Shown piece after piece: positions 1-64,000 of a stretch of 64,000 nucleotides of DNA; the first letter of the stretch is position 1, and each line of letters starts with the position of its first letter. Origin of the DNA: Armatimonadota bacterium. Lineage in GTDB: Bacteria; Vulcanimicrobiota; JACPDS01; JBDRKI01. Under the pieces are notes generated by a model. That model had not been told where the DNA came from, made no database searches, and was given only the letters and a program-made list of their open reading frames with translations. The stretch lies in NCBI GenBank assembly GCA_043814095.1, contig JBDRKI010000023.1, positions 277 through 64,276 of the forward strand, written 5' to 3'. The position numbers were made by a program, and so were the translations under genes.

Positions 1-47
1 TCACCTCCTTTCACAACATTTATTATAGAGCCATAAAGGACGAAAAA

Positions 48-86
48 TTAACAATTTAGTAACAATTTGTTAACATTTTGTTAATA
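48..86 (+). promoter_or_regulatory. Array of four TTAACA-like hexamers at exact 11-bp spacing (starts 48, 59, 70, 81) upstream of ORF 141-1487; PhoP/OmpR-type direct-repeat box candidate
   Basis: Read directly: TTAACA-atttag-TAACA-atttg-TTAACA-ttttg-TTAATA. TT(A/T/C)ACA direct repeats with 4-6 bp spacers are the B. subtilis PhoP~P consensus, and OmpR-family regulators bind 10-11 bp phased direct repeats. Confidence 0.45.
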
Positions 87-140
87 TGGGTATGTTAAGA
101 TATAAATGAGGTAAAATATACTTTTATAAGGCGGAATGTT

Positions 141-1487
141 TTGGATATAATAAGAAACATAAATAATTCAACATTTGTCTGGGGTCAGAATACAGGCTCT
201 GATGATATTTTTGTGCCTCCGTCAAGGGAAGAATGCAGAAAAACACTTAAGAAGATTAAGAGAGAAAAATATCCTAAAGATGTTCTTCCCCCTCCGGAAA
301 GAAAAGAGGCCGAAGATGCCGCAAGAAAATTGAAAGACCTGCGGATGGAAATTACAACAAAAGTTGCAAGACTTAATAACGGTGTTGTTCTTTTAGTAGA
401 CGCGCGTCCGGAGAATGTAGCGCGGATAATAAACCAGACCAGTCTAAGAAAAGCCATAGTAAATAATAAAGCAGTACTTGATTATTATGCATTTAACGGA
501 AAAAAATATTTAGCCGTTATTCCCAAGAAAATATGGGAAAAAGCGGATTACAGGAAAAACATGGATATATATTATGCCTCAGGCCAGTACCATAAGGATA
601 TAGTATCCGTAGCCCATAAAGTAAATGTCATTGATACCGCATATAATGCTTTATGTTCCCCTATAGATAAAGCATTTAATGAAAGAGCGAGTAAAATACA
701 GAATAAATATATGAGAAGATCGGTAAGTTTAATGTACGGTTTATTCAGAACCTCTGTGCTGATACAGATTTTATCAAAATGCCCGCATGTAGCTTCAATT
801 GCAGGCGGCTTATATATGGCCTCTTTCAGCGCACAGATTATTTTTGATTTCAGAGGATTGGTTGATTTTTTCAAAAATTCTTCCGATGTGGAACTTTATA
901 CAGCTCTTGGATCGCTTCTTGCAATAGGTGTTAATTTTAAAACCATAAGAGGTGCAATGCAGAGCAAAAACGGCGGAAAAAAGATAGTTCTTTCTCAAGA
1001 CGGCACAGTAAAAGAGTATAAGCTTGGCAGTAAAACCGCAGAGCATGTAGCGGCTAAAGATACAGGAGGCAGGATCGGCCAGAAAGCTGATGTGCCGGCA
1101 GAAAAACCGCCTGCTCAGAAATCGCAAACAGGACAATCTACAGAGAGAACAGAGACCAAAATAAATCTTAAAGAATTTACACGTGAAAAGGCTGTAAAAA
1201 AATACGACCAGGCAAGTACACCTGCGGATAAAATTAAAGTTGCGGAAGAAGTATCTAATGGTACCTATCCCAATATTTCGGTTAATTTATATGTACGGAT
1301 TGCGGAAGAACTTTTAAAAACACGGCCCCGAAATTATCATATGCGGCTAACGAAAATTTATAATAACATGGATAAAATGTGCAGAAAAGGTAAAATCAGC
1401 AATAGAGAAAAGCTGGAATTTATGAATTTATTAAAAGCAAATAATCATAAGGTTAATTCAAAAGGCCGGGTCGTAAAAATAAAATAG
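141..1487 (+). CDS. Hypothetical protein (448 aa), TTG start, central hydrophobic segment and Lys-rich C-terminus; no recognisable family
   Basis: Long ORF with coding-like composition, immediately followed by the next ORF; no motif I recognise. Confidence 0.5.
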   Translation: MDIIRNINNSTFVWGQNTGSDDIFVPPSREECRKTLKKIKREKYPKDVLPPPERKEAEDAARKLKDLRMEITTKVARLNNGVVLLVDARPENVARIINQTSLRKAIVNNKAVLDYYAFNGKKYLAVIPKKIWEKADYRKNMDIYYASGQYHKDIVSVAHKVNVIDTAYNALCSPIDKAFNERASKIQNKYMRRSVSLMYGLFRTSVLIQILSKCPHVASIAGGLYMASFSAQIIFDFRGLVDFFKNSSDVELYTALGSLLAIGVNFKTIRGAMQSKNGGKKIVLSQDGTVKEYKLGSKTAEHVAAKDTGGRIGQKADVPAEKPPAQKSQTGQSTERTETKINLKEFTREKAVKKYDQASTPADKIKVAEEVSNGTYPNISVNLYVRIAEELLKTRPRNYHMRLTKIYNNMDKMCRKGKISNREKLEFMNLLKANNHKVNSKGRVVKIK

Positions 1488-1513
1488 ACGGATTGAAATT
1501 TTGTGAGGAGCTT

Positions 1514-2905
1514 ATGAGTTACTCAAATAAAGAAATAATGAACCTGTTCTACGGCGAGATTATCTACGGCGGGACTAAACATAAGGTAGATAAAAATCAG
1601 AATAATAGATTTATCGCCGATAACAGCAGGATTTATACCGCTGTGAAAATGCAGGATAATATCTATAAGATTTATGCCCGTATAGAAAATAGACTTTACT
1701 GCGTAAAAGTAAATGACGCAGATGACAGTATTAAAAAGAAAATCAGTGAAGCTAAGAAAAAAGCATTTAAGAAAACCGTTGTTTCACAAGTCAAACCTAA
1801 ACCCGTAAAAAAAGCGGTAAAGAAGCAGATTCATGACGGATGGGCTGCAAATTTATTTGAAAGCGATATTATACGCGGAAACAGCAAAAATTATACCCGG
1901 AAAGGCGCTAAGTTTCATACCGCTTACGGCAGAGCATATAAAGTCAGTAAAAGGGGTTCGGGATACAGGGTATATATGTATATATGCGCTAACCAGGCGA
2001 TAGGCGATCGCGAATGCAAAAACGGAGAAGTATTTTATTATGATATAACAGATCCCATGGGGGACGTAAAAACTATTTTAGCAGGCAGGAAAACTCAAGA
2101 ATCCTCAAATACTCAAAGCGCCGGATCATCCGCACCTTCGCAGGCCGCACCTTCGCAGACAGAAACAATTACCAACCGGACATCTCCGGCACCGGAGATT
2201 CCGGATGCCACAAAGGGTGTCGCTAATGTAGAACAGCAGACAGTAAAACAGGGAGGCATTACGGTAAACGGTAATTTTAACGACCTTATTATTTATCCCG
2301 AAACCAATGAGGCAGTCGCGAAAGAAACGGTAACCGAAGTAGATCCGGAAACCGGAGAAACTTTTACTGAAGTGCGCGAGGTCCCCGCAGAGCTGGGACC
2401 CGGCGGGTTTTACTATAAAAAAGATGATTATCAGGCAGGAGCAACCCGGGAGGAGACTCCTCTTGCGGTAAGACACCTGGGAGGCGGTGAATATACCGAC
2501 GATTTAAGGTTTACCGGCACACAGGTAAGGATGTTCCGCGAAGAAAGCCCTAATGTGATTAACGAACTTAAAGCCGGATTTGAGATGTCAAAAACACCGG
2601 AAGAAAAGATTTTTTATGAATATAAGGTTTTGCAGAAAGCTTATGCCAGGGGAATATATAAAATATATATGTCGGAAAATACAGTTTTAGAGCTTTATTC
2701 TGAAAACGGCGCCTTAATAGCGGATAAGAATGATGCCTATGACGGGACAACAAAAGAGTCAACGAAATACACCCCGGAGAATACGGGAGATAAATTCTAT
2801 ATTACAAAAGAATTTAAAGATTATGTAATTTATAAGGAAATTAAAGAAAAGATTTATTATTCAGTCAAAGACGGCAGCATAGGGAAAGAATCTTTAAAAA
2901 GTTAA
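1514..2905 (+). CDS. Hypothetical protein (~464 aa) with Lys-rich and Ser/Ala/Pro-rich low-complexity linkers; unknown function
   Basis: ORF 1493-2905. ATG at 1514 is preceded by GAGGAG 5 nt upstream, so it is the preferred start. Begins 27 nt after the upstream gene stop. Confidence 0.5.
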   Translation: MSYSNKEIMNLFYGEIIYGGTKHKVDKNQNNRFIADNSRIYTAVKMQDNIYKIYARIENRLYCVKVNDADDSIKKKISEAKKKAFKKTVVSQVKPKPVKKAVKKQIHDGWAANLFESDIIRGNSKNYTRKGAKFHTAYGRAYKVSKRGSGYRVYMYICANQAIGDRECKNGEVFYYDITDPMGDVKTILAGRKTQESSNTQSAGSSAPSQAAPSQTETITNRTSPAPEIPDATKGVANVEQQTVKQGGITVNGNFNDLIIYPETNEAVAKETVTEVDPETGETFTEVREVPAELGPGGFYYKKDDYQAGATREETPLAVRHLGGGEYTDDLRFTGTQVRMFREESPNVINELKAGFEMSKTPEEKIFYEYKVLQKAYARGIYKIYMSENTVLELYSENGALIADKNDAYDGTTKESTKYTPENTGDKFYITKEFKDYVIYKEIKEKIYYSVKDGSIGKESLKS

Positions 2906-2929
2906 CATTTTGTTAACATTTTGTTAACA
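2902..2929 (+). promoter_or_regulatory. Three TTAACA hexamers at 11-bp spacing (2902, 2913, 2924) followed by an extended -10 (TGTTATAAT, 2947-2955)
   Basis: GTTAACAttttGTTAACAttttGTTAACA overlaps the stop codon of the upstream gene; a TGnTATAAT -10 lies 20 bp downstream. Confidence 0.45.
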
Positions 2930-2999
2930 ACTTTGAAAAGAAGGTATGTTATAATATAATAAAGAAAAAGAATATGTTTTTTAAAGACAGGAGATATAT

Positions 3000-3194
3000 A
3001 TGACAATGCATCTGAATTCAGGAGTTGAGAAAGTCGATAAAAATCTGCTTAAAAAATCATGGGCGGGGATTTTAAGAGAAGACAGTACAGGCAAGCTGGG
3101 CGAGAATATTCTCCGTTCAGGTTCTGAATCAGACCCGCAGATGGTATTAAGCAAGGCGGCTGAGCTGTTTTTTAATAAGACAGAACAGGCATAA
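3000..3194 (+). CDS. Small hypothetical protein (64 aa) driven by the TTAACA-array promoter
   Basis: AGGAG RBS 6 nt upstream of ATG; intrinsic terminator directly downstream (3223-3259). Confidence 0.45.
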   Translation: MTMHLNSGVEKVDKNLLKKSWAGILREDSTGKLGENILRSGSESDPQMVLSKAAELFFNKTEQA

Positions 3195-3222
3195 ATTATA
3201 CCTTATAATAAGGATATAATAT

Positions 3223-3259
3223 AAGCAGCCTTAAGAACAGGCTGCTTCTTTATTTTCTT
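3223..3259 (+). terminator. Rho-independent terminator
   Basis: AAGCAGCC-loop-GGCTGCTT stem followed by a T-rich run. Confidence 0.6.
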
Positions 3260-3313
3260 GACATCCTAACTTTTTGTGTTATAATCTTTATATTATTGTA
3301 CCTTGAATAATAT

Positions 3314-3594
<281 letters not shown>

Positions 3595-3597
3595 AGC

Positions 3598-3626
3598 ATA
3601 AAAATCCCGTTTTACGGGATTTTTTT
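3598..3626. terminator. Bidirectional intrinsic terminator between the tRNA and the macro-domain gene
   Basis: AAAAATCCCGTtttACGGGATTTTTTT. Confidence 0.6.
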
Positions 3627-4139
3627 AGTTAAGATACTTTCGAATTCTCTCTGGTATGCTTTATAATCATTTTCACCGAAAAGCACCAGATAAACATCTT
3701 TTATAATATCACTATTGTAATTTTCAAGCGTTTTTTTAACTATTCCGGCCGATATTTCTATAGGTACCATATATACACCGGTGCTTATCGCAGGGAAGGC
3801 GATAGATTTACAGTTATTTTTTTCCGCTTCTTTAATGCAGTTCTTATAGCAGTCCGCCAGAAGTCCTATATCATCTCTATTATATACAGGCCCGACGGTA
3901 TGTATTACGTGTTTTGCTTTTAAGTTATATCCCTTTGTTGTGACAGCCTGGCCTGTGGGAAGACCGTTAGGGTAGGTTGTTTTTCTTATAGTGCGGCATT
4001 CTTCAAGCAGTTCATTTCCTGCGGCTCTATGTATGGCTCCGTCAACTCCGCCTCCGCCAAGAAGTGATGAATTCGCGGCATTTACTATAGCATCTACTTC
4101 TAACCCTGTTATATCACCCCGTATAATCTTTATATTCAT
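3612..4139 (-). CDS. Macro domain protein (O-acetyl-ADP-ribose deacetylase, YmdB-like)
   Basis: IRGDITxxxVDAIVNAAN...GGGVDGAIHRAAG...HTVGP motifs. Confidence 0.85.
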   Translation of the reverse strand: MNIKIIRGDITGLEVDAIVNAANSSLLGGGGVDGAIHRAAGNELLEECRTIRKTTYPNGLPTGQAVTTKGYNLKAKHVIHTVGPVYNRDDIGLLADCYKNCIKEAEKNNCKSIAFPAISTGVYMVPIEISAGIVKKTLENYNSDIIKDVYLVLFGENDYKAYQREFESILTKKIP

Positions 4140-4293
4140 ACCATACCTCCATTGCCGTATTATATTAATATATAATTTATTTAAGTAAAAATAATTAAAA
4201 ATCCTTGTTTTTGCAAAAAAAGGAACTTTTTAATAAAGATATAATTTAATGAGTCTATGCGAAAACATACAATTATTCGGAGGTTTTAAGGCT

Positions 4294-5937
4294 ATGAACT
4301 TCAAAGAAAAGATAAAGCATATGCTTGATGCCCATACCGGCATTAAGGCTAACATACCGAGAAAGTCCATAATTCAGGAGGCTGTTGATAATAAAGAAGC
4401 TATGGTAAGCGCCAACGGCGCTCTTGCCGTATGGACCCCGCCTGAATCAACAGGCAGGAGTCCCCAGGATACAATGATTGTAAGGCGTCCCGAGAGCGAA
4501 GCAAATATTGACTGGACCTCCCCTAATAACACACCAATGGATCCCGAGACTTTCCAGATGATATTTGATGATGCGGTAAAGACGCTTGGATCAAAAGAAA
4601 AACTTTATTATACCGACAGGGTGCTCGGAGCTGATTCTACCTATGCCCTGCCTGTCAGGACAATTTCCAATCGGGCGCTCCCCATGCTTTTTACCGATAA
4701 TATGTTCAGGCCGGTTCCCGAAGATATTAATAAAAGTACTCTTTTGAAATACAGTTTTACTATTCTTGTTCTGCCTTATGATAAACTGGATAGAAAAAAA
4801 TATGAAGGAAGGTTAAGAAAACTTCCCAGCGGCAATACAAGCAATATGGTTATAGTCATGGATATTGATAACTGCATAGGCATAGTTTACGGCTCCGCTT
4901 ACTGCGGGAGTGTTAAAAAACTTATGTTTTCAGTCATGAACTATATACTGCCGCAGGAAGGCATACTTCCTCTGCATTGTTCCGCTAATGAAGACAAAAA
5001 CGGATCCATGGCTCTGTTTCTTGGTCTTTCAGGGACAGGAAAAACCACTCTTTCGGCAGATCCCGGCAGGGCTCTTCTCGGTGATGATGAGCATATGTGG
5101 AGCGAGAAGGGTATTGCTAATTTTGAGAACGGATGCTACGCAAAACTTATAAACTTAAATCCGGAGAAAGAGCCTGAAATCCATAAAGCGTGTTTCCATA
5201 AAGCGGATTATCTTGATCACGGCGCTATAATAGAAAATGCCATGATTTATCCCGATGGAAAGTTTGATCTTGATGACGAGAGGTTTACTCCTAACTCGCG
5301 CGGGTCTTACCCGCTTTGTTTCCTTACGAATATTAATGAGTCTTCAGTCGGCGATCATCCAAAATATATAATTTTCCTGACAGCTGATGCTAACGGAGTT
5401 CTTCCTCCTGTTGCTAAGCTTACCACAGATCAGGCGAAACTGTGGTTTTTAATGGGCTATACCAGTAAGCTGGCAGGGACAGAGACGGGCGTTATAGAGC
5501 CGTCGTCGACTTTCTCAAGATTTTTCGGCTCGCCTTTTATGCCGAGAAACCCCGGCGATTACATCAAACTGCTTGAAGAGAAAATGAATAAATACAAAAC
5601 AAGCGTGTATCTTGTTAATACAGGATGGTCAGGAGGCCCGTACGGAGTAGGCAAGCGCATGGATATTAATTTAACAAGACAGGTTTTAGACGCTATTCTG
5701 GAAGGCAAGCTTGATAATGTAGAATATACCGAAGACAGTCTTTTCCATATCATGGTCCCGAAAAGCTGTGACGGCGTGCCGCCGGAAATATTAAATCCGC
5801 AGAATACCTGGACAGATAAAGGCGCCTATACGGAAAGAGCGGAGAAACTGTCCGATGAATTCAAAAAAAGTTTTGATAAATCCTACGGCAGTAAAAATAT
5901 AGATAAAAAAGTTGCGGCACAATGCCCGGGATGCTAG
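4294..5937 (+). CDS. pckA: Phosphoenolpyruvate carboxykinase (ATP)
   Basis: GLSGTGKTTLS P-loop and overall PEPCK-ATP similarity; GGAGG RBS before the ATG at 4294. Confidence 0.9.
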   Translation: MNFKEKIKHMLDAHTGIKANIPRKSIIQEAVDNKEAMVSANGALAVWTPPESTGRSPQDTMIVRRPESEANIDWTSPNNTPMDPETFQMIFDDAVKTLGSKEKLYYTDRVLGADSTYALPVRTISNRALPMLFTDNMFRPVPEDINKSTLLKYSFTILVLPYDKLDRKKYEGRLRKLPSGNTSNMVIVMDIDNCIGIVYGSAYCGSVKKLMFSVMNYILPQEGILPLHCSANEDKNGSMALFLGLSGTGKTTLSADPGRALLGDDEHMWSEKGIANFENGCYAKLINLNPEKEPEIHKACFHKADYLDHGAIIENAMIYPDGKFDLDDERFTPNSRGSYPLCFLTNINESSVGDHPKYIIFLTADANGVLPPVAKLTTDQAKLWFLMGYTSKLAGTETGVIEPSSTFSRFFGSPFMPRNPGDYIKLLEEKMNKYKTSVYLVNTGWSGGPYGVGKRMDINLTRQVLDAILEGKLDNVEYTEDSLFHIMVPKSCDGVPPEILNPQNTWTDKGAYTERAEKLSDEFKKSFDKSYGSKNIDKKVAAQCPGC

Positions 5938-5946
5938 GAGGCGTTT

Positions 5947-7203
5947 ATGAAGCATAATATTCTTGCCATGATTATGGCCGGCGGAAAAGGCTCAAGACTT
6001 TATCCTTTAACCATGACAAGGGCCAAACCCGCGGTGCCTTTCGGCGGCAAATACAGGATCATAGATTTTACCCTGAGCAATTTTATAAATTCCGGTATTT
6101 ACTCAATATATGTTTTAACCCAGTTTAAATCGCAATCCCTGACTACACATATAAGGGACGGGTGGACATTCGGGTCGGGGCTTGTAAAAGATCATTTTAT
6201 AACGACAGTGCCGGCCCAGATGAGGATAGGGGAGAGCTGGTATAAAGGGACGGCTGATTCAATATTCCAGAACCTGTCTTTTATAGAAGCGCGCCGGCCT
6301 GATGTAGTTGCCGTTTTCGGGGCAGACCACATTTACCGCATGGATATAAGACAGATGATTAATTATCATAAAGACGCTAAATCCCATATAACAATAGCGG
6401 CTTTGCCGGTTCCTGTCGAACAAGCGACTGAATTCGGGGTTATACAGGTTGATAAAAACTGGCGTGTTATAGGTTTCCAGGAAAAACCAAAAAATCCCAA
6501 GCCGATACCGGGAAGGCCCGATACTGCCCTTATTTCCATGGGGAACTATATTTTTGATACGGATATTTTACTTAATGAGGTTGCAAAAGACGCCGAGATG
6601 GATACAGAGCATGATTTCGGCAGATCAATACTGCCTAAGGTATATAAAAAGTTAAAAGTACATGTATATAATTTCCAGAATAACCGAATCCCCAGAGTAA
6701 TAAAAAGCGAAAGAAATGATTACTGGAGGGATGTAGGCTCGCTCCAGGCATATTATGACGCCCATATGGAGCTTTTAGGGTCGCATCCGCACTTTGATTT
6801 ATATAATTATTACTGGCCCATAAGAACCGTAAGCTACAGCACCCCGCCTTCCAAGATTGTTATGCGCGATAGCGCAAATGATTCGGTTGAGAATTCAATC
6901 ATATCCGAGGGCTGTATTATAAACGGGGGGAGGATTGTAAATTCGGTTCTGGGCAGGAATGTTGTAATAGAAAAGGGCGCGGTTGTGGAGAATTCAATAT
7001 TACTGAATAATGTTAACATAGGTAAAAACGCGCAGGTAAAAAAAGTTATAATTGACAAAAAAGTAAGGGTGAAAACAGGCGAAAAAATAGGGTATGATCT
7101 TGAAAAAGACGCCAGGAAATATTTTGTAAGCGAAACGGGGATTGTCGCGATACCGGAAGCGGAAGGCATACCGCCTTTATGCAGGTATACCTTCGGTTCA
7201 TAA
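5947..7203 (+). CDS. glgC: Glucose-1-phosphate adenylyltransferase
   Basis: MIMAGGKGSRLYPLT...KPAVPFGG(K)YRIIDF N-terminal signature. Confidence 0.85.
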   Translation: MKHNILAMIMAGGKGSRLYPLTMTRAKPAVPFGGKYRIIDFTLSNFINSGIYSIYVLTQFKSQSLTTHIRDGWTFGSGLVKDHFITTVPAQMRIGESWYKGTADSIFQNLSFIEARRPDVVAVFGADHIYRMDIRQMINYHKDAKSHITIAALPVPVEQATEFGVIQVDKNWRVIGFQEKPKNPKPIPGRPDTALISMGNYIFDTDILLNEVAKDAEMDTEHDFGRSILPKVYKKLKVHVYNFQNNRIPRVIKSERNDYWRDVGSLQAYYDAHMELLGSHPHFDLYNYYWPIRTVSYSTPPSKIVMRDSANDSVENSIISEGCIINGGRIVNSVLGRNVVIEKGAVVENSILLNNVNIGKNAQVKKVIIDKKVRVKTGEKIGYDLEKDARKYFVSETGIVAIPEAEGIPPLCRYTFGS

Positions 7204-7217
7204 CCGCGGAGTTTTTT

Positions 7218-7994
7218 ATGCGTGATGTGCAGAGCGAAAAATCTAAAATAAATATAGCGCTGGATAAAGTCGGGGTAAAGGATTTAAGTTATCCCATTAT
7301 TGTTCTTGACAGGAAGAATAAAATCCAGCACACGGTCGGCAGGATAGATCTTTATGTAAACCTGCCCGATAAGTTCAGGGCCACCCATATGAGCAGGTTT
7401 GTTGAGGTATTAAACCAGCATCACGGCAATATTCATATTGATAAATTCCCTGAGATATTAAAAAAACTCAAGAAGGTTTTAAAAGCGAAAGAAGCGCATG
7501 TTAACGTAGAATTCCCTTATTTTATTGAGAAGCAGGCTCCTGTATCAAAAGCTAAAAGTTTAATGGAGTATAAGTGTGTTTTTATAGGGGGAAGCAGTCT
7601 TAAAGACGACTATATTATAGCAGTTAAAGTGCCGGTTAACGCTTTATGCCCCTGCGGGAAGCAGATGTGCGGCCATTCGCATAACCAGAGAGGGCTTGTA
7701 ACTCTTCAGGTCAGGTTTAAAAAGTTTATATGGATCGAAGACCTTATTAAGCTTGTGGAAGAGAGCGCAAGCAGTGAAGTTTTCTCCCTATTAAAGAGAG
7801 AGGATGAGAAAGCAGTTATAGAGAAAGCCTATAAAAACGCGCGTTTCGTGGAAGATATCGCAAGGGAAGCTGCATGGAAGCTTGAGAAAGATCCCAACAT
7901 TGTCTGGTATTGTGTTGAATCGGAAAACTATGAAAGCATCCATAACCATAACGCTTACGCGCAGGTTTCCAAACATAAGAGAAGAAAAAAATGA
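7218..7994 (+). CDS. folE2: GTP cyclohydrolase FolE2/MptA family
   Basis: NLPDKFRATHMSRF motif typical of COG1469; start taken at the internal ATG. Confidence 0.65.
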   Translation: MRDVQSEKSKINIALDKVGVKDLSYPIIVLDRKNKIQHTVGRIDLYVNLPDKFRATHMSRFVEVLNQHHGNIHIDKFPEILKKLKKVLKAKEAHVNVEFPYFIEKQAPVSKAKSLMEYKCVFIGGSSLKDDYIIAVKVPVNALCPCGKQMCGHSHNQRGLVTLQVRFKKFIWIEDLIKLVEESASSEVFSLLKREDEKAVIEKAYKNARFVEDIAREAAWKLEKDPNIVWYCVESENYESIHNHNAYAQVSKHKRRKK

Positions 7995-8063
7995 TCTGTG
8001 GTATAATTTGGGGGTAGATTATATAAACGCCCTGTAAGGCGTAATTTTGTAAGGAGGATAAAT

Positions 8064-9527
8064 ATGCAGGAAACATTATTAAAATTAAAGCCGGAGCTTC
8101 TCTGGAAGCATTTTTTTGAAATTTCCAAGATTCCGCACGGCTCGGGAGACGAGAAAGCGATAGGCGACTACATAATAAAAGTTGCCAAAGAAAACAACCT
8201 GAAATACAAACAGGATTCCGTGGGCAATGTCGTTGTATTTAAACAGGGAACACCGGGCATGGAGAACGCGAAGCCCGTGGTTATACAGAGCCATCTTGAT
8301 ATGGTATGCGAGAAAAATAAAGATATAGAACACGATTTTACGAAAGATCCTTTAAAGCTGGAACTTAAGGGCAACCTCTTAAAAGCAAAAGGGACAACAT
8401 TAGGGGCTGATAACGGCGTGGGTGTAGCCACAGAGCTTGCTTTAATGGAAGACAAAACAATAAAGCACGGCCCCATAGAACTTCTTTTTACGATTGATGA
8501 GGAAAGGGGTCTTACCGGAGCTCAGAACATCCCCAAAGATTTTATAACCGGTAAAGTAATGCTTAACCTTGATTCCGAACAGCTCGGCGTTTACTGTATA
8601 GGATGTGCCGGCGGTCAGGATACGGTAGGCAGTACCAAGTTAAGCTTTACAAAAACAAACATTGAAAATCCGGTGCTTATCTATCTGGATGTAAAAGGGC
8701 TTTCAGGCGGTCATTCGGGTCTTGATATTGATAAAGGAAGAGCTAACGCTATTAAGCTTCTGGGTAGAATATTATTTAAGCTTAATAACTCAATGAAGCT
8801 TGATCTGGCCTCGGTTGAAGGCGGTTCCCGCAGAAATGTTATCCCGAGGGAAGCATCGGCTCATGTGGTTGTTTCCAAAAAAGATGTTGATGCCCTGGCT
8901 GAAACAGTGAAAAACACGGAAAACGACATGAAATTTGAATACAAAAATACCGATTCCCAGTTAAAAGTAATATGCACGATCTTAAAGGACGAGCCTTCCA
9001 AGGTTATAGTCAATGACCAGAAAAATAAGGTAATAAATCTTCTGAACTCGTTTATTCACGGTCCGCTTGAGATGAGCAAGGATATACCCGGTCTTGTTGA
9101 GACTTCCACGAATCTGGCCGTTGTAAGAATGAATCAGGACTCAATGGAAATTGAAACAAGCCAGAGAAGTTTTATAGAATCGGCGAAGATCGCGGCAGCA
9201 GAAAGCGTTAAAGCCGCGTTTAACCTTGCCCAGTTCCAGACGAATATGGGGAGCGGGTATCCGGGCTGGACTCCGAACGCGAAATCAAGACTTGTTGATA
9301 TATGCAAAGAGCTTAATAGAAAGCACCTGAAAGCGGATTACATTATAGAAGCGGTGCATGCCGGTCTTGAGTGCGGCATAATAGGCGAGAAGTTTCCGGG
9401 GATGGATATGATATCCATCGGCGCGACATTCAGAAACGTGCATTCGCCGGATGAAGAGCTTGAAGTTGATTCGGTAGAGCCTTTCTGGAATCTGCTTATT
9501 GACCTTATTATTGAATCGGGAAAATAA
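8064..9527 (+). CDS. pepD: Aminoacyl-histidine (Xaa-His) dipeptidase, peptidase M20C
   Basis: Conserved N-terminus LKPELLWKHFFEISKIPHGSGDEK and M20 metal-binding blocks. Confidence 0.8.
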   Translation: MQETLLKLKPELLWKHFFEISKIPHGSGDEKAIGDYIIKVAKENNLKYKQDSVGNVVVFKQGTPGMENAKPVVIQSHLDMVCEKNKDIEHDFTKDPLKLELKGNLLKAKGTTLGADNGVGVATELALMEDKTIKHGPIELLFTIDEERGLTGAQNIPKDFITGKVMLNLDSEQLGVYCIGCAGGQDTVGSTKLSFTKTNIENPVLIYLDVKGLSGGHSGLDIDKGRANAIKLLGRILFKLNNSMKLDLASVEGGSRRNVIPREASAHVVVSKKDVDALAETVKNTENDMKFEYKNTDSQLKVICTILKDEPSKVIVNDQKNKVINLLNSFIHGPLEMSKDIPGLVETSTNLAVVRMNQDSMEIETSQRSFIESAKIAAAESVKAAFNLAQFQTNMGSGYPGWTPNAKSRLVDICKELNRKHLKADYIIEAVHAGLECGIIGEKFPGMDMISIGATFRNVHSPDEELEVDSVEPFWNLLIDLIIESGK

Positions 9528-9545
9528 ATAAACAGGAATTAAACA

Positions 9546-9572
9546 AAAAGGGCGGTAAATCCGCCCTTTTTA
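9546..9572 (+). terminator. Rho-independent terminator after pepD
   Basis: AAAGGGCGGtaaatCCGCCCTTTTT. Confidence 0.65.
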
Positions 9573-9592
9573 ATAAACAAGAGGTGTCTAAA

Positions 9593-10114
9593 GTGAGATT
9601 AGGAGTTATAAGCGACAGCCATAAGAATTTAGAATATGTAAATCAAGTTCTGGGTATATTTAAAAAAGAAAAAATAGATTGTGTTATACACCTGGGAGAT
9701 GATTATAGTGATATTTATAATATAGAATGGGCTGAGTTTGTAAAAGTACCCGGCGTATATGATCCGGAATATACAGATAGAAGCATAGAGCACAGGAAGG
9801 TTTTAGATTTTAACGGCATAAAAATTCTGCTTACGCATGTGCCGGAAAACCATAAAAATGATTTCCCGGAAGATATAGAACCCCGTATTCAAGCGGATAT
9901 AGAGAAAGTGCGTCTGGTTTTACACGGCCATACCCATAACCCCTCTATATCCGAAAAAAACGGCATTATATGGCTGAATCCGGGGCATATAAAAGAGGAG
10001 ACATCGCGCGGATGTGCGCCTTCTTACGCTTTTGTGGATATAGAAAACGGCAGTATAGATATCCGCATTGCTGAACTGTGTACAGGTAAGGAAATATTTG
10101 CATTAAAAAGATAA
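9593..10114 (+). CDS. Metallophosphoesterase (YfcE/MJ0936 family)
   Basis: GVISDSH...HLGD...HGHTH phosphoesterase motifs; GTG start with GAGG RBS (alternative GTG at 9584). Confidence 0.7.
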   Translation: MRLGVISDSHKNLEYVNQVLGIFKKEKIDCVIHLGDDYSDIYNIEWAEFVKVPGVYDPEYTDRSIEHRKVLDFNGIKILLTHVPENHKNDFPEDIEPRIQADIEKVRLVLHGHTHNPSISEKNGIIWLNPGHIKEETSRGCAPSYAFVDIENGSIDIRIAELCTGKEIFALKR

Positions 10115-10122
10115 ATTATTAC

Positions 10123-10198
10123 GCGCCCGTAGCTCAACGGATAGAGCGCCGGCCTCCGGAGCCGTAGGTTGGAGGTTCAAATCCTCTCGGGCGCACCA
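10123..10198 (+). tRNA. tRNA-Arg (anticodon CCG)
   Basis: 76-nt cloverleaf: acceptor GCGCCCG/CGGGCGC, anticodon loop CTCCGGA, TTCAAAT T-loop, 3' ACCA. Confidence 0.85.
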
Positions 10199-10298
10199 TA
10201 TTTTTTAAAGGACAAATTGCGCAGGAAAAGAAAGATGAAACATATATAAATAAGGCAACATATTTATAAACAAAACAAATAATTTTAAGGATGAAAAT

Positions 10299-11462
10299 AT
10301 GACTAAACGTATTACTGCTGTATTAATTGTTCTTTTTTTTGCATGCGGGCTTGCGTACGGGGCGCCCGGACATAAAAAAATTCCCGAAATAGTGGGACTT
10401 ATAAAACCCGCCGTTGTAACGGTAATAATTTATGACAGCAAGGGCGAACAGGTGTCCCAGGCCAGCGGTTTTTTTGTGGCAAAAGATCAGATAGTTTCAA
10501 ACAGGCATATTTTTGAGGGAGGTTACAGCGCCGAGATAAAAGCGTTTAACGGCAAAACATATAAAGTTAAGGGCGTTATAGGCGATGACAGGGGATGGGA
10601 CATTGTTCTTCTAAGCGTGGATACTTCAGATATGGATGTTCAGCCCCTTGTTTTAGTAAATAAGTATCCCAAAGAAGGTCAGAAAATAGTTGTAATAGGA
10701 AGCCCGAGGGGGTTAGAATACACAATATCAGACGGCATTATATCTTCCATAAGAAGGATTAAAGAATTCGGCAAAGTGCTTCAGATAACAGCCCCTCTTT
10801 CACCTGGTTCCAGCGGAAGTCCGGTGGTGAACTTAAACGGTGAAGTTGTGGGGGTAGCCTCATCCCAGGTTCATCACGCCCAGAATCTTAATTTTGCCGT
10901 GCCGAGCGAGAGAGTGCTGGGTCTTGCTCCTTTCGCTAACCTGAAGACGGTATACGCGTGGGTTTCGGGTAGTGCCGATTTAAACAACAAAATATTTCAG
11001 GATAAGCGTCTCGGCTACAGAATAATGTATCCCCTGGACTGGGTATGCACGCAGTTATCCGCTTACCAGGTTGTTTTTAACGGGGAAAAAGGCACTAATG
11101 CATATTATGCCATAATTGATATCCAGGTTGTTTCCCCTGATGAGATAGGCGAAGAAACCGATGATCTGGAATTAATAGTTAAAAGCTTCAAGAGACAGTT
11201 TATTAAAGAAGCCCCTGATGCCAAGATTTACAATGAGAAGCCGTTTATATGCAGAACAGATGAGGGGGACCTTCTTCGCGGTCAGGAATTTACAATAGAA
11301 TACCAAAGAAAAGGAAAGCATTTTAAGCAGTGGCAGATTTTTCTGCCAAGGCCGGAAGGCAAGCTTTTTTATACATGGACATATGTAACTCCTGCCGATC
11401 AGTATGACAGGTTCTTGAATACGGCAAAAGCCATGCTTGGCTCGTGGGAGATAGCGAGGTAG
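10299..11462 (+). CDS. Secreted trypsin-like serine protease (S1C/HtrA-like)
   Basis: Signal peptide; GSPRG...SPGSSGSPV catalytic Ser block. Confidence 0.7.
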   Translation: MTKRITAVLIVLFFACGLAYGAPGHKKIPEIVGLIKPAVVTVIIYDSKGEQVSQASGFFVAKDQIVSNRHIFEGGYSAEIKAFNGKTYKVKGVIGDDRGWDIVLLSVDTSDMDVQPLVLVNKYPKEGQKIVVIGSPRGLEYTISDGIISSIRRIKEFGKVLQITAPLSPGSSGSPVVNLNGEVVGVASSQVHHAQNLNFAVPSERVLGLAPFANLKTVYAWVSGSADLNNKIFQDKRLGYRIMYPLDWVCTQLSAYQVVFNGEKGTNAYYAIIDIQVVSPDEIGEETDDLELIVKSFKRQFIKEAPDAKIYNEKPFICRTDEGDLLRGQEFTIEYQRKGKHFKQWQIFLPRPEGKLFYTWTYVTPADQYDRFLNTAKAMLGSWEIAR

Positions 11463-11489
11463 AATAAGTAAAATAAATTAAGTTAAATA

Positions 11490-11527
11490 AAAAAGCCGTC
11501 CTGATATAATATCAAGACGGCTTTTTG
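11490..11527. terminator. Bidirectional terminator between convergent genes
   Basis: AAAAAGCCGTCctgatataatatcaAGACGGCTTTTT. Confidence 0.6.
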
Positions 11528-11534
11528 TATTACA

Positions 11535-12341
11535 TTACTGTTTAACAAGTACTACATTATATTCAACTTCAGCTTCATTATTACCGTTAACATTATCATT
11601 GCCAATATTTATTTTTACCTTAAATTTATTATTGACAATAAACTGGGACTGTAAAGGTATATTGAACATAAATACTCTCTGGGTCTGGTTTGGTCCCGGA
11701 TAAGTTCTCGGTGCGTTCCAGTAAGGGCTGTTATTTATATATATCTGCGGGCTGCCTTGTTTGCTTGGAGCGTTACCGTTATTTCTGATCATAGCTGATA
11801 CATATATGCTTTGACCGGGTGTTATTTGAGCAAGCGCCTGACCATCCTGTGAACCAGAGATTATTAATTCTGTCACCTGCCAGTCTTGGTTAGCTGCCTG
11901 CTGTACCGGCACTGTAGCTTCGGCTTGGTTATTGCCGTTATTGCCGTCATTGGGTATAACTACCCTTACCTTAAACTGGTTATTTGCCGTATATTGAGCA
12001 TTTACGGGCAACAGGAAGAGGAATACTCTCTGGGTCTGTCCCGGTCCCGGGAAAGTTCTGGGTGCGTTCCAGAAAACGTTATTGCTGTTATTGAGGAAAA
12101 CATTGGGTGTTTTAGTTCCCTGCGGTCCGTCCCCGTTATTTTTAACCATGACGGACACATAGACACTGTCACCCATTTCAAGCTGTTGAACCGCGGGCCC
12201 GTTCTGTAAAGTTGAGAGTATGACCTGCTGTATCTCCCAGTCAGGTTTGGCTTGTTTTCTGGATTGAGAATAAACCGAACCTGAAGTCAGAAAAAAACTA
12301 ATTAGGATAAGAAGGGTTAAAAGAAAAAATCTTTTTTTCAT
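11535..12341 (-). CDS. Secreted protein with two tandem ~115-aa CARDB-like repeats
   Basis: Signal peptide; internal duplication visible at protein and DNA level (VYVSxMxxNNG...NAPRTxPGPxQTQRVF...VNNxFKVxxxI... twice). Confidence 0.55.
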   Translation of the reverse strand: MKKRFFLLTLLILISFFLTSGSVYSQSRKQAKPDWEIQQVILSTLQNGPAVQQLEMGDSVYVSVMVKNNGDGPQGTKTPNVFLNNSNNVFWNAPRTFPGPGQTQRVFLFLLPVNAQYTANNQFKVRVVIPNDGNNGNNQAEATVPVQQAANQDWQVTELIISGSQDGQALAQITPGQSIYVSAMIRNNGNAPSKQGSPQIYINNSPYWNAPRTYPGPNQTQRVFMFNIPLQSQFIVNNKFKVKINIGNDNVNGNNEAEVEYNVVLVKQ

Positions 12342-12410
12342 TGATTTCCTCCCCTGATAGATTATTTTATCTACAACCTTCTGTTTTTTTAATATTTCTC
12401 CTTTGAAAAT

Positions 12411-12443
12411 AAAAAAGACCGTGTGTGTTTACACGGTCTTTTA
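12411..12443 (-). terminator. Intrinsic terminator downstream of the nitrilase-family gene
   Basis: AGACCGTGTGtgtttACACGGTCT with a T-run on the minus strand. Confidence 0.6.
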
Positions 12444-12458
12444 ATAGAAGTTTAATTT

Positions 12459-13316
12459 TTAACTGAGCGATAAAGCAGGTTTTAACAGTTCATCGGTGTA
12501 TGAATCAAGATTTCTGTCTTTTATGTGATCAAATTTTCTTTTTGCGTTTATCCCGTAAGATACTGTTTTATCTTTGTCGGGCTTTAATTCCGCGAATACT
12601 ATCTCTTCACTGCCTCTTGCAAGTGCCAGTTTATGGGCATTAGGGTCTACAATCATGGAATGGCCGAAATAGTAGTTTGCATCACCGTCAGGCCCCACCG
12701 TGTTTACCGCAACAACATGAACATGGTTGTCATATGCTCTTGCCTTGTTTGTAAGATCCCAGATGTCAAAGCTTCTGAGTAAAGCCGAAGGTCTTACTAT
12801 TATCTCCGCTCCTCTTAATGCCAGTATCCTTGCAAGTTCGGGGAAATCGCCGTCATAACATATCATAAGCCCGACTTTTCCGAAATCGGTATCTACTATG
12901 ACGATATCTTTGCCGGGATGCGCCCATCCGCCTTCTGCATGTCTTTCAGTGGGGAATAAGTGTATTTTTCTGTAGATACCTTTTATCTCGCCCTTTTTAT
13001 TTATATATACCGCGACATTGTAGATTTTGTCTTTCTGGCGTTCATACATAGGAAGAACTATATCTACATTAAGCTCCTTGCATAAACCGCTTATAAATTC
13101 CGTGGAGCGTCCCGGTATCTGTTCTGTGTATTTTAAAAAGTTTTTCGCGGGTATGCCCGGCGCGAATGTTGTTGTTATGCTTTCCGGGAATACAATTAAA
13201 TGCGGCTTGAATTCTTTAACCGCTTTTCTGGTCCATACGCCCATCTTAGTTAAGTTTTCTTCCACGGCAAGCGGTTTTGCCGCAATTTGTATCCCGCAGA
13301 CTCTGCATTTTTTCAT
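12459..13316 (-). CDS. Carbon-nitrogen hydrolase (nitrilase/amidase superfamily)
   Basis: CN-hydrolase fold signature (E-K-C triad context, GxCYDxxFPE-like block MICYDGDFPE). Confidence 0.75.
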   Translation of the reverse strand: MKKCRVCGIQIAAKPLAVEENLTKMGVWTRKAVKEFKPHLIVFPESITTTFAPGIPAKNFLKYTEQIPGRSTEFISGLCKELNVDIVLPMYERQKDKIYNVAVYINKKGEIKGIYRKIHLFPTERHAEGGWAHPGKDIVIVDTDFGKVGLMICYDGDFPELARILALRGAEIIVRPSALLRSFDIWDLTNKARAYDNHVHVVAVNTVGPDGDANYYFGHSMIVDPNAHKLALARGSEEIVFAELKPDKDKTVSYGINAKRKFDHIKDRNLDSYTDELLKPALSLS

Positions 13317-13327
13317 GTTATCTCCGT

Positions 13328-14080
13328 TTATTCCTCATGGAAGGCGACTACTCTGGCGAACGCGCTTTCCCCGCCTAAAAACTTCCAGGGGAATATGCCG
13401 ATATTTGTTCTTTTATTTAAGAGTTTATCTATTTCCCCGCCTAAATTTTCCGCATGTATAATATTGTGCGGGAATAATACTATATGCATTAACTGGTAAT
13501 GATCTTTAGGAAAAAGCTGATCAAGTGTTTTACCATGTTTTTCCGCACATTCCTGGGCGAGGTCGGGTCTCCATTCCCTTATTTTGGTGTTAAACGGATG
13601 GTCCGCGCTTCCGCAGTCAACGCCTATCCATTTGATTTTTTTCTTTATGCACCACTGGGCGAATTCCATGGAGGGCCCCGGGTGTTTAATCATATATCTT
13701 ACTTCATCCGCATCGGGCTGGTCCCATGCGTAATGATGGTATCCCGTATGTATAATTAGGATGTCTCTTTCTTTTACTTCAACTCTGTCTTCAATATCCT
13801 TAGAGGTATAGAAGCCGTAATCTTCCGCTATATCGCTTAGGTCAACCACCGCAGCCGGACCGTATAAATCTTCCAGGGGGACAGAGGCAATATCTCTCCC
13901 GTTTGTGCAGAAATGAAGAGATCCGTCAAGATGGGTTCCCACATGGTTGCTTGTTGTTATAAGCTGGCCGTTAGCTCCGTTGGTTGAGAGGCGTTTGAAA
14001 AATTTAACCTGCAGGGGCTCGTAAGTCGGCCATGCAGGGGTATTCGCGCCCGTATTTTGAGTTAAATCGTATAATTTCAT
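13328..14080 (-). CDS. Cyclase-family protein (kynurenine formamidase-like amidohydrolase)
   Basis: HVGTHLDGSLHF metal-binding motif of PF04199. Confidence 0.7.
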   Translation of the reverse strand: MKLYDLTQNTGANTPAWPTYEPLQVKFFKRLSTNGANGQLITTSNHVGTHLDGSLHFCTNGRDIASVPLEDLYGPAAVVDLSDIAEDYGFYTSKDIEDRVEVKERDILIIHTGYHHYAWDQPDADEVRYMIKHPGPSMEFAQWCIKKKIKWIGVDCGSADHPFNTKIREWRPDLAQECAEKHGKTLDQLFPKDHYQLMHIVLFPHNIIHAENLGGEIDKLLNKRTNIGIFPWKFLGGESAFARVVAFHEE

Positions 14081-15264
14081 ATTACACCGTCCTTCTTTAA
14101 TTTTTCTATCTCATTATAATCATATTCCAGGAATTCTTCAAGTATGGAGAATGTATGCTCCCCAAGTTCCGGCGCTTTGCCTCTTTTATCGGAATCTTCG
14201 GATGAGCTCATTTTGACTGGATTTCCCGCAAGAGTCATTCTCCCTATAACGGGATCTTCTGTTTCAACGAACATTTTTCTTATCTTTAACTGTGGATTTT
14301 TTGCTACCTCTTCCATTTTAGCTATGCGGGTAGAGGGGATATGGTGTGTATGGAGTATTTCTTCCCATTCGGAAGCTGTTTTCTTTGAGAATAATTCTTC
14401 CAGTATCTGTGATATTTCAATGTAGTTTTCACACCTTAGCTTATTTGTCTTAAACTTAGGGTTTTCTTTAAGTTCTATAAGCTCTAATGCATTACAGAAA
14501 GTTTCCCATATTTTATCGTTCCCGATGGCCACTATAAGCCACGCGTCTTTTGTCTTAAATGCCTGGAAAGGGGTTATTGTCGGGTGGCGCGTGCCTAAAG
14601 GGGCAGGGGAGGACCCGTCCACAAGATACCTTATAAGGGCGTTCTCAAGTATCGCAAGCTGGCAGTCAAGCATTGATATATCAAGTTTCTGTCCCTTACC
14701 CGTTATTGTTCTCTGGTAGATAGCGGCATTTATACCTATAGCCGCGAAGAGCGCCACTACTATATCGCCGACCGACATACCCACCCTTACCGGCGGGCCT
14801 TCAGGCCAGCCGGTTATACTCATCATGCCGCCGAGCGCCTGGACTATCATATCATAAGCAGGCTTATTAGCCCAGGGTCCGGTATGGCCGAACCCCGATA
14901 AAGATGCGTATATTAATTTAGGATTTAATTCTTTTAATGTTTCATACCCGAGCCCTAATTTCTCCATAGTTCCCGGACGGAAGTTTTCTACCAGAACATC
15001 CGCTTTTTTTACAAACCTTTTTATTATTTCAATACCTTCTTCTTTTTTAAGATCAACGGTTATGCTTTCTTTCTCCCTGTTAATGCTTAAAAAATAGACG
15101 CTTTTCTCGTTTTTAAACGGCCCGTAATGGCGGGAATCATCTCCTTTTACGGGGTGTTCTATTTTAACAACACGGGCTCCCATCTCACGAAGGAGCATGG
15201 TGCAGTATGGTCCGGCAAGTACCCGGGACATATCAAGTACTACTATATTTTCCAGAGGTTTCAT
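14077..15264 (-). CDS. CoA-transferase family III (CaiB/BaiF-like)
   Basis: N-terminal LxGxxVLDxSxxxAGPxCTxxLxxxGAxVIKIE motif. Confidence 0.8.
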   Translation of the reverse strand: MKPLENIVVLDMSRVLAGPYCTMLLREMGARVVKIEHPVKGDDSRHYGPFKNEKSVYFLSINREKESITVDLKKEEGIEIIKRFVKKADVLVENFRPGTMEKLGLGYETLKELNPKLIYASLSGFGHTGPWANKPAYDMIVQALGGMMSITGWPEGPPVRVGMSVGDIVVALFAAIGINAAIYQRTITGKGQKLDISMLDCQLAILENALIRYLVDGSSPAPLGTRHPTITPFQAFKTKDAWLIVAIGNDKIWETFCNALELIELKENPKFKTNKLRCENYIEISQILEELFSKKTASEWEEILHTHHIPSTRIAKMEEVAKNPQLKIRKMFVETEDPVIGRMTLAGNPVKMSSSEDSDKRGKAPELGEHTFSILEEFLEYDYNEIEKLKKDGVI

Positions 15265-15280
15265 GTTTTTCTCCTGGTTT

Positions 15281-15466
15281 TTAATGTTTGTTTATGTGTA
15301 AAATTTGTTTTGTTTTTTGCAGAAAATCAGCAGCAGATTCAATACATGAAGAAGCCCCTTCTTTGGAGAATTCTCCATGATAGTCGGCGCTTTCCCTAAG
15401 TATCATAGCAGAATGTAGATTCTTTAATAATACTTCCTTTAAAGGGTATGATTTTTTGCCTTTCAA
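15281..15466 (-). CDS. Short HEPN-domain protein (61 aa; possibly truncated toxin partner of the upstream nucleotidyltransferase)
   Basis: R-x5-H (RESADYH) HEPN-like motif; sits 13 nt after the MNT gene stop. Confidence 0.4.
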   Translation of the reverse strand: MKGKKSYPLKEVLLKNLHSAMILRESADYHGEFSKEGASSCIESAADFLQKTKQILHINKH

Positions 15467-15481
15467 TTGCTTTTTGAAATT

Positions 15482-16018
15482 CTAAGTCCTCTTTTCTTCC
15501 CATAATAGAATACCTCTTTCTAATTCTTCGTAAAAGACAGGATTGTTTTTTTTGGTTTTTATAAGCTCATTGGGTGTTTTAATAACATATTGAATCTTTT
15601 CTCTCAAGCTGTCTTTAAAAATTATTTTTTCGGCTTTGTCCGGGTATTGTGTAATAATAAAAATATCTATATCGCTTTGAGAGTGATTTTTTCCCGTTGC
15701 GCAGCTTCCGTAAAGAATTATTTTTATGGATATTTCTTTCAGTTTGTCAATTAACGGTTGTAAAAAAGTAGCGGTTTGCAATATTTTTAAATGCTTTATA
15801 ATTATACTGTCCGTAGGTGCTTTATAGAAAGACATTCTGCCGCGTTTTTCTCTTAAAATTAATCCCTTTTCAGCCAAATTTCTCAATGCGAAATTTGTTC
15901 CTGCTCTGCTTACTCCTGTTAATTTTGAAATTTCACGGTCGAAATATTCATTGCCCGGATTTTGAATAAGGAAAGAGAGTATCTTTTGCGCATTAGTAAA
16001 AAACAAGAGATTTTGCAT
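15482..16018 (-). CDS. Minimal nucleotidyltransferase (MNT) with N-terminal winged-helix DNA-binding domain
   Basis: LYGSCATGKNHSQSDIDIFI (GSxxxG...DxD) Pol-beta-type NTase motif; N-terminal wHTH (LTGVSRAGTNFALRNLAEKGLI). Confidence 0.7.
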   Translation of the reverse strand: MQNLLFFTNAQKILSFLIQNPGNEYFDREISKLTGVSRAGTNFALRNLAEKGLILREKRGRMSFYKAPTDSIIIKHLKILQTATFLQPLIDKLKEISIKIILYGSCATGKNHSQSDIDIFIITQYPDKAEKIIFKDSLREKIQYVIKTPNELIKTKKNNPVFYEELERGILLWEEKRT

Positions 16019-16030
16019 TACAAACGCCCC

Positions 16031-16070
16031 AATCTATTATATTAGATTTAAATCTATTATAATAGATTTA
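16031..16070. promoter_or_regulatory. Two tandem 20-bp imperfect palindromes (AATCTA-N6/8-TAGATT) 13 bp upstream of the MNT start; candidate autoregulatory operator
   Basis: AATCTATTATATTAGATTTA / AATCTATTATAATAGATTTA read directly. Confidence 0.5.
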
Positions 16071-16097
16071 AAGTTTTAAGTCAAGTATTACATATTG

Positions 16098-17351
16098 TTA
16101 TACTTTTATTTTTTCCATATCTTCAACATACGCCTCAAAGGCTTCTTCAAAGCAGTTTCCGGGAGGTTTAACGAGCCCTGCTCCCACCTGTCCTATACCT
16201 GCTTCTTTATGGGCTATGCCGGTATTTATAGCGGGAAGTATCCCCGTTTCAATTATTTTTGCAAGATTAAATCCTGTAGGCGTGCCCCTGAAGTTGACTG
16301 CCGGTATCTTATAGGTTGTGTTTTCCGCGTCGGTAATCTGGTACATGTCGAGCGTTGTTTTTACGGCGTCACGCGGCGTGCCGCCCACAAACTGGACTAT
16401 AGCAGGCGCGCCTGCCATTGCTACACCGCCTATGCCGGAGGTCTCGGTAATAACACTGTCCCCTATATCCGGGTTAGCATCGTCTTTTGTAAATCCGGGG
16501 AAGTATAATCCATCCACATCCTGCGCGGGTCCTGTGAACCACTTATCCGGGAAATGGCTTATCTTTATCCCGAATTCGGTCCCGTTTCTTGCCATTGTTG
16601 TAATTATACAGCTCCCGTTTATGCCTTCAGCGGGCATAAGGGCGCATTTTGCGGCCGGCATTGTGAGATTAAGGAAGAAATGGTCATTGCTGTGTATAAA
16701 TTCTAAAACTTTTGAAATTGTTTCTTTATCAAAGTTTGTTTTAACTATTGAAGGGGCAATTTCCCTTATAAACAGGGATGTGCCGGCTTTGTTTCTGTTA
16801 TGGCCTTCGTCTCCCATAAGGAGCGCCTGGGCTATAAGGTTTTTAAGATTAAGCTCGCCGCCATAGATTTTAAGAGCTTCAGACAATACGGGATAAAGCA
16901 CATCTTCCATCCATTTTAATCTTGTTATTACTTCTTCAGAATACGCGCCGTATCTTAAGACTTTGCCTAATCCCTCATTAAGTGTGCAGTATGCCTTGTT
17001 TCCGTAAGTTTTATTTTCTACTATAAATACTGGCATGCTCGGTGTTATAACTCCCGCCATAGGGCCTACGGAACTGTGATGGTGGCAGGGTGCGAATTTT
17101 ATTTCCCCGCTTTTGGCTAAAATTTCAGCTTCTTGAGGAGTTTTGGCCATCCCTTCATATATAATGCCGCCTATGATAGCGCCGCGGAGCGGCCCTGACA
17201 TCTTTTCCCATGTTATGGGAGGGCCTGCATGCAGGAAGAGATTTTTTTCCATGTTAGGTATAACATCTATGGCTTTCCCGAAACCCGTAAGGGTGGGTTG
17301 TGCCTGCATAATGGTATCAATGACTTTTTTATTAGATTGATCAATATTCAT
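16098..17351 (-). CDS. DUF1116 / YlbE-like protein (oxamate-carbamoyltransferase-associated family)
   Basis: Size and recollected resemblance to E. coli YlbE; located with an FdrA-like gene. No alignment was run, so moderate confidence. Confidence 0.45.
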   Translation of the reverse strand: MNIDQSNKKVIDTIMQAQPTLTGFGKAIDVIPNMEKNLFLHAGPPITWEKMSGPLRGAIIGGIIYEGMAKTPQEAEILAKSGEIKFAPCHHHSSVGPMAGVITPSMPVFIVENKTYGNKAYCTLNEGLGKVLRYGAYSEEVITRLKWMEDVLYPVLSEALKIYGGELNLKNLIAQALLMGDEGHNRNKAGTSLFIREIAPSIVKTNFDKETISKVLEFIHSNDHFFLNLTMPAAKCALMPAEGINGSCIITTMARNGTEFGIKISHFPDKWFTGPAQDVDGLYFPGFTKDDANPDIGDSVITETSGIGGVAMAGAPAIVQFVGGTPRDAVKTTLDMYQITDAENTTYKIPAVNFRGTPTGFNLAKIIETGILPAINTGIAHKEAGIGQVGAGLVKPPGNCFEEAFEAYVEDMEKIKV

Positions 17352-17423
17352 AATTTACCTCTCAATAATTAATATAATTATAGCAAGTAAATTATAACAT
17401 TGTGGAATTAGTGGAGCAAGTAC

Positions 17424-18272
17424 TTAAATCCCGATGATTCTTTTTAAGCCGCGGGGGAGCCGGTACCATTTTCTGCCCTGCACTTTTCTTATTTTCTCAG
17501 GTACGGTTCTTGTGGATGGTTTTAACGGGCTTTTTGCTCTTGCGCCTGTAGGGAGGTCCGGTTTTGGGGCGGCAATCTGTTTTTTTCCGAGTTTTACAAA
17601 ATCATCAAATCTTTCAAGAGAGCCGTTAATTCCCGGTTGGTAATATTTTTTAATGGCTGCTTCAAGTTTAAACTTCATAGCCAGATATCCGGTTTTTTTG
17701 TCTGTACATATCTTTTTAAGAGAGCTGTCTAGAATTCTGTTTAGCCGTTTTGAGATTCGATACCCTATATTATCCTTGCTTACATAAGCGGCCTGGCGTA
17801 TCTCGTATTGAAATATCCAGTTAATGTCTTTAACGCCGCTTATCCCGTAATCTACCAGAAGGGATGTAAATTGTCTCATTAGGTTTCTAAAGGCTCTTTC
17901 CTCATGGCTAAGTTCTGTAATATAGATGGTTTTAGTTCTTTCTGTCAGATTTTTACAAAGCTGGAAAAATTTATCTGAGCATTTATTATATCTGTTTTTA
18001 CAAAGCCGGTATTTTTTAAATTTTTTGATGCTTCTGAATCCCTGCAGTCTTGTTAATTCTTTATCCAGGTCGCCCATTAAATTCCTTGTCTTGTGAATCT
18101 GGTCAAGGATTTTTACACATTCCGGGTCTTTTTCAATTTTTTGCGCGAACCGGTTTATAAAATCAGATACTTGTTTGCGGGGAAATGTCTTTAGAAGTTC
18201 ATCCCCGTTTTTTGCGGGTGATGAATTAAAATCTGAATTTTGTCCTGTTATTTTAATTATTGATGCATTCAT
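17424..18272 (-). CDS. Hypothetical basic protein (282 aa)
   Basis: ORF only; no recognisable motif. Confidence 0.4.
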   Translation of the reverse strand: MNASIIKITGQNSDFNSSPAKNGDELLKTFPRKQVSDFINRFAQKIEKDPECVKILDQIHKTRNLMGDLDKELTRLQGFRSIKKFKKYRLCKNRYNKCSDKFFQLCKNLTERTKTIYITELSHEERAFRNLMRQFTSLLVDYGISGVKDINWIFQYEIRQAAYVSKDNIGYRISKRLNRILDSSLKKICTDKKTGYLAMKFKLEAAIKKYYQPGINGSLERFDDFVKLGKKQIAAPKPDLPTGARAKSPLKPSTRTVPEKIRKVQGRKWYRLPRGLKRIIGI

Positions 18273-18312
18273 TATCAGTCCTCTATTTATCTTAAGAAAG
18301 TATTATAATTAT

Positions 18313-19302
18313 TTAACCGGATATGTCAATTACGCTGTCTACAAGCCCATAGAGCTCTTTATAGCTGTCCACTTTATATATATTATTCCTGAAAGCCGCG
18401 GCTCCTTTTATCCCTTTAAAATAATAAACAGCCATTTTACGGGCAAGGGGAACCGCTCTTTTCTCTCCGTAATATTCTCTTATGTATTCCGCGTGACGCA
18501 AGAAAACTTCTTTCTTTTCTGAAATATCGGGATAAGTTGTTACAGAATCAGTATCTGCCGCCGCTTCTATTTCTTTGAATATCCACGGGTTTCCGAATGC
18601 ACCCCTTGCTATCATAACACCGTCCACGCCTGTTTTCTCAACCATATTTTTTACATCTTCTGTGTTCATCAAGCCGCCGTTTCCCATAACAGGGATATGC
18701 ATATCTTTTTTAATCTGCGCGATAGTTTCTATATCAACCGGCCCTGTATAGAATTCTTCCCTTGTTCTGCCGTGGATAGTGATTAAGTCTATGCCTTCAT
18801 CCTCGGCTATTCTTGCAAGCTCCGGCGCTGTTTTATTATTCTTCGACCAGCCGGTTCTCATTTTGACCGATAATATGCCTTTATGCTCACTCCTTGCGGC
18901 CTTAATTATCTCTTTAGCATTATCAAGATTCTGCATTAGCGCTGCTCCGGCGCCTTCTTTTACTATTTTTCTTACAGGACACCCCATGTTTATGTCTATC
19001 CACCTGAAACCGTCTTTCTGGGAAAGGATATAAGCTGCTTTTTTTATCCAGTCAGGCTTACTTCCCACAATCTGGACCGCAAAGAATTCTTCTCCGGCAT
19101 CCTTTAAGTATTCTTCTTGTGTTTTTTTATTGCCGTATATAAGAAGGCCGGTATGCACCATCTCGGAGAATAATACTTTGCCTCCTACCTCCGCCAGGAT
19201 TTTCCTGAAAGGATAATCAGAATACCCGCTCATAGGCGACATTACTATGCGGTTTGGGATTTCTATATCACGGATTGTTAGGGGTTGTATTAGGTGTTTC
19301 AT
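18313..19302 (-). CDS. dus: tRNA-dihydrouridine synthase
   Basis: PMSGYSDYPFR...NMGCPVRKIVKEGAGAALM Dus signature. Confidence 0.85.
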   Translation of the reverse strand: MKHLIQPLTIRDIEIPNRIVMSPMSGYSDYPFRKILAEVGGKVLFSEMVHTGLLIYGNKKTQEEYLKDAGEEFFAVQIVGSKPDWIKKAAYILSQKDGFRWIDINMGCPVRKIVKEGAGAALMQNLDNAKEIIKAARSEHKGILSVKMRTGWSKNNKTAPELARIAEDEGIDLITIHGRTREEFYTGPVDIETIAQIKKDMHIPVMGNGGLMNTEDVKNMVEKTGVDGVMIARGAFGNPWIFKEIEAAADTDSVTTYPDISEKKEVFLRHAEYIREYYGEKRAVPLARKMAVYYFKGIKGAAAFRNNIYKVDSYKELYGLVDSVIDISG

Positions 19303-19312
19303 AATATTACTG

Positions 19313-19495
19313 TTATTTTCTCAATTTATTATAACGTTCCAGCAGGTCCAGCATTTTTTTGTTTCCGCCTGCCGGAGGGCGCCACTGGACAGACACAACT
19401 TTTGTATTTTCTTTTTTAAGATTTTCCGCAAAAGAGGAAAGACCGATATTTAGGACTTTTAATTCTTTATTTATTAGGTTTGTGTTGTTTTTCAT
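19313..19495 (-). CDS. Small hypothetical protein (60 aa)
   Basis: Short ORF filling the gap between dus and the fdrA-like gene; uncertain. Confidence 0.25.
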   Translation of the reverse strand: MKNNTNLINKELKVLNIGLSSFAENLKKENTKVVSVQWRPPAGGNKKMLDLLERYNKLRK

Positions 19496-19504
19496 AAAAT
19501 CACC

Positions 19505-21037
19505 TTAATTCAGTAATATTTTTGCCAGTTTAACCATTTCCGCGTTTGTCGGCATGACAATAATACCCGCATCTTCAAGAATTTTCTTTTGATCTGAATA
19601 CTTCTGCGGGTCGTCTTCCGTGCCGCATACTTCAGCTAAGAAAGTTATGTGAATATTTTTTTTATTTGCTTCATCGCGTATCGTAGTTACCGCTTTTACA
19701 AGTTCGCCCGCAGGGTCCGGATGTGAGCCGTATCCAAGCATTACATCAAGAATAATAATGCGTATGTTATCCAAATCTTTATCAGCAAGCATTCTTTCAT
19801 TTCTTGATACGGGATCAATCATCGGGTGGGGTCGGCCTTGAGTGAATTCATCTTCCCCGAGATCAAGTACTGTATTTTCTATGGATTTTCCGCTGTCGGA
19901 TAATTTGTATTTTTTATCAAGCGGGATGTTTGAATAAATAGGGGAGAACCCGCTCAGCATAAGTATTGCTTCCTTGCAGACCGTACCTCCGGTATAAAAA
20001 CCGCGCACATATTTCTGGCCTGATTTGTATTTCTCTTTTTCCTGTTTTATGATTTTTTCTGTATCAGTGTCAAAAGCTTTCTCCTGTATCCCGGATGATA
20101 TGACACCGCATGCTTTTACGGCGGAATCGGCGAGAGTTTGTGCGTATATTGCGCCGGACGAGGCTATCTCGCCTTCGGGAGCGCCTATAAAATGAACAAC
20201 AACCGGTTTAGAAGCGTTTTTTATCCTGTTTAATATTTTTCCGGCAACTTCTTTTTCCGGCGGTTTTGATATGAGGATTATTACGGAAGTATTATTATCG
20301 TTAAGAAGCATCTCAAGTCCGGCAAGCATTGTTATCCCGCCTACTTCGTTTGACAGGTCGCGCCCGCCCGTCCCTATTGCCTGTGATATGCCTTCTCCCA
20401 GTTTATGAACGCATACTGATACTTCCTGGATCCCGGTGCCTGCTGCCCCGACTATGCCTACTTTCCCGCGCCTTACGAGGTTGGCAAATGCTAGGGGCTT
20501 TCCGTCTATTATGGCCGTACCGCAGTCGGGTCCCATAACCAGAAGTCTCTTTTCATCCGCGTACTGTTTTAAATTCTTTTCGTCTTCAATAGATACATTG
20601 TCGCTGAATATCATTACATTTATGTTATTATCAAGGCATTTTCTGGCTTCCCTTGCCGCGTATTCACCGGGTATTGATATAAGGGCGAGGTTTGTATCCG
20701 GCTGGGACTTTAAAGCGCCCTCAAAAGTCGCGGGATTATATTCTTCGTCTTCCTCATCATCCGCGGATGATGTGAAGTGGTTGTTTATTACATCAAGCGC
20801 GGTTTTTATTAACGCTTCATTTTCAACACAGATTGCTATTACAAGGTCATTAACGCCGGCTCCTTCTATTTTTTTGTCTTTAAATCCCATATCTGCAAGG
20901 ATTGATTTATTATGGTCTGTGCCCATGGAGACGCTCGCGCTTTTTACGCCTTTTGTATCAGTGAGCTTTCTTGATAAAAGCATTAAAGTAACCGAATCAA
21001 AATATGAGTTTTTCTTTATATCTATATAGGTATTCAT
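19505..21037 (-). CDS. fdrA: FdrA-like acyl-CoA synthetase-family protein (succinyl-CoA-ligase alpha-like CoA-binding fold)
   Basis: N-terminal SYFDSVTLM (compare E. coli FdrA CFQDSVSLM); GPDCGTAII...RRGKVGIVGAAGTG resembles the SucD motif. Start at 21037 with AAGGAG RBS. Confidence 0.65.
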   Translation of the reverse strand: MNTYIDIKKNSYFDSVTLMLLSRKLTDTKGVKSASVSMGTDHNKSILADMGFKDKKIEGAGVNDLVIAICVENEALIKTALDVINNHFTSSADDEEDEEYNPATFEGALKSQPDTNLALISIPGEYAAREARKCLDNNINVMIFSDNVSIEDEKNLKQYADEKRLLVMGPDCGTAIIDGKPLAFANLVRRGKVGIVGAAGTGIQEVSVCVHKLGEGISQAIGTGGRDLSNEVGGITMLAGLEMLLNDNNTSVIILISKPPEKEVAGKILNRIKNASKPVVVHFIGAPEGEIASSGAIYAQTLADSAVKACGVISSGIQEKAFDTDTEKIIKQEKEKYKSGQKYVRGFYTGGTVCKEAILMLSGFSPIYSNIPLDKKYKLSDSGKSIENTVLDLGEDEFTQGRPHPMIDPVSRNERMLADKDLDNIRIIILDVMLGYGSHPDPAGELVKAVTTIRDEANKKNIHITFLAEVCGTEDDPQKYSDQKKILEDAGIIVMPTNAEMVKLAKILLN

Positions 21038-21112
21038 AAGAATTCTCCTTAAGTCATTATGCCGTAAAAAGATTATAACCTTATTCTTTGACTGTTTCAA
21101 GGCAGGAATAAT

Positions 21113-21146
21113 AAAAGACCTTTTTTATCAATAAAGGTCTTTTATT
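21113..21146. terminator. Intrinsic terminator (hairpin with a long AT loop)
   Basis: AAAGACCTtttttatcaataaAGGTCTTTT. Confidence 0.5.
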
Positions 21147-21179
21147 ATACATTTGATATAATTTATGACAATGATTTAA

Positions 21180-21785
21180 TTATGATTCTTTTATAACAGA
21201 AACTTCTTCTTCCTTCACATTAACCGCTTTAGGAGCTTTTACATCTTCATACATAAGCACTATGGCCGTTATTGCTATCGGCATTGTCACAAGCATGCCT
21301 ATCCCGAAAAACAATGCGCCGGCCGTTAAGATTATTCCCGCAAGAAGGGCAAATACGATATATTTCAGCCAGTCAGTCGCGGCAATATCCTTGCTCTTCA
21401 TCATTGCTTCCCAGAAGTCTTTCTCCCCGTCAAGGATTATAAGGTAGGTAAAGAGGAAAGCACCGATAACTATAAGCCCCGGGATTACAAGAAGAAGAAG
21501 CCCCAGCGCGGTTAATAAGGTTATAACTATGCCCGCAAGCAGGGAAGGTATTATTAATTCGGTTTTCTTAAATACAATAAACAGGTCGCCGACTTCCGCA
21601 GTGCCTTCGGTAATTTTTCTTTTTACGAAGTAATAATAACCTATCAGGAAAAGTCCCGATACAAAACCGCCGATCCATATAATGCTGAGAAGGGCGGTTA
21701 CAGCAAGGTAAACCAGAGTGGCCAGTATATATCCTCCCCAGTCTTTCCCGACCTCGGTTAAAGCTTCTCCGAAATATTTTGTCAT
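21180..21785 (-). CDS. Integral membrane protein, unknown function
   Basis: Four or five hydrophobic helices. Confidence 0.5.
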   Translation of the reverse strand: MTKYFGEALTEVGKDWGGYILATLVYLAVTALLSIIWIGGFVSGLFLIGYYYFVKRKITEGTAEVGDLFIVFKKTELIIPSLLAGIVITLLTALGLLLLVIPGLIVIGAFLFTYLIILDGEKDFWEAMMKSKDIAATDWLKYIVFALLAGIILTAGALFFGIGMLVTMPIAITAIVLMYEDVKAPKAVNVKEEEVSVIKES

Positions 21786-21892
21786 AATAACCTCCGTATT
21801 GTTTATCCGTAAAAAGCCGCATTTTCTCCGGATTTTAATTTATTCTACAATAGTATACGATTTGCCTTTATAAAAGTTTCAAATTATAAATT

Positions 21893-22321
21893 TTATTTCA
21901 TGCCTATAAGAATAACTCCCAAGGAAGTAAAAATAAGGCCGGTTATGTTAACTAATGTAACCGGTTCTTTTAATAGTATGGTTCCTAGCACATATCCGAG
22001 TACAGGTGTTAATCCGAACGCTATGGGGATTACCCGGCTTAAGTGGCCCGTGCTTATACCCATGTAAAAGCAGAGCATCCCGAAAGATCCGGCTATTACC
22101 CCGCCTCCTATTATGATATAAAGAAGGGGTTTTATGCCGCAGCTTGACACAGATCCCCATTTTGTGAAGCTGAACAAGCTTAATACGATAAGGGCTATAA
22201 ATGTACGCATTGTAATACCTGCCACAGGCGGGATACCCCCCATATTAAGCCCCTTCTTTTCAAAAAAGCCGCCCACACTCCAGAGGACGGCCGTAAGAAT
22301 TGCCAGAGTTACTGCTTTCAT
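21893..22321 (-). CDS. EamA-like small transporter (DMT superfamily, 4 TM)
   Basis: Hydrophobic 142-aa protein with an EamA-like pattern. Confidence 0.5.
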   Translation of the reverse strand: MKAVTLAILTAVLWSVGGFFEKKGLNMGGIPPVAGITMRTFIALIVLSLFSFTKWGSVSSCGIKPLLYIIIGGGVIAGSFGMLCFYMGISTGHLSRVIPIAFGLTPVLGYVLGTILLKEPVTLVNITGLIFTSLGVILIGMK

Positions 22322-22323
22322 TT

Positions 22324-23157
22324 TTATTCTCCCGAAAATAAGTTAAACATAAAATCCACGCCGCATAGAAAATCTTTGCTTGATGTGTGGCCGTAATTTA
22401 TGTTTTCAAGTTCTTCTTCTTTTAACGGTATATCGCTTGCCAGTTTTTCAAAAAGGATAAACTGCCAGTCGCTTACATATCCCATCATCGCCAGGACAAT
22501 ATAATACCACGATATCCTGCCGGTTTTTTTGTAAATAACCCGCGCTGTTTTTAAAAACGGCGGGTTCCATATTTTTTCTGTCCTGCCGGCTTCAATAAGA
22601 AGCTTCATCACAAGTATCGTCCCGCATATAAAATCATCAGTTGAAGGGGTAAGGCCTTCCCCGAGGCCGGCTATATCTGTCAGATTTTCATAGAATTTGC
22701 CGGGGTTATTTTTTTTCCACGCTTTTTCCATTTTTTCTATATTTATTTTTATAAGGTCAAGATACGCAAAATCGGTTTTTTTAACATAAGAGTTAAGCGC
22801 GGAAATATTTTGTTTGTTTAAAGGGTCAAATTTAATATCATTAATTTTTTTTGAAGAATGGTCAATTGGATTAAGGTAAATCATTTTGTCGTCGGAGTAA
22901 CATCTCCCGCGCTGTATATGAAAATATTTTTTTTCTTTAAAAAAATCCGGCATCCTGTAAGGGAATACGGCTGTTACCGGGTTGCACTGTTCGTTTGTTC
23001 CGGCAAGCAGGGTAACTATTTTAGAATTATTTAAGGAAACATAAGCGGTCCTGTGCGAACGCGATATGATTTCACAGCTGTACCTGCGCGGATCAAAGAA
23101 AAGTTTTCTAATGTGTCTGTCTACAACTATATCAACCGGTTGATGCATAGTACACAA
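22324..23157 (-). CDS. Hypothetical protein co-oriented with the Mo-hydroxylase genes (possible accessory factor); contains GLGEGLTPSTDDFICG motif
   Basis: ORF 4 nt downstream of the Mo-subunit gene; family not recognised. Confidence 0.4.
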   Translation of the reverse strand: MCTMHQPVDIVVDRHIRKLFFDPRRYSCEIISRSHRTAYVSLNNSKIVTLLAGTNEQCNPVTAVFPYRMPDFFKEKKYFHIQRGRCYSDDKMIYLNPIDHSSKKINDIKFDPLNKQNISALNSYVKKTDFAYLDLIKINIEKMEKAWKKNNPGKFYENLTDIAGLGEGLTPSTDDFICGTILVMKLLIEAGRTEKIWNPPFLKTARVIYKKTGRISWYYIVLAMMGYVSDWQFILFEKLASDIPLKEEELENINYGHTSSKDFLCGVDFMFNLFSGE

Positions 23158-23160
23158 TCC

Positions 23161-25551
23161 TTATTTATTTTTTTTTAATGCTTCAAGTCCTTTGAGTATT
23201 TTTTCCGCCGTAACGGGGAGATCTTTTATCCTTACCCCCGTCGCATTATATACCGCGTTGGCTATTGCGGCAGGTGTCGGTATCATTGTATGTTCGCCGA
23301 CGCCTCTTGCGCCGTAGGGCCCGTCGAGCTGCGCGGTCTCCACGAAGGTTGCTATCATCTCTTCAGGCATATCTTTGGATGTGGGTATCTTGTAATCAAC
23401 AAAGGACTGATTTAAGACCCTGCCTGTTTTCTCATCCAGATGGAGCTGCTCCATAATGCCCGCGCCCATGCCCTGCACGATGCCTCCGTATGCCTGACCG
23501 AGCGCTCCCTGCGGGTTTATTACCTTGCCTATATCATATGTGCAGGCAACTTTAAAAATTGTAATCCTGCCGGTATCCGGGTCTACGGAAAGATCCACTG
23601 CCTGGCCTCCGAAAGTCCAGTTTGCGACCGGTTTAGGGGACTGTCCTGTTTCCGGATCGCAGTTTATGCACCCTTGAGCCGTAAAGTATCCTCTGCCGGC
23701 AACAGCCCCGCCTATTGTATGGCCGTCAGGGTACTGGTATCCCATGCAGATATCCTTAATGTCTATCTTTTTGGACTTATCTGTTTTTGAAATTATATAT
23801 CCGTCCTTTATTTCTAAATCAGAAAGTGATCTCTGCAGGGCCTCTTTGGCTATAGTGAATAATTGTTTTTTTGCATCTTCACAGGCCTTCTTCACTGCAT
23901 TCCCGCAGGAGAATGTCAATCTGCTTGCGACTGTCTGCCATTCATATGGCGAGTAATCCGTATCAGGCAGTGCTATGACAGCGACTTTTTCAACAGGGAT
24001 GCCCAGTTCTTCTGCGGCAATCTGAGCCATCGCGGTCATAACGCCCTGGCCGATCTCCATGCCGCTGAACATAAGCTCTATCCCCCCGTCTTCGTTGAAT
24101 TTTAACATGGCGGCCGAAGTTGCATTATTAGGCATGGCAGGGGCTTTCTGCGCCAGAGCAAATCCTACCGCCCTGTATTTTGGTCTTTCCTTATAGTAGT
24201 CTATATTTTTTGTAACTTCATTGATACATTTTTCTATATCACCGGTATTTTTTGTTACATACTGGCCTGTTGCCGTATGGGATCCTTCTCTTAATATATT
24301 TTTCTTTCTGAATTCTACCGGATCAAATCCTAAATCCCGGGCCATCATATCCATATGCTGTTCAATGCCCCAGTGGATTTCGCTCATCCCGAACCCGCGG
24401 AAAGCGCTCCCGACAGGTCTGTTGGTGTATACTCCTATTGAATCTCCCTTAAGGTTGTCTATATTATAGGGGCCGCATAATGAATAGCCGGCCGCCCTTA
24501 CTATATTAACACCGTATCCGGCGTATGCGCCGCAGTCCCAGATATACTCGTTTTCCTGCGCTATGATTCTTCCGTCTTTTGTAATGCCGGATTTTATCCT
24601 TATGTGGCATGCCTGTCTTACTACAACAGCGTGCATCTCTTCTTCTCTTGTGAGTATGAGTTTTACAGGGAGCCCCGTGCATTTCATGGAGAGAGCCACG
24701 GCTATGGGTTCTATGTTAATACCTGCCTTACATCCGAACCCCCCGCCTACGAAGGGAGCTATTACTCTGAAATCGTTTATTTTTTTACCGAAACAGTGTG
24801 AGAGAAGATATCTTACGGTAAAAGGCGACTGGCATGAAGACCATACGGTTGTTTTCCCCGCGTGGTCTGTTACCGCTATAGACCCGTGAGTCTCCATGGG
24901 TACATGCTGTATCTGCGGAACATAGAATCTGTTTTCAATTATATGGTCAGCTTCTTTAAACGCTTTTTTAGGATCGCCCTTCCTTATTTTAAAGTGATTC
25001 GCGATATTGGTATGGGGAACGGGGTTTATTGCGCTTACGTGAAAATATTTATGAAGCTCGGGATGAACAAGCGGCGCGCCTTTTTTCATTCCCTGTATGG
25101 GATCAAAGTTCGGTTTAAGTTTTTTGTATTTCACTTTTATAAGGGAGAGGGCTCGCTCCGCTATCTCTTCGGTTTCGGCCGCGACTGCCGCGACCGGCTC
25201 GCCCACATAACGCACTTTTTCCATGGCGAATATGTACTGGTCAACATGGTATATGCCCACATTATACGGGTAATCTTTTCCTGTTATAACTGCCTTTACC
25301 CCGGGAAGCTTTTCCGCTTCGGTTGTGTCTATTTCTATCATAGCGTGGGGTTCAGCGCTTCTTAAAACTTTCGCTATTAATGTGCCTGAAAGCTGGATAT
25401 CATCAACATATTTTGCGGCGCCAGTTACTTTCGCGAGGGCGTCTACACGCGCGGTTTTTTTGCCTATAACATTATATTCTTCTTTTTCTATGTCCATAGA
25501 TTCTATCTGGTTGAATATTTCGGTCTGTGTCATAACTTCAGCGTTTTTCAT
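23161..25551 (-). CDS. Xanthine dehydrogenase/aldehyde oxidase family molybdopterin-binding large subunit
   Basis: 796 aa with characteristic MoCo-binding blocks (GGGFG, molybdopterin-binding domain motifs). Confidence 0.85.
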   Translation of the reverse strand: MKNAEVMTQTEIFNQIESMDIEKEEYNVIGKKTARVDALAKVTGAAKYVDDIQLSGTLIAKVLRSAEPHAMIEIDTTEAEKLPGVKAVITGKDYPYNVGIYHVDQYIFAMEKVRYVGEPVAAVAAETEEIAERALSLIKVKYKKLKPNFDPIQGMKKGAPLVHPELHKYFHVSAINPVPHTNIANHFKIRKGDPKKAFKEADHIIENRFYVPQIQHVPMETHGSIAVTDHAGKTTVWSSCQSPFTVRYLLSHCFGKKINDFRVIAPFVGGGFGCKAGINIEPIAVALSMKCTGLPVKLILTREEEMHAVVVRQACHIRIKSGITKDGRIIAQENEYIWDCGAYAGYGVNIVRAAGYSLCGPYNIDNLKGDSIGVYTNRPVGSAFRGFGMSEIHWGIEQHMDMMARDLGFDPVEFRKKNILREGSHTATGQYVTKNTGDIEKCINEVTKNIDYYKERPKYRAVGFALAQKAPAMPNNATSAAMLKFNEDGGIELMFSGMEIGQGVMTAMAQIAAEELGIPVEKVAVIALPDTDYSPYEWQTVASRLTFSCGNAVKKACEDAKKQLFTIAKEALQRSLSDLEIKDGYIISKTDKSKKIDIKDICMGYQYPDGHTIGGAVAGRGYFTAQGCINCDPETGQSPKPVANWTFGGQAVDLSVDPDTGRITIFKVACTYDIGKVINPQGALGQAYGGIVQGMGAGIMEQLHLDEKTGRVLNQSFVDYKIPTSKDMPEEMIATFVETAQLDGPYGARGVGEHTMIPTPAAIANAVYNATGVRIKDLPVTAEKILKGLEALKKNK

Positions 25552-25566
25552 ATTTACCTCCGCGTA

Positions 25567-26034
25567 TTACACATTCACGTTTATACTGTCTCTTATGGCT
25601 TCAATAATTTGTTTGTAACCTGTGCACCTGCATAAATTACCAGCAATAGCTTCTTTTATATCTTCATCTGACGCTTCCGGGTTTTTCATTAAGAGTGCTT
25701 TCGCGCTCATAAGCATCCCGGGGGTGCAGAACCCGCACTGTATGGCGTTATGTTCTATGAATTTTTTCTGTAAGGGGTCAAGCTCCCCGTCTTTCGGGAG
25801 CCCCTCAACGGTTATGATATCCGCACCGTCTGCTTCAACTGCCAGCATTAAACAGGAATTAACGGCTTTCCCGTTTACTATGACGGTGCATGCTCCGCAT
25901 TCGCCTTCACCGCATCCTTCTTTTGTGCCTGTGAGATAGAGTACTTCCCTTAAGAATTTTAATAAGGTCATGGAGTTGTCAGAAATCTGTTTTGTTTCCT
26001 TTTTACCGTTTATCGTAAAGGTTATGGTTTTCAT
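25567..26034 (-). CDS. (2Fe-2S)-binding small subunit of Mo-hydroxylase
   Basis: CGEGECGACTV and CGFCTPG cluster motifs. Confidence 0.9.
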   Translation of the reverse strand: MKTITFTINGKKETKQISDNSMTLLKFLREVLYLTGTKEGCGEGECGACTVIVNGKAVNSCLMLAVEADGADIITVEGLPKDGELDPLQKKFIEHNAIQCGFCTPGMLMSAKALLMKNPEASDEDIKEAIAGNLCRCTGYKQIIEAIRDSINVNV

Positions 26035-26056
26035 AATCCACCTCGTTAATTTTTTA
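26028..26056. repeat. 29-bp direct repeat copy 1 (TTTTCATAATCCACCTCGTTAATTTTTTA): stop-RBS-start junction
   Basis: Identical to 26506-26534; contains the 2Fe-2S start codon and RBS plus the hicA stop. Confidence 0.8.
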
Positions 26057-26282
26057 AAAGCCGTTCCAGTGTCTCTGGTGTAATATCGATATCTCTTAGA
26101 ATTTTTCTGAGAAGGCCCCGGCCTATGGTTTTTCCTTTGTGAACGGGTATGGTTGTTATTCTTCCGTCGGGATGATGGTATCTCCAGTGACTTCCTCTGG
26201 ATTTTCTTGTATTTTTAAAACCGAGTTTTTCAATAATAACTATTAATTTCTCAGGTTTTAAAACAGGTAATTTTTTACTCAT
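26046..26282 (-). CDS. hicA: HicA toxin (mRNA interferase)
   Basis: 78 aa with the HicA/YcfA pattern (GSHxxxxHP). Confidence 0.8.
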   Translation of the reverse strand: MSKKLPVLKPEKLIVIIEKLGFKNTRKSRGSHWRYHHPDGRITTIPVHKGKTIGRGLLRKILRDIDITPETLERLLKN

Positions 26283-26512
26283 ACGGCTATCTCCAGATAT
26301 TTAACTCCTATAATTTCGGGATACCGCAAATTAATAACCTTTTTAGATTGTTCGACTTCTTCCAAACAAATTTTAATCACATCTTTTATATTTTTCATAG
26401 CTTCTTCAAAAGTATCGCCTTGAGAATAACAACCTTCCAAACTCGGACAGGAAACTATATATTTCCCGTCTTCATCCATTTCCACCAAAACCGGTACATT
26501 GTATTTTTTCAT
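26279..26512 (-). CDS. hicB: HicB antitoxin (UPF0150-like)
   Basis: 77 aa with the HicB N-terminal fold pattern; overlaps hicA by 4 nt. Confidence 0.75.
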   Translation of the reverse strand: MKKYNVPVLVEMDEDGKYIVSCPSLEGCYSQGDTFEEAMKNIKDVIKICLEEVEQSKKVINLRYPEIIGVKYLEIAV

Positions 26513-26534
26513 AATCCACCTCGTTAATTTTTTA
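26506..26534. repeat. 29-bp direct repeat copy 2
   Basis: Identical to 26028-26056; contains the hicB start and RBS plus the FAD-subunit stop. Confidence 0.8.
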
Positions 26535-27360
26535 GCTCATTTACCGCTTTTATAAATAGTTCTTTGGCAATTTTACATCTGAAATCAGCCGAGCCTCTTA
26601 AATCCGATATGGGTTTAAGAGGGAGGAGTTCCGCCGCTTTTGTAATTGATTTTAGATCCAGGCCGTGTTTTGCAAGGTGTTTCTCGCTGTTTTTGGCCCT
26701 TGCGGTTATGGCCGCGCATGCTCCCACTGCAGCTCTTATACCGGGTTTTGATTTGTGGCTTACAAATGCCACAGCAATATTTACCGTTGAAAGATCAACT
26801 GCTTTTCTTCTTGAGAATTTATAGAATATGCTTTTAACGCCTTCCGGCTTAGGTATTGTTACCGATTCTACAAATTCATCCGGCTTAAGTACGGTCTGTC
26901 CGGGGCCTTTAAAGAATTTATGTATAGATATGCTCTTTTTTCTGCCGCCTGATATTATATTAAGCTTAGCGTCATAAATTAGGAGTGCAGGGAGGGTATC
27001 TGCCGCGGGGGACGCGTTGCAGATATTTCCCGCAAGAGTTGCCCTGTTTCTTATCTGGTATGAACCGACCTCCCTTGCGCCCTGTGTAAGGGAAGGATAA
27101 TATTCATTTATAATATTATTTTCAGCCAGCTGGTTTAAGCTGACTCCTGCGCCTATTGTAATATCTTTTTTGGATTCAACAATAGAATTTATACCTTTAA
27201 TATTCTTAATATCTATTACGCATGAGGGTTTTATTGTTTTATGGCGCAGTTTAACGAAAAGATCTGTGCCGCCCCCCAAAAGATATGTATCTTTTTTATT
27301 TTTCTTGAGGAGTTTTTTAAGTTCGGCCGTGCTTGAAGGTCTATAGTATTCAAAATTCAT
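26524..27360 (-). CDS. FAD-binding subunit of Mo-hydroxylase (CoxM/XdhB-like)
   Basis: N-terminal Y(Y)RPxSxxEAxxLL...LLGGGTDL FAD-binding motif. Confidence 0.85.
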   Translation of the reverse strand: MNFEYYRPSSTAELKKLLKKNKKDTYLLGGGTDLFVKLRHKTIKPSCVIDIKNIKGINSIVESKKDITIGAGVSLNQLAENNIINEYYPSLTQGAREVGSYQIRNRATLAGNICNASPAADTLPALLIYDAKLNIISGGRKKSISIHKFFKGPGQTVLKPDEFVESVTIPKPEGVKSIFYKFSRRKAVDLSTVNIAVAFVSHKSKPGIRAAVGACAAITARAKNSEKHLAKHGLDLKSITKAAELLPLKPISDLRGSADFRCKIAKELFIKAVNELKN

Positions 27361-27472
27361 AATAACCTCCGGATTATGGACTAATTACCTATATAATAAG
27401 CAAATTCTAACAAAATTAATAATAAAAGTCAAAGCAAGTTAAGTTATATAAATTCAAATAAATTGATAAGAA

Positions 27473-28798
27473 TTAAACCGTATTTGCTTTAACTGTCTTA
27501 CTTTTCAATATATTCTTGCTTACCGTAAACCATATTAATATTCCTATAAGGAATATGGATAAGAATAAGTGTAGATACTTAAAGTTATATTTATATAATC
27601 CAACTCCCAGCACTGTAAAGGGAAGAATAGAAGCTATTATTGCACCTGTCCAGCCTCCTGGTACTTTTACAAGTCTTTCTTTATCAGGGTGTGTTACCCG
27701 CAGCTTTAAAAATGTTATTACTTCAAAAAGAAGCATGACTGCATATAGGAATATATCAATCTCGATAAGGCCCGCGAAGGGAAATATACAGAAAACACAT
27801 ACCATACCGCTGCATATAAGAAGGGAGAGCCAGGGTACCCTGTTTTTTCTTATCCTGAAAGCAAAGAATTTAGGCAGAAACCTGTGAAATGCAAGTGAAT
27901 AAGGGATTCTTGATGTATATAATAATATGGTGGAGATCTGGTTTACAATCCCGAAAAGGATTGCCACCAGTATAATAAGGCCGAGTCCGGGCCCTCCTAT
28001 TGATTTTGCTATAAGGGGGAAATAACCGCTTGTCCAGCTCTGCCAGCTGCTTGTCGCGCAGAGGCAGGCGTAAACGGTAACGGTATATATTAATGCTATG
28101 AGAGGTATATTTATTAATATAGCTCTGGGGAAATTTTTAGCTGGATTTACAACTTCGGGCATACACGGAGAAAAATCCTCCCACCCGTTGTAATTCCACA
28201 TTATTATGAAAACCCCGATCCCCAGGCATCCCGCTAATTCCTTGCCCGGGATAATAAAGGGCGTAAAAGGAAGAAGTGTTTTTGCTTTTAAAAACGCCAT
28301 GATTATAAGTACGATGAAGGGTACCAAAGTAATTATTGTCATTGTAAGGGCGCCGAACCCCACAGCTTTGATGCCCAGCATATTTAAAACCGTAAAAACA
28401 GCGACTATAGCTATGCATATAAGGATACGCTGTTTAGAAGTCATGTCCGGCATGAAATACATAAGGTAATCCGCGAATAAAACTGGATAAAGCGCTGTAT
28501 CAACAATATTTCTTATCCATGAAAGCCATCCTACCTGGAAAGACCAGAATGACCCGCAGGAATGTTTTATCCATGTGATATACCCGCCTTTTTGCGGGAA
28601 GGCGGAAGAAATCTCAGCTGTTATGAAAGAAATGGGCAGGCTCCATAAAAGAGGTATAAGCAGGAGCAGCAGGATTACAAGTCCGGGTCCTGTCGTGGAT
28701 ACGGCCTGTTCAAGCCCGTATGGGCCGCCTGCTACTATTGAGAAAACGACGACAACGAGCGTGAACAGACCTATTTTTTTTCTAAAAGCTTCTTTCAA
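27473..28798 (-). CDS. Amino-acid/polyamine/organocation (APC) family permease
   Basis: 12-TM protein with APC-type N-terminus. Confidence 0.7.
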   Translation of the reverse strand: MKEAFRKKIGLFTLVVVVFSIVAGGPYGLEQAVSTTGPGLVILLLLLIPLLWSLPISFITAEISSAFPQKGGYITWIKHSCGSFWSFQVGWLSWIRNIVDTALYPVLFADYLMYFMPDMTSKQRILICIAIVAVFTVLNMLGIKAVGFGALTMTIITLVPFIVLIIMAFLKAKTLLPFTPFIIPGKELAGCLGIGVFIIMWNYNGWEDFSPCMPEVVNPAKNFPRAILINIPLIALIYTVTVYACLCATSSWQSWTSGYFPLIAKSIGGPGLGLIILVAILFGIVNQISTILLYTSRIPYSLAFHRFLPKFFAFRIRKNRVPWLSLLICSGMVCVFCIFPFAGLIEIDIFLYAVMLLFEVITFLKLRVTHPDKERLVKVPGGWTGAIIASILPFTVLGVGLYKYNFKYLHLFLSIFLIGILIWFTVSKNILKSKTVKANTV

Positions 28799-28814
28799 TA
28801 AGGTTTCCTAAAAA

Positions 28815-29831
28815 TTATTTTGTCGCTTTTATTTTTTCTTCTATTCCCGGAGGCAGTTTATCGGCCTTTATTCCGGGAGGAAGTTTTATCATTCCCGGAA
28901 CTTTTTGTGCTTTTCCGGGCGGGGTAAATTTTTTAGTAAATTCCGCTATTATCTTTTCAAGGTCTATGCTTTCAGCCGGGGGTTGTATATCTACTTTTTT
29001 CCCGAAGTTTGAATAAAGCGCTATGGCGAGAACATTAATTTTTTCATCCTGTCCGGGCGGGGTAATCTGGGTGCTTGCTGTCAGCTTGTGAGGCATAAAA
29101 TCTCTTTTTCCTATCCACATTTCAAGCTGTATATCGCTTAACGCATCCATCTGTTTGCTTAACTTATCAGGATCTTGTTTGGGTGAATCGGCTGGCGCGA
29201 ATTTCTGCATTCTCTCTATAAGATCCATTATTGCTGTTTTATCCAGTGTCAGGCCGTAATGGAAGCAGTTTATTCCTTCTACTTTCTCGGCAGGTAGTTT
29301 TTCCACTTTTCTTTCCTTCATCCATGCTTTTAATTCGGCTTCCATCTCTTTCTGCTTCGCTTCATCTAGAGGCATTTCCGTATTCGCGTTTTTATATTTA
29401 TCCAGATTTATCTTTATCCAGGTGTCTTTGAATTTACTGACGGCAATAGGCGATTTCATTTTTTCAAGAAGCTGGGGAATTTTAGTAAGTTTCAGGTAAA
29501 AGTTTTTATCGGCCATTGTTATATCCGCTTCACCTGATACTTGCACTCCCTGAAAATCAACGGCCATTTTTAATGTGCCGGCAAGTCCGGGAGATTTTTT
29601 ATCCGTAATATCAACATCACTGTCAATTTTGAGTTTCATGGATCCTTCGGTTTTATTTATGGTCCCGGTTACATCTACATCTGCGGTGTAGTGGTAATAT
29701 TTTACATCCATTAGCTTAGAGGTCATTTTCTCCATTACTTTTGCGGGTGTTAATGAGATACTCTGATACGCTAAGACTGCAAGCGCGCCTATTACCAGAA
29801 TAATCAGGATTACCGAAATGCTTTTATTCAT
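28815..29831 (-). CDS. Secreted/anchored hypothetical protein with C-terminal KLPPGI repeats
   Basis: N-terminal signal anchor; no recognisable family. Confidence 0.5.
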   Translation of the reverse strand: MNKSISVILIILVIGALAVLAYQSISLTPAKVMEKMTSKLMDVKYYHYTADVDVTGTINKTEGSMKLKIDSDVDITDKKSPGLAGTLKMAVDFQGVQVSGEADITMADKNFYLKLTKIPQLLEKMKSPIAVSKFKDTWIKINLDKYKNANTEMPLDEAKQKEMEAELKAWMKERKVEKLPAEKVEGINCFHYGLTLDKTAIMDLIERMQKFAPADSPKQDPDKLSKQMDALSDIQLEMWIGKRDFMPHKLTASTQITPPGQDEKINVLAIALYSNFGKKVDIQPPAESIDLEKIIAEFTKKFTPPGKAQKVPGMIKLPPGIKADKLPPGIEEKIKATK

Positions 29832-30019
29832 ATTATTATTACCTCCGTTTTAAAGTGTAAAAAGCTTCTATTTAAATAAAAACTATTCCTTTATTTTTGA
29901 ATATATTGCTTACCGATAATTATATAAAGGATATAAGGTATAAAAGGAGAAAAAAATATAAAATTCATTCTTTTTATTACTGCAACCCATTATATTATTA
30001 CTTTAATAAGGTGAGAATT

Positions 30020-33000
30020 ATGCGCAGAAATTTCCAAACTTTACTTATATCAGCATTGTTTTGTTTAATACTGGCAGGCATAACTTATACATCTGCTGTT
30101 TCCGGCACATGGAATGTTGTTTTTGTAATAAGTAAACTTCCTGCAGAAGCGGTATCGGGTACAATTTTAGATGTAAAAATAGGGGATACCTCTTTTGCTC
30201 TTCCTGCTCAGGCCGGCGCAAAGAAGGTGGTTCAGGTTACTTATAAAGGCGCTGATGACAGCCAGCTTAAAGCCAAAACTAACAGACATATAAAAAACCT
30301 TCCTTTTTCCGTTAAATTAAAGAAAGGAAACAGTGTGCTTGCGGAAAGATCTGAAAGTTATCTGCCTTGTTATGCTTTAAACTTCGGCACTGGCGGTCAG
30401 ATCGGTTTTTTAGTGGTCCCGGTTTATAAAAGAGGCGGATCTTCCGCGCCTTCGGTTTCGAAATCCGGCACGGAAGCGCCCGGTGCGGGAGTACCCGGTG
30501 CGGGAGTACCCGGTGCGGGTTCGGCTTCCGGTATATCGGAAGGTATAGGTGAAGGCAGCGGCAATGTAGATGTTTCTACTCTTCCTCCGGCAGGAGGTGC
30601 TGAATTAACCGGTATATGGAAGCCCGAAGTTGGTTACCACTGGATTTATCAAAGAGCAGGCGGCAGAAAAGAATCTTTATGGAAGCCTGCAGACTGGCAC
30701 ATGAACCAGCTTGCCGTTGCGTATGATCTTCCGGGTATTTTTGAAAATAAAGTTTTAAGAACCGAAAATCTAAATGGAAAATTATGTTGGGTAATAGAAT
30801 CAAAACAGACAGAAGAGCAGATACTTGTAAAAGACGGTGTTGAGTATCCCTGCAGGAAGCAGACCCTTACATTTTTAAACTGGATTGATTGTAAAACAAA
30901 TAAAATATTAAAAAGTTGTTTTGAAGAGAAGACCCTTTATTCTCCTGTTCCTTCATGGTTAAAGGATTATTTTAAACCTCTTAACAGCAGAAGAGAAACA
31001 GTATCTACCAATATGAATTATATGGCGGGAACAATGACAGAGCGTGAAATTGTTTATAACGAGGATTTAACGACAAAGAAAAAAGATACAGCTAAAACTG
31101 TTAATATCCGCCAGTTCGGATATCCCGATGCGGATTTTACGAATGCTCTTAATTCGCCTTTAGCCGTGGGCGGCAGTTATAAAATGTTTAATGTCTCGGG
31201 CACGGCGAACGCGTCTACTCCGGCGGGCCTTTACCCTTGCTATGTTTTGCAGTCCGGTCCGGCTTCTATATATGCGACACAGGCTAACCATTTTATAGTA
31301 AAATTTGTTATTCCGTACCGGCAGGGTCAGACTGAAGAAAGGGAACTTATTTACGCTAACTTTAATATAGGGCAGCCCCCGGCGCAGGTTGCGGCAATGG
31401 AGGTTATTGAACTTAAGCGCTGCAGGGAATATTATGAATTAGAAGATGCCGGCAGGTGGGTAAATCTTACCTATAAGATAAAGAACAGGGGCAATAAATA
31501 CGGGTTTGTATCCTATGACGTTAAACTTTATAAAAAGGATGAGCCCAACAGTACCATGCAGGTTGATTCAGGTGAGATTAAAACTCTTTCTGCCAGTAAA
31601 ACTGTTGAGAAGAAGAGCAAGTTCTGGCTGGACGGCGATAATAAAAAGCCGCCGGGCATATATGTAGCTAAAGTTATCCTTTATGATGAGAACAAAAATG
31701 TTCTTGATACGGAACTTGTTGAATTTCAGGTTTACACAAAACCGGAGCTGAGCATTCTGGAAGTAAAGCTTTTTAAGGATAAGTTTTTTCAACCCGAAGA
31801 TCAAGTTTCGGTAGTATGCGGGGTGGAAAATCTGGGATATGACGGCGATATGAAAGTCAAATCTCAGATTGAAGATAAAGACGGAAAAATTTACGCGGAA
31901 GGTTTTGCCGGGAAAAAGAATTTTTACGGCAAGCAAAACAAAGAGTATGTCAGCCAGTATGAAAGTTACGAGCATATTAAGATTGACCTGCCGGAAGATA
32001 TCCCTCCGGGAGAGTACAGGATAAAGACAGCCGCTTACTGGGTAAAGCCGAATGCAAGGGGCGAGGAGAAGCAGGATGAGGAGATGTTCTTCCCCGTTGT
32101 TGTCGGTGAAATTCTAGTTTCGGATATAATCCCTTTGCGGGGTTCACAGAGATTCCCGTTTAAGTTAAAGGCTGTTTATACCAATAAGAACGATATGCCG
32201 GCTAAGGGAGTTACCGGATATGTCGGGAACACGCCGTTTACGCTTGATGCGGCTGATAACGCGGATAAAAATCTTTTAGACGGCAAAGAATACATTTATA
32301 AATTCATTCCCGCAGATGCCGGCCGTACTTTTAAATGGGGAAAGCATGAATATAAGGCAAATGCGGAGGTTAAGGATAAAAGTTATACGTCGCCTTCAAA
32401 GAAGTTTGAGATAGGTCCTTATGAGTATATAGAAGAAGATGAAACTTATATTAAAAATACTTACTGGTATAAAGAATCCGGCAAAAGGGATAAAAAATAC
32501 GATTTTTCCGGAGGGGTAAATTATAAGGGTAAAAAATATTACCCTGTCTGTATAACGCGGGGAGGTTCTCCCAACGGACATCTCTGGATTGATGAAAACG
32601 AGCTTGTGCTTGAAGATGAGAACATAATAAAGGCATTGTTCGTTTATGTTGTTGTATGCGGCGACGGAAGCAAGATTCCGGAAGAGATAGCCGATTATAA
32701 CGCGAAAGTTGATGAAGACGCGGAAGCAATGAATGATATGATAGACGAAGCAAAGTTCGGTAAAGTGGCGGAGCTTTCTTCAAATATTATAGGCGTTGTT
32801 TTTTCCGTTGAAACCCTTGCGACCGGCGGCGCCGGGGCGGTTGCGAAAATAGGCAGCGTTCTGGCGGTAATTGATATTGTGGCGCAGACAAAATCAAGCA
32901 AAGATATTTTAACTGACTTATGCGCCATGGACGAGAACAGTTTAGGCAACGCGGCTGATGTTGAAAACTTCCAGCAGATAGAAAAGCTTCAGGTTAAGTC

Positions 33001-33712
33001 TCCGGTTAATGAACCGTTTAAAACAGGGTACGGGGAAGTGTCGCTTACAGCCGGCACCATTAAAGAAGCGGCGGAAGTTATACAGATGTATAACGCAAGA
33101 CAGACACAGCTCAAGAGTTTCGCGAGCGCGTTTGCCGCAAGTCAGAGCAAGGCGCTTATTAACAAGGCGATGTTGAAATCAAAAATGGCGTCAGCGGGTT
33201 TTTCTATGGGAACGGCAATCGCGGCATGGATAGAAAGCCCTGGTGATATTGCTCCTGACGCGTTATACCTTGCGCTGTGCTATCAGAAAAGGTGCATCTT
33301 AGATAAAAAGATAGTAGAAATTTATAAAAATGCCCGGGACGGGATATCAAGGGATGAAGAAGTAAATGATCTTATACTTCTTCCGATAAACAAGGCGCTT
33401 TCGGCGTCTATGGCCGCCGTTATTCTGGAAGAAGGCGCGTCCATACTTGATAAGCGCGGGAAAACCATATCGGGCGCGCTTATAAGAGGGTCGCTCTGGG
33501 CGGCTAAAAAAGCGGGCATTACCGACAAAGACTACGGCGACAGGATAGAGGAGATAAGGGAAGAAGGCGCCTCTATGGCAAGAAGTCTGTCAAATATGTA
33601 TATGGATGAATATGAACATAACGATAAAGTAATTTCGTACCAGCTAAGCAATGCAATGACGCGGATTAATCTCGGTGAGCAGTTAAGAAATACGTTTGAC
33701 AGAAAGATATAG
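30020..33712 (+). CDS. Very large secreted protein (~1230 aa), unknown function; contains (PGAGV)x3 repeat and a C-terminal ~350-aa alpha-helical region
   Basis: ATG at 30020 with AAGGTGAG RBS and a signal peptide (the ORF-track start at 29897 is rejected); no recognisable catalytic motif. Confidence 0.55.
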   Translation: MRRNFQTLLISALFCLILAGITYTSAVSGTWNVVFVISKLPAEAVSGTILDVKIGDTSFALPAQAGAKKVVQVTYKGADDSQLKAKTNRHIKNLPFSVKLKKGNSVLAERSESYLPCYALNFGTGGQIGFLVVPVYKRGGSSAPSVSKSGTEAPGAGVPGAGVPGAGSASGISEGIGEGSGNVDVSTLPPAGGAELTGIWKPEVGYHWIYQRAGGRKESLWKPADWHMNQLAVAYDLPGIFENKVLRTENLNGKLCWVIESKQTEEQILVKDGVEYPCRKQTLTFLNWIDCKTNKILKSCFEEKTLYSPVPSWLKDYFKPLNSRRETVSTNMNYMAGTMTEREIVYNEDLTTKKKDTAKTVNIRQFGYPDADFTNALNSPLAVGGSYKMFNVSGTANASTPAGLYPCYVLQSGPASIYATQANHFIVKFVIPYRQGQTEERELIYANFNIGQPPAQVAAMEVIELKRCREYYELEDAGRWVNLTYKIKNRGNKYGFVSYDVKLYKKDEPNSTMQVDSGEIKTLSASKTVEKKSKFWLDGDNKKPPGIYVAKVILYDENKNVLDTELVEFQVYTKPELSILEVKLFKDKFFQPEDQVSVVCGVENLGYDGDMKVKSQIEDKDGKIYAEGFAGKKNFYGKQNKEYVSQYESYEHIKIDLPEDIPPGEYRIKTAAYWVKPNARGEEKQDEEMFFPVVVGEILVSDIIPLRGSQRFPFKLKAVYTNKNDMPAKGVTGYVGNTPFTLDAADNADKNLLDGKEYIYKFIPADAGRTFKWGKHEYKANAEVKDKSYTSPSKKFEIGPYEYIEEDETYIKNTYWYKESGKRDKKYDFSGGVNYKGKKYYPVCITRGGSPNGHLWIDENELVLEDENIIKALFVYVVVCGDGSKIPEEIADYNAKVDEDAEAMNDMIDEAKFGKVAELSSNIIGVVFSVETLATGGAGAVAKIGSVLAVIDIVAQTKSSKDILTDLCAMDENSLGNAADVENFQQIEKLQVKSPVNEPFKTGYGEVSLTAGTIKEAAEVIQMYNARQTQLKSFASAFAASQSKALINKAMLKSKMASAGFSMGTAIAAWIESPGDIAPDALYLALCYQKRCILDKKIVEIYKNARDGISRDEEVNDLILLPINKALSASMAAVILEEGASILDKRGKTISGALIRGSLWAAKKAGITDKDYGDRIEEIREEGASMARSLSNMYMDEYEHNDKVISYQLSNAMTRINLGEQLRNTFDRKI
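30479..30520 (+). repeat. 15-bp tandem repeat CCCGGTGCGGGAGTA x2.8 within the large CDS
   Basis: Read directly; encodes PGAGVPGAGVPGAG. Confidence 0.85.
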
Positions 33713-33729
33713 AAGAAAGGTGTGATTTT

Positions 33730-35055
33730 ATGAAGATATTAATTTGTAATACTGCGGCTGTTACTCTTGACGGCGAGAGGAGCATACTGCCCGAAGTTGA
33801 TATAGCTATAGAAGACGGCAGGATTTTATCCGTAGGAAATACACCTGGTGATTTTAAAGCCGAGAGGGTTATAGACGGTTCGGGTTATGCGGCATCTCCA
33901 GGCTTTTTTAATACCCATACCCATTCTGCGATGACGCTTGAGAGGGGCTGGGCAGAGGACCTTCCCTTTGACAGGTGGCTTAATGAGAAGATATGGGTTG
34001 CGGAAGGAGCCCTGGAGAAAGAAGATGTTTACTGGGGCGCGGCTTTAGCTTGCTGCGAGATGATAAGATCCGGTACGGTCGGGTTTGCTGATCATTATTT
34101 CTGGATGGATGAGACAGCCCGGGCTGTCTCTGAATCAGGGATGAAGGCTTTACTTGCCTGGTGCCAGTTCGGGATAGGGAAAGACAAAGAGGTAGGCGGT
34201 ATAACCCTGGAAGATACAGTGGATTTTATAAAAAAGTATCATAATTCAGAAGAGGGTAGGATAAAATGTTTTTTAGGTCCCCATTCCCCTTATATGTGTC
34301 CCCCGGATTTTCTAAAAAAGATTGTTAAAGCGGCTGGGGATTTAAATGTGGGGATCCACCTTCACCTGTCGGAATCCGATGATCAGGTTAAAAACTCCTT
34401 AAAGGCATATAATAAAACTCCGGTAGAGCATCTTAAATCCCTGGGTGTTTTTGATCATAACTGCATAGCGGCTCACTGCATATCGGTAAGTGATAATGAT
34501 ATCTCTATTCTGGCTGAGAAAAAAGTTAATATAGCGCATACTCCGAAAACATATATGAAGCTTGCGATGGGCATGGCGCCTCTGGATAAATTTATTAATG
34601 CAGGAATTAATGTAGGGCTTGGAACGGACGGGCCGGCCTCAAATAGCGACCTTAATATGCTTGAAGTCTTGAGGATTACGGGTCTTGTTCACAAAAACCG
34701 GCTTTTAGATCCTTCAGCGTTCCCGATAAATGAACTTTTAAAAATGGCAGCTCAAGCAGGGGCAAAAGCCATGGGATTTGAGGATACAGGGGTGTTAAAG
34801 CCCGGCGCTTCTGCCGATATTGTTTTATTTAATACTCAAAAAACCCACTGGGCACCGCGTCATGATATATCTGCGAATATAGTTTATTCATCACATCCTT
34901 CAGATATAGAGTATGTTATCTGTAACGGAAGAATAATTCTTGATAAAGGTCAGATTATGACTTTTGACGAAGAGAAGGTAAAATATGAAGCGGAAAGAAG
35001 AGCGTTCCGCATGACCGCCCGTCCGATGCATCTTGTGCGGTCATATAAAGCGTAA
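33730..35055 (+). CDS. Amidohydrolase, MtaD/chlorohydrolase-like (5-methylthioadenosine/SAH deaminase family)
   Basis: GFFNTHTHSAMT metal-binding motif and the overall TIM-barrel amidohydrolase pattern. Confidence 0.7.
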   Translation: MKILICNTAAVTLDGERSILPEVDIAIEDGRILSVGNTPGDFKAERVIDGSGYAASPGFFNTHTHSAMTLERGWAEDLPFDRWLNEKIWVAEGALEKEDVYWGAALACCEMIRSGTVGFADHYFWMDETARAVSESGMKALLAWCQFGIGKDKEVGGITLEDTVDFIKKYHNSEEGRIKCFLGPHSPYMCPPDFLKKIVKAAGDLNVGIHLHLSESDDQVKNSLKAYNKTPVEHLKSLGVFDHNCIAAHCISVSDNDISILAEKKVNIAHTPKTYMKLAMGMAPLDKFINAGINVGLGTDGPASNSDLNMLEVLRITGLVHKNRLLDPSAFPINELLKMAAQAGAKAMGFEDTGVLKPGASADIVLFNTQKTHWAPRHDISANIVYSSHPSDIEYVICNGRIILDKGQIMTFDEEKVKYEAERRAFRMTARPMHLVRSYKA

Positions 35056-35080
35056 AAATATAAATATCCGGGAGGCAGCC

Positions 35081-36526
35081 ATGAGAAACAAGAAGGTATT
35101 ATTTGTCCTGATTTCGGGTATAGTCTTAGTATCCTTAATATTACTATCGTTCCAGGCATTTTCATGTGAGAAAAAATCGCTTATTGCAAAATCAGTTAAA
35201 CAGCTGTGTCCGGCGGGTTATGAGTATTATAAAAACGATGCCGCTGGTATATCGTTTAATAAGCCGGCTGGCTGGGATGTATTTATTGATAACGGTGTTG
35301 TCATGATAAAGCCTTCTTATGAGGGTGCGACCTGTATCTTTTTGTATCCCATATGGCATGTAAATAAAAAAATGGACGCGGTTTCATTTTTAAGTTTTAT
35401 GTACTATACGGCAAAAAAAGAAATGCCCGGTCTTGAAATAATTGATAAAAGGGCAAATGCGAATAAAACAATGGCTGAAGTAACGACTACGGTTACGGAC
35501 TGCGGTGTTCCCGCTAAAGGTTTTTATATGGTGAGTTTAGCGGAAGGAAGGGGGCTTTACTGCGGGTATGAAGCGCCTTCGGGTGAATATGATTCCAAGC
35601 AGACTACACTGCGCGAGGTTTTAAAAAGCTTAAGCATTGTCCCCATGACATTCTATAATGCGTCAAAGAGCGGCAAATATTATGCAAGCACTCCGGCTTC
35701 GCAGAGCATCGCCCCCACGATAAATACAAACAATTTTGTCACAAAATCCTCCAGTGACGGCACGATGTATGTAGCGTGCCCGCCGGACTGGCAGGCTAAC
35801 GGCGGTAATTACTTTTTTATAGCGCATTCTCCCGACGGCAAGCTGGGTGTGTTTACATCCGATAACCATCAGCCAAAAACTTTTGACCCCCAGCAGTATC
35901 TTCTTTATCAGCTTATGCCTTTTATGAAGTGCTCAAATACGGTTATTGCCGGAAGCGAGCCTAACAATGATTATATGAAAATGCTTCAGTCGCAGGGCAT
36001 TCCGTCAAATGCCGTAAATTTTTACGGCGAGACAACCAACGGTGAGGGATTGCGATTAAAATTCGCGATCATGGTAAGCGCGACAAACCTGCAGGGGTAC
36101 GGGGCTCCGGGCGGTTATGTTTCCGTAATAGGAGCTTTCGGAGCGCCTGAGCTGTTTGACAGAAATTTTAATGTTCTTCTTGCCATGGCATTATCCGTAA
36201 CCGCGGACAGCGGCAAGATAATGGGCAATTTAAGAGCGAATCTTGACCGCCTGGGACAGGCTTCAAAAACAATGTCTCAGACCGGCGATGTTGTTATACA
36301 GGGTCTGCGCCAGGGTTCGGCAAACACGGATAGGGCATTTGATAAATATAACTATTATTCAGCCGGCGAAGAAGCAAGATATTCTCCGGGTGAAAACAAG
36401 ATTTATGTTGTGGATTCAAGTCTTGAGAAATACGCTGAAAACCCCAATTATTCGGGTGAGATGCTTACGGAAGTACCGGATCATCTCTGGAACCAGCTGC
36501 CCCATGACAGGCAGTATGCGCCTTAA
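35081..36526 (+). CDS. Secreted hypothetical protein (~480 aa)
   Basis: GGGAGG RBS; N-terminal signal/TM segment; family unknown. Confidence 0.5.
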   Translation: MRNKKVLFVLISGIVLVSLILLSFQAFSCEKKSLIAKSVKQLCPAGYEYYKNDAAGISFNKPAGWDVFIDNGVVMIKPSYEGATCIFLYPIWHVNKKMDAVSFLSFMYYTAKKEMPGLEIIDKRANANKTMAEVTTTVTDCGVPAKGFYMVSLAEGRGLYCGYEAPSGEYDSKQTTLREVLKSLSIVPMTFYNASKSGKYYASTPASQSIAPTINTNNFVTKSSSDGTMYVACPPDWQANGGNYFFIAHSPDGKLGVFTSDNHQPKTFDPQQYLLYQLMPFMKCSNTVIAGSEPNNDYMKMLQSQGIPSNAVNFYGETTNGEGLRLKFAIMVSATNLQGYGAPGGYVSVIGAFGAPELFDRNFNVLLAMALSVTADSGKIMGNLRANLDRLGQASKTMSQTGDVVIQGLRQGSANTDRAFDKYNYYSAGEEARYSPGENKIYVVDSSLEKYAENPNYSGEMLTEVPDHLWNQLPHDRQYAP

Positions 36527-36552
36527 TTAACAGGAAATAAAGAGAGGTAGTT

Positions 36553-37596
36553 ATGAGAAAAGTGTTCTTAAGGGTTGTTTTAGTATTTATTTTTTCCGTT
36601 GCATTAATATTGTCTTCCGGCGCTTATGATATAGACTCAAGAGGTGATATAGCGGTAGGTTCCGGAGACAATAATTCAAAGATAGAGATAGCGGGCGGCA
36701 GGTTTGTTATTGTTGCCTTAAAATATACTTCGGGCACGGGTTATACCTGGAAAGCGGTAAAAGCTGATCCTTATTATGTCCAGCAGGTCGGAAAAGAAAC
36801 AACAGAAATCCCGGAATCGGCTATACCCGGTGCTCCCGGTTATCAGAAATTTAAGTTTAAAATGAAAAAAAAGGGTGAGACAACACTTCAGTTTCAGTAC
36901 CTGCGGCCATGGGAGGAAGATCAAAAAGGTTCCGAGACATTCACAGTGAATCTTGTGATAACATCAGATGATTTTAACGTAAAATACCGCACATTGAATA
37001 AGAGAATATTCCAGCAGAGCGAAGAATGCTCAATATCCGTGTATTACCCTCAGATAGACGGATTTTCTGATAAGGATTCCCAGGATAAATTAAACGGGAT
37101 TATAAGCGGGTATATTAACGGGCTCCTCGGCCAGTTTAAGAAAGATATGAAAGACAGGAACAGAGAAGTTTTATGGACCCTGTATGTTGATTATGAAGTT
37201 AAATTTGAATCCAATAAGCTTATAAGCATGATATTTACAGGTGACTGCTATGAAGGCGGAGCTCATCCGGACCAGATTACTTATACTTTAAATTATGACC
37301 TCCAGAACGAAAAGATCCTTTCTTTAGGGGACTTTTTTGAAGAGGGCACCTCTTACCTGGATCCTATATCTTCTTACTGCATAAAATATCTAAATGAAAA
37401 ACAGGTTTCTAATCCGGACTGGATAAATAAAGGAGCAACTCCGGTAGAAGAAAATTACAAGTCTTTTTATGTAGTTGAAGATAATTTAGTTATAGTTTTT
37501 CCACACTACCAGGTTGCCCCTTATTATGAAGGCATACAGGAAGTCCCGGTACCTTTTAAAGATTTAAACGGTGTTAAAAATGAATTAATGAAGTAG
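36553..37596 (+). CDS. Secreted protein with chagasin/I42-like N-terminal region and DUF4163/DUF3298 (RsiV-like) C-terminal domains
   Basis: TSGTGYTW motif (I42-like); YYPQIDGFSDKDSQDKLN...GGAHP block typical of DUF3298. Confidence 0.5.
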   Translation: MRKVFLRVVLVFIFSVALILSSGAYDIDSRGDIAVGSGDNNSKIEIAGGRFVIVALKYTSGTGYTWKAVKADPYYVQQVGKETTEIPESAIPGAPGYQKFKFKMKKKGETTLQFQYLRPWEEDQKGSETFTVNLVITSDDFNVKYRTLNKRIFQQSEECSISVYYPQIDGFSDKDSQDKLNGIISGYINGLLGQFKKDMKDRNREVLWTLYVDYEVKFESNKLISMIFTGDCYEGGAHPDQITYTLNYDLQNEKILSLGDFFEEGTSYLDPISSYCIKYLNEKQVSNPDWINKGATPVEENYKSFYVVEDNLVIVFPHYQVAPYYEGIQEVPVPFKDLNGVKNELMK

Positions 37597-37625
37597 AAAA
37601 GATATATAAAAAGCAATGATAAAAA

Positions 37626-37900
37626 GGCCGGCATGGGCGCTTGCTTGCCGGTGAAAGTCCGATACGGAGGTTGATAGCGCCAACAGTTAGCCAAAGACAA
37701 GGGTGTCCGTTGTGAGGCGGAATTTCAAGGAAGTCGGAGGCAAAGCTTCGGTCTGAGGAACACGAACCGCATAAAAGGCATAGCTCTGCGGGCGAGTTTG
37801 CACAACAAAACGAAGCCCCAAACTATCCGAAGCAGGCAGTGTAAATGCGGCAGATATATGAAGCGAAAGTAAGGGCTAACAAAGGAAGTCACGGTATAGA
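37626..37900 (+). mobile_element. GC-rich structured RNA segment resembling group II intron domain I (internal fragment)
   Basis: GTGAAAGTCCGATACGGAGG and AAAGACAAGGGTGTCCGTTGTGAGG parallel the Ll.LtrB domain I blocks GAAAGCUGAUACGGGAAC and AAAGACAAUCGGGUACGACUGAG in the same order. No GUGYG 5' end was found. Confidence 0.4.
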
Positions 37901-38109
37901 CGGGCGGTATTTGAATCCTTTCATCTTCATAATTGTTATTTTCTATATATATCAAGGAATTCCTCTGTTTGCCGGCTTTTCTAAACAGGGTAATACAACT
38001 TTTGCTGTATTTTGCTCAGAAACATAAAATCAAAGTTCTAAATTGGCTTGACACTTAGCAATTCTAATATTGACATTTATTCCATAATAGAGTAATCTAT
38101 TATGGAGAT

Positions 38110-39387
38110 ATGATTAAAGAAAGAAAAATATTCGCCAAATTGCTGAAAGAAGCTTCCGTGCCGAAAGTGTCTATAATTTTGGGCTCGAGGCAGGTGGGAA
38201 AAACCACCGCTTTGGAATACGTGTTTGAAACCATCTGCGGGAAAGGAAAGCATAAGGGCATATTTTTAGATTTAGATATTTATTCTAACTTTGAAAAAAT
38301 TTCTTCCTACGAAAATGCCGTTAATACTTTTAAATTGGCGGGGTATAACCCTGAAAGCAGGGAAAGGTTCTATGTTTTTCTTGATGAGTTTCAGAGGTAT
38401 AAAGATTTAACGGTCATAATAAAAAATATATATGATCATCATAAAAACATAAAAATATATGCTACCGGTTCTTCTTCCATAACGATAAAATGCAATGTTC
38501 AGGAGAGTTTGTCGGGAAGAAAAATAATTACATATTTATTTCCCTTGAATTTTGAGGAATTCCTTATTTTTAAAAATAAAAAAGACTTACTGGCGGCGCT
38601 TAAAAATGTTTCATCGCTTAGAGGGGAAGACCTTTTCGCCCCCTCCAAAGAACTTTTTGAAAATTTGGAAGAATTTATAAGGTTTGGGGCATACCCCGAA
38701 GTGGTATTGGCGGGGAATAAAAAAGACAAGACGGAAATTTTGAGGAGCATTTTTGATTTATATGTAAAAAAAGAGCTGGTGGAATATTTAAAAATAGAAA
38801 AAATATACGAAACCAAACGGCTGATTCAATATCTCGCGGTAAATAATGCGCAAAAAATCAAATATCAGAATATTTCACAGTTTGTGGGTTTTTCCCAAAA
38901 AACGGTTAAGCATTATATAGAAATCATAAAAGAAACCTTTTTGCTTGTCGAAATAAAGCCGTTTTTCGCGAATAAAAACAAAGAATTGGTAAAAATACCA
39001 AAAATATATTTTGTAGACACGGGTGTTGCGAATTTCTTTACCAATAATTTTAATAAATTGGAATTAAGAAACGATTCGCCGTTTTTATTTGAAAACTTTG
39101 TTTTATCCGAATTTCTAAAAAACGGTTTCATCGAGGACAATATTAAATTTTGGCAGGATAAAAATAAAAACGAAGTGGATTTTATATTGGAAAAGAGCTC
39201 AAAGGTCACGGCAGTGGAAGTTAAATTTAAGAAAAATCTTAAGGCCTCGGATTTTTCTTCGCTTAATTTGTTTAAGAAGGACTACCCCGGCACGGACTGT
39301 GTTTTGATTAACCTGTCTTCGCAGAAAAAACACAAAAACATAAAAACGATGCTGCCGTATAAAGCGGCATATGCGGCAGAGATATAG
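38110..39387 (+). CDS. AAA_14 ATPase with C-terminal DUF4143
   Basis: GSRQVGKTT Walker A near the N-terminus; architecture typical of the widespread AAA+DUF4143 'ATPase' family. Confidence 0.75.
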   Translation: MIKERKIFAKLLKEASVPKVSIILGSRQVGKTTALEYVFETICGKGKHKGIFLDLDIYSNFEKISSYENAVNTFKLAGYNPESRERFYVFLDEFQRYKDLTVIIKNIYDHHKNIKIYATGSSSITIKCNVQESLSGRKIITYLFPLNFEEFLIFKNKKDLLAALKNVSSLRGEDLFAPSKELFENLEEFIRFGAYPEVVLAGNKKDKTEILRSIFDLYVKKELVEYLKIEKIYETKRLIQYLAVNNAQKIKYQNISQFVGFSQKTVKHYIEIIKETFLLVEIKPFFANKNKELVKIPKIYFVDTGVANFFTNNFNKLELRNDSPFLFENFVLSEFLKNGFIEDNIKFWQDKNKNEVDFILEKSSKVTAVEVKFKKNLKASDFSSLNLFKKDYPGTDCVLINLSSQKKHKNIKTMLPYKAAYAAEI

Positions 39388-39572
39388 TAAGAAAGGGACG
39401 TTCCTTTCTTTGTTTTTTTATCTCTTGTTTTTCAGTTCATAATACTTTGCCCAGAATCATTTGGCGAAAAAAAACTCTATGTTCTTGCCTCGTTCGGCAA
39501 TAGCGCATCGCAAATTTGTAGTATTGATGTATGTGAAAAAATTGGTTGTATCGAAAAACAGGCTGTCGCTTT

Positions 39573-40090
39573 TTAATCCATATATTTTAAAAACTTTTTT
39601 AATAAATCTCGCTCTATTTTTTCAATTGCCTCTACAGAAACCGCATCCATTAAATTCCAAAAATGCCGGCTATCAATTTTATTCAAACTACACCTGAGCA
39701 AATATTCGCAAGAAGTTGTTTTTACCCAGCTCCACCATCCATTCTTGCTCGTTGGCATGCAGGCTCGTCCCATGTCTGCAAGCAAAAGAGTAATCCCGGC
39801 TGTTAAATTATTTCTAACCGGCTTTTCGGCCGTGTAAGATCTGGATGACTTAATATATTGATTAATCGTTAAGGGAACTTCTAATTTATCAGCCACATTA
39901 AGCAATGCGGCCACGGCGCCATAGGTATATGATTTTAAGCGCAATCCATCGGTAAGCCCCCGCATGCGCCTTAATAAATCTTCAGCCTTGCCAAGATAAG
40001 CAAGGACAATAGGCCTTGGCTTGCTCTGGATTCCACTATGTACCAGTATCTGTGTCCTCTTGAATTCTTGGGTTGGATTGTAGCCATATT
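39573..40090 (-). pseudogene. IS1634-family (IS4-superfamily) transposase N-terminal fragment, frameshifted and truncated
   Basis: MATIQPKNSRGHRYWYIVESRASQG...GKAEDLLRRMRG matches the IS1634 Tnp N-terminal pattern. Frame switch near 39975; ORF ends after ~170 aa. Confidence 0.55.
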
Positions 40091-40260
40091 CAGCACTTCC
40101 TCAGTGTATACGTAAATTTTGAAAACAAAAAAACCGCAACCTTGGTTGTTGTAATAAATTGCGGCTCAAACTTTTATCGGAAAATTAATTTCGTAATAAA
40201 CTCACGCTAGGTTTCCTCTCAATCCTAGAAAGATACTCACTAACTCTTAATTCTTGTTGA

Positions 40261-40326
40261 ACCGCCGTATGCCGAACGGCTTGTACGGTGGTGTGAGAGG
40301 ACGGGGGCTAACCGCCTCCTCCTACT
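40261..40326 (+). mobile_element. Group II intron domain V (40261-40292) plus putative domain VI; 3' end remnant
   Basis: ACCGCCGTATGCCGAACGGCTTGTACGGTGGT fits the DV consensus (CCGUAU...GNRA-like...ACGUACGG) with a two-stem architecture; the downstream hairpin GAGGAcgggggcuaaccgccUCCUC follows. Confidence 0.5.
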
Positions 40327-40338
40327 CGATTTATTTAT

Positions 40339-41253
40339 TTACGCCAGAGGCAGACGGAATGTAAATTTAGTCCCTTGCTCTATACCGCTTTCCAGTTTTA
40401 TCTCTGAAGCGTGGCCTTCTAGATAAGTTTTCACTATATATAATCCGAGTCCCGTGCCTTCGCTTCTTTGTCCTTTTATCCGGGTAAATTTTTTAAATAC
40501 ATCCTGCTGTTTTTCCTGGGGGATCCCGCATCCTGTATCCGAGACTTCAAAAGCTGCTTTATCCTTATGCCTGCGGCACGAGATTTTTATTGTCCCTCCC
40601 ATAGGGGTATATCTTAATGCATTATTTACAAGATTGTAGAAAATATGGCGCAGTTTATCATAGTCGGCATGAACGGTTGTGTCTTTGCCTCCGGAAAAAG
40701 TAAGATTAACCTGTTTGAAATCGGCATAAGGCTTAAAAATATAATTTAATTCCTGGAATAAGTTTTCCACTTCAAAATTTTCAAAGTGGTAATCTGATTT
40801 ACCCGAATCTATTTTAGCCGCGCCGGTTACATTGTTTACCATATAAAGGAGCGCGTTTTCGGAAAATCTCATGCCTTCTATACATGAGAGTTTTTCGTTG
40901 CCTTCCAGCCGGGGCAGGAGATCTGTAGTGGCTATTATGGTGCTTAATGGGGTTTTAAGGTCGTGTATAAGCATTGACAGGAACTCTTCCCGGGCTTTCT
41001 GGAGTTCTTTGTCCGCTTCTTTTCTTTCTTTGATCTGTTTTTTAAAGGGAAGTATCATAAAAAAATAAAGAGCGGGGAAAAGAGTTATAACAAGGAGGCC
41101 TGAGTCAATTCCCAGCTCTATCCATACAGGATAGGGCAGGTAGCGTATAAAAAGCATTATAAGGATATCGCATATAATTATCGCAAGTATTATAATGCCG
41201 AGCAGAAGCCAGAGTTTAGGTTCCGTATATTTTTTTTCTGTTGTATCTATCAT
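40339..41253 (-). CDS. Sensor histidine kinase (2 TM, HisKA and HATPase_c); no cognate response regulator adjacent
   Basis: H-box LIHDLKTPL; N, G1, G2 boxes (NLVNNALRYT, DTGCGIP, GLGLYI). Confidence 0.8.
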   Translation of the reverse strand: MIDTTEKKYTEPKLWLLLGIIILAIIICDILIMLFIRYLPYPVWIELGIDSGLLVITLFPALYFFMILPFKKQIKERKEADKELQKAREEFLSMLIHDLKTPLSTIIATTDLLPRLEGNEKLSCIEGMRFSENALLYMVNNVTGAAKIDSGKSDYHFENFEVENLFQELNYIFKPYADFKQVNLTFSGGKDTTVHADYDKLRHIFYNLVNNALRYTPMGGTIKISCRRHKDKAAFEVSDTGCGIPQEKQQDVFKKFTRIKGQRSEGTGLGLYIVKTYLEGHASEIKLESGIEQGTKFTFRLPLA

Positions 41254-41258
41254 GATAA

Positions 41259-43142
41259 TTACTGCTGGTCTACAAGCTTCTCGGCTTCACCGAGAAGCTT
41301 TTCAAATAATTTTATCGCCGGAGTTATGGATTCGGGCTTTGTCATATCAAGTCCGGCATTCTTTAAAAGTTCTATCGGGAAATCAGATCCGCCTGATTTT
41401 AAAAGAGTGAAATATTTTTCTCTTGCGGGGGCGCCTTCTGTCATTATTTTATCATAGAAGTATGTGGATGCGGCAAAACAGGTAGAGTACTGGTATACAT
41501 AATATTTGTAAAGGTAGAAATGGCGCACTCTTGCCCATTCATACGCATTTATATCATCTATCTGAACATCGGGACCGTAGTATTTCCTGCAGAGTTTGAG
41601 ATAATAGCTGTCTACCAGGTCTTTGGTTAGGGGCTTTCCTTCTTCTGTCCATGTATGAATCTGCTTTTCAAATTCAGCGAACATTGTTTGTCTGTAGAGC
41701 GTGGATATTGTACGGTGCAGGTAGTTCATGACAAGGTAAAGTTTTTCGTTTCTGTCTTTGCTGTGTTCAAGGAGATAGTTTATCATCATATGTTCATTAA
41801 AAGTTGAAGCTACTTCGGCTATGAATACTGGATAATTGGAATATACGTATGGCTGGTTTTCGTTTGTCCAGTAAGTATGTACCGAGTGCCCCAGTTCGTG
41901 GGCCAGGGTAAAAACTTCTGACAGGTTATTGGAATAGTTTAAGAGTATAAAGGGTTTTGTTCCGTAAGCTCCCCAGGAATAAGCGCCTGCGCGCTTTCCT
42001 TTTGTTTCGTAAACATCTATCCAGCGGTCGTTAAAGCCTTTTTCTATTATTGCCGTGTATTCTTTACCCAGCGGCTTTAATGCTTCCATTATGATTTTCC
42101 GGGCTTCGGGATAAGTTATCGAAGTTGCCGGGGGTTTTATTATAGGGTAATAGTGATCATAAACATTATAGTCTTCTAATCCAGAGAGCTTTTTTCTTAA
42201 TGCATAGTAGCGGTGGACAACATCCAGGTTTTCGTTTATGACCTTAATAAGGTTATCATAAACATTTACGGGGATATTATCTTTATCAAGCACGTATTCC
42301 AATGTGGTTTTGTATTTTGCGTTATTTGCATAAAACCAGTCGCCCTGGAGTTTTGCCGCAAGGATGCTGGTAAAGGTATTCATATACTGGCCGTATGTGT
42401 TGTAAAATGCCTCGTAAAATCTTTTACGCACATTCCTGTCTGTGCTCTCAAGTCCGGCTAAAAATGTGCCGTAGCTTAACTGGATATCTTTACCTTCTTC
42501 ATCTTTAACTTTAGGAAATTTTATATCGGCGAAAAATAGTAAATTATAAATATTGGGGATGCCTTCATACATATCACCGGTTGAAGCTACAATAGCTTCT
42601 TTGTCGGCCGATAAAATATGAGCCCTTAAGTGTCTTAATTTTTCAAAGTAAAAATCATAGGTTTTTAGCCCGGGTTCCTGATTTATAAAATTTGAAAGTT
42701 TTTTATCGGGAAGAGCCAGTATCTCCGGATCTATAAAGGAAAGAGAGGTATTTGTTTTAGTTCTTAAGGAAGTTGCCCGGGACTGTAGCGCCTGGTATGC
42801 TTCATTTTTTGCGTCTTCATCCGAGCGCATTACGGCATAAGAGTAGATCCTGTCATTAAGCATATATATTTTATCTGTAAGTTTTAGCCCCGAAAGAAGT
42901 CTCTGCGCGGAATCAGTAAGGTTGCCTTCATAGCCTTCCGCCTCTTTTAAAAGTTTTTCGCACTCGGAAAATTCTTTCTCCCAGTCTGCATCGGTTGCGT
43001 ACATTGATTCAAGATCCCATTTATATTCTTCCTGTATCTGGGATCTTTCTTTTGCTTCCTCAATAGCGGAAAATCCGGGCACTGCAAGGATAAACGCTAT
43101 AAGAAGCAGGACGGTGATTAGTTTTACAGATGTCTTTTTCAT
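41259..43142 (-). CDS. pepF: Secreted oligoendopeptidase F (peptidase M3B)
   Basis: Signal peptide; HELGHSVH zinc motif. Confidence 0.75.
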   Translation of the reverse strand: MKKTSVKLITVLLLIAFILAVPGFSAIEEAKERSQIQEEYKWDLESMYATDADWEKEFSECEKLLKEAEGYEGNLTDSAQRLLSGLKLTDKIYMLNDRIYSYAVMRSDEDAKNEAYQALQSRATSLRTKTNTSLSFIDPEILALPDKKLSNFINQEPGLKTYDFYFEKLRHLRAHILSADKEAIVASTGDMYEGIPNIYNLLFFADIKFPKVKDEEGKDIQLSYGTFLAGLESTDRNVRKRFYEAFYNTYGQYMNTFTSILAAKLQGDWFYANNAKYKTTLEYVLDKDNIPVNVYDNLIKVINENLDVVHRYYALRKKLSGLEDYNVYDHYYPIIKPPATSITYPEARKIIMEALKPLGKEYTAIIEKGFNDRWIDVYETKGKRAGAYSWGAYGTKPFILLNYSNNLSEVFTLAHELGHSVHTYWTNENQPYVYSNYPVFIAEVASTFNEHMMINYLLEHSKDRNEKLYLVMNYLHRTISTLYRQTMFAEFEKQIHTWTEEGKPLTKDLVDSYYLKLCRKYYGPDVQIDDINAYEWARVRHFYLYKYYVYQYSTCFAASTYFYDKIMTEGAPAREKYFTLLKSGGSDFPIELLKNAGLDMTKPESITPAIKLFEKLLGEAEKLVDQQ

Positions 43143-43174
43143 AAACTTCCTCCCGTATTAAATATATACGTAAA

Positions 43175-44575
43175 TTACTGCCAGCCCGTTAAGACCGGCC
43201 ATATTAAAAGCGCCATGCTTAAAATGCAGTAGAAAATAAGAAGGGGCATCATCCATCTTACCCATCTGCCCCAGGGTATTACGGCTAATCCCAGAACTCC
43301 CATTGTTACGGCTGATGTGGGGAGAACCGGGTTTACAAGCTCGCATAGCTGGAAGGCGAGCACCGAGGTCTGGCGGGTTATGCCTGTTAAATCGCTTAAC
43401 GGCGCCATGATGGGTATGGTTAACGCGGCCTGCCCGCTTCCAGAATGAACAAAGAAATTGATTATGCATTGGACGTAAAACATAAGCCATGCCGTTATAA
43501 CAGGCGGGAATCTGGATATGAAGTTTGATAAAAAGTAAAGGATTGTATCAAGTATCTTTCCGTCAACGGCTATTATAAGGATTGCCTTTGCGCATGCTAT
43601 TATAAGGATGGGGTTTATCATATCTTTAGCGCCGTTTGCATATGCCTTTGCTATTTTATCTGAATCAAGCCCTCCCGCGATACCGCATATAAGTCCGAGG
43701 GCCAGAAATAAAGCGGCAATCTCTTCAATATACCACTGCCATTTTAAAATACCGTATATAAGTACAACCATCCCCAGAACAAATATAGAGAGAACAAGTT
43801 TGTGCCGGAAGGTTACTTCAGCTTCTATTGTCTGATCTTTTTCAATCTTATCTTTGCGCAGTTTGTCTAAGTCATGCACAGGGCTGAGGTTGGGATTTTT
43901 ATAAATTTTGCCGGCATAAAGCATGACAAATGTGATGGTTACTGTGGTAGTGATAATCCATATTATTATCCTGTACTCAAGTCCCGAATAAAGCGGTATG
44001 CCTGCGAAATTCTGCGCTATACCCACGGTGAAAGGATTAAAGAACGCTCCTCCGAATCCGGCGGCGGCTCCCAGAAACGGTATTGCCACACCAACAAGGG
44101 AATCGTAGCCCAGGGAAACCGCAAGCGGCACGAATATAAGGATGAAGGGGAGGGTTTCCTCGCACATCCCGAATACCGCGCCTCCCAGGGAAAATATTGT
44201 CATTATAACAGGGATAAATAACACGCGCAGGTATTTATTTTTTCCGAGTATAAGGGCGGCTTTGTTGATAAATGAAGTCACCGCTCCTGTTTCCTGTATG
44301 ACGCAGAATGCCCCGCCTATTACAAGCAGGAATACTATTATTCCTGCGCCTTCTTTAAATCCCTTGATGGGCGCTGTCAGGATCTGTATGCTCTGCGGGT
44401 TATGTTCGGTATATTTAAATGAGCCCGCTACCGTGATTTCTTTGCCGTTTTTCTCAACTCTTTCGTATTCCCCGCCCGGTATTATCCATGTGCACAGAGC
44501 CACAAGTACAATTGTAAAGAAGATAAGCGCCAGGGTATTGGGCATTTTAAAGCGGAATTTTTTCTTTTCTTCCAT
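43175..44575 (-). CDS. YfcC-family membrane transporter (DcuC-like anaerobic carrier superfamily)
   Basis: Characteristic YfcC N-terminus (xPxxLALIFxxIVLxALxTWIIPxGEY). Confidence 0.7.
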   Translation of the reverse strand: MEEKKKFRFKMPNTLALIFFTIVLVALCTWIIPGGEYERVEKNGKEITVAGSFKYTEHNPQSIQILTAPIKGFKEGAGIIVFLLVIGGAFCVIQETGAVTSFINKAALILGKNKYLRVLFIPVIMTIFSLGGAVFGMCEETLPFILIFVPLAVSLGYDSLVGVAIPFLGAAAGFGGAFFNPFTVGIAQNFAGIPLYSGLEYRIIIWIITTTVTITFVMLYAGKIYKNPNLSPVHDLDKLRKDKIEKDQTIEAEVTFRHKLVLSIFVLGMVVLIYGILKWQWYIEEIAALFLALGLICGIAGGLDSDKIAKAYANGAKDMINPILIIACAKAILIIAVDGKILDTILYFLSNFISRFPPVITAWLMFYVQCIINFFVHSGSGQAALTIPIMAPLSDLTGITRQTSVLAFQLCELVNPVLPTSAVTMGVLGLAVIPWGRWVRWMMPLLIFYCILSMALLIWPVLTGWQ

Positions 44576-44677
44576 GGCCCCTTCCTTAATAAAAGAGATA
44601 TTTTTAAAAGGAGAAAAAGAAGGTTTTGGGAATTTATTTTCTCAAAAGAAACTTTATTCCTGCAAGGGGGATATTTC

Positions 44678-45271
44678 ATGAAACAGGATTTAATATCAAG
44701 CCCGGACACGGAAAGGGAAAACAGGATACCTCCCGGACAGCATCTTACGGGGGACTGGCCGGTTCTCCATGCGGGGGATATACCGGAAGTAGATATATCA
44801 TTATGGAGATTTAAAATAACGGGGCTTGTTGATAAAGAAAAGGAATTGACTTTTGAAGAATTTGATAAGCTTCCGAAAGTCAGGGTTTTTTCCGATATAC
44901 ACTGTGTTACCACCTGGTCGCGTCTTAATAATACATGGGAGGGTGTAAGCGCGAAAAAGACAAAAGATATAGTTAAAATTATGCCTGAAGCAAAATTTGT
45001 CATAGTGCATGCGGAGGGCGGTTTTACGACTAATCTTGAAATAGAAGATTTTTTCGCGGAAGATGTCCTCTTTGCCTTAAAGCACGATGATTCCCCGCTT
45101 GATTCCGGACACGGGGGCCCGGTTCGGCTTGTTGTGCCGCGTCTTTATTTCTGGAAGAGCGCTAAATGGGTTACGGGAATTGAATTTACGGATACTGACA
45201 GGCCCGGTTTTTGGGAGTCAAACGGGTATCATAATCACGGCGATCCGTGGAAAGAAGAAAGATACAGTTAA
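44678..45271 (+). CDS. Small molybdopterin-dependent oxidoreductase (sulfite-oxidase family, YuiH/MsrP-like catalytic domain)
   Basis: Conserved blocks HCVTxWS and GGPVRLVVPxxYxxKSxKW. Confidence 0.6.
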   Translation: MKQDLISSPDTERENRIPPGQHLTGDWPVLHAGDIPEVDISLWRFKITGLVDKEKELTFEEFDKLPKVRVFSDIHCVTTWSRLNNTWEGVSAKKTKDIVKIMPEAKFVIVHAEGGFTTNLEIEDFFAEDVLFALKHDDSPLDSGHGGPVRLVVPRLYFWKSAKWVTGIEFTDTDRPGFWESNGYHNHGDPWKEERYS

Positions 45272-45277
45272 AAAGAG

Positions 45278-46753
45278 GTGCGTATGAATTTATTTAAAAG
45301 AAAATCAGCCTCTCTAATAATCAAGGAATCCGAAGGCGTTCACGAGCATACATTAAAGAAATCTTTAAATTATTTTGACTTGATCCTGCTCGGGATAGGC
45401 GCCGTTATAGGCGCCGGTATTTTTGCCACGGTAGGCACCGCGGCGGCCGGCGGGGCGAACCACGCAGGCGCGGGACCCGGCCTTATTTTATCTTTTGTGA
45501 TAACCGCTGTTGCGTGTTCTTTCTGCGCGCTCTGCTACGCGGAGTTCGCCTCACTCCTGCCTATAGCGGGTAGCGCTTACACCTATACTTACGCCACGAT
45601 GGGCGAGCTTCTAGCCTGGATTATCGGATGGGATCTTATCGTTGAATATGCCGTGGGAAATGTTGCCGTGGCTATCTCATGGTCGGGATATCTTCGCGAG
45701 TTTGTGCGGGGTTTCGGGATAAACATACCCTTGTGGCTCTGCACCGATTCCAGAACGGCTCTGGCTGCGCCAGAGATAATTAATAATGCCCCTCATGTTT
45801 TAGGTATTCCTATAGTAATTAATCTTCCGGCTGTTTTAATTGTTGCTTTTGTAACCTATATACTTGTTGTAGGGATAAAGGAAAGCTCCAATTTCAACGC
45901 TGTTATGGTAGCTGTTAAAATTCTGGTACTCTTTTTCTTTATAGCAATCGGAGCTTTTTATGTGAAACCGCAGAACTGGTCGCCTTTTATGCCCAACGGC
46001 TGGGCCGGGATACAGACAGGCGCCGCCCTTATATTTTTTGCGTATATTGGTTTTGATGCCATATCAACAACCGCTGAAGAGGTTAAAAATCCTAAAAAGG
46101 ATCTGCCTATAGGTATTATAGGTTCACTGGTAATCTGTACTATTATTTATATCGCCGTAACCGTCGTTTTAACCGGCATTGTGCCTTACACAAAGCTGGG
46201 AACGGCCGAACCTCTAGCTACTGCGTTAAACGCGATAAACTTAAACTGGGCGGCCGGAATTGTTTCTTTCGGCGCGCTTATAGCCACAACCGCGGTTCTT
46301 CTTGTTTTCCAGATGGGCCAGCCCAGAATATTTTTTTCAATGTCAAGGGACGGGCTTCTTCCGAAAGTTTTCTCATCCATTCACAAAAAATTTAAGACCC
46401 CTCATGTTGTCACGATTATAACGGGGGTGGCTGTTGCCGTTTTCGCGGCTTTCGCGAATATTGACGAGATGGTTGAGCTCTGCAATATAGGGACGCTTTT
46501 CGCGTTTATTCTTGTCTGCGCCGGGATTATAATTTTAAGGTATAAAGAACCCAATCTTATAAGAGCGTTTAAGACGCCTCTTGTGCCGCTTGTGCCTATA
46601 CTGGGGATATTATCATGCCTGTATCTGGCTTGGGGGCTCCCGGGAAAGACATGGCTCCGGTTCGGAGTATGGCTCGCTATAGGGCTTGTTATTTATTTTA
46701 TCTACGGGTATAAGCACAGCAGGCTTAGAAAATCAAATAATCAAGAGAAATAA
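45278..46753 (+). CDS. Amino acid permease (APC family)
   Basis: 12-TM protein with APC pattern. Confidence 0.75.
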   Translation: MRMNLFKRKSASLIIKESEGVHEHTLKKSLNYFDLILLGIGAVIGAGIFATVGTAAAGGANHAGAGPGLILSFVITAVACSFCALCYAEFASLLPIAGSAYTYTYATMGELLAWIIGWDLIVEYAVGNVAVAISWSGYLREFVRGFGINIPLWLCTDSRTALAAPEIINNAPHVLGIPIVINLPAVLIVAFVTYILVVGIKESSNFNAVMVAVKILVLFFFIAIGAFYVKPQNWSPFMPNGWAGIQTGAALIFFAYIGFDAISTTAEEVKNPKKDLPIGIIGSLVICTIIYIAVTVVLTGIVPYTKLGTAEPLATALNAINLNWAAGIVSFGALIATTAVLLVFQMGQPRIFFSMSRDGLLPKVFSSIHKKFKTPHVVTIITGVAVAVFAAFANIDEMVELCNIGTLFAFILVCAGIIILRYKEPNLIRAFKTPLVPLVPILGILSCLYLAWGLPGKTWLRFGVWLAIGLVIYFIYGYKHSRLRKSNNQEK

Positions 46754-46856
46754 AGGTCATACTTTTGTCAATATTGTTTCACAGGCAGGAAAACTTACGT
46801 TATTATGTAAAATTATATCTTTAACCTTGTTATTATTTTAATTAAAGGGTTGGGAT

Positions 46857-47507
46857 ATGATTGATTTTGTCAAAAACAAGTTAAAAGGTGATACAAGAGG
46901 CATAATTACAACGGCAAGGATAGAAACATTAAGCGACGGTATTTTTGCAATAGTTATGACACTGCTTGTTCTTGATATAAAGATTATCCCTCCGGGGACA
47001 AACGAGATGGAAAACCTTATGCAGATTTTCAGGAGTCTTGCCCCGAAGATAGCAACTTATATACTGGCTTTTTTAATTCTCGGCTCTTTCTGGGTAGCGC
47101 ATCATCTCCAGTTTTCATATATTAAGAGGTCAAATAAAATACTGCTCTGGATAAATATCGTGTTCCTGATGAGTATAGCTTTTATACCGTTTTCAACTTA
47201 TATGATTCATGAATACGGCGGCCATCATATAGTGGTTCTCCTGTTCGGTGCGAACCTGACCGTAGCAAGCATCCTGCTTTATTTTAACTGGTTTTACGCG
47301 GCAAGGATAGGCGGTCTTGTTGACAAGGATTTGGATCCCAAGCGTATAGAAGCTATCTCTTGGAAATCAATAGCCGTTATGCTGGTGTATGTAGCGGCTC
47401 TTCTGGTTTCGTTATATAAAATAGACTTGAGTTATTATGTGTATTTTCTTATACCGGTACTGCAGTCTGTAGTGGGCAGAAAATTTGACAATGCACAGTC
47501 CGGTTAA
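46857..47507 (+). CDS. DUF1211 / TMEM175-like membrane protein (putative K+ channel)
   Basis: RxExLSDGxFAIxMTLLVL signature. Confidence 0.65.
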   Translation: MIDFVKNKLKGDTRGIITTARIETLSDGIFAIVMTLLVLDIKIIPPGTNEMENLMQIFRSLAPKIATYILAFLILGSFWVAHHLQFSYIKRSNKILLWINIVFLMSIAFIPFSTYMIHEYGGHHIVVLLFGANLTVASILLYFNWFYAARIGGLVDKDLDPKRIEAISWKSIAVMLVYVAALLVSLYKIDLSYYVYFLIPVLQSVVGRKFDNAQSG

Positions 47508-47543
47508 AGGAAAAAAAATAAAGAAAAGGTATTAATTTAAATT

Positions 47544-48767
47544 ATGAGTAAAGAAAAAATTTCATTTGCGGTAATAGGATGCGGGACAGTCGGGAGCGAG
47601 GTCATCCGCCAGTTTCTTGCCAAAAAAGATTCAGAGCTTTTTTCTTCTTTTGAGCTTAAATATGTGTGTGAGAAATATCCTAAAAAAGAATATAATTTTC
47701 CATTCCCTTTTGATATTTTATGCGAAGATGCTCAAACAGCAATAAATGATCCGGAAATAAAATTTATTATAGAGCTTATAGGGGGCATAAATCCGGCAAA
47801 AGAGATCATTATAGACGCATTAAAGAAAGGCAAACACGTGATAACGGCTAACAAGGCTCTTCTCGCGGAAGAAGGGAATGAGGTTTTTGCCGAGGCCCAT
47901 AAAGCAAAGAGGATGATAAGGTATGAAGCCGCGGTAGGCGGGGGGATGCCTGTAATAAGGGCGCTTCAGGAGAATCTTTCTGCGGATGAAGTAGTTTCTT
48001 TTGAGGGGATACTTAACGCCACCACAAATTATATTCTAACAAGAGTCAATAATTTCCACGAAACGATTAAGGACAGTATTAAAGAAGCCCAGAAGCTGGG
48101 TCTTGCCGAACAGGATCCTTCAAAAGACGTTGAAGGCATAGATGCCGCTCATAAACTTGCTCTTCTTGCAACCACAATAGACGGATGCGTGCCTCCGTTT
48201 TGGTCCATTAAATACAAAGGAATTATGGATATTACCGAGCTTGATTTCCAGGTTGCCGAGAAGCTAGGGTTTACTATTAAGCTTATAGCTAAATACGTAA
48301 AAAATGAGATTTTGAGAGTAGAACCCCTAATGATACCTGCCTCAAATCCTCTATATAGCGTAGATTATGAATTAAACGGGATTAATTTTAACTGCGAAAA
48401 TTTAGGTAATATATTTATCTCCGGCGCAGGCGGGGGAGGCAAACCTACCGCTGTATCGGTTCTTTCCGATATACTCCAGATTGAGAAAGATATACAGCTC
48501 GGCAGTTATATCCCGGCGCTTAAGAGCTGTAAGCTTATGGATAATATTAATTTCCCGAATAACTACTGTATTTATAAAGCGGGGAAAGATATATCTTTTG
48601 CAACCTCTCTGCCTCTAAAGCAGAAAGGTGTATTTAAAATTGAAAATAAAGAATACGCAGTAGCTATAACAGAAAAAATTTCCGATAATGAACTAAGCAA
48701 GTTCTCGGAGGTGCATACGGATTTAAAGGTAATTTCTATTGAACTTGAAAAAGGAGATATATCCTGA
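47544..48767 (+). CDS. hom: Homoserine dehydrogenase
   Basis: N-terminal GxGxVG NAD-binding motif plus a C-terminal ACT-like region. Confidence 0.8.
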   Translation: MSKEKISFAVIGCGTVGSEVIRQFLAKKDSELFSSFELKYVCEKYPKKEYNFPFPFDILCEDAQTAINDPEIKFIIELIGGINPAKEIIIDALKKGKHVITANKALLAEEGNEVFAEAHKAKRMIRYEAAVGGGMPVIRALQENLSADEVVSFEGILNATTNYILTRVNNFHETIKDSIKEAQKLGLAEQDPSKDVEGIDAAHKLALLATTIDGCVPPFWSIKYKGIMDITELDFQVAEKLGFTIKLIAKYVKNEILRVEPLMIPASNPLYSVDYELNGINFNCENLGNIFISGAGGGGKPTAVSVLSDILQIEKDIQLGSYIPALKSCKLMDNINFPNNYCIYKAGKDISFATSLPLKQKGVFKIENKEYAVAITEKISDNELSKFSEVHTDLKVISIELEKGDIS

Positions 48768-49804
48768 TGTATATATTTGAAAAATATAAGGAGTATCTGC
48801 CTATAACTTCCAGTACTCCGCTTATATCTTTAGAAGAATGCAACACCCCCCTTATACCTTCTAAATTTTTTAAAGACCATAAAGTTTATTATAAATTTGA
48901 AGGGATGAACCCCACAGGTTCTTTTAAAGACAGGGGTATGTGTATAACTGTTTCCAAGGCGCTGGAAGAAGGAGCCAAAGCCGTTATATGCGCGTCAACA
49001 GGGAATACTTCCGCATCCGCAGCCGCGTACGCAGCGCGCGCGGGAATAAAATGCATCGTCCTTATACCGCATAACTCAATTGCCCTCGGCAAGCTTTCAC
49101 AGGCGATGATAGTAGGAGCGAAAGTTATAGCGGTAAAAGCCAATTTTGATAAAGCGTTGGAACTTGTGCGCAGTATATCAAAAAATTATCCCGTTACACT
49201 TGTTAATTCAGTGAACCCCTACCGAATTTCCGGCCAGAAAACAGCTTCTTTTGAAATATGCGATAAACTGGGATCTGCTCCGGATTATCTTTTCATTCCC
49301 GTTGGCAATGCCGGGAATATAACCGCGTACTGGAAAGGTTTTAAGGAATATAAAGACAGCGGGAAGATAGACAGTCTTCCTAAAATGATGGGATTCCAGG
49401 CAGAAGGCGCCTCTCCCATAGTTAACGGGAAGGTTGTTGAGAACCCGCAGACTCTCGCAACAGCTATAAAGATTGGCAACCCCGCAAGCTGGAAAGGCGC
49501 AGTTGATGCAAGGGATTCCTCGGGCGGGCTCATAGAGAGTGTTACCGATAACGAGATAATAAAAGCGCATCATATACTGGCGGTAGAAGAAGGAATCTTC
49601 ACCGAACCCGCCTCTGCCGCATCTGTTGCCGGGCTTATAAAACTTATTGAGAGCGGCTATTTTAAAGAAAAAAATAGAAATATAGTATGTGTCTTAACAG
49701 GCCACGGTTTAAAAGACCCGGATTTTGCGGTTAAACATTCGCCGCAGGTGGAAGTTACAGAGCCCGATGAGGATAAAATATTAGAAAAGGCAGGATTATT
49801 ATAA
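48767..49804 (+). CDS. thrC: Threonine synthase
   Basis: PLP lysine motif EGMNPTGSFKDRG. Confidence 0.85.
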   Translation: MYIFEKYKEYLPITSSTPLISLEECNTPLIPSKFFKDHKVYYKFEGMNPTGSFKDRGMCITVSKALEEGAKAVICASTGNTSASAAAYAARAGIKCIVLIPHNSIALGKLSQAMIVGAKVIAVKANFDKALELVRSISKNYPVTLVNSVNPYRISGQKTASFEICDKLGSAPDYLFIPVGNAGNITAYWKGFKEYKDSGKIDSLPKMMGFQAEGASPIVNGKVVENPQTLATAIKIGNPASWKGAVDARDSSGGLIESVTDNEIIKAHHILAVEEGIFTEPASAASVAGLIKLIESGYFKEKNRNIVCVLTGHGLKDPDFAVKHSPQVEVTEPDEDKILEKAGLL

Positions 49805-50707
49805 GTGAAAAGCTACCAAATTAAACTTCCGGCCACATCAGCCAATATGGGCGCAGGATTTGACTGCTTATCCGTTGCTCTTTCAAAATATTTAAAATTA
49901 AAAGCGTCTTTGTCCGATAGCTTGAATATTACGGTTGCAGGCAAATACGCAAGAGGCATAGTTAACAGTGAACATAATCTTATATTTAAGGTTTTCAAAT
50001 CAGTTTACAATAAATTAAATCCCGATAAAGATATTCCCAGCCTTACTCTTGTTACGGATAATGATATTCCCGTTGAAAAAGGATTGGGTTCTTCCGCAGC
50101 CGCGATAACGGGCGGGATTATCCTTGCTTATCTTTTTTCCGGGATAAATCCTGAAAAAGATAAAATATTTGCCGAAGCCGTTAATATTGAGGGGCATGCA
50201 GATAATGTAGGAGCGTGCGTCTACGGCGGGATGCGGGTAAACAAAAAAATAAGGGATGACGAATATGTGAGTGTGCCGTTTGGGATTCCGTATAAAATGA
50301 GCGCGCATCTTGTAATACCGGATTTTTCCATAAACACGAAAAAAGCAAGGAATATACTGCCTTCAAGCTACGGGAGAGAAGAGACTGTAGAGAGTTTAAG
50401 TTCATTGGCTTTTGTCCTTGCATCCCTTAAGGAAGGCAGATGGCATAATTTAAAATACTGCAGGGATTTTATACATGAACCCTACAGACTTGGACTTAAT
50501 GAAACACTGCACAATCTGTTTGATAATTTAAAACAGATAGATAACAGCTGGGTGTTTTTAAGCGGATCGGGCTCAACGATAGTTGTGATGGAAAAAGAAT
50601 CAGAGCCTCTTAATGCTGAAAAGATAAAACAGATTATTTCCTCACAGGATCTTTCCTGCGAGTATGAAAAGATAGAAATTGCCACGGAAGGTGCCGTATG
50701 GAGTTAA
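49805..50707 (+). CDS. thrB: Homoserine kinase
   Basis: GHMP kinase motif PVEKGLGSSAAA; GTG start. Confidence 0.8.
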   Translation: MKSYQIKLPATSANMGAGFDCLSVALSKYLKLKASLSDSLNITVAGKYARGIVNSEHNLIFKVFKSVYNKLNPDKDIPSLTLVTDNDIPVEKGLGSSAAAITGGIILAYLFSGINPEKDKIFAEAVNIEGHADNVGACVYGGMRVNKKIRDDEYVSVPFGIPYKMSAHLVIPDFSINTKKARNILPSSYGREETVESLSSLAFVLASLKEGRWHNLKYCRDFIHEPYRLGLNETLHNLFDNLKQIDNSWVFLSGSGSTIVVMEKESEPLNAEKIKQIISSQDLSCEYEKIEIATEGAVWS

Positions 50708-51921
50708 TAGTCCAGAAATACGGCGGCACATCTGTCGCTACCGCCGACCTTATAATGAGTGTCGCAAAGCGCATAAAAAAGATAAAGAAAGAAAAGAAAG
50801 CCGATATAGCCGTTGTTGTCTCAGCCATGGGAAAGACAACCGATGAGCTTGTCTCCCGCGCGAAAAAGATAAATGAAAATCCGAGCATGCGCGAGATGGA
50901 TATGCTTCTCTCCTGCGGTGAGACAATGTCAATTGCCCTTCTTACAATGGCGCTTCATAAAATCGGGGTGGATGCCATATCCCTTACGGGCGCGCAGGTC
51001 GGGATAGTTACCGACACACGTCATACCGAAGCAAAGATTATACATATAGACACAAGCAGAATAAAGAAGCATCTTAAAGAGGGAAAGGTTGTTATAGTAG
51101 CGGGCTTTCAGGGTGTAAGCCAGGAGAATGAGATAACAACGCTTGGCAGGGGCGGTTCGGATACTTCCGCAGTTGCTCTGGCCGCGGCGCTTTCTGCTGA
51201 TGTATGCGAGATACTTACCGATGTTGACGGGGTTTATTCCGCTGATCCCAATACGGTTACAGAGGCAAGAAAGATTAAAAGATGCAGTTATGACGCTGTT
51301 CTTGAGATGGCATTTATGGGGGCGAAAGTACTTCATCCGCGCTCTGTTGAGATCGCCAGAAAGCATAAACTGCCGCTCCATGTAAGGTCAAGTTTTAACG
51401 ATGAAGAAGGAACAATTATTGAGGAGATAAAGGATATGGATATTGAGAAAAACATAGTAAGAGGAATCGCTCACAATAAAAATATCGTGAAAGTTTCAAT
51501 TGTAGGGGTGCCGGACCAGCCCGGTGTGGCCGCAAAAATATTTAAAGGGCTTGACGAAAAAAATATACGCATAGGCCTTATAGTACAGGCGCCCAGCCAT
51601 GACAATAGAACGGATATAACATTTGTCGCCAATTCCAAGGACATTGATATTGTTAAAGAAACGGTTGATTTAATAGTGGAAAAAATAGGGGCAAAGGAAG
51701 CCGTATATAATGAAGATGTAGCGACAATATCAATAGTATGGGAAGGAATTTCCGGTTCCAGCCAGATATCAGCGAAAATATTTGAAGTCCTGGCAAAAAA
51801 GAAAATAAATATAGATGTTATAAGCACATCTACTATAACAATAACATGCATAATTGAAAAAGATAAGCTAAAAGAAGCGGTAAAAGCGCTTCATGAAGAA
51901 TTAATAGAGAAAGAACTGTAA
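50698..51921 (+). CDS. lysC: Aspartate kinase with C-terminal ACT domains
   Basis: VQKYGGTSV N-terminus and kinase core; tandem ACT domains. Confidence 0.85.
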   Translation: MELIVQKYGGTSVATADLIMSVAKRIKKIKKEKKADIAVVVSAMGKTTDELVSRAKKINENPSMREMDMLLSCGETMSIALLTMALHKIGVDAISLTGAQVGIVTDTRHTEAKIIHIDTSRIKKHLKEGKVVIVAGFQGVSQENEITTLGRGGSDTSAVALAAALSADVCEILTDVDGVYSADPNTVTEARKIKRCSYDAVLEMAFMGAKVLHPRSVEIARKHKLPLHVRSSFNDEEGTIIEEIKDMDIEKNIVRGIAHNKNIVKVSIVGVPDQPGVAAKIFKGLDEKNIRIGLIVQAPSHDNRTDITFVANSKDIDIVKETVDLIVEKIGAKEAVYNEDVATISIVWEGISGSSQISAKIFEVLAKKKINIDVISTSTITITCIIEKDKLKEAVKALHEELIEKEL

Positions 51922-51938
51922 TAATAAGGAGCTTTATT

Positions 51939-52979
51939 ATGTCAGACAAGATTTCAGTCGGTGTATTGGGAGCTACCGGTACAGTAGGGCAGATGTTTAT
52001 AAATTTATTAAGAGACCACCCGTGGTTTGAGGTAAAAGAGATTGCGGCATCAGACAGGTCAAGAGGTTCGGTTTACTCCGCCCTTATGAATGACCGATGG
52101 AAGATGACAAGTCTTATTCCTGCGGGTATAGAAGGAATGATTGTAAAGGGATGTGATGATGACCTCTCCTCAAAGATTCTTTTTTCAGGGCTTGATTCAT
52201 CGGTTGCCGGCGAGATTGAGGAGTTTTACGCGCAGAAAGGGCATATTGTTATAAGCAACTCAAGAAACCACAGGATGGGGGAACATGTTCCGCTTCTTGT
52301 GCCGGAAGTAAACCATGACCATACCGGACTTTTAAAATACCAGAACCGCAGGGGAAAGATAGTTACAAACCCCAACTGTTCCACAGTGGGTATGGTGCTT
52401 GCTCTTGCCCCAATAGAGAAGAAATTCGGGATTGATAAGATAATCGTTACAACAATGCAGGCATTAAGCGGGGCGGGTTACCCGGGCGTGCCTTCAATGG
52501 ATATATTAGATAACCTTATCCCTTATATATCTGGTGAAGAGCCGAAGATGGAGACCGAAACATTGAAGCTTTTCGGCAAACTGGAAGACGGTAAAATTAA
52601 ATTCGCGGATATTAAGATAAGCGCTTCATGCAACAGGGTTGCCATTACGGACGGCCATACCGAGTGTATATCTTTTTCACTGAAAAATAAGGCGTCTATA
52701 GAGGATTTGAAAAATGAGATAAAACAGTTTAATCCTTTAAAAGACATGAAGCTTCCGTCTGCGCCCAATCCACCTGTTATAATAACGGAACAGGAGAACA
52801 GGCCCCAGCCCAGGTATGACAGGAACCGCTCAAACGGCATGTCAGCTGTTATGGGCAGGTTAAGGGAATGTCCTGTTCTTGGTTATAAAATGACGATACT
52901 TTCACATAATACGATAAGGGGAGCGGCAGGTTGCGCGATACTGAACGCCGAGCTTTTAAAAGCAAAAGGATTGATATAA
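51939..52979 (+). CDS. asd: Aspartate-semialdehyde dehydrogenase
   Basis: GATGxVGQ NAD-binding motif; catalytic Cys block NPNCST. Confidence 0.85.
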   Translation: MSDKISVGVLGATGTVGQMFINLLRDHPWFEVKEIAASDRSRGSVYSALMNDRWKMTSLIPAGIEGMIVKGCDDDLSSKILFSGLDSSVAGEIEEFYAQKGHIVISNSRNHRMGEHVPLLVPEVNHDHTGLLKYQNRRGKIVTNPNCSTVGMVLALAPIEKKFGIDKIIVTTMQALSGAGYPGVPSMDILDNLIPYISGEEPKMETETLKLFGKLEDGKIKFADIKISASCNRVAITDGHTECISFSLKNKASIEDLKNEIKQFNPLKDMKLPSAPNPPVIITEQENRPQPRYDRNRSNGMSAVMGRLRECPVLGYKMTILSHNTIRGAAGCAILNAELLKAKGLI

Positions 52980-53034
52980 ATATACATTTTTTTAAAAATA
53001 CGCTATAATATAAATATCCAACTTTTTTAATGAG

Positions 53035-53493
53035 GTGTTTATGAGTATAAGATATGTAGCTTATGACCTTCCGTTTTCAAAAACCGAGAGCTTGTATAAA
53101 GAAAAATCCATTATTTTTAACCATAAGGAAGGCTTTAATTCTGAAGGGGTTAAAATATTTTATAAAAACGGGGAGCCTGACAAGATAGTATACTGGAGCG
53201 AAAGAATAATGGAAGGCGATTATGAAGCCATTAAATATAAATTCAGGTATTATCCTAAAAAGTCCGATGAGAAGTGTCTTGAAGAAGATATAATCTCTCT
53301 CGGCGGTGAATATAAATATAAAGGCAGTATCCCCATGACAGAGCATAATAAAGAAGGATTTATAGAGCATCTTAAAACAGCCCGTAAGCGGCTGGTTGAT
53401 AAAAACGGGAAACACCTGCATATGAAAGCATTAAAGGATGCCATTGAAAGAATAACTTCAGTAAAATGCGCCGAGTACGCTGACAGGAATTAG
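53035..53493 (+). CDS. Hypothetical protein (152 aa)
   Basis: ORF only. Confidence 0.4.
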   Translation: MFMSIRYVAYDLPFSKTESLYKEKSIIFNHKEGFNSEGVKIFYKNGEPDKIVYWSERIMEGDYEAIKYKFRYYPKKSDEKCLEEDIISLGGEYKYKGSIPMTEHNKEGFIEHLKTARKRLVDKNGKHLHMKALKDAIERITSVKCAEYADRN

Positions 53494-53576
53494 GGAATTT
53501 TAAATTAAAATGACCTATACCAGAGTATAATTATTAAAGCAGGTTGACACTCTCCTGAATAAATTCAAGGAGATTC

Positions 53577-54014
53577 TCAGGCTACGCTTGCGGCAGTCCG
53601 CTGCGTTAGCGCCCGAAGGTTCTGCCCGAACCTAAGAATATTTATTGCGGCATTTAAGTCTCTGTCTAATTCTATTCCGCAGAAAGAACAATGATGCACG
53701 CGCACTGACAAGTCCTTGGATACATTCTTTCCGCAATTTGAGCATTTTTGACTTGTACCATGAGGATTTACTTTAATTACTATTCTACCAGCCTCTTCCG
53801 CTTTATAGCATAGCAAATTAAAAAACATACCCCATGAGCAATCAGCAATAGACTTACTCAAATGCCTGTTTCTAACCATACCTTTGATATTCAGATTTTC
53901 TATAGCAAGAATTTCCACATCAATTTCTTTGGCTTTTTCTTCCACAATCTGTCTTAATCTGTTTTTAACTTTGCCGGTTAAAACAGGCTTTCTCCTTTTA
54001 GGACACCATATCAA
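53577..54014 (-). pseudogene. tnpB: IS200/IS605-family tnpB C-terminal fragment (RuvC-III plus zinc finger only)
   Basis: CSNCG...CSFCG zinc ribbon and the TnpB C-terminal pattern; only 145 aa remain. An imperfect palindrome CTCCTGAAT-AA-ATTCAaGGAG lies at 53540-53570, just past the fragment's 3' end. Confidence 0.65.
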
Positions 54015-54202
54015 ATGATAGTTGAGAAGATAGATATGGTGGCCGAGCCTGTTTGTATTTCATGTTGACATTATATCATATATCAACGAATTAATCTATC
54101 GAATAGAAAAACAAGGGAGCCATTCATCCCCTGTTTAAAAACAGAAGCTTTCTGGCTAGTATTTTGTAAAAAGCTCACCTCTCGGCGGCAGATGAGGTTA
54201 TC

Positions 54203-54547
54203 TTATTTTTCCAGATCCATTAATATTTTTTCGAAAATAGATTTTAATCGCGGGATTTCTTTTTTGATTGTTTCCCATACAATGTTTAATTTAACCCCAA
54301 AATATTCATGAATAAGCTTGTCTCTCATGCCTGTCATATCTTTCCATGGTACTTCGGGATATTTTTTCTTTATATCTTCTGGAATTTTTTTTACAGCTTC
54401 ACCTATAATCTCAAGTGCTCTTACGGCGGCAAATGAAGTTTTATCATCTTTTGCAAACTGTTCGTCGGTCATGCCCTCGGTAAAATTTACTGCATTATCA
54501 ATGGCATTGATAATATCCTCAATATAATCCCCTACTTCTCTTTTCAT
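54203..54547 (-). CDS. hepT: HEPN toxin HepT (DUF86)
   Basis: R-x4-HxY motif (RDKLIHEY). Confidence 0.75.
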   Translation of the reverse strand: MKREVGDYIEDIINAIDNAVNFTEGMTDEQFAKDDKTSFAAVRALEIIGEAVKKIPEDIKKKYPEVPWKDMTGMRDKLIHEYFGVKLNIVWETIKKEIPRLKSIFEKILMDLEK

Positions 54548-54843
54548 AACGGCACAACCTCATTTAATATATGTCTGCCTATTCTTGGCTTTAATGATGA
54601 TTTTTCCACAAGATCAACTTTTACACCCAAAAGTTCGCTTAAATAATTTTCCATATTTACAAATTTTAAAAGTCCTATTAAAGCATTCTTTTCAAATTCC
54701 ACAAGTATGTCCAAATCGCTTTTTATATTGTTTTCCCCTCTTAAATATGAGCCAAAAATACCGATTTCTTTTATGCCGTACTTTTTTTTCAATTTTTCCT
54801 TATGATTGTTCAATATCCGTTTTATTTCGTCCAGAGTTTTCAT
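54544..54843 (-). CDS. mntA: Nucleotidyltransferase antitoxin MntA
   Basis: GSYLRGENNIKSDLDILV NTase motif; 4-nt overlap with hepT. Confidence 0.75.
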   Translation of the reverse strand: MKTLDEIKRILNNHKEKLKKKYGIKEIGIFGSYLRGENNIKSDLDILVEFEKNALIGLLKFVNMENYLSELLGVKVDLVEKSSLKPRIGRHILNEVVPL

Positions 54844-54872
54844 CTCAAATTATGCCCTCCACTAGATCAAAG

Positions 54873-54894
54873 AATCGCTTTAATTAAAGCGATT
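54873..54894. promoter_or_regulatory. Perfect 22-bp palindrome AATCGCTTTAATTAAAGCGATT 30 bp upstream of mntA; candidate TA operator
   Basis: Read directly. Confidence 0.5.
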
Positions 54895-55146
54895 ATATCA
54901 AAAATATACTGCTAAGTCAAAATAATATATATTTTTGTTAAATACGAAAATCAGGAAGCGGCAATATAGGCGCCATTAATGCCGTGAGAGCCTTAGGATT
55001 TGTCCCGGGGGTAACTGTCCTTATGGCAGATATTGTGACATACTCACGGGGTTAAAACTCCATGCATCTTTGGTTTTCAGATGCTAGAGCTTCCTGCTTC
55101 AACGATACTTGACTCGTAGACCATTACCCCTCAAGGGGGTAAAATG

Positions 55147-55185
55147 TTAACAAATTGTTAACATATTTGTAACATTTTTGTAACA
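55147..55185 (+). promoter_or_regulatory. Four TTAACA/GTAACA hexamers at exact 11-bp spacing (55147, 55158, 55169, 55180) followed by a TATAAT -10
   Basis: Same architecture as the arrays at 48-86 and 2902-2929. Confidence 0.45.
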
Positions 55186-55284
55186 TTTTTATATTTACTT
55201 ATAGTCATATATCCCCTATAATGATTATAGATATGAAATAGGCGTTTTTTTCCTATTTGTATTGATTTCTTTACAGAGGTTATT

Positions 55285-55833
55285 ATGCGCGGACCTGATT
55301 TAACAAACTTAAGATCAACATTAAACAGAATAAACCAGATCCAGAGCATGTTTGACGCGGAAAAAAGCACCCAGTCAAATGATGTTTCATTTGACGCTAT
55401 GCTCCAGGGCGCATTAAACAAAAGCACGGGTGGAAGCTTCGCGGCGAACCAGCTGCTTAATAATCTGTCATATATAAACCACTTAAATAACCAGACCCTT
55501 GTAGACTTATCGGATCCCAAGAAAATGATTAAATACAAAAATTATGAGATGCAGGCAAAAACAGCAGCAAGATTCCAGAAGCTTGAATACCTTGTATCAA
55601 AACATTTCCCAGGAAAAGAAGTTATAATAACTTCAACAACTGACGGTATGCATCTTGATCAGAATCACTACACCGGCGAAGCTGTTGACTTTGTGGTTGA
55701 CGGCATAACAAGAGAAGAATCAAGACAGCTTGAGGAATTATGCAGACAAGCCGGTTTTAAGCCGTACAACGAATACCTGTACGGTTCAAGATACAAGCCG
55801 GGCGATCATATGCATATAGATTATGTAGATTAA
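55285..55833 (+). CDS. FlgJ-like rod-binding N-terminal region fused to a LAS/peptidase-M15-type zinc peptidase motif (putative cell-wall hydrolase)
   Basis: SFDAMLQ motif (Rod_binding-like); H-x5-H-x2-G-x-A-x-D (HLDQNHYTGEAVD) and HxH (HMH) zinc-ligand pattern of M15/VanY-type peptidases. Confidence 0.5.
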   Translation: MRGPDLTNLRSTLNRINQIQSMFDAEKSTQSNDVSFDAMLQGALNKSTGGSFAANQLLNNLSYINHLNNQTLVDLSDPKKMIKYKNYEMQAKTAARFQKLEYLVSKHFPGKEVIITSTTDGMHLDQNHYTGEAVDFVVDGITREESRQLEELCRQAGFKPYNEYLYGSRYKPGDHMHIDYVD

Positions 55834-55860
55834 GAAAAACAAATATATTTAAAAATTAAA

Positions 55861-55896
55861 AAAAGACTGTTCGTTTTGAACAGTCTTTTTTTTTTA
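55861..55896 (+). terminator. Strong intrinsic terminator (9-bp stem, 9-T run)
   Basis: AGACTGTTCgttttGAACAGTCT followed by TTTTTTTTT. Confidence 0.8.
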
Positions 55897-55898
55897 CA

Positions 55899-56268
55899 GT
55901 GCGCCCGGCAGGGCGCAATTACCTGAAGGTGAGAGTCCTTTTCAGGCCAGATGCGGGGAACTGCTAGTTAAACGTCAAGGGTGTCCACAGACAAAGCGCT
56001 GGCCTGACGAACAGAAATCACAAAATAGGCGTACATGCTGGATGAGAAGGCTGTTATCTTTAAAGTCCGATACCCATACGAAAAGCATGTGCGTAGATGT
56101 GGCGGGCATAAGCGTGAAGGTGATTGCGCATTACCTGGGGAGGTCCATGAATTTGCCGTAGTGCTATTGCCGTCGAGAGACGGCGAGATGAGTTCAGAGA
56201 AGTCAGCAGAGGTCATAGTAGGTTGTTCGACCGCAACCGAAGGACTAAATTCATCACGGCTTACCTCC
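55899..56268 (+). mobile_element. Group II intron 5' fragment (class-C-like): GTGCG start immediately after a terminator; ~370 nt GC-rich, no ORF, no domain V
   Basis: GTGCGCCCGGCAGGGCGCAA resembles the Ll.LtrB 5' end GUGCGCCCAGAUAGGGUG. It shares 11-12-nt blocks with 37626-37900. Bacterial class C introns target sites just 3' of intrinsic terminators. Confidence 0.5.
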
Positions 56269-56343
56269 TTTCTTTTTGTTTTATTTAATGGCTTTTTATG
56301 CCTTTAAATCTTGATTGAGGGAAGTCTCTTTCTCCCTTCCCAC

Positions 56344-56356
56344 CTATATTATACCC
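56344..56356. repeat. Homopolymeric C13 tract
   Basis: Read directly; lies in an AT-rich intergenic region. Confidence 0.9.
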
Positions 56357-56481
56357 CCCCCCCCCCGCGTATACGGATATAGGTCAAAGGGAGTATTTTT
56401 GCGCATAAAAAGATAATTTTTGAGTGATTTTGCTAAATGACTTTACAAGCGGATGAAACGACAAAAAACAGCTATTTTACA

Positions 56482-58779
56482 TTACGCCAGAGTAACCCTG
56501 TTTTTGCCTTCATGCTTTGACTTATATGTTGAAAGATCAGCTTTGAAAATAAGGTCTACTTTTGAAGAGGCATCATCCGGATATGTTGAGACACCTATGC
56601 TGCCGGTAATCTGTACCGGGTATTTATTAACATGCTGGAAAAAGCCTTCCCTTATCCTTTCGGCGATCATAGCGGCTTCTTCCTTGCTCTGACCCACAAG
56701 CACAAGCGAAAATTCATCCCCGCCGTAACGGCAGACAAAATCGCTCTCCCTTGTATAGGTTCTTAACATGACGGCTATCTCAGAAAGAACCTTATCCCCT
56801 GCGGGGTGGCCCAGCGTATCATTAAACTGTTTAAAGTGATCTAAATCAATAAATATTAAAGATACCGGCTTATTATATCTCTGTGACCATTTAAGCGATT
56901 CCTCAAGGCGCTCCTGGAAATACCTGTGGGTATAAAGGCCGGTAATGCCGTCGGTAATCGCTAATGCGGCGATCTTTTCATAAAATTCCGCGTTCTGTAT
57001 GGCCATTGCCGCCTGATATGCAACCGATACAACCAAACCCAGCTGGTCGCCGTTAAATGAATACGGAAGCGTGGCCCCGAAATAAACCGCCCCTATAATC
57101 TGATTCTCAACAATTAAAGGAGCCGCTATTATAGACTGCTCTTCTTCGGTCAGATTTTCAAGAATAGATTCTTTCGCGTCTTCAAGCAGCAGTACTTTTC
57201 TGTTTGTATAAATCCAGCCGAGCAGACCTTTTTTGGGATCTAATTTTGTATCTTTAAAATAATCTTCATGCGGAGATATTATATGTTCGGGGACAAACTT
57301 TGCTTGATCTGCTTCGCCTTCAAGCTTAAATATAACGCAGGTCTGGTAATTAAGCATGCTTTTTGTCGCGTCACCTATAATCTTTAAGGTTTCCTTAAGA
57401 TGTAATGTCGTGCCCAGCGTTTTACCGAAATCCGATATCATTGATATTTCCTTAACTTTGATATCCAGCTGTTCATTTATTCTCTGCTGGACTTTAAGGG
57501 CTTCTTCCTGGGCTTCAAATAAAAGCGCTGATTTAATAGCGATAGCCGAAGCTGTCGCAAGATTTGAAACGGATTCCAAATGCTCTGTTGTAAAACTGTT
57601 GGGATTTTTAGCTCCTATGTAAATCACGCCTATAAGCTTGTTCTGGATTATAAGGGGGATGCCCATTATGGATGCTTCGTCTTTAAATATCCTATGTTCT
57701 GAAGAGGTATCCATGTTGCCAACCAGAACCGGTTTGTTTTTATCCGCTACAACTTCCACGACTTTCTCTTCAAGCTTCAAAAGATTGGAAGCCTCAAGCA
57801 CCTCTTTATAGGGAGTGGAATATTTATATGGGATGAGCTCCTTTTCTTTATTATACAAATATATAACACAGCTCTGGCAGAATATGAGCCTTCTTATCAT
57901 ATATATAACATTATTAAGAACGCTTTCCAAGGTGAGGTTGGCGCCCAGAACGTGGCCCAGTTCAAAGAAAATAGAGAGTTCATCTATTTTCTTCTGCAGG
58001 GTATTATCAAGACTTATATTTGATTCTTTTATCTTATGAAGCTCTGCCTCAAGATAGTTCATTCTTCCCTCAGCCGCTTCCTGACTCTTAACCTCGGCCA
58101 CATGAACCGATATCCCCTGCATATACCTTACCGCCAACAGCACGGGTATAATAAACGCGGTAAAATAGGGTCCCTTCATATAAAGCATTGTTGTGGCTAC
58201 AGCCAGGGGAATAACGGCTATGCTTACAAAACCTGCTTTGTTTTTGGCTAAGTTCCAGATCTTCTGCTTGTCGGGAAAATACATTCCTATAAAAATAGCG
58301 GGAAGAAGATAATCCATCAGCATATACACAACGGCTATCACAATAAGTGAAATTATATTGCCTAAAGACAGAAACGCGGCGCTTGCGTTAGTTATATAAT
58401 AAATCGTGCCGGTAAAAATAATTATTAAAAAAGTGTCGGAAAAATCAGCCAGCCTGAACCACGAATTAGAATAATTAACTATTAATGCCCTGAACACCGA
58501 ATTAATAAGCACGGCAAGGATGGCCATCTGCGGCCCGAATACAATTAGTACCGTAAAATAAATTACAAAAGCCGGATTAATGCTCCCGAAAAAACCTACG
58601 CGGAATGAAGTAATTTCAAAGGCCAGGGCTATGATAAGTAAAAAAATAAACGATCCCAGCCCGCTTGACGGCGGAGATACGGAACCCAGTATTTTATAAA
58701 AAAGCAATACCCCGAGAATAAGGGCGATAAGAAACTTGATTATTATAAATTTTTTCGCGCCGCCGGAAATTTCTTCCAT
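56482..58779 (-). CDS. Multi-TM GAF-GAF-GGDEF diguanylate cyclase
   Basis: RYGGDEF active site and two GAF-like regions; 8-10 N-terminal TM helices. Confidence 0.8.
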   Translation of the reverse strand: MEEISGGAKKFIIIKFLIALILGVLLFYKILGSVSPPSSGLGSFIFLLIIALAFEITSFRVGFFGSINPAFVIYFTVLIVFGPQMAILAVLINSVFRALIVNYSNSWFRLADFSDTFLIIIFTGTIYYITNASAAFLSLGNIISLIVIAVVYMLMDYLLPAIFIGMYFPDKQKIWNLAKNKAGFVSIAVIPLAVATTMLYMKGPYFTAFIIPVLLAVRYMQGISVHVAEVKSQEAAEGRMNYLEAELHKIKESNISLDNTLQKKIDELSIFFELGHVLGANLTLESVLNNVIYMIRRLIFCQSCVIYLYNKEKELIPYKYSTPYKEVLEASNLLKLEEKVVEVVADKNKPVLVGNMDTSSEHRIFKDEASIMGIPLIIQNKLIGVIYIGAKNPNSFTTEHLESVSNLATASAIAIKSALLFEAQEEALKVQQRINEQLDIKVKEISMISDFGKTLGTTLHLKETLKIIGDATKSMLNYQTCVIFKLEGEADQAKFVPEHIISPHEDYFKDTKLDPKKGLLGWIYTNRKVLLLEDAKESILENLTEEEQSIIAAPLIVENQIIGAVYFGATLPYSFNGDQLGLVVSVAYQAAMAIQNAEFYEKIAALAITDGITGLYTHRYFQERLEESLKWSQRYNKPVSLIFIDLDHFKQFNDTLGHPAGDKVLSEIAVMLRTYTRESDFVCRYGGDEFSLVLVGQSKEEAAMIAERIREGFFQHVNKYPVQITGSIGVSTYPDDASSKVDLIFKADLSTYKSKHEGKNRVTLA

Positions 58780-58780
58780 A

Positions 58781-60013
58781 TTACTGCACCGTCCTGAAAA
58801 TGATTCTGATAGGATAATAAGAGGCGCCTTCCGGCAGTGTCTTTATATTCACCGTGCGCGCCTCCCACGGTCCTAGCTTATAAGACCAGATTTTATGCTC
58901 TATGTAAGCCCTTGTGCAGGGAACTTCCAGAAGACGTCCGTCCAGAATAAAGGTCCCGCTGGCAACTCCGCCCCTTGGCTGGAATATTATCTCAACTTTA
59001 CACGGCTTGCCGGTAGTTTCTTTAATATCTAAATCAATGTTATATATTGTCCCGTAATCTCCCGCCAGGTGTTTGCCCGGAAAAAGATTGCGTAGCGGTG
59101 TATCGCCGAAAAGTATATATTCTTCTTTACTGCCCGTATCAAATCTAACGTCATAAGTAAGATCCGATATCATATAAACACCGCGCGCGTGAGTATCAAC
59201 TTCGGAACTTACCGGCGGATACTTGGGTTCTTCATCGCGGGTCCGAGTTGAAAAAAGATAAAACCATACAGGCGGACCGTCCAGAAGATACATCTCAAGT
59301 ATGCCCGAAAAAAGCTCTTTATGGGGCATCTCATAATTAAATAATATAAGTTCTTCGCCAGGTTTAATATTATAAATCACACCGCGCCTGTTATTCTTAC
59401 TCTCAAGAAAACCGATATTATTCGTATGACCGACCTTCATATAATTTTTACTGGGCCCTTTCATATCCCCTGATATGTACAATCTGGCCGTTTTGTCTTT
59501 ATCGGGGTTATAAAACCTGAGGGACATATAAGGATTTTCGTTTTCTAGGTCGGAAAGATGGTAATACTGGAACCTTACTTTTTTCCTGTAAATGCAGGAG
59601 GCGTTAAAAAGCACGCCGTAAGACGCAACCTTCTCCGGGTGGTTGCTGAACATTAAAAACGAGGGCTCTACATCAGGCAGATCATAATTTTTTATTTTCA
59701 GCTTCATCTTTTTAGATGTTTTTTTATTCTCCGCGCCAACAAAAGCAAAAGAATTTATTTTCAATACCTCCGGAATATTTTTAAGCTCAATATCTTCAAC
59801 CGCATCCGCCTGGCCGGTCTGAACCAGGTAATCCTTAACAATGTTTTCTAAAAGACTTGCTTGTGTATTTTCTCCCGCAAGCTCAATAACAATATAATCA
59901 ACAGGGGGCTTCTCATCGGAAAAAGAAGGAACAGCTAAAATAAGCACGGCAATAAAGCAAAACAAAATTGATATTCTTAGCTTTTTATTCCACACCACTG
60001 CCTCTTTATACAA
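58781..60013 (-). CDS. Secreted hypothetical protein (410 aa), translationally coupled to the GGDEF gene
   Basis: Signal peptide; stop is 1 nt before the GGDEF start; TTG start 2 nt after the leuS stop. Confidence 0.5.
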   Translation of the reverse strand: MYKEAVVWNKKLRISILFCFIAVLILAVPSFSDEKPPVDYIVIELAGENTQASLLENIVKDYLVQTGQADAVEDIELKNIPEVLKINSFAFVGAENKKTSKKMKLKIKNYDLPDVEPSFLMFSNHPEKVASYGVLFNASCIYRKKVRFQYYHLSDLENENPYMSLRFYNPDKDKTARLYISGDMKGPSKNYMKVGHTNNIGFLESKNNRRGVIYNIKPGEELILFNYEMPHKELFSGILEMYLLDGPPVWFYLFSTRTRDEEPKYPPVSSEVDTHARGVYMISDLTYDVRFDTGSKEEYILFGDTPLRNLFPGKHLAGDYGTIYNIDLDIKETTGKPCKVEIIFQPRGGVASGTFILDGRLLEVPCTRAYIEHKIWSYKLGPWEARTVNIKTLPEGASYYPIRIIFRTVQ

Positions 60014-62456
60014 CTATATTTACCAGTTTTCTGCCTACAACTATAACTTTTCCCGGGTCATTCCCGTTAAGCACCGCTTTCACCTTATCTGAAGAAAGAG
60101 CTGTTTTTTTAAGGGATTCTTCATCTATGTTTGACGGTACAAATATTTTATCTTTAACCTTGCCATTTATCTGAACAACTACCAGAACTTCATCATGAAC
60201 CAAAAATTTATCATTATACACGGGCCACGGAGAATTAAATATACCGCCTTTATACCCCAGCGTCTCCCAGAGTTCTTCGGCAACATGCGGGGCGTAAACA
60301 GAGAGAAGCTTTAATAATTCTTTCGCTGATTTAAAACAAACTTCGTCTTTGTTTTTATACTCCTCCAGCGCGTTTAAAAACTCCATAAGAGATGAAACGC
60401 CGGTATTATATGACATTCTCTCTATGTCTTCGGTTATTTTTTTAACAAACTGGTTCTGTTTTATATAAAGTTTCTTGCCTTCCGGTGTTAATTTATCAAT
60501 GTCAATTTTATCAACATTTTTATATGAATTTTTAATTTCGCCGTAAAAATTGAGAACCCTGTTCATAAACCGCTTAAGCCCCATTATGCTCTGCGGGTTC
60601 CAGAGGACCTCTTTATCCGGCGGAGCAAGGAAGAACATCGTAAGCCGGGCGACATCCACGCCGTGTTCGTTCATCACGTCTATAGGGGAAACCACATTGC
60701 CTTTTGATTTACTCATAATCTGGCCTCCGGCATCCATTACCATGCCGTGATTAAAAAGCTTCTCTACCGGTTCTTTTGAGGGAAGAAGGCCCGCGTCATA
60801 CAGGACCTTATGAATAAACCTGAAATAAAGAAGATGCCCGCACGCGTGCTCTATGCCGCCTATATACATATCAACTGGCAGCCACCGGGAAGCATATTCT
60901 TTTTTAAAGGCCTCGTCCGGATTTTTTGCGTCAACATACCTTATATAATACCAGGAAGAGCAGACAAACGTATCCATTGTATCGGCATCACGCTTAGCCG
61001 GGGATTTACATTTGGGGCATTTCGTATTTATAAATTCAGGAACGTCTTCTAAAGGAGAGCGCCCTTTGGGTATAAAGTCAATCTTTCCTTCCGGCAGTTT
61101 CACGGGAAGCTCTTCTGCCGGAACGGGAATAACCCCGCACTTAGGACAGTGTATAACCGGGATAGGGGCTCCCCAGTACCTCTGGCGTGAAATAAGCCAG
61201 TCCCTGAGCTTATAATTAACCTTTCTCCTGCCTAACTTTTTAGATTCTATATAATCGGATATCTTCTCTATCCCTTCATCTGAAGGCAGCCCCGTAAACT
61301 GATCTGAATTTACCATTATGCCGGATTCTATATACGCGTCTTCCATTTTATCCGGAAGAAGAGCTTCGCCTTCGGGATTTATAACAACTTTAACCGGTAT
61401 GTTGTATTTTTTGGCGAACAGAAAATCCCTGAAATCGTGTGCCGGGACACCCATAACAATACCGGTGCCGTATGAATGCAGAACATAATCCGCGACCCAC
61501 AGCTGAACACGTTCGCCGTTAAGGGGATTTACGGCATACCTGCCGGTAAATACCCCGTCTTTCTCGCCGGACGCTGATCTTTCTATATCTTTTTTCATTA
61601 CGGCTTTCTGCGCATAATCCGAAACCGCGCATTCTTCAGCTTTACCCTCAACCAGCATCTTAACAAGCGGGTTCTCGGGAGCTATGGCCATAAAGGTCAC
61701 TCCGAAAAGAGTATCAGGCCTTGTAGTGAAAACCGTTATTTTCTCATTACTTGCTTCTATGTTAAAATCTATTTCCAGCCCGTGGCTCTCCCCGATCCAG
61801 TTTCTCTGCATTGCCTTTACATTCTCCGGCCACCCGTCAAGCTCATCAATATCATAAAGCAGCCGATTAGCGTAATCGGTTATTTTGAAAAACCACTGCT
61901 TCATCTCTTTCTTTGTAACGGGGGTAGAACATCTCCAACATATACCTTCTTCCGCCTGTTCGTTTGCAAGAACGGTTTTACAGCCCCCGCACCAGTTAAC
62001 CAGTGATGTGTCCTGGTATGCAAGACCGGCCTGAAACAGTTTGAGAAAAACCCACTGGGTCCATTTATAATAATCAGGAAGGCATGTCGCGACCTCCCTG
62101 TCCCAGTCATAACTTACACCCATTTTTTTCAGCGTGGCTCTGGAAGTTTTTATATTATTAAGAGTCCAGTCTTTGGGATGAATGCCCCTTTTAATAGCCG
62201 CTTCCTCCGCAGGAAGCCCGAAAGCGTCCCATCCGAAAGGATGCAGTATATCATACCCCTTCATCTTTTTATATCTGAAAAGAAGATCGCCTATTATATA
62301 ATTGCGGAAATGGCCCATATGAATATCGCCGGAAGGATACGCGAACATCTCCAGAAGATAATACTTTTTATCTTTCTCCGGGAGGTCTGCGGCCTTAAAA
62401 AGCCCTTCGGACTCCCATTTTTTCTGCCATTTCTCTTCTACAGATTTAAAATCCAT
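60006..62456 (-). CDS. leuS: Leucyl-tRNA synthetase
   Basis: HMGH and KMSKS motifs; AAGGAG RBS before the ATG at 62456. Confidence 0.9.
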   Translation of the reverse strand: MDFKSVEEKWQKKWESEGLFKAADLPEKDKKYYLLEMFAYPSGDIHMGHFRNYIIGDLLFRYKKMKGYDILHPFGWDAFGLPAEEAAIKRGIHPKDWTLNNIKTSRATLKKMGVSYDWDREVATCLPDYYKWTQWVFLKLFQAGLAYQDTSLVNWCGGCKTVLANEQAEEGICWRCSTPVTKKEMKQWFFKITDYANRLLYDIDELDGWPENVKAMQRNWIGESHGLEIDFNIEASNEKITVFTTRPDTLFGVTFMAIAPENPLVKMLVEGKAEECAVSDYAQKAVMKKDIERSASGEKDGVFTGRYAVNPLNGERVQLWVADYVLHSYGTGIVMGVPAHDFRDFLFAKKYNIPVKVVINPEGEALLPDKMEDAYIESGIMVNSDQFTGLPSDEGIEKISDYIESKKLGRRKVNYKLRDWLISRQRYWGAPIPVIHCPKCGVIPVPAEELPVKLPEGKIDFIPKGRSPLEDVPEFINTKCPKCKSPAKRDADTMDTFVCSSWYYIRYVDAKNPDEAFKKEYASRWLPVDMYIGGIEHACGHLLYFRFIHKVLYDAGLLPSKEPVEKLFNHGMVMDAGGQIMSKSKGNVVSPIDVMNEHGVDVARLTMFFLAPPDKEVLWNPQSIMGLKRFMNRVLNFYGEIKNSYKNVDKIDIDKLTPEGKKLYIKQNQFVKKITEDIERMSYNTGVSSLMEFLNALEEYKNKDEVCFKSAKELLKLLSVYAPHVAEELWETLGYKGGIFNSPWPVYNDKFLVHDEVLVVVQINGKVKDKIFVPSNIDEESLKKTALSSDKVKAVLNGNDPGKVIVVGRKLVNIVV

Positions 62457-62501
62457 AACAAACTCCTTGAAAAACCATAACAATAAACGGAATATATTTA
62501 A

Positions 62502-64000
62502 TCACTTCTTGCTTTTGCCGGGAGAAGTTAATTTTATATCTATATCAAGATCAACTTCAAAAATCCTCGGCCACGGCAGTTTTGCATTTTTCAAAGTAAT
62601 TTTAGCCATTTCGGGATGTTTTTTAAAGGTTTCGCCAAACAGCTGCTGGGAAACTTTTTTCATGCTTTTCGCCACCATCTGCTGGGCCAGGGCGTGCTTG
62701 TTTTTTAAATCATGTATGTCTATTTTTTTGGCCTGAAGTTTTTTTGAAATATGCGGCCTCACTATGGACTGATAAAGCCAGTCGTCAAGAAACCTGTTCA
62801 TTAAAAACTTGTAATGGGCTTTGCTTTTTCTTGATTCGGGATAAAGGAAATAAAGAACCGACTGTACGAGAGCCGTACCCATGGCGTTGCCCGCCGTATT
62901 CCATGCCGAATAAGCCGCCAGCGACATCACATCTACATTTTTTCTCAGGACTTCGGCCAGCCCTATATCCGCGCCGTTTGCATAGGCCACATCCGCTACC
63001 GCTACCAGTTTATTCTGCTCAAAATACTGGTTCAGTTTCAATAAAAATTCTTTATATATAAAGAGTCTGTTTTTGGCAAAGTTTTTGCCGTCCTGCTCCC
63101 CTGCCTCATACTGCTGGTTAACGGGGGCGTTAATCATTAAAATAATATCCGCCTGATCGGGAATCGCAACCTGCAGGGCTCCGATTGCCGAAATCTGATC
63201 CGCAATGATTTCTTTAATTGACGCGTCTTCGTAAATGGGAATAATCCTGGATCCGTATGAAGGAAAGAAATCTATGTATATCTTAGGCCTTACATCCTTC
63301 ATTTTTATTAAGAACCTGGCCAGGACCAGCTGTATCGACTCATCGGTGCCGGGATACATGCTTACCCTGTCCTTTAAATTCAAAGCCTTCATTTTTTTCC
63401 TTAAAATATCTCTTTCTATGGAATTCAGGCTCATGGTCTTAGTATCATCAAGGCATAAAATCATATATTCAAACAGTCCTTCTTTCGACCAGTCAAACAT
63501 AAGAAGGTTTATCTTGTGATTTCTCAGCCTTATTTTTAAATATTCCTTAACCTTATTCCAGGGAATTCCGTATTTCTTGGCTTCATCTTCCAGCTTATAT
63601 ATATCCCACCAGTTTTCTTTGAAGATTACTTTTTTAAATTTTATTTTGTTGTATACCACAGTTAAAAATTCTTCCAGTTTCTGATTAAACTGCGCTTCCT
63701 TTTTATTTTTTGTCGTAGGCATTAACCGCGTCAAAATATTAAAAATATACACATTATCGCCTTTTTTCTGCTTGGCCGCTTTCCTCAGGAAGTTTAATCT
63801 TTTCATTACTTTAGTAAAACTTTTCGTGGAAATCCTGGAGCTTACCAGGTTTCCGAAAAGCAGGGCATCCACGGAAACCACCACCGCTTCGCATTTTTTA
63901 CTTTGTTTTCTAAGCCAGGATTCCAGCCTGTCGGGATTGCCTGTCTTTAAAAATTTGCCGAGCAAAGTTTTCGGAGGAAGTTCCAGCTTGTAATCGGTAT
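62502..64000 (-). CDS. Hypothetical protein, 5'-partial (continues beyond the window end)
   Basis: ORF open to the window edge; no family recognised with confidence. Confidence 0.4.
   Translation of the reverse strand, partial: TDYKLELPPKTLLGKFLKTGNPDRLESWLRKQSKKCEAVVVSVDALLFGNLVSSRISTKSFTKVMKRLNFLRKAAKQKKGDNVYIFNILTRLMPTTKNKKEAQFNQKLEEFLTVVYNKIKFKKVIFKENWWDIYKLEDEAKKYGIPWNKVKEYLKIRLRNHKINLLMFDWSKEGLFEYMILCLDDTKTMSLNSIERDILRKKMKALNLKDRVSMYPGTDESIQLVLARFLIKMKDVRPKIYIDFFPSYGSRIIPIYEDASIKEIIADQISAIGALQVAIPDQADIILMINAPVNQQYEAGEQDGKNFAKNRLFIYKEFLLKLNQYFEQNKLVAVADVAYANGADIGLAEVLRKNVDVMSLAAYSAWNTAGNAMGTALVQSVLYFLYPESRKSKAHYKFLMNRFLDDWLYQSIVRPHISKKLQAKKIDIHDLKNKHALAQQMVAKSMKKVSQQLFGETFKKHPEMAKITLKNAKLPWPRIFEVDLDIDIKLTSPGKSKK

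Follow-up and report, generated by a model that had tools for sequence, protein, structure and literature searches.

A probable group IIC intron remnant containing an IS1634-family fragment and a PDC-S01-type ATPase gene in an Armatimonadota metagenome-assembled genome

Positions 37628–40330 of the DNA analysed here, a 64,000-nucleotide stretch of a metagenome-assembled genome (an Armatimonadota MAG) referred to below as the window, hold what we take, with a probability of about 0.85, to be the non-functional remnant of a single group IIC (bacterial class C) intron. The locus is a case of ordinary mobile-element decay and not an intron carrying cargo. Roughly 395 nt of an original intron of about 1.9 kb survive, 2.3 kb of foreign DNA lie inside this copy, and the remnant is unable to splice or move; the ATPase gene within it is the sole part likely to be active, and it likely works independently of the intron. 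The initial annotation of this DNA had offered two readings, a degenerate intron with an overwritten interior and an intron-derived vehicle with a non-RT cargo. Every feature that it noted is present in the sequence, and the covariance-model check that it proposed yielded matches of both RNA segments to Rfam group II models. It had also equated the 2.7 kb between the segments with the size of an ORF-containing intron; intact relatives measure 1.89–1.91 kb, so the span is larger than that. The locus consists of the following features:

37628–37877, plus strand: group IIC domain I remnant, corresponding to roughly nt 7–250 of the intron (RF02001 and blastn to relatives)
37878–37904, plus strand: N-terminal RT/maturase (IEP) remnant NKGSHGIDG, about codons 20–28 (tblastn, IEP profile)
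37905–38062: AT-rich filler separating the IEP remnant from the ATPase module (GC 0.316)
38063–38109, plus strand: promoter-like and palindrome module TTGACA-N17-TAATCT (kept in all six loci compared)
38110–39387, plus strand: intact AAA_14 and DUF4143 ATPase gene, 425 aa (Pfam, PADLOC PDC-S01)
39389–39420, plus strand: terminator-like hairpin and T-run after the ATPase gene (terminator scan)
39421–39480: second filler segment, between this hairpin and the IS1634-family remnant
39481–40212, minus strand: IS1634-family remnant (NF033559, tblastn)
40213–40260, plus strand: C-terminal IEP remnant FLSILERYSLTLNSC, about codons 404–418, stop TGA at 40258–40260 (tblastn, DNA homology)
40261–40292, plus strand: domain V with CGC catalytic triad and GAAC loop (RF00029, fold, alignment)
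40294–40330, plus strand: domain VI, in which the A at 40324 is bulged and resembles a branch point (fold, alignment)

The domain I-like RNA that had been noted at the 5′ side proved to be real: the window matches the model RF02001 (group-II-D1D4-3) in full at 37706–37877 on the plus strand (145.4 bits, E 3e-30). The likeness to domain I of Ll.LtrB claimed for it is that of group II domain I in general, and by its full-length relatives the element is assigned to class C (IIC), not IIA. DNA homology to related introns starts at 37628 (blastn), which corresponds to intron nt 7, with 84% identity to a Halanaerobium intron (L001) and, both from 37628, 81% to a Sporomusa intron (L002) and 80% to L010; across IIC relatives, identity in the domain I core is 75–84%. 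The initial annotation had suggested looking for a GUGYG 5′ end upstream of 37626, and it is absent. Homology begins only at nt 7, and 37622–37627 read AAAAGG where the relatives have GTG(C/T)GC, so that the positions aligned to GUGYG (GUUUG in L001) read AAAAG. L001, L002, L004, L010, and a second intron fragment in the window carry GT(G/T)(C/T)G at the aligned 5′ position. A terminator scan of 37597–37627 found no hairpin with a T-run; upstream of the intron only AAAAAGGCCGG is present, which resembles the left arm of the L001 terminator. Insertion downstream of a terminator is seen at the second fragment and in L001, L002, L004, and L010. A MAFFT alignment had placed 37876–37895 on a retained domain I 3′ strand; this assignment was dropped, the similarity more likely representing deletion microhomology.

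Related introns were fetched by an exact domain I 22-mer from one genome and one metagenome contig collection, which gave 13 loci, none of them closer than 84%. The full-length ones (Halanaerobium, Oceanobacillus, metagenomes) are canonical IIC introns of 1889–1913 nt located after terminator hairpins, and several others, such as L002 and L010, are 5′-only fragments. The introns of the Oceanobacillus iheyensis type comprise L003, L004, and L006 (Oceanobacillus sp.), L001 (Halanaerobium polyolivorans), and the metagenomic L012 and L014. The window copy shares with them the domain I core, the domain V CGC triad and GAAC loop, the bulged A of domain VI, the 3′ end CTACTCGAT, and the two IEP motifs, NKGSHGIDG near the N-terminus and ERY near the C-terminus. 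Unlike the intact introns of this type, it lacks nt 1–6, the 3′ strand of domain I, domains II and III, and the 5′ part of domain IV, is not preceded by a terminator hairpin, and has UU instead of AC in the domain V bulge. At 55900–56245 the window contains a second IIC 5′ fragment, which is independent of this copy. Pairing that fragment, which covers domains I–III, with the domains V and VI described here as a split intron was rejected, since the two stand in the wrong order, exons are absent, and the lineages are not the same.

At the 3′ side, RF00029 (domain V/VI) matches 40260–40330 on the plus strand with 41.3 bits (E 5e-6), just above the gathering score of 40; the match appeared in a small-region scan only, the speed filters having lost it in both whole-window scans. 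The fold of 40255–40332 (MFE −40.1 kcal/mol, z = −5.1, none of 200 shuffles as stable) contains a domain V hairpin at 40261–40292 with a 2-nt bulge and a domain VI hairpin at 40294–40328. Model and fold thus bear out the near-consensus domain V hairpin of the initial annotation. Domain V is a 34-nt-type hairpin; its triad reads CGC, as it does in IIC relatives, and its bulge has UU where three relatives have AC. In domain VI, the bulged A at 40324 lies within the distance of 6–8 nt from the 3′ end that characterizes IIC introns. By homology, the intron ends at 40330, between CTACTCGAT and TT, and CTACTC(G/T)AT followed by TT is kept across five aligned sequences at this junction. The domain VI hairpin had been proposed before and stands; its end had been put 13 nt before the stop codon of the histidine kinase gene (40339–40341), and the intron in fact ends at 40330, 8 nt before it. 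Domains V and VI together are 84–89% identical to L004, L012, and L014, all of which belong to the same 22-mer family.

What separates these two RNA pieces from an intact intron is the middle. The window copy has lost the 3′ strand of domain I, domains II–III, and the 5′ part of domain IV through deletion. RF01998 (domains II–III, J2/3 region) has no match at the locus, even at E up to 10; it is present about 40 nt past RF02001 in every relative that extends that far and is also matched in the second intron fragment of the window. Because the N-terminal IEP remnant joins domain I directly, some 370 nt must have been deleted internally, and with them went IEP codons 1 to about 15–19. The remnant has 10 of 13 residues identical to the IEP of L001 (tblastn). 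It was also the top match when a profile built from four IEP sequences was run against the 3283 six-frame pieces of the window (profile positions 17–32, E 0.39). At the DNA level, 21 of its 27 nt are the same as in L001, and all six differences are synonymous and fall at third codon positions. Since the NKGSHGIDG match differs from L001 synonymously only, this reading replaced one of 37880–37908 as a domain III relic (AAGUCA...AUAG).

The C-terminal IEP remnant adjoins domain V and matches the C-terminus of the L001 IEP (tblastn). Its profile match is weak (positions 404–418, E 40, with three IS-derived residues included in the aligned stretch); DNA homology begins at 40228 with L001 and at 40245 with L004, and the motif GL.SL..RY of the relatives appears as FLSILERY. 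A start of this remnant at 40189 was rejected: 40193–40212 are the terminus of the IS element, so the remnant begins at 40213. Of the RT/maturase ORF in domain IV, only some 9–13 N-terminal and about 15 C-terminal codons are left, in the expected places; compared with intact relatives about 375 codons are missing, codons 29 to 403 or so being absent. Taken singly, the two remnants are weak at the scale of the whole window, and they draw their weight from position, order, and strand. As RT remnants flank the insert, an RT gene would originally have been present in the intron. The degenerate-intron reading is supported by these remnants, which lie just inside both RNA pieces, and further by the IS1634 terminus, which exactly adjoins the C-terminal one. 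The AT-rich filler that follows the N-terminal remnant (37905–38062) has no homology to any fetched locus.

A different origin of the two halves has to be weighed at this point, namely that they are two different group IIC copies that arrived by separate insertions or recombination and never formed one intron here. Intron fragments are common in this setting, as exemplified by the fragment at 55900–56245 and by 5′-only relatives such as L002 and L010. The search brought up no full-length copy of more than 90% identity, which leaves the single-copy origin of the halves probable rather than proven. The nearest relative of the 5′ piece is L001 (84%) and the nearest ones of domains V–VI are L012 and L014 (88–89%). 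Domain V of L001 is divergent (69%), so a shared lineage has to be traced through the other relatives and the IEP C-terminus. However, L001 is an outlier in domain V among all relatives, and both domain I and the C-terminal IEP remnant are closest to L001. The two pieces lie collinear on the same strand with the N- and C-terminal IEP remnants in the right order inside, and domains V–VI are closest to the same 22-mer-defined family as the 5′ piece, with which the second fragment of the window shares just a 23-nt match. A joining of two copies is therefore judged unlikely, and a single intron remains the preferred reading.

The minus-strand IS1634 transposase fragment with frameshifts that had been described upstream of domain V was confirmed by NF033559 and by tblastn in three frames. 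The element ends in the terminus ACCTAGCGTGAGTTTATTAC, which reads on the minus strand from 40212 to 40193, and the transposase ATG lies at 40087. Two frameshifts distribute residues 1–206 of the transposase over three frames, and the gene is cut at 39481. The NF033559 match (E 7e-13) scores 48 bits against a cut-off of 100, with only profile positions 5–157 of 483 present. Over residues 1–206, three collinear tblastn pieces are 68–80% identical to metagenomic relatives; annotated IS1634 transposases are also matched (tblastn), and one search returned relatives up to 72% identical. The terminus is kept in three unrelated contigs (L015, L016, L017), and homology stops at 40212. No second IS1634 terminus was found in the 64-kb window with up to three mismatches, and the idea of an IS end on either side of the foreign segment was discarded, there being no inverted repeat or second terminus. 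The remnant is thus a fragment of a family member and not an intact member: it has the terminal sequence and the N-terminal 206 transposase residues in common with IS1634-family elements, and differs from them in being one-ended, frameshifted twice, and cut short ahead of most of the DDE domain.

Assemblers misjoin at multicopy repeats, to which both IS elements and introns belong, and a 74-kb NCBI MAG contig is the only source on record for the ATPase protein, so that some or all of the junctions might be chimeric joins made during metagenome assembly at repeated IS or intron copies. Misjoins, however, fall in shared repeats, whereas here a repeat passes into unique sequence and 40212 is the exact IS end, as in a true insertion. 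The junction between domain I and the IEP remnant lies inside one element, and the transposase frameshifts are typical of decay. An artefact of assembly accordingly appears quite improbable.

The AAA+ and DUF4143 gene that had been annotated on the plus strand is confirmed by Pfam, where both AAA_14 (PF13173, 92.7 bits, E 2e-26) and DUF4143 (PF13635, 123.6 bits, E 8e-36) exceed their cut-offs, and it matches the PADLOC PDC-S01 model PDLC04789 over residues 3–403 (E 2e-82). Walker A (GSRQVGKT) and Walker B (VFLDEF) motifs are present in the translation. The protein is 100% identical to one listed at NCBI as “MAG: Armatimonadota bacterium”, and its next relative is 86% identical; there was no PDB sequence match. 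With a GC content of 0.335, against 0.409 for the window, the gene is AT-rich, and in all six cases compared the ATPase gene lies 3.5–12 points under its own locus. DNA homology to the 86%-identical relative (L008) is limited to 38063–39368, an interval that includes the palindrome CCATAATAGAGTAATCTATTATGG at 38083–38106, which was also seen in a self-blast. No plasmid match to 37880–40260 was obtained by blastn. From the confined homology, the upstream module shared with its relatives, the unrelated operons of those relatives, and its GC content, the gene is judged to be foreign and horizontally acquired.

PDC-S01, a candidate defence gene that is widespread and horizontally transferred, was found by ‘guilt by embedding’ and awaits validation (PMC12988326). 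It consists of AAA_14 fused to DUF4143, a PD-(D/E)XK-superfamily domain; the window gene is full-length and has both Pfam domains, and its patchy occurrence across phyla agrees with reports that the family was transferred multiple times (PMC12988326). The gene itself is no different from other members; only its location in an intron/IS wreck is unusual. The same 47-nt promoter/palindrome always accompanies the gene, which is AT-richer than its surroundings and stands alone in unrelated operons, and for these reasons it is conceivable, albeit doubtful, that the ATPase gene is a self-contained, gene-sized mobile module inserted actively into the wreck by an unrecognised mechanism. A weaker alternative, in which an ancestral form of the composite was a mobile intron and the ATPase its cargo, is nearly excluded because the splice site and domains II–III are missing and RT remnants flank the insert.

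The related proposal of an intron-derived vehicle, in which a group II ribozyme shell with the ATPase in place of the RT is mobilised or spliced in trans, draws on the intact ATPase gene located on the same strand between domain I and domains V/VI. It also draws on RNA pieces that score like those of intact relatives (RF02001, 145 bits in the window and 140–148 in the relatives; RF00029, 41 and 43–46 bits) and on the existence of group II introns with non-RT ORFs of the LAGLIDADG type (PMC4424553). We consider it extremely improbable. The 5′ splice-site pentamer, the closing strand of domain I, and domains II–III are all gone, so that no complete, splicing-competent ribozyme is present. The domain V bulge has changed from AC to UU, a decayed IS shares the interior, and RT remnants flank the insert. 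No RT or transposase gene was called within about 5 kb of any of five ATPase relatives; these sit in unrelated, non-intron operon contexts (pilus/T2SS, glycosyltransferase, chemotaxis), and in the two collections scanned no exact domain I 22-mer match fell in a locus with such an ATPase gene. LAGLIDADG-type introns likewise have a non-RT ORF between domains I and V, but theirs is a mobilising homing endonuclease within a complete ribozyme (PMC4424553), whereas the window ribozyme is incomplete, and the ORF inside it encodes an unrelated ATPase and has a promoter of its own.

Bacterial group II introns are known to decay into fragments (PMC4496777). Remnants of RmInt1 in Sinorhizobium meliloti (PMC4496777, PMC4181065) show the same decay by fragmentation, with loss of the IEP, association with IS elements, and persisting fragments. 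They belong to another intron class and another host phylum, and that literature stresses loss of the 3′ terminus, whereas the window intron keeps domains V/VI and has lost its middle. The importance of the locus outside annotation is small. It offers a clean, junction-resolved example of the death of a bacterial group II intron by IS insertion into the maturase gene, internal deletions, and gene replacement, with surviving RNA that scores like intact RNA. Two warnings follow for annotation: strong covariance matches to domain I and domains V/VI at an intron length from each other do not imply a functional intron, and a domain V match near threshold is enough for whole-window scans to miss it. 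That a PDC-S01-type ATPase appears to move as a compact promoter-plus-gene unit may interest those who study candidate defence genes.

In the order of events that we infer, an intact ancestor of about 1.9 kb, its IEP carrying KVRANKGSHGIDG and ending in FLSILERYSLTLNSC, would have retrohomed into the spacer between two convergent genes, an I42/PdaC-domain gene (end 37596) and the histidine kinase gene (end 40339). Group IIC introns target intrinsic terminators (PMC4424553), and the landing site was probably just past the terminator of those genes, as is usual for class C; the empty site would hold a bidirectional terminator AAAAAGGCCGG...CCGGCCTTTTT. The later damage can be read from the sequence. 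An IS1634-family element inserted in the 3′ end of the RT/maturase gene, and 40212 is the exact position of its terminus. The intron's first 6 nt are gone, as is the terminator upstream, and a deletion, probably between two similar 12-nt stretches, took away some 370 nt reaching from the domain I 3′ strand to IEP codon 19 or so. IEP codons of about 29–403 and the distal two thirds of the IS are missing as well, and their place is taken by 1.58 kb of AT-rich foreign DNA with the intact PDC-S01-type ATPase gene, its promoter/palindrome, and its terminator. For the upstream I42/PdaC gene, the orthologue search gave one protein only, 46% identical and encoded on a 1.6-kb contig.

Two collinear pieces on the plus strand, with remnants of the intron-encoded RT/maturase (IEP) gene on their inner sides, are what survives of a bacterial group IIC intron, ~395 nt of ~1.9 kb. 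The initial annotation had placed an AAA_14/DUF4143 ATPase gene and an IS1634 remnant between a domain I-like RNA and a domain V/VI pair, and its reading of a degenerate intron with an overwritten interior is right; the features that it described, including that remnant of an insertion sequence (IS), are all present.

Features of the broken intron and its interior
37706-37877, plus strand: stretch of group II domain I (RF02001)
37878-37904 (27 nt), plus strand: IEP N-terminal remnant
38110-39387, plus strand: AAA_14/DUF4143 ATPase gene
39481-40212, minus strand: IS1634-family transposase remnant
40212 to 40193, minus strand: IS terminus
40261-40292, plus strand: domain V hairpin with a 2-nt bulge (fold, RF00029)
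40294-40328, plus strand: domain VI hairpin with a bulged A at 40324 (fold, RF00029)

Covariance models of group II introns match both segments. RF02001 scores 145.4 bits (E 3e-30). The domain V/VI model RF00029 matches 40260-40330 (+) at 41.3 bits, slightly over its gathering score of 40, and this match was obtained only when the region was scanned alone, both whole-window scans having missed it. The 78 nt at 40255-40332 fold into two hairpins at an overall -40.1 kcal/mol (z = -5.1).

Relatives were retrieved with a domain I 22-mer (CTTCGGTCTGAGGAACACGAAC), seven of them from genomes and six from metagenomes. Of these 13 loci, six hold a complete intron (1889-1913 nt) that encodes an RT/maturase of 418-420 aa: Halanaerobium polyolivorans (L001), Oceanobacillus sp. 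(L003, L004, and L006; the L004 sequence presumably matches the crystallised O. iheyensis IIC intron) and two metagenomic loci (L012, L014). Here RF01998 (domains II-III) comes ~40 nt after RF02001, with RF00029 behind it, for a total span of ~1805 nt, and the 5′ ends read GTGTG, GTGCG or GTTTG a few bases past a terminator hairpin and T-run. Insertion just after a terminator is characteristic of group IIC introns (PMC4424553). In the window, domain V has the relatives' CGC triad and GAAC loop. From the relatives' structure, their terminator target and the common triad and loop, the window element is therefore assigned to class IIC and not to IIA, and the earlier likening of its domain I to that of Ll.LtrB holds only in the general sense that both are group II domain I.

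Several retrieved relatives are 5′ fragments, e.g., L002 (Sporomusa malonica, 1094-1323, which follows a tRNA cluster with its terminator) and L010 (~3753-3900), both cut within domain I. In L005 (Oceanobacillus kapialis, 2320-4303), an IS21-like transposase ORF follows domains I-III. Decay by fragmentation has been described for bacterial group II introns (PMC4496777), and the present locus adds a new but unremarkable case to a known kind of decay. Scores of the two surviving RNA pieces are similar to those of intact relatives (145 versus 140-148 bits; 41 versus 43-46 bits); rearrangement, not prolonged erosion by point mutations, has therefore been the mode of decay. The domain V bulge is a possible exception, with UU at 40279-40280 versus AC in L004, L012, and L014; the adjacent stem carries a compensatory change from ACC:GGU to GCC:GGC. 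With these changes, the catalytic hairpin may be at an early stage of decay by point mutation.

Homology to the relatives' DNA begins at 37628 (CCGGCATGGG), corresponding to intron nt 7, and the 5′ piece is 81% identical to L002, 80% to L010 (both from 37628) and 84% to L001 over 37651-37872. The GUGYG 5′ end is missing: the six aligned positions before 37628 read AAAAGG, versus GTG(C/T)GC or GTTTGC in the relatives, and no hairpin with T-run was found between the upstream-gene stop (37596) and 37627. The sequence AAAAAGGCCGG preceding the 5′ piece is similar to the terminator left arm before the L001 intron (AAAAAGGCCGGGATTCCCGGCCTTTTTTT). Loss of the right arm and T-run, along with intron nt 1-6, could be explained by a deletion between two CCGG motifs. 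After the rearrangements, neither of the convergent flanking genes, an I42/PdaC-domain gene (+) and a histidine kinase gene (-), has a called terminator-like hairpin 3′ of it (37597-37627; 40331-40338), so that transcripts of the upstream gene may run on across the domain I remnant in the direction of the ATPase gene.

Domain I homology stops at ~37877 (intron nt ~250), where the N-terminal remnant begins. It encodes NKGSHGIDG, a conserved motif at IEP codons 20-28 (RVVKNKGSHGIDG in L001), and when the whole window was searched in six frames with a profile built from four IEPs, the ORF containing it ranked best of 3283 pieces (E 0.39, profile positions 17-32). Its DNA equals that of L001 at 21 of 27 bases, and all six differences fall at third codon positions, the signature of coding homology. 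In L001, ~370 nt comprising the domain I 3′ strand, domains II and III, the 5′ part of domain IV and the first IEP codons lie between these points; RF01998 has no match in the region, even at E 10. MAFFT partly aligns the IEP-remnant bases with the domain I 3′ strand, suggesting an internal deletion between the similar stretches AACCAGGGAAGG (domain I) and AACAAAGGTAGC (IEP).

The IS1634-family remnant is present as initially annotated. Alignment with three contigs bearing transposase relatives shows ACCTAGCGTGAGTTTAT(T/C)A and then an AT-rich leader in all four sequences, with similarity lost upstream of this terminus, which lies at ~3880 in L015, ~2120 in L016, and ~290 in L017. The transposase starts at 40087 (-), its residues 1-25, 23-171, and 160-206 match relatives in three different frames, and homology ends at 39481; no second terminus was found within the window. 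The element belongs to an apparently undescribed IS1634-family subgroup with a conserved terminus. Contig ends cut short nearly all database relatives of its transposase, a pattern to be expected of a multicopy IS. Directly past the terminus come FLSILERYSLTLNSC (40213-40257) and a TGA (40258-40260) that overlaps the domain V start; the relatives' IEPs end in GYFSFTERYAQVINS (L001) or GLKSLYQRYEFIRNT (L004) and a stop at equal distance from domain V. The stretch 40213-40260 is read as the IEP C-terminal remnant, statistically weak by itself. A version including 40189-40212 was rejected, those 24 nt being the IS end. The terminus directly abuts this remnant, and the IS therefore inserted at ~codon 404 of the maturase gene.

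The simplest account is a single intron copy, later broken. It would have been struck by the IS, have lost its 5′ tip and a segment from the domain I 3′ strand to domain IV, and have received a foreign gene module where most of its RT gene and the distal IS had been, the events being listed here in no particular order. Two independent intron copies are less likely, as strand, order, RT remnants and family affinities all favour one copy. Assembly chimerism at the junctions is unlikely, as these are repeat-to-unique.

The segment 37905-39480 resembles neither introns nor the IS. Its ATPase gene, annotated correctly from the outset, is intact and encodes a protein that NCBI also lists, in identical form, from an Armatimonadota MAG; the next relatives, at 86% and then ~72% and below, are mostly from Omnitrophota and DPANN-type archaea. 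DNA homology to the 86% relative (L008) is limited to 38063-39368. In L008, L018, L019, L020, and L022, the gene stands alone and co-oriented inside unrelated operons (radical-SAM/glycosyltransferase; T2SSE/T2SSF; pilins; chemotaxis), and no RT or transposase gene was called within ~5 kb. The initial annotation's alternative, an intron-derived vehicle carrying a non-RT cargo, fails against these non-intron contexts, the missing splice site, the missing domains II-III and the presence of RT remnants. Common to all six ATPase copies is a ~47-nt upstream module (window 38063-38109; L008 3515-3561; ~4954-5000 in the others), beyond which similarity is absent. It consists of TTGACA-N17-TA(A/C/T)TCT, a -35/-10-like pair, overlapping a 24-nt palindrome, CCA(T/G)AATAGAGTA.TCTATTATGG, that ends 3 nt before the ATG. 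GC content of all six copies lies 3.5-12 points below the rest of their locus, and the window gene has a terminator of its own at 39389-39420. Gene and module suggest a nearly leaderless, possibly autoregulated unit that moves whole. The protein hits PDC-S01, a PADLOC candidate family, at E 2e-82. This family is described as a single-gene defence candidate, very common, often transferred and not validated, whose ATPase is fused to a PD-(D/E)XK-superfamily domain (PMC12988326).

Two further intron loci lie in the window. One, at 55900-56245 (plus strand; RF02001 92 bits, RF01998 71 bits), is a separate group IIC 5′ fragment from another lineage and has a canonical start (GTGCGCCCGG) just past a terminator hairpin and T-run at ~55846-55896; neither an RT gene nor a domain V was found for it within 55000-59500. 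At 3314-3594 (+), the anticodon of an initiator-type tRNA(CAU) is split by a group I intron of ~206 nt (5′ half CGCGGGGTGGAGCAGCGGTAGCTCGTCGGGCTC, 3′ half ATAACCCGGAGGTCGGAGGTTCGAATCCTCTCCCCGCAACCA; Rfam Intron_gpI at 3327-3533, 67.6 bits), a gene that ARAGORN did not call on the window. Group I introns in tRNA-fMet are known from cyanobacteria; the host here is an Armatimonadota MAG.

Follow-up and report, generated by a model that had tools for sequence, protein, structure and literature searches.

The locus described here lies between two convergent genes in a 64,000-nt window, the whole stretch of DNA that was analysed, from an Armatimonadota bacterium. The upstream gene (55285–55833, plus strand) encodes a hypothetical protein of 182 aa, which is 100% identical to a protein from an NCBI metagenome-assembled genome (MAG) of an Armatimonadota bacterium (locus tag ABIH00_01735) and has no Pfam match above the curated cut-off. 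The downstream gene (56482–58779, minus strand) encodes a GAF-GGDEF protein; both genes were taken from the list of open reading frames. The 648-nt spacer between them contains a bidirectional intrinsic terminator (55858–55895), which ends the 182-aa gene and is the target of the intron, a group IIC intron remnant on the plus strand (55899–56250; hereafter stump B), and an AT-rich tail that extends from the remnant to the stop codon of the GAF-GGDEF gene. The neighbourhood upstream of stump B is rich in mobile-element debris. There, the minus strand (53577–54843) carries a truncated TnpB-like ORF of the IS200/IS605 OrfB type (53577–54014) and an apparent HEPN(DUF86)/nucleotidyltransferase toxin-antitoxin pair (54203–54547 and 54544–54843), all recognised from their translations only.

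The terminator is built on a core stem of 8 bp, in which GACTGTTC (55865–55872) pairs with GAACAGTC (55878–55885) across a GTTTT loop, and which can be extended to 15 bp with A-T pairs. Because A7 flanks the hairpin on the left and T10 (55886–55895) on the right, it can serve both strands, and its minus-strand reading was detected by the terminator scan. The predicted fold (−17.6 kcal/mol, z = −6.2) was equalled by none of 200 shuffled sequences. ACA (55896–55898) lies directly 3´ of the T10 run and is followed by GTGCG from position 55899, which places the start of stump B 13 nt past the core stem and 3 nt past the T-run. A first-pass annotation of the window had already put a group II 5´ end 3 nt beyond a strong terminator, and both points hold, although its figures of a 9-bp stem and T9 give way to the 8-bp core and T10.

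The Rfam scan identifies the element that starts at this position. RF02001 matches 55957–56129 (92.1 bits, E = 2.8e-17) and RF01998 matches 56164–56245 (70.6 bits, E = 1.2e-10), both far above the respective gathering scores of 32 and 35. These strong matches of domain I models agree with the same annotation's reading of the element as the 5´ part of a group II intron. Together with the alignments, they delineate a GUGCG 5´ end that conforms to the GUGYG of group II introns, an internally deleted domain I, domains II and III, and no more than a few bases of domain IV, which is the group II architecture from domain I to domain III. The recognisable intron sequence spans approximately 347–352 nt at 51% GC. 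The "about 370 nt" of GC-rich structured RNA reported previously is thus intron sequence, but its length was overestimated.

The corresponding locus in relatives carries no such element. Orthologues of the 182-aa protein are found on contigs L001, L002, L003 and L006, where they lie approximately 120 nt from a convergent GAF-GGDEF gene, compared with 648 nt in the window, and these shorter spacers hold one bidirectional terminator hairpin and nothing else. The gene order past the spacer is also kept, with the GGDEF gene followed by a gene for a 398/410-aa protein. Because gene order is conserved on both sides, the locus is not a chimeric join of unrelated regions. The orthologous loci probably represent the empty site of stump B, as seen in distant relatives whose proteins share 58–60% identity with that of the window. 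The terminator scan called no other minus-strand terminator between 56482 and 55892, and the GAF-GGDEF transcript would now cross approximately 590 nt, including the stump in antisense, before it reaches the shared terminator.

Target site and intron family

Insertion just downstream of an intrinsic terminator stem-loop is the defining behaviour of IIC introns (PMC1702495, PMC4424553), in which the terminator hairpin takes the position of IBS2 (PMC1702495). Stump B occupies such a site, immediately 3´ of the stem-loop. To locate EBS1, the three bases 5´ of the conserved UAUC motif in a domain I loop were taken and compared with the last three bases of the 5´ exon. In stump B, EBS1 is UGU (56052–56054) and IBS1 is ACA (55896–55898), and all three bases pair, a short interaction of the 3–4 bp that characterises class C. 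EBS1 and IBS1 are complementary in 52 of 63 non-redundant family copies, compared with a mean of 20% and a maximum of 41% for shuffled pairings. Most family copies have U-rich exon ends, which makes the UGU/ACA pair of stump B unusual but matched. Because this pair matches and the EBS1-IBS1 position covaries across the family, the 5´ junction at 55898|55899 appears to have been made by reverse splicing of the intron itself.

The family was sampled through more than 230 relatives fetched from genomes and metagenomes. The pattern GTGCGCCCGGCA-N10-30-GGTGAGAGTCC retrieved 7 viral loci and at least 119 genome loci from many phyla, and a second pattern retrieved at least 120 metagenome contigs. In 118 of 121 distinct upstream flanks, the sequence folds into a strong hairpin (−8 kcal/mol or better) whose end lies a few bases 5´ of the intron, and in most a T-run comes next. 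In line with the class-C behaviour proposed for the element, the data support the assignment of stump B to an IIC-type family whose members follow intrinsic terminators. The family samples provide a clean illustration of known IIC biology, both in terminator targeting and in EBS1-IBS1 covariation.

Full-length introns related to stump B are present in other genomes. They measure approximately 1.88 kb and contain an ORF of 420–467 aa that begins 40–60 nt past domain III. One of these proteins, from relative L079, was compared with Pfam; it contains RVT_1 and GIIM and lacks an endonuclease domain. Domain V (D5) of the full-length relatives reads GAACCGCCG...CGGUGGUGUG and includes ACCGCCG, that is, a CGC triad, and domain VI (D6) ends with CUACYCGAU. 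The ACCGCCG motif occurs in D5 of all aligned full-length relatives and of a second decayed intron in the window (copy A, described below); other group II classes have AGC at the base of D5, whereas IIC introns have CGC (PMC1702495). The best genomic relatives are 70–75% identical to stump B over its whole length (Desulforhabdus, Rhodothermales, Armatimonadia and locus L129), and the best metagenomic relatives reach 74–81%. No close parent was found among the genome and metagenome pattern matches, and a 30-mer from domain III that is specific to stump B had no match in the metagenome contigs.

Losses in stump B and a second decayed copy

The homology of stump B to every full-length relative stops at its nucleotides 345–351 (56243–56249), at the boundary of domains III and IV, beyond which no more than a few diverged bases of the junction between these domains remain. 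Neither tblastn with five intron-encoded proteins of the family nor the list of open reading frames revealed a remnant of such a protein near stump B. A separate scan of 56200–57000 yielded no RF00029 match and no other Rfam match that could represent domain V or VI. The whole-window Rfam scan, at E values up to 5, likewise reported no domain V, though it also missed a genuine D5-D6 at 40257–40330 through filter loss. Since whole-window Rfam scans can miss IIC domains V-VI in this way, the absence of domain V has to be called from an unfiltered search, and a family-specific covariance model was built for this reason. This model (R1), made from 21 family D5-D6 sequences and run over the 64 kb with filters off, has its sole match at 40257–40330 (80.6 bits, E = 3e-18), which belongs to copy A, and the next best score is 9.6 bits. 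When up to 3 mismatches were allowed, a pattern search for the IIC D5 matched at position 40260 alone. Stump B is hence devoid of domains V and VI and of the RT/maturase gene that group II introns carry in domain IV. The first-pass annotation had recorded a truncated element with no ORF for an intron-encoded protein and no domain V, and each of these searches points the same way.

That annotation did not include a further loss within domain I. Alignment with 10 relatives and copy A reveals a 27-nt deletion private to stump B, with its junction at 55987–55988. Lost with it are a small hairpin and the AAUCUGAAGGAAG bulge with the epsilon-prime AGGAA motif. All 10 aligned relatives have this bulge, as do copy A and the RF02001 consensus; AGGAA has no occurrence in stump B. 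Epsilon-prime is an IIC-specific bulge of 11 nt with a conserved AGGAA (PMC1702495). The idea that the deletion is a variant that has propagated was discarded, as the shortened spacing occurs in 0 of 90 metagenome relatives. Because the catalytic centre and a conserved tertiary-contact motif are both gone, stump B is predicted to be inert, able neither to splice nor to move.

The second copy lies upstream on the same strand. Copy A comprises a domain I remnant at 37626–37877, supported by an RF02001 match of 145 bits and by the alignments, and the only D5-D6 of the window at 40257–40330, recognised by model R1 and by RF00029 (41.3 bits, seen only in the scan of a 251-nt slice). It has neither a GUGYG 5´ end nor an upstream terminator. 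Its domain I and its intact-looking D5-D6 bracket 2.4 kb of foreign DNA, with a gene for an AAA_14/DUF4143 ATPase (38110–39387, assigned by Pfam) and a transposase-like remnant (39573–40090, minus strand). The suspicion that this second region is intron-related was correct, but the region is more than the 5´ piece it had been taken for, given the D5-D6 2.4 kb downstream. Two short sequence blocks had also been noted as common to both copies. Both blocks exist; CAAGGGTGTCC is positionally homologous between stump B and copy A, whereas AAAGTCCGATAC occupies a different part of domain I in each copy and does not align between them. The translation of the plus strand at 37866–37901, KVRANKGSHGID, is similar to the RT-0 motif (ANKGxAGID) found in the intron-encoded proteins of the family. 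Four separate protein queries match this 12-codon stretch weakly (tblastn, E 1.4–3), and it may be the last trace of the protein gene of copy A. Copy A and the transposase-like remnant share the window with the TnpB-like remnant mentioned above. Together, stump B and copy A point to a past colonisation of this Armatimonadota lineage by IIC introns that target terminators.

The coexistence of domains I-III in stump B and D5-D6 in copy A raises the question of whether stump B is still functional, either as the 5´ half of a split trans-splicing intron that would use a D5-D6 such as 40257–40330, or as a domesticated structured RNA in the 3´ UTR region of the flanking genes. Organelles are known to contain split group II introns (PMC4424553), the D5-D6 is located 15.5 kb upstream on the same strand, and apart from the deletion, domains I-III of stump B are well preserved in the covariance-model alignments. 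The D5-D6 at 40257, however, belongs to a decayed copy with a domain I of its own and without a 5´ splice site, and the epsilon-prime AGGAA motif of stump B is deleted. Moreover, the fold of stump B is only marginally better than those of shuffled sequences (z = −2.3), there is no orthologous conservation, the site is empty in the relatives, and no identical or near-identical copy was found in the metagenomes. A functional stump in either form is extremely unlikely.

Stump B resembles the IIC introns B.h.I1 of Bacillus halodurans and O.i.I1 of Oceanobacillus iheyensis in its GUGCG start, in its compact domains I-III and in its matches to the same Rfam models. It shares with them a position a few bases past a terminator hairpin and T-run and an EBS1-IBS1 pairing of only 3 bp (PMC1702495), and its relatives share the CGC triad in D5 and the endonuclease-less RT/maturase. 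Unlike these introns, stump B has no ORF in domain IV, no domain V, no domain VI and no epsilon-prime AGGAA bulge. It is a descendant of an IIC intron such as B.h.I1 or O.i.I1, not a working member of the group.

AT-rich tail and C13 tract

The tail occupies about 56246–56481 (approximately 236 nt). Its GC content is 38%, as in the host, compared with 51% in stump B. No similarity to the tail was found in the window or in the approximately 240 fetched loci, including the domain IV of ORF-less members of the family, and Rfam gave no match. Nothing in the orthologous loci can be aligned to it; their spacers are much shorter, with a distance of approximately 60 nt from the terminator to the GGDEF stop codon.

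Within the tail lies a C13 homopolymer (56354–56366, plus strand), which on the minus strand reads as G13 with TATAAT immediately after it. No other G/C homopolymer in the 64-kb window, whose GC content is 41%, reaches a length of 8. The tract had been placed about 75 bp downstream of the intron; it is present as reported, but at approximately 105–110 nt past the end of intron homology. It lies between the imperfect inverted repeats CCTATATTATAC and GTATACGGATATAGG (flanks 56343–56383), whose fold is no better than those of shuffles (z = −1.4). No link between the C13 tract and the intron could be demonstrated. The intron accounts for neither the tail nor the C13 tract, and the tract, to which we could assign no function, could be hypervariable or a sequencing artefact.

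The minus strand of the tail reads TTGACC-N28-TATAAT, where the N28 includes the G13 run, and the scan called no sigma-70-type promoter on that strand in this region. Approximately 70 nt past the TATAAT, AGGAGG-N6-GTGATG is followed by only about 14 codons. The tract might be a slippage-prone contingency tract that switches an antisense promoter on and off, with TATAAT abutting it and TTGACC 28 nt upstream; we regard this as highly improbable. If it were true, the antisense promoter would fire through the Shine-Dalgarno and GTG-ATG remnant and the stump in antisense into the shared terminator, and the GAF-GGDEF signalling gene would have a small regulatory unit, made up of the relic and its tail, beside it. 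We also considered that AGGAGG-N6-GTGATG might mark a gene removed by the 3´ deletion of stump B. The relatives have no gene at the orthologous spot, and the remaining ORF has about 14 codons. The tail may be native spacer, what a deleted gene left behind, or of another origin. A likeness of ACCTCCTTTCT to the 3´ end of 16S rRNA was dismissed, since it is too short to mean anything.

The singular C13 tract also bears on whether the truncation is biological at all. The window comes from a metagenome-assembled genome, repeats typically break assemblies, and two-colour sequencing chemistry is known to produce spurious poly-G runs, so a multi-copy repeat could have been mis-joined or collapsed here, possibly with an added poly-G/poly-C artefact. 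A collapsed repeat would, however, retain the 3´ end of the intron, and stump B has no D5-D6. The 27-nt deletion and the divergence of 19–30% from all relatives mark it as an old unique copy, for which a clean assembly is expected. In addition, the sequence runs on normally on either side of the C-tract, and the genes on both sides (182-aa, GAF-GGDEF, 398/410-aa) are ordered as in the orthologous contigs. It is very unlikely that the truncation and the C13 tract both arose in assembly or sequencing.

Origin of the truncation and related elements

Stump B preserves, in decayed form, the front third of a class C group II intron; it is an ordinary relic of a familiar type, not a new system. Its history is very probably that of an inserted IIC intron that has since decayed by deletion to an inert stump, which is the best explanation of the locus. 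An intact class C intron would have reverse-spliced just past the terminator common to the 182-aa and GAF-GGDEF genes, using its 3-nt EBS1 (UGU) on the exon end ACA. Everything 3´ of domain III, that is, most or all of domain IV, the RT/maturase gene, and domains V and VI, would have been lost later. A further deletion of 27 nt in domain I would have taken the epsilon-prime AGGAA bulge, leaving an inert relic of approximately 350 nt. The order of these events and the loss by later deletion are what we infer from the parts that remain.

Abortive target-primed reverse transcription usually leaves 5´-truncated copies, not 3´-truncated ones. Stump B, in contrast to such copies, keeps its 5´ part. 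Because it is truncated at the 3´ end, its origin requires an additional step, either a deletion or an unusual priming. The alternative to later deletion is a copy that was truncated at birth: after full reverse splicing, cDNA synthesis would have been primed inside domain IV, only domains I-III would have been copied, and the tail would be the native 3´ exon. Such an internal start is conceivable, as IIC introns, which have no endonuclease domain, rely on primers at the replication fork (PMC4424553). No remnant of the intron 3´ end exists downstream, and the host-like composition of the tail suits a native exon, yet the tail is four times as long as the native spacer in the relatives. The family samples contain a noticeable proportion of 3´-truncated copies, with approximately 15 other 3´-truncated or internally deleted copies among those with enough flank. 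Their end points, however, are scattered from 39 to 1218 nt without a common junction feature, which random deletion explains equally well, and we found no experimental precedent in the literature consulted for copies born in this manner. For the same reason, a preferred truncation point at the boundary of domains III and IV was rejected: the ends of the other stumps vary in position, and no homopolymer or other junction feature recurs among them. Truncation at birth is unlikely; later deletion remains the preferred reading. An allele from a close relative in which ...TTTTTTTTTTACA is directly followed by part of the tail would fix the end point of the 3´ deletion.

Most bacterial group II intron copies are truncated or inactivated (PMC4424553), and stump B resembles these in being non-functional, partial and intergenic. 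It offers little novelty, and its value lies mainly in annotation, where the appropriate label for these approximately 350 nt of GC-rich, structured intergenic sequence is "group IIC intron remnant, non-functional", not riboswitch or small RNA.

The metagenome contigs also contain ORF-less mini-introns of the same IIC family (L134, L145, L148, L168, L206, L208, L212 and L214). They are approximately 700 nt long, with domains I-III joined to D5-D6 through a domain IV of approximately 240 nt, and make up about a tenth of the metagenome sample; a 2015 review called ORF-less bacterial group II introns rare (PMC4424553). Stump B is similar to the mini-introns in having the same ribozyme 5´ part and no protein gene. 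The mini-introns, however, retain D5-D6, and a protein acting in trans could splice or mobilise them, whereas stump B has lost D5-D6.

In three further family members, L021, L046 and L072 (Bacillus massiliglaciei, Candidatus Dehalobacter alkaniphilus), what looks like the D5-D6 end of one intron copy lies just upstream of another copy. The preceding copy of L072 finishes with ...CCUACUCGAU and directly abuts the next GUGCG, whereas Ns lie between the two copies in L021 and L046. This arrangement suggests tandem head-to-tail IIC copies.

A different type of intron is present elsewhere in the window. At 3315–3602 (plus strand), a group I intron interrupts the anticodon loop of an initiator-type tRNA gene, with CGCGGGGTGGAGCAGCGGTAGCTCGTCGGGCTC as the 5´ half and ATAACCCGGAGGTCGGAGGTTCGAATCCTCTCCCCGCAACCA as the 3´ half of the tRNA. 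ARAGORN did not call this split tRNA at 3315–3602, and the intron matches RF00028 at 3327–3533 with 67.6 bits. Intron-bearing tRNA-fMet genes are known from cyanobacteria; the split gene described here is carried by an Armatimonadota MAG.
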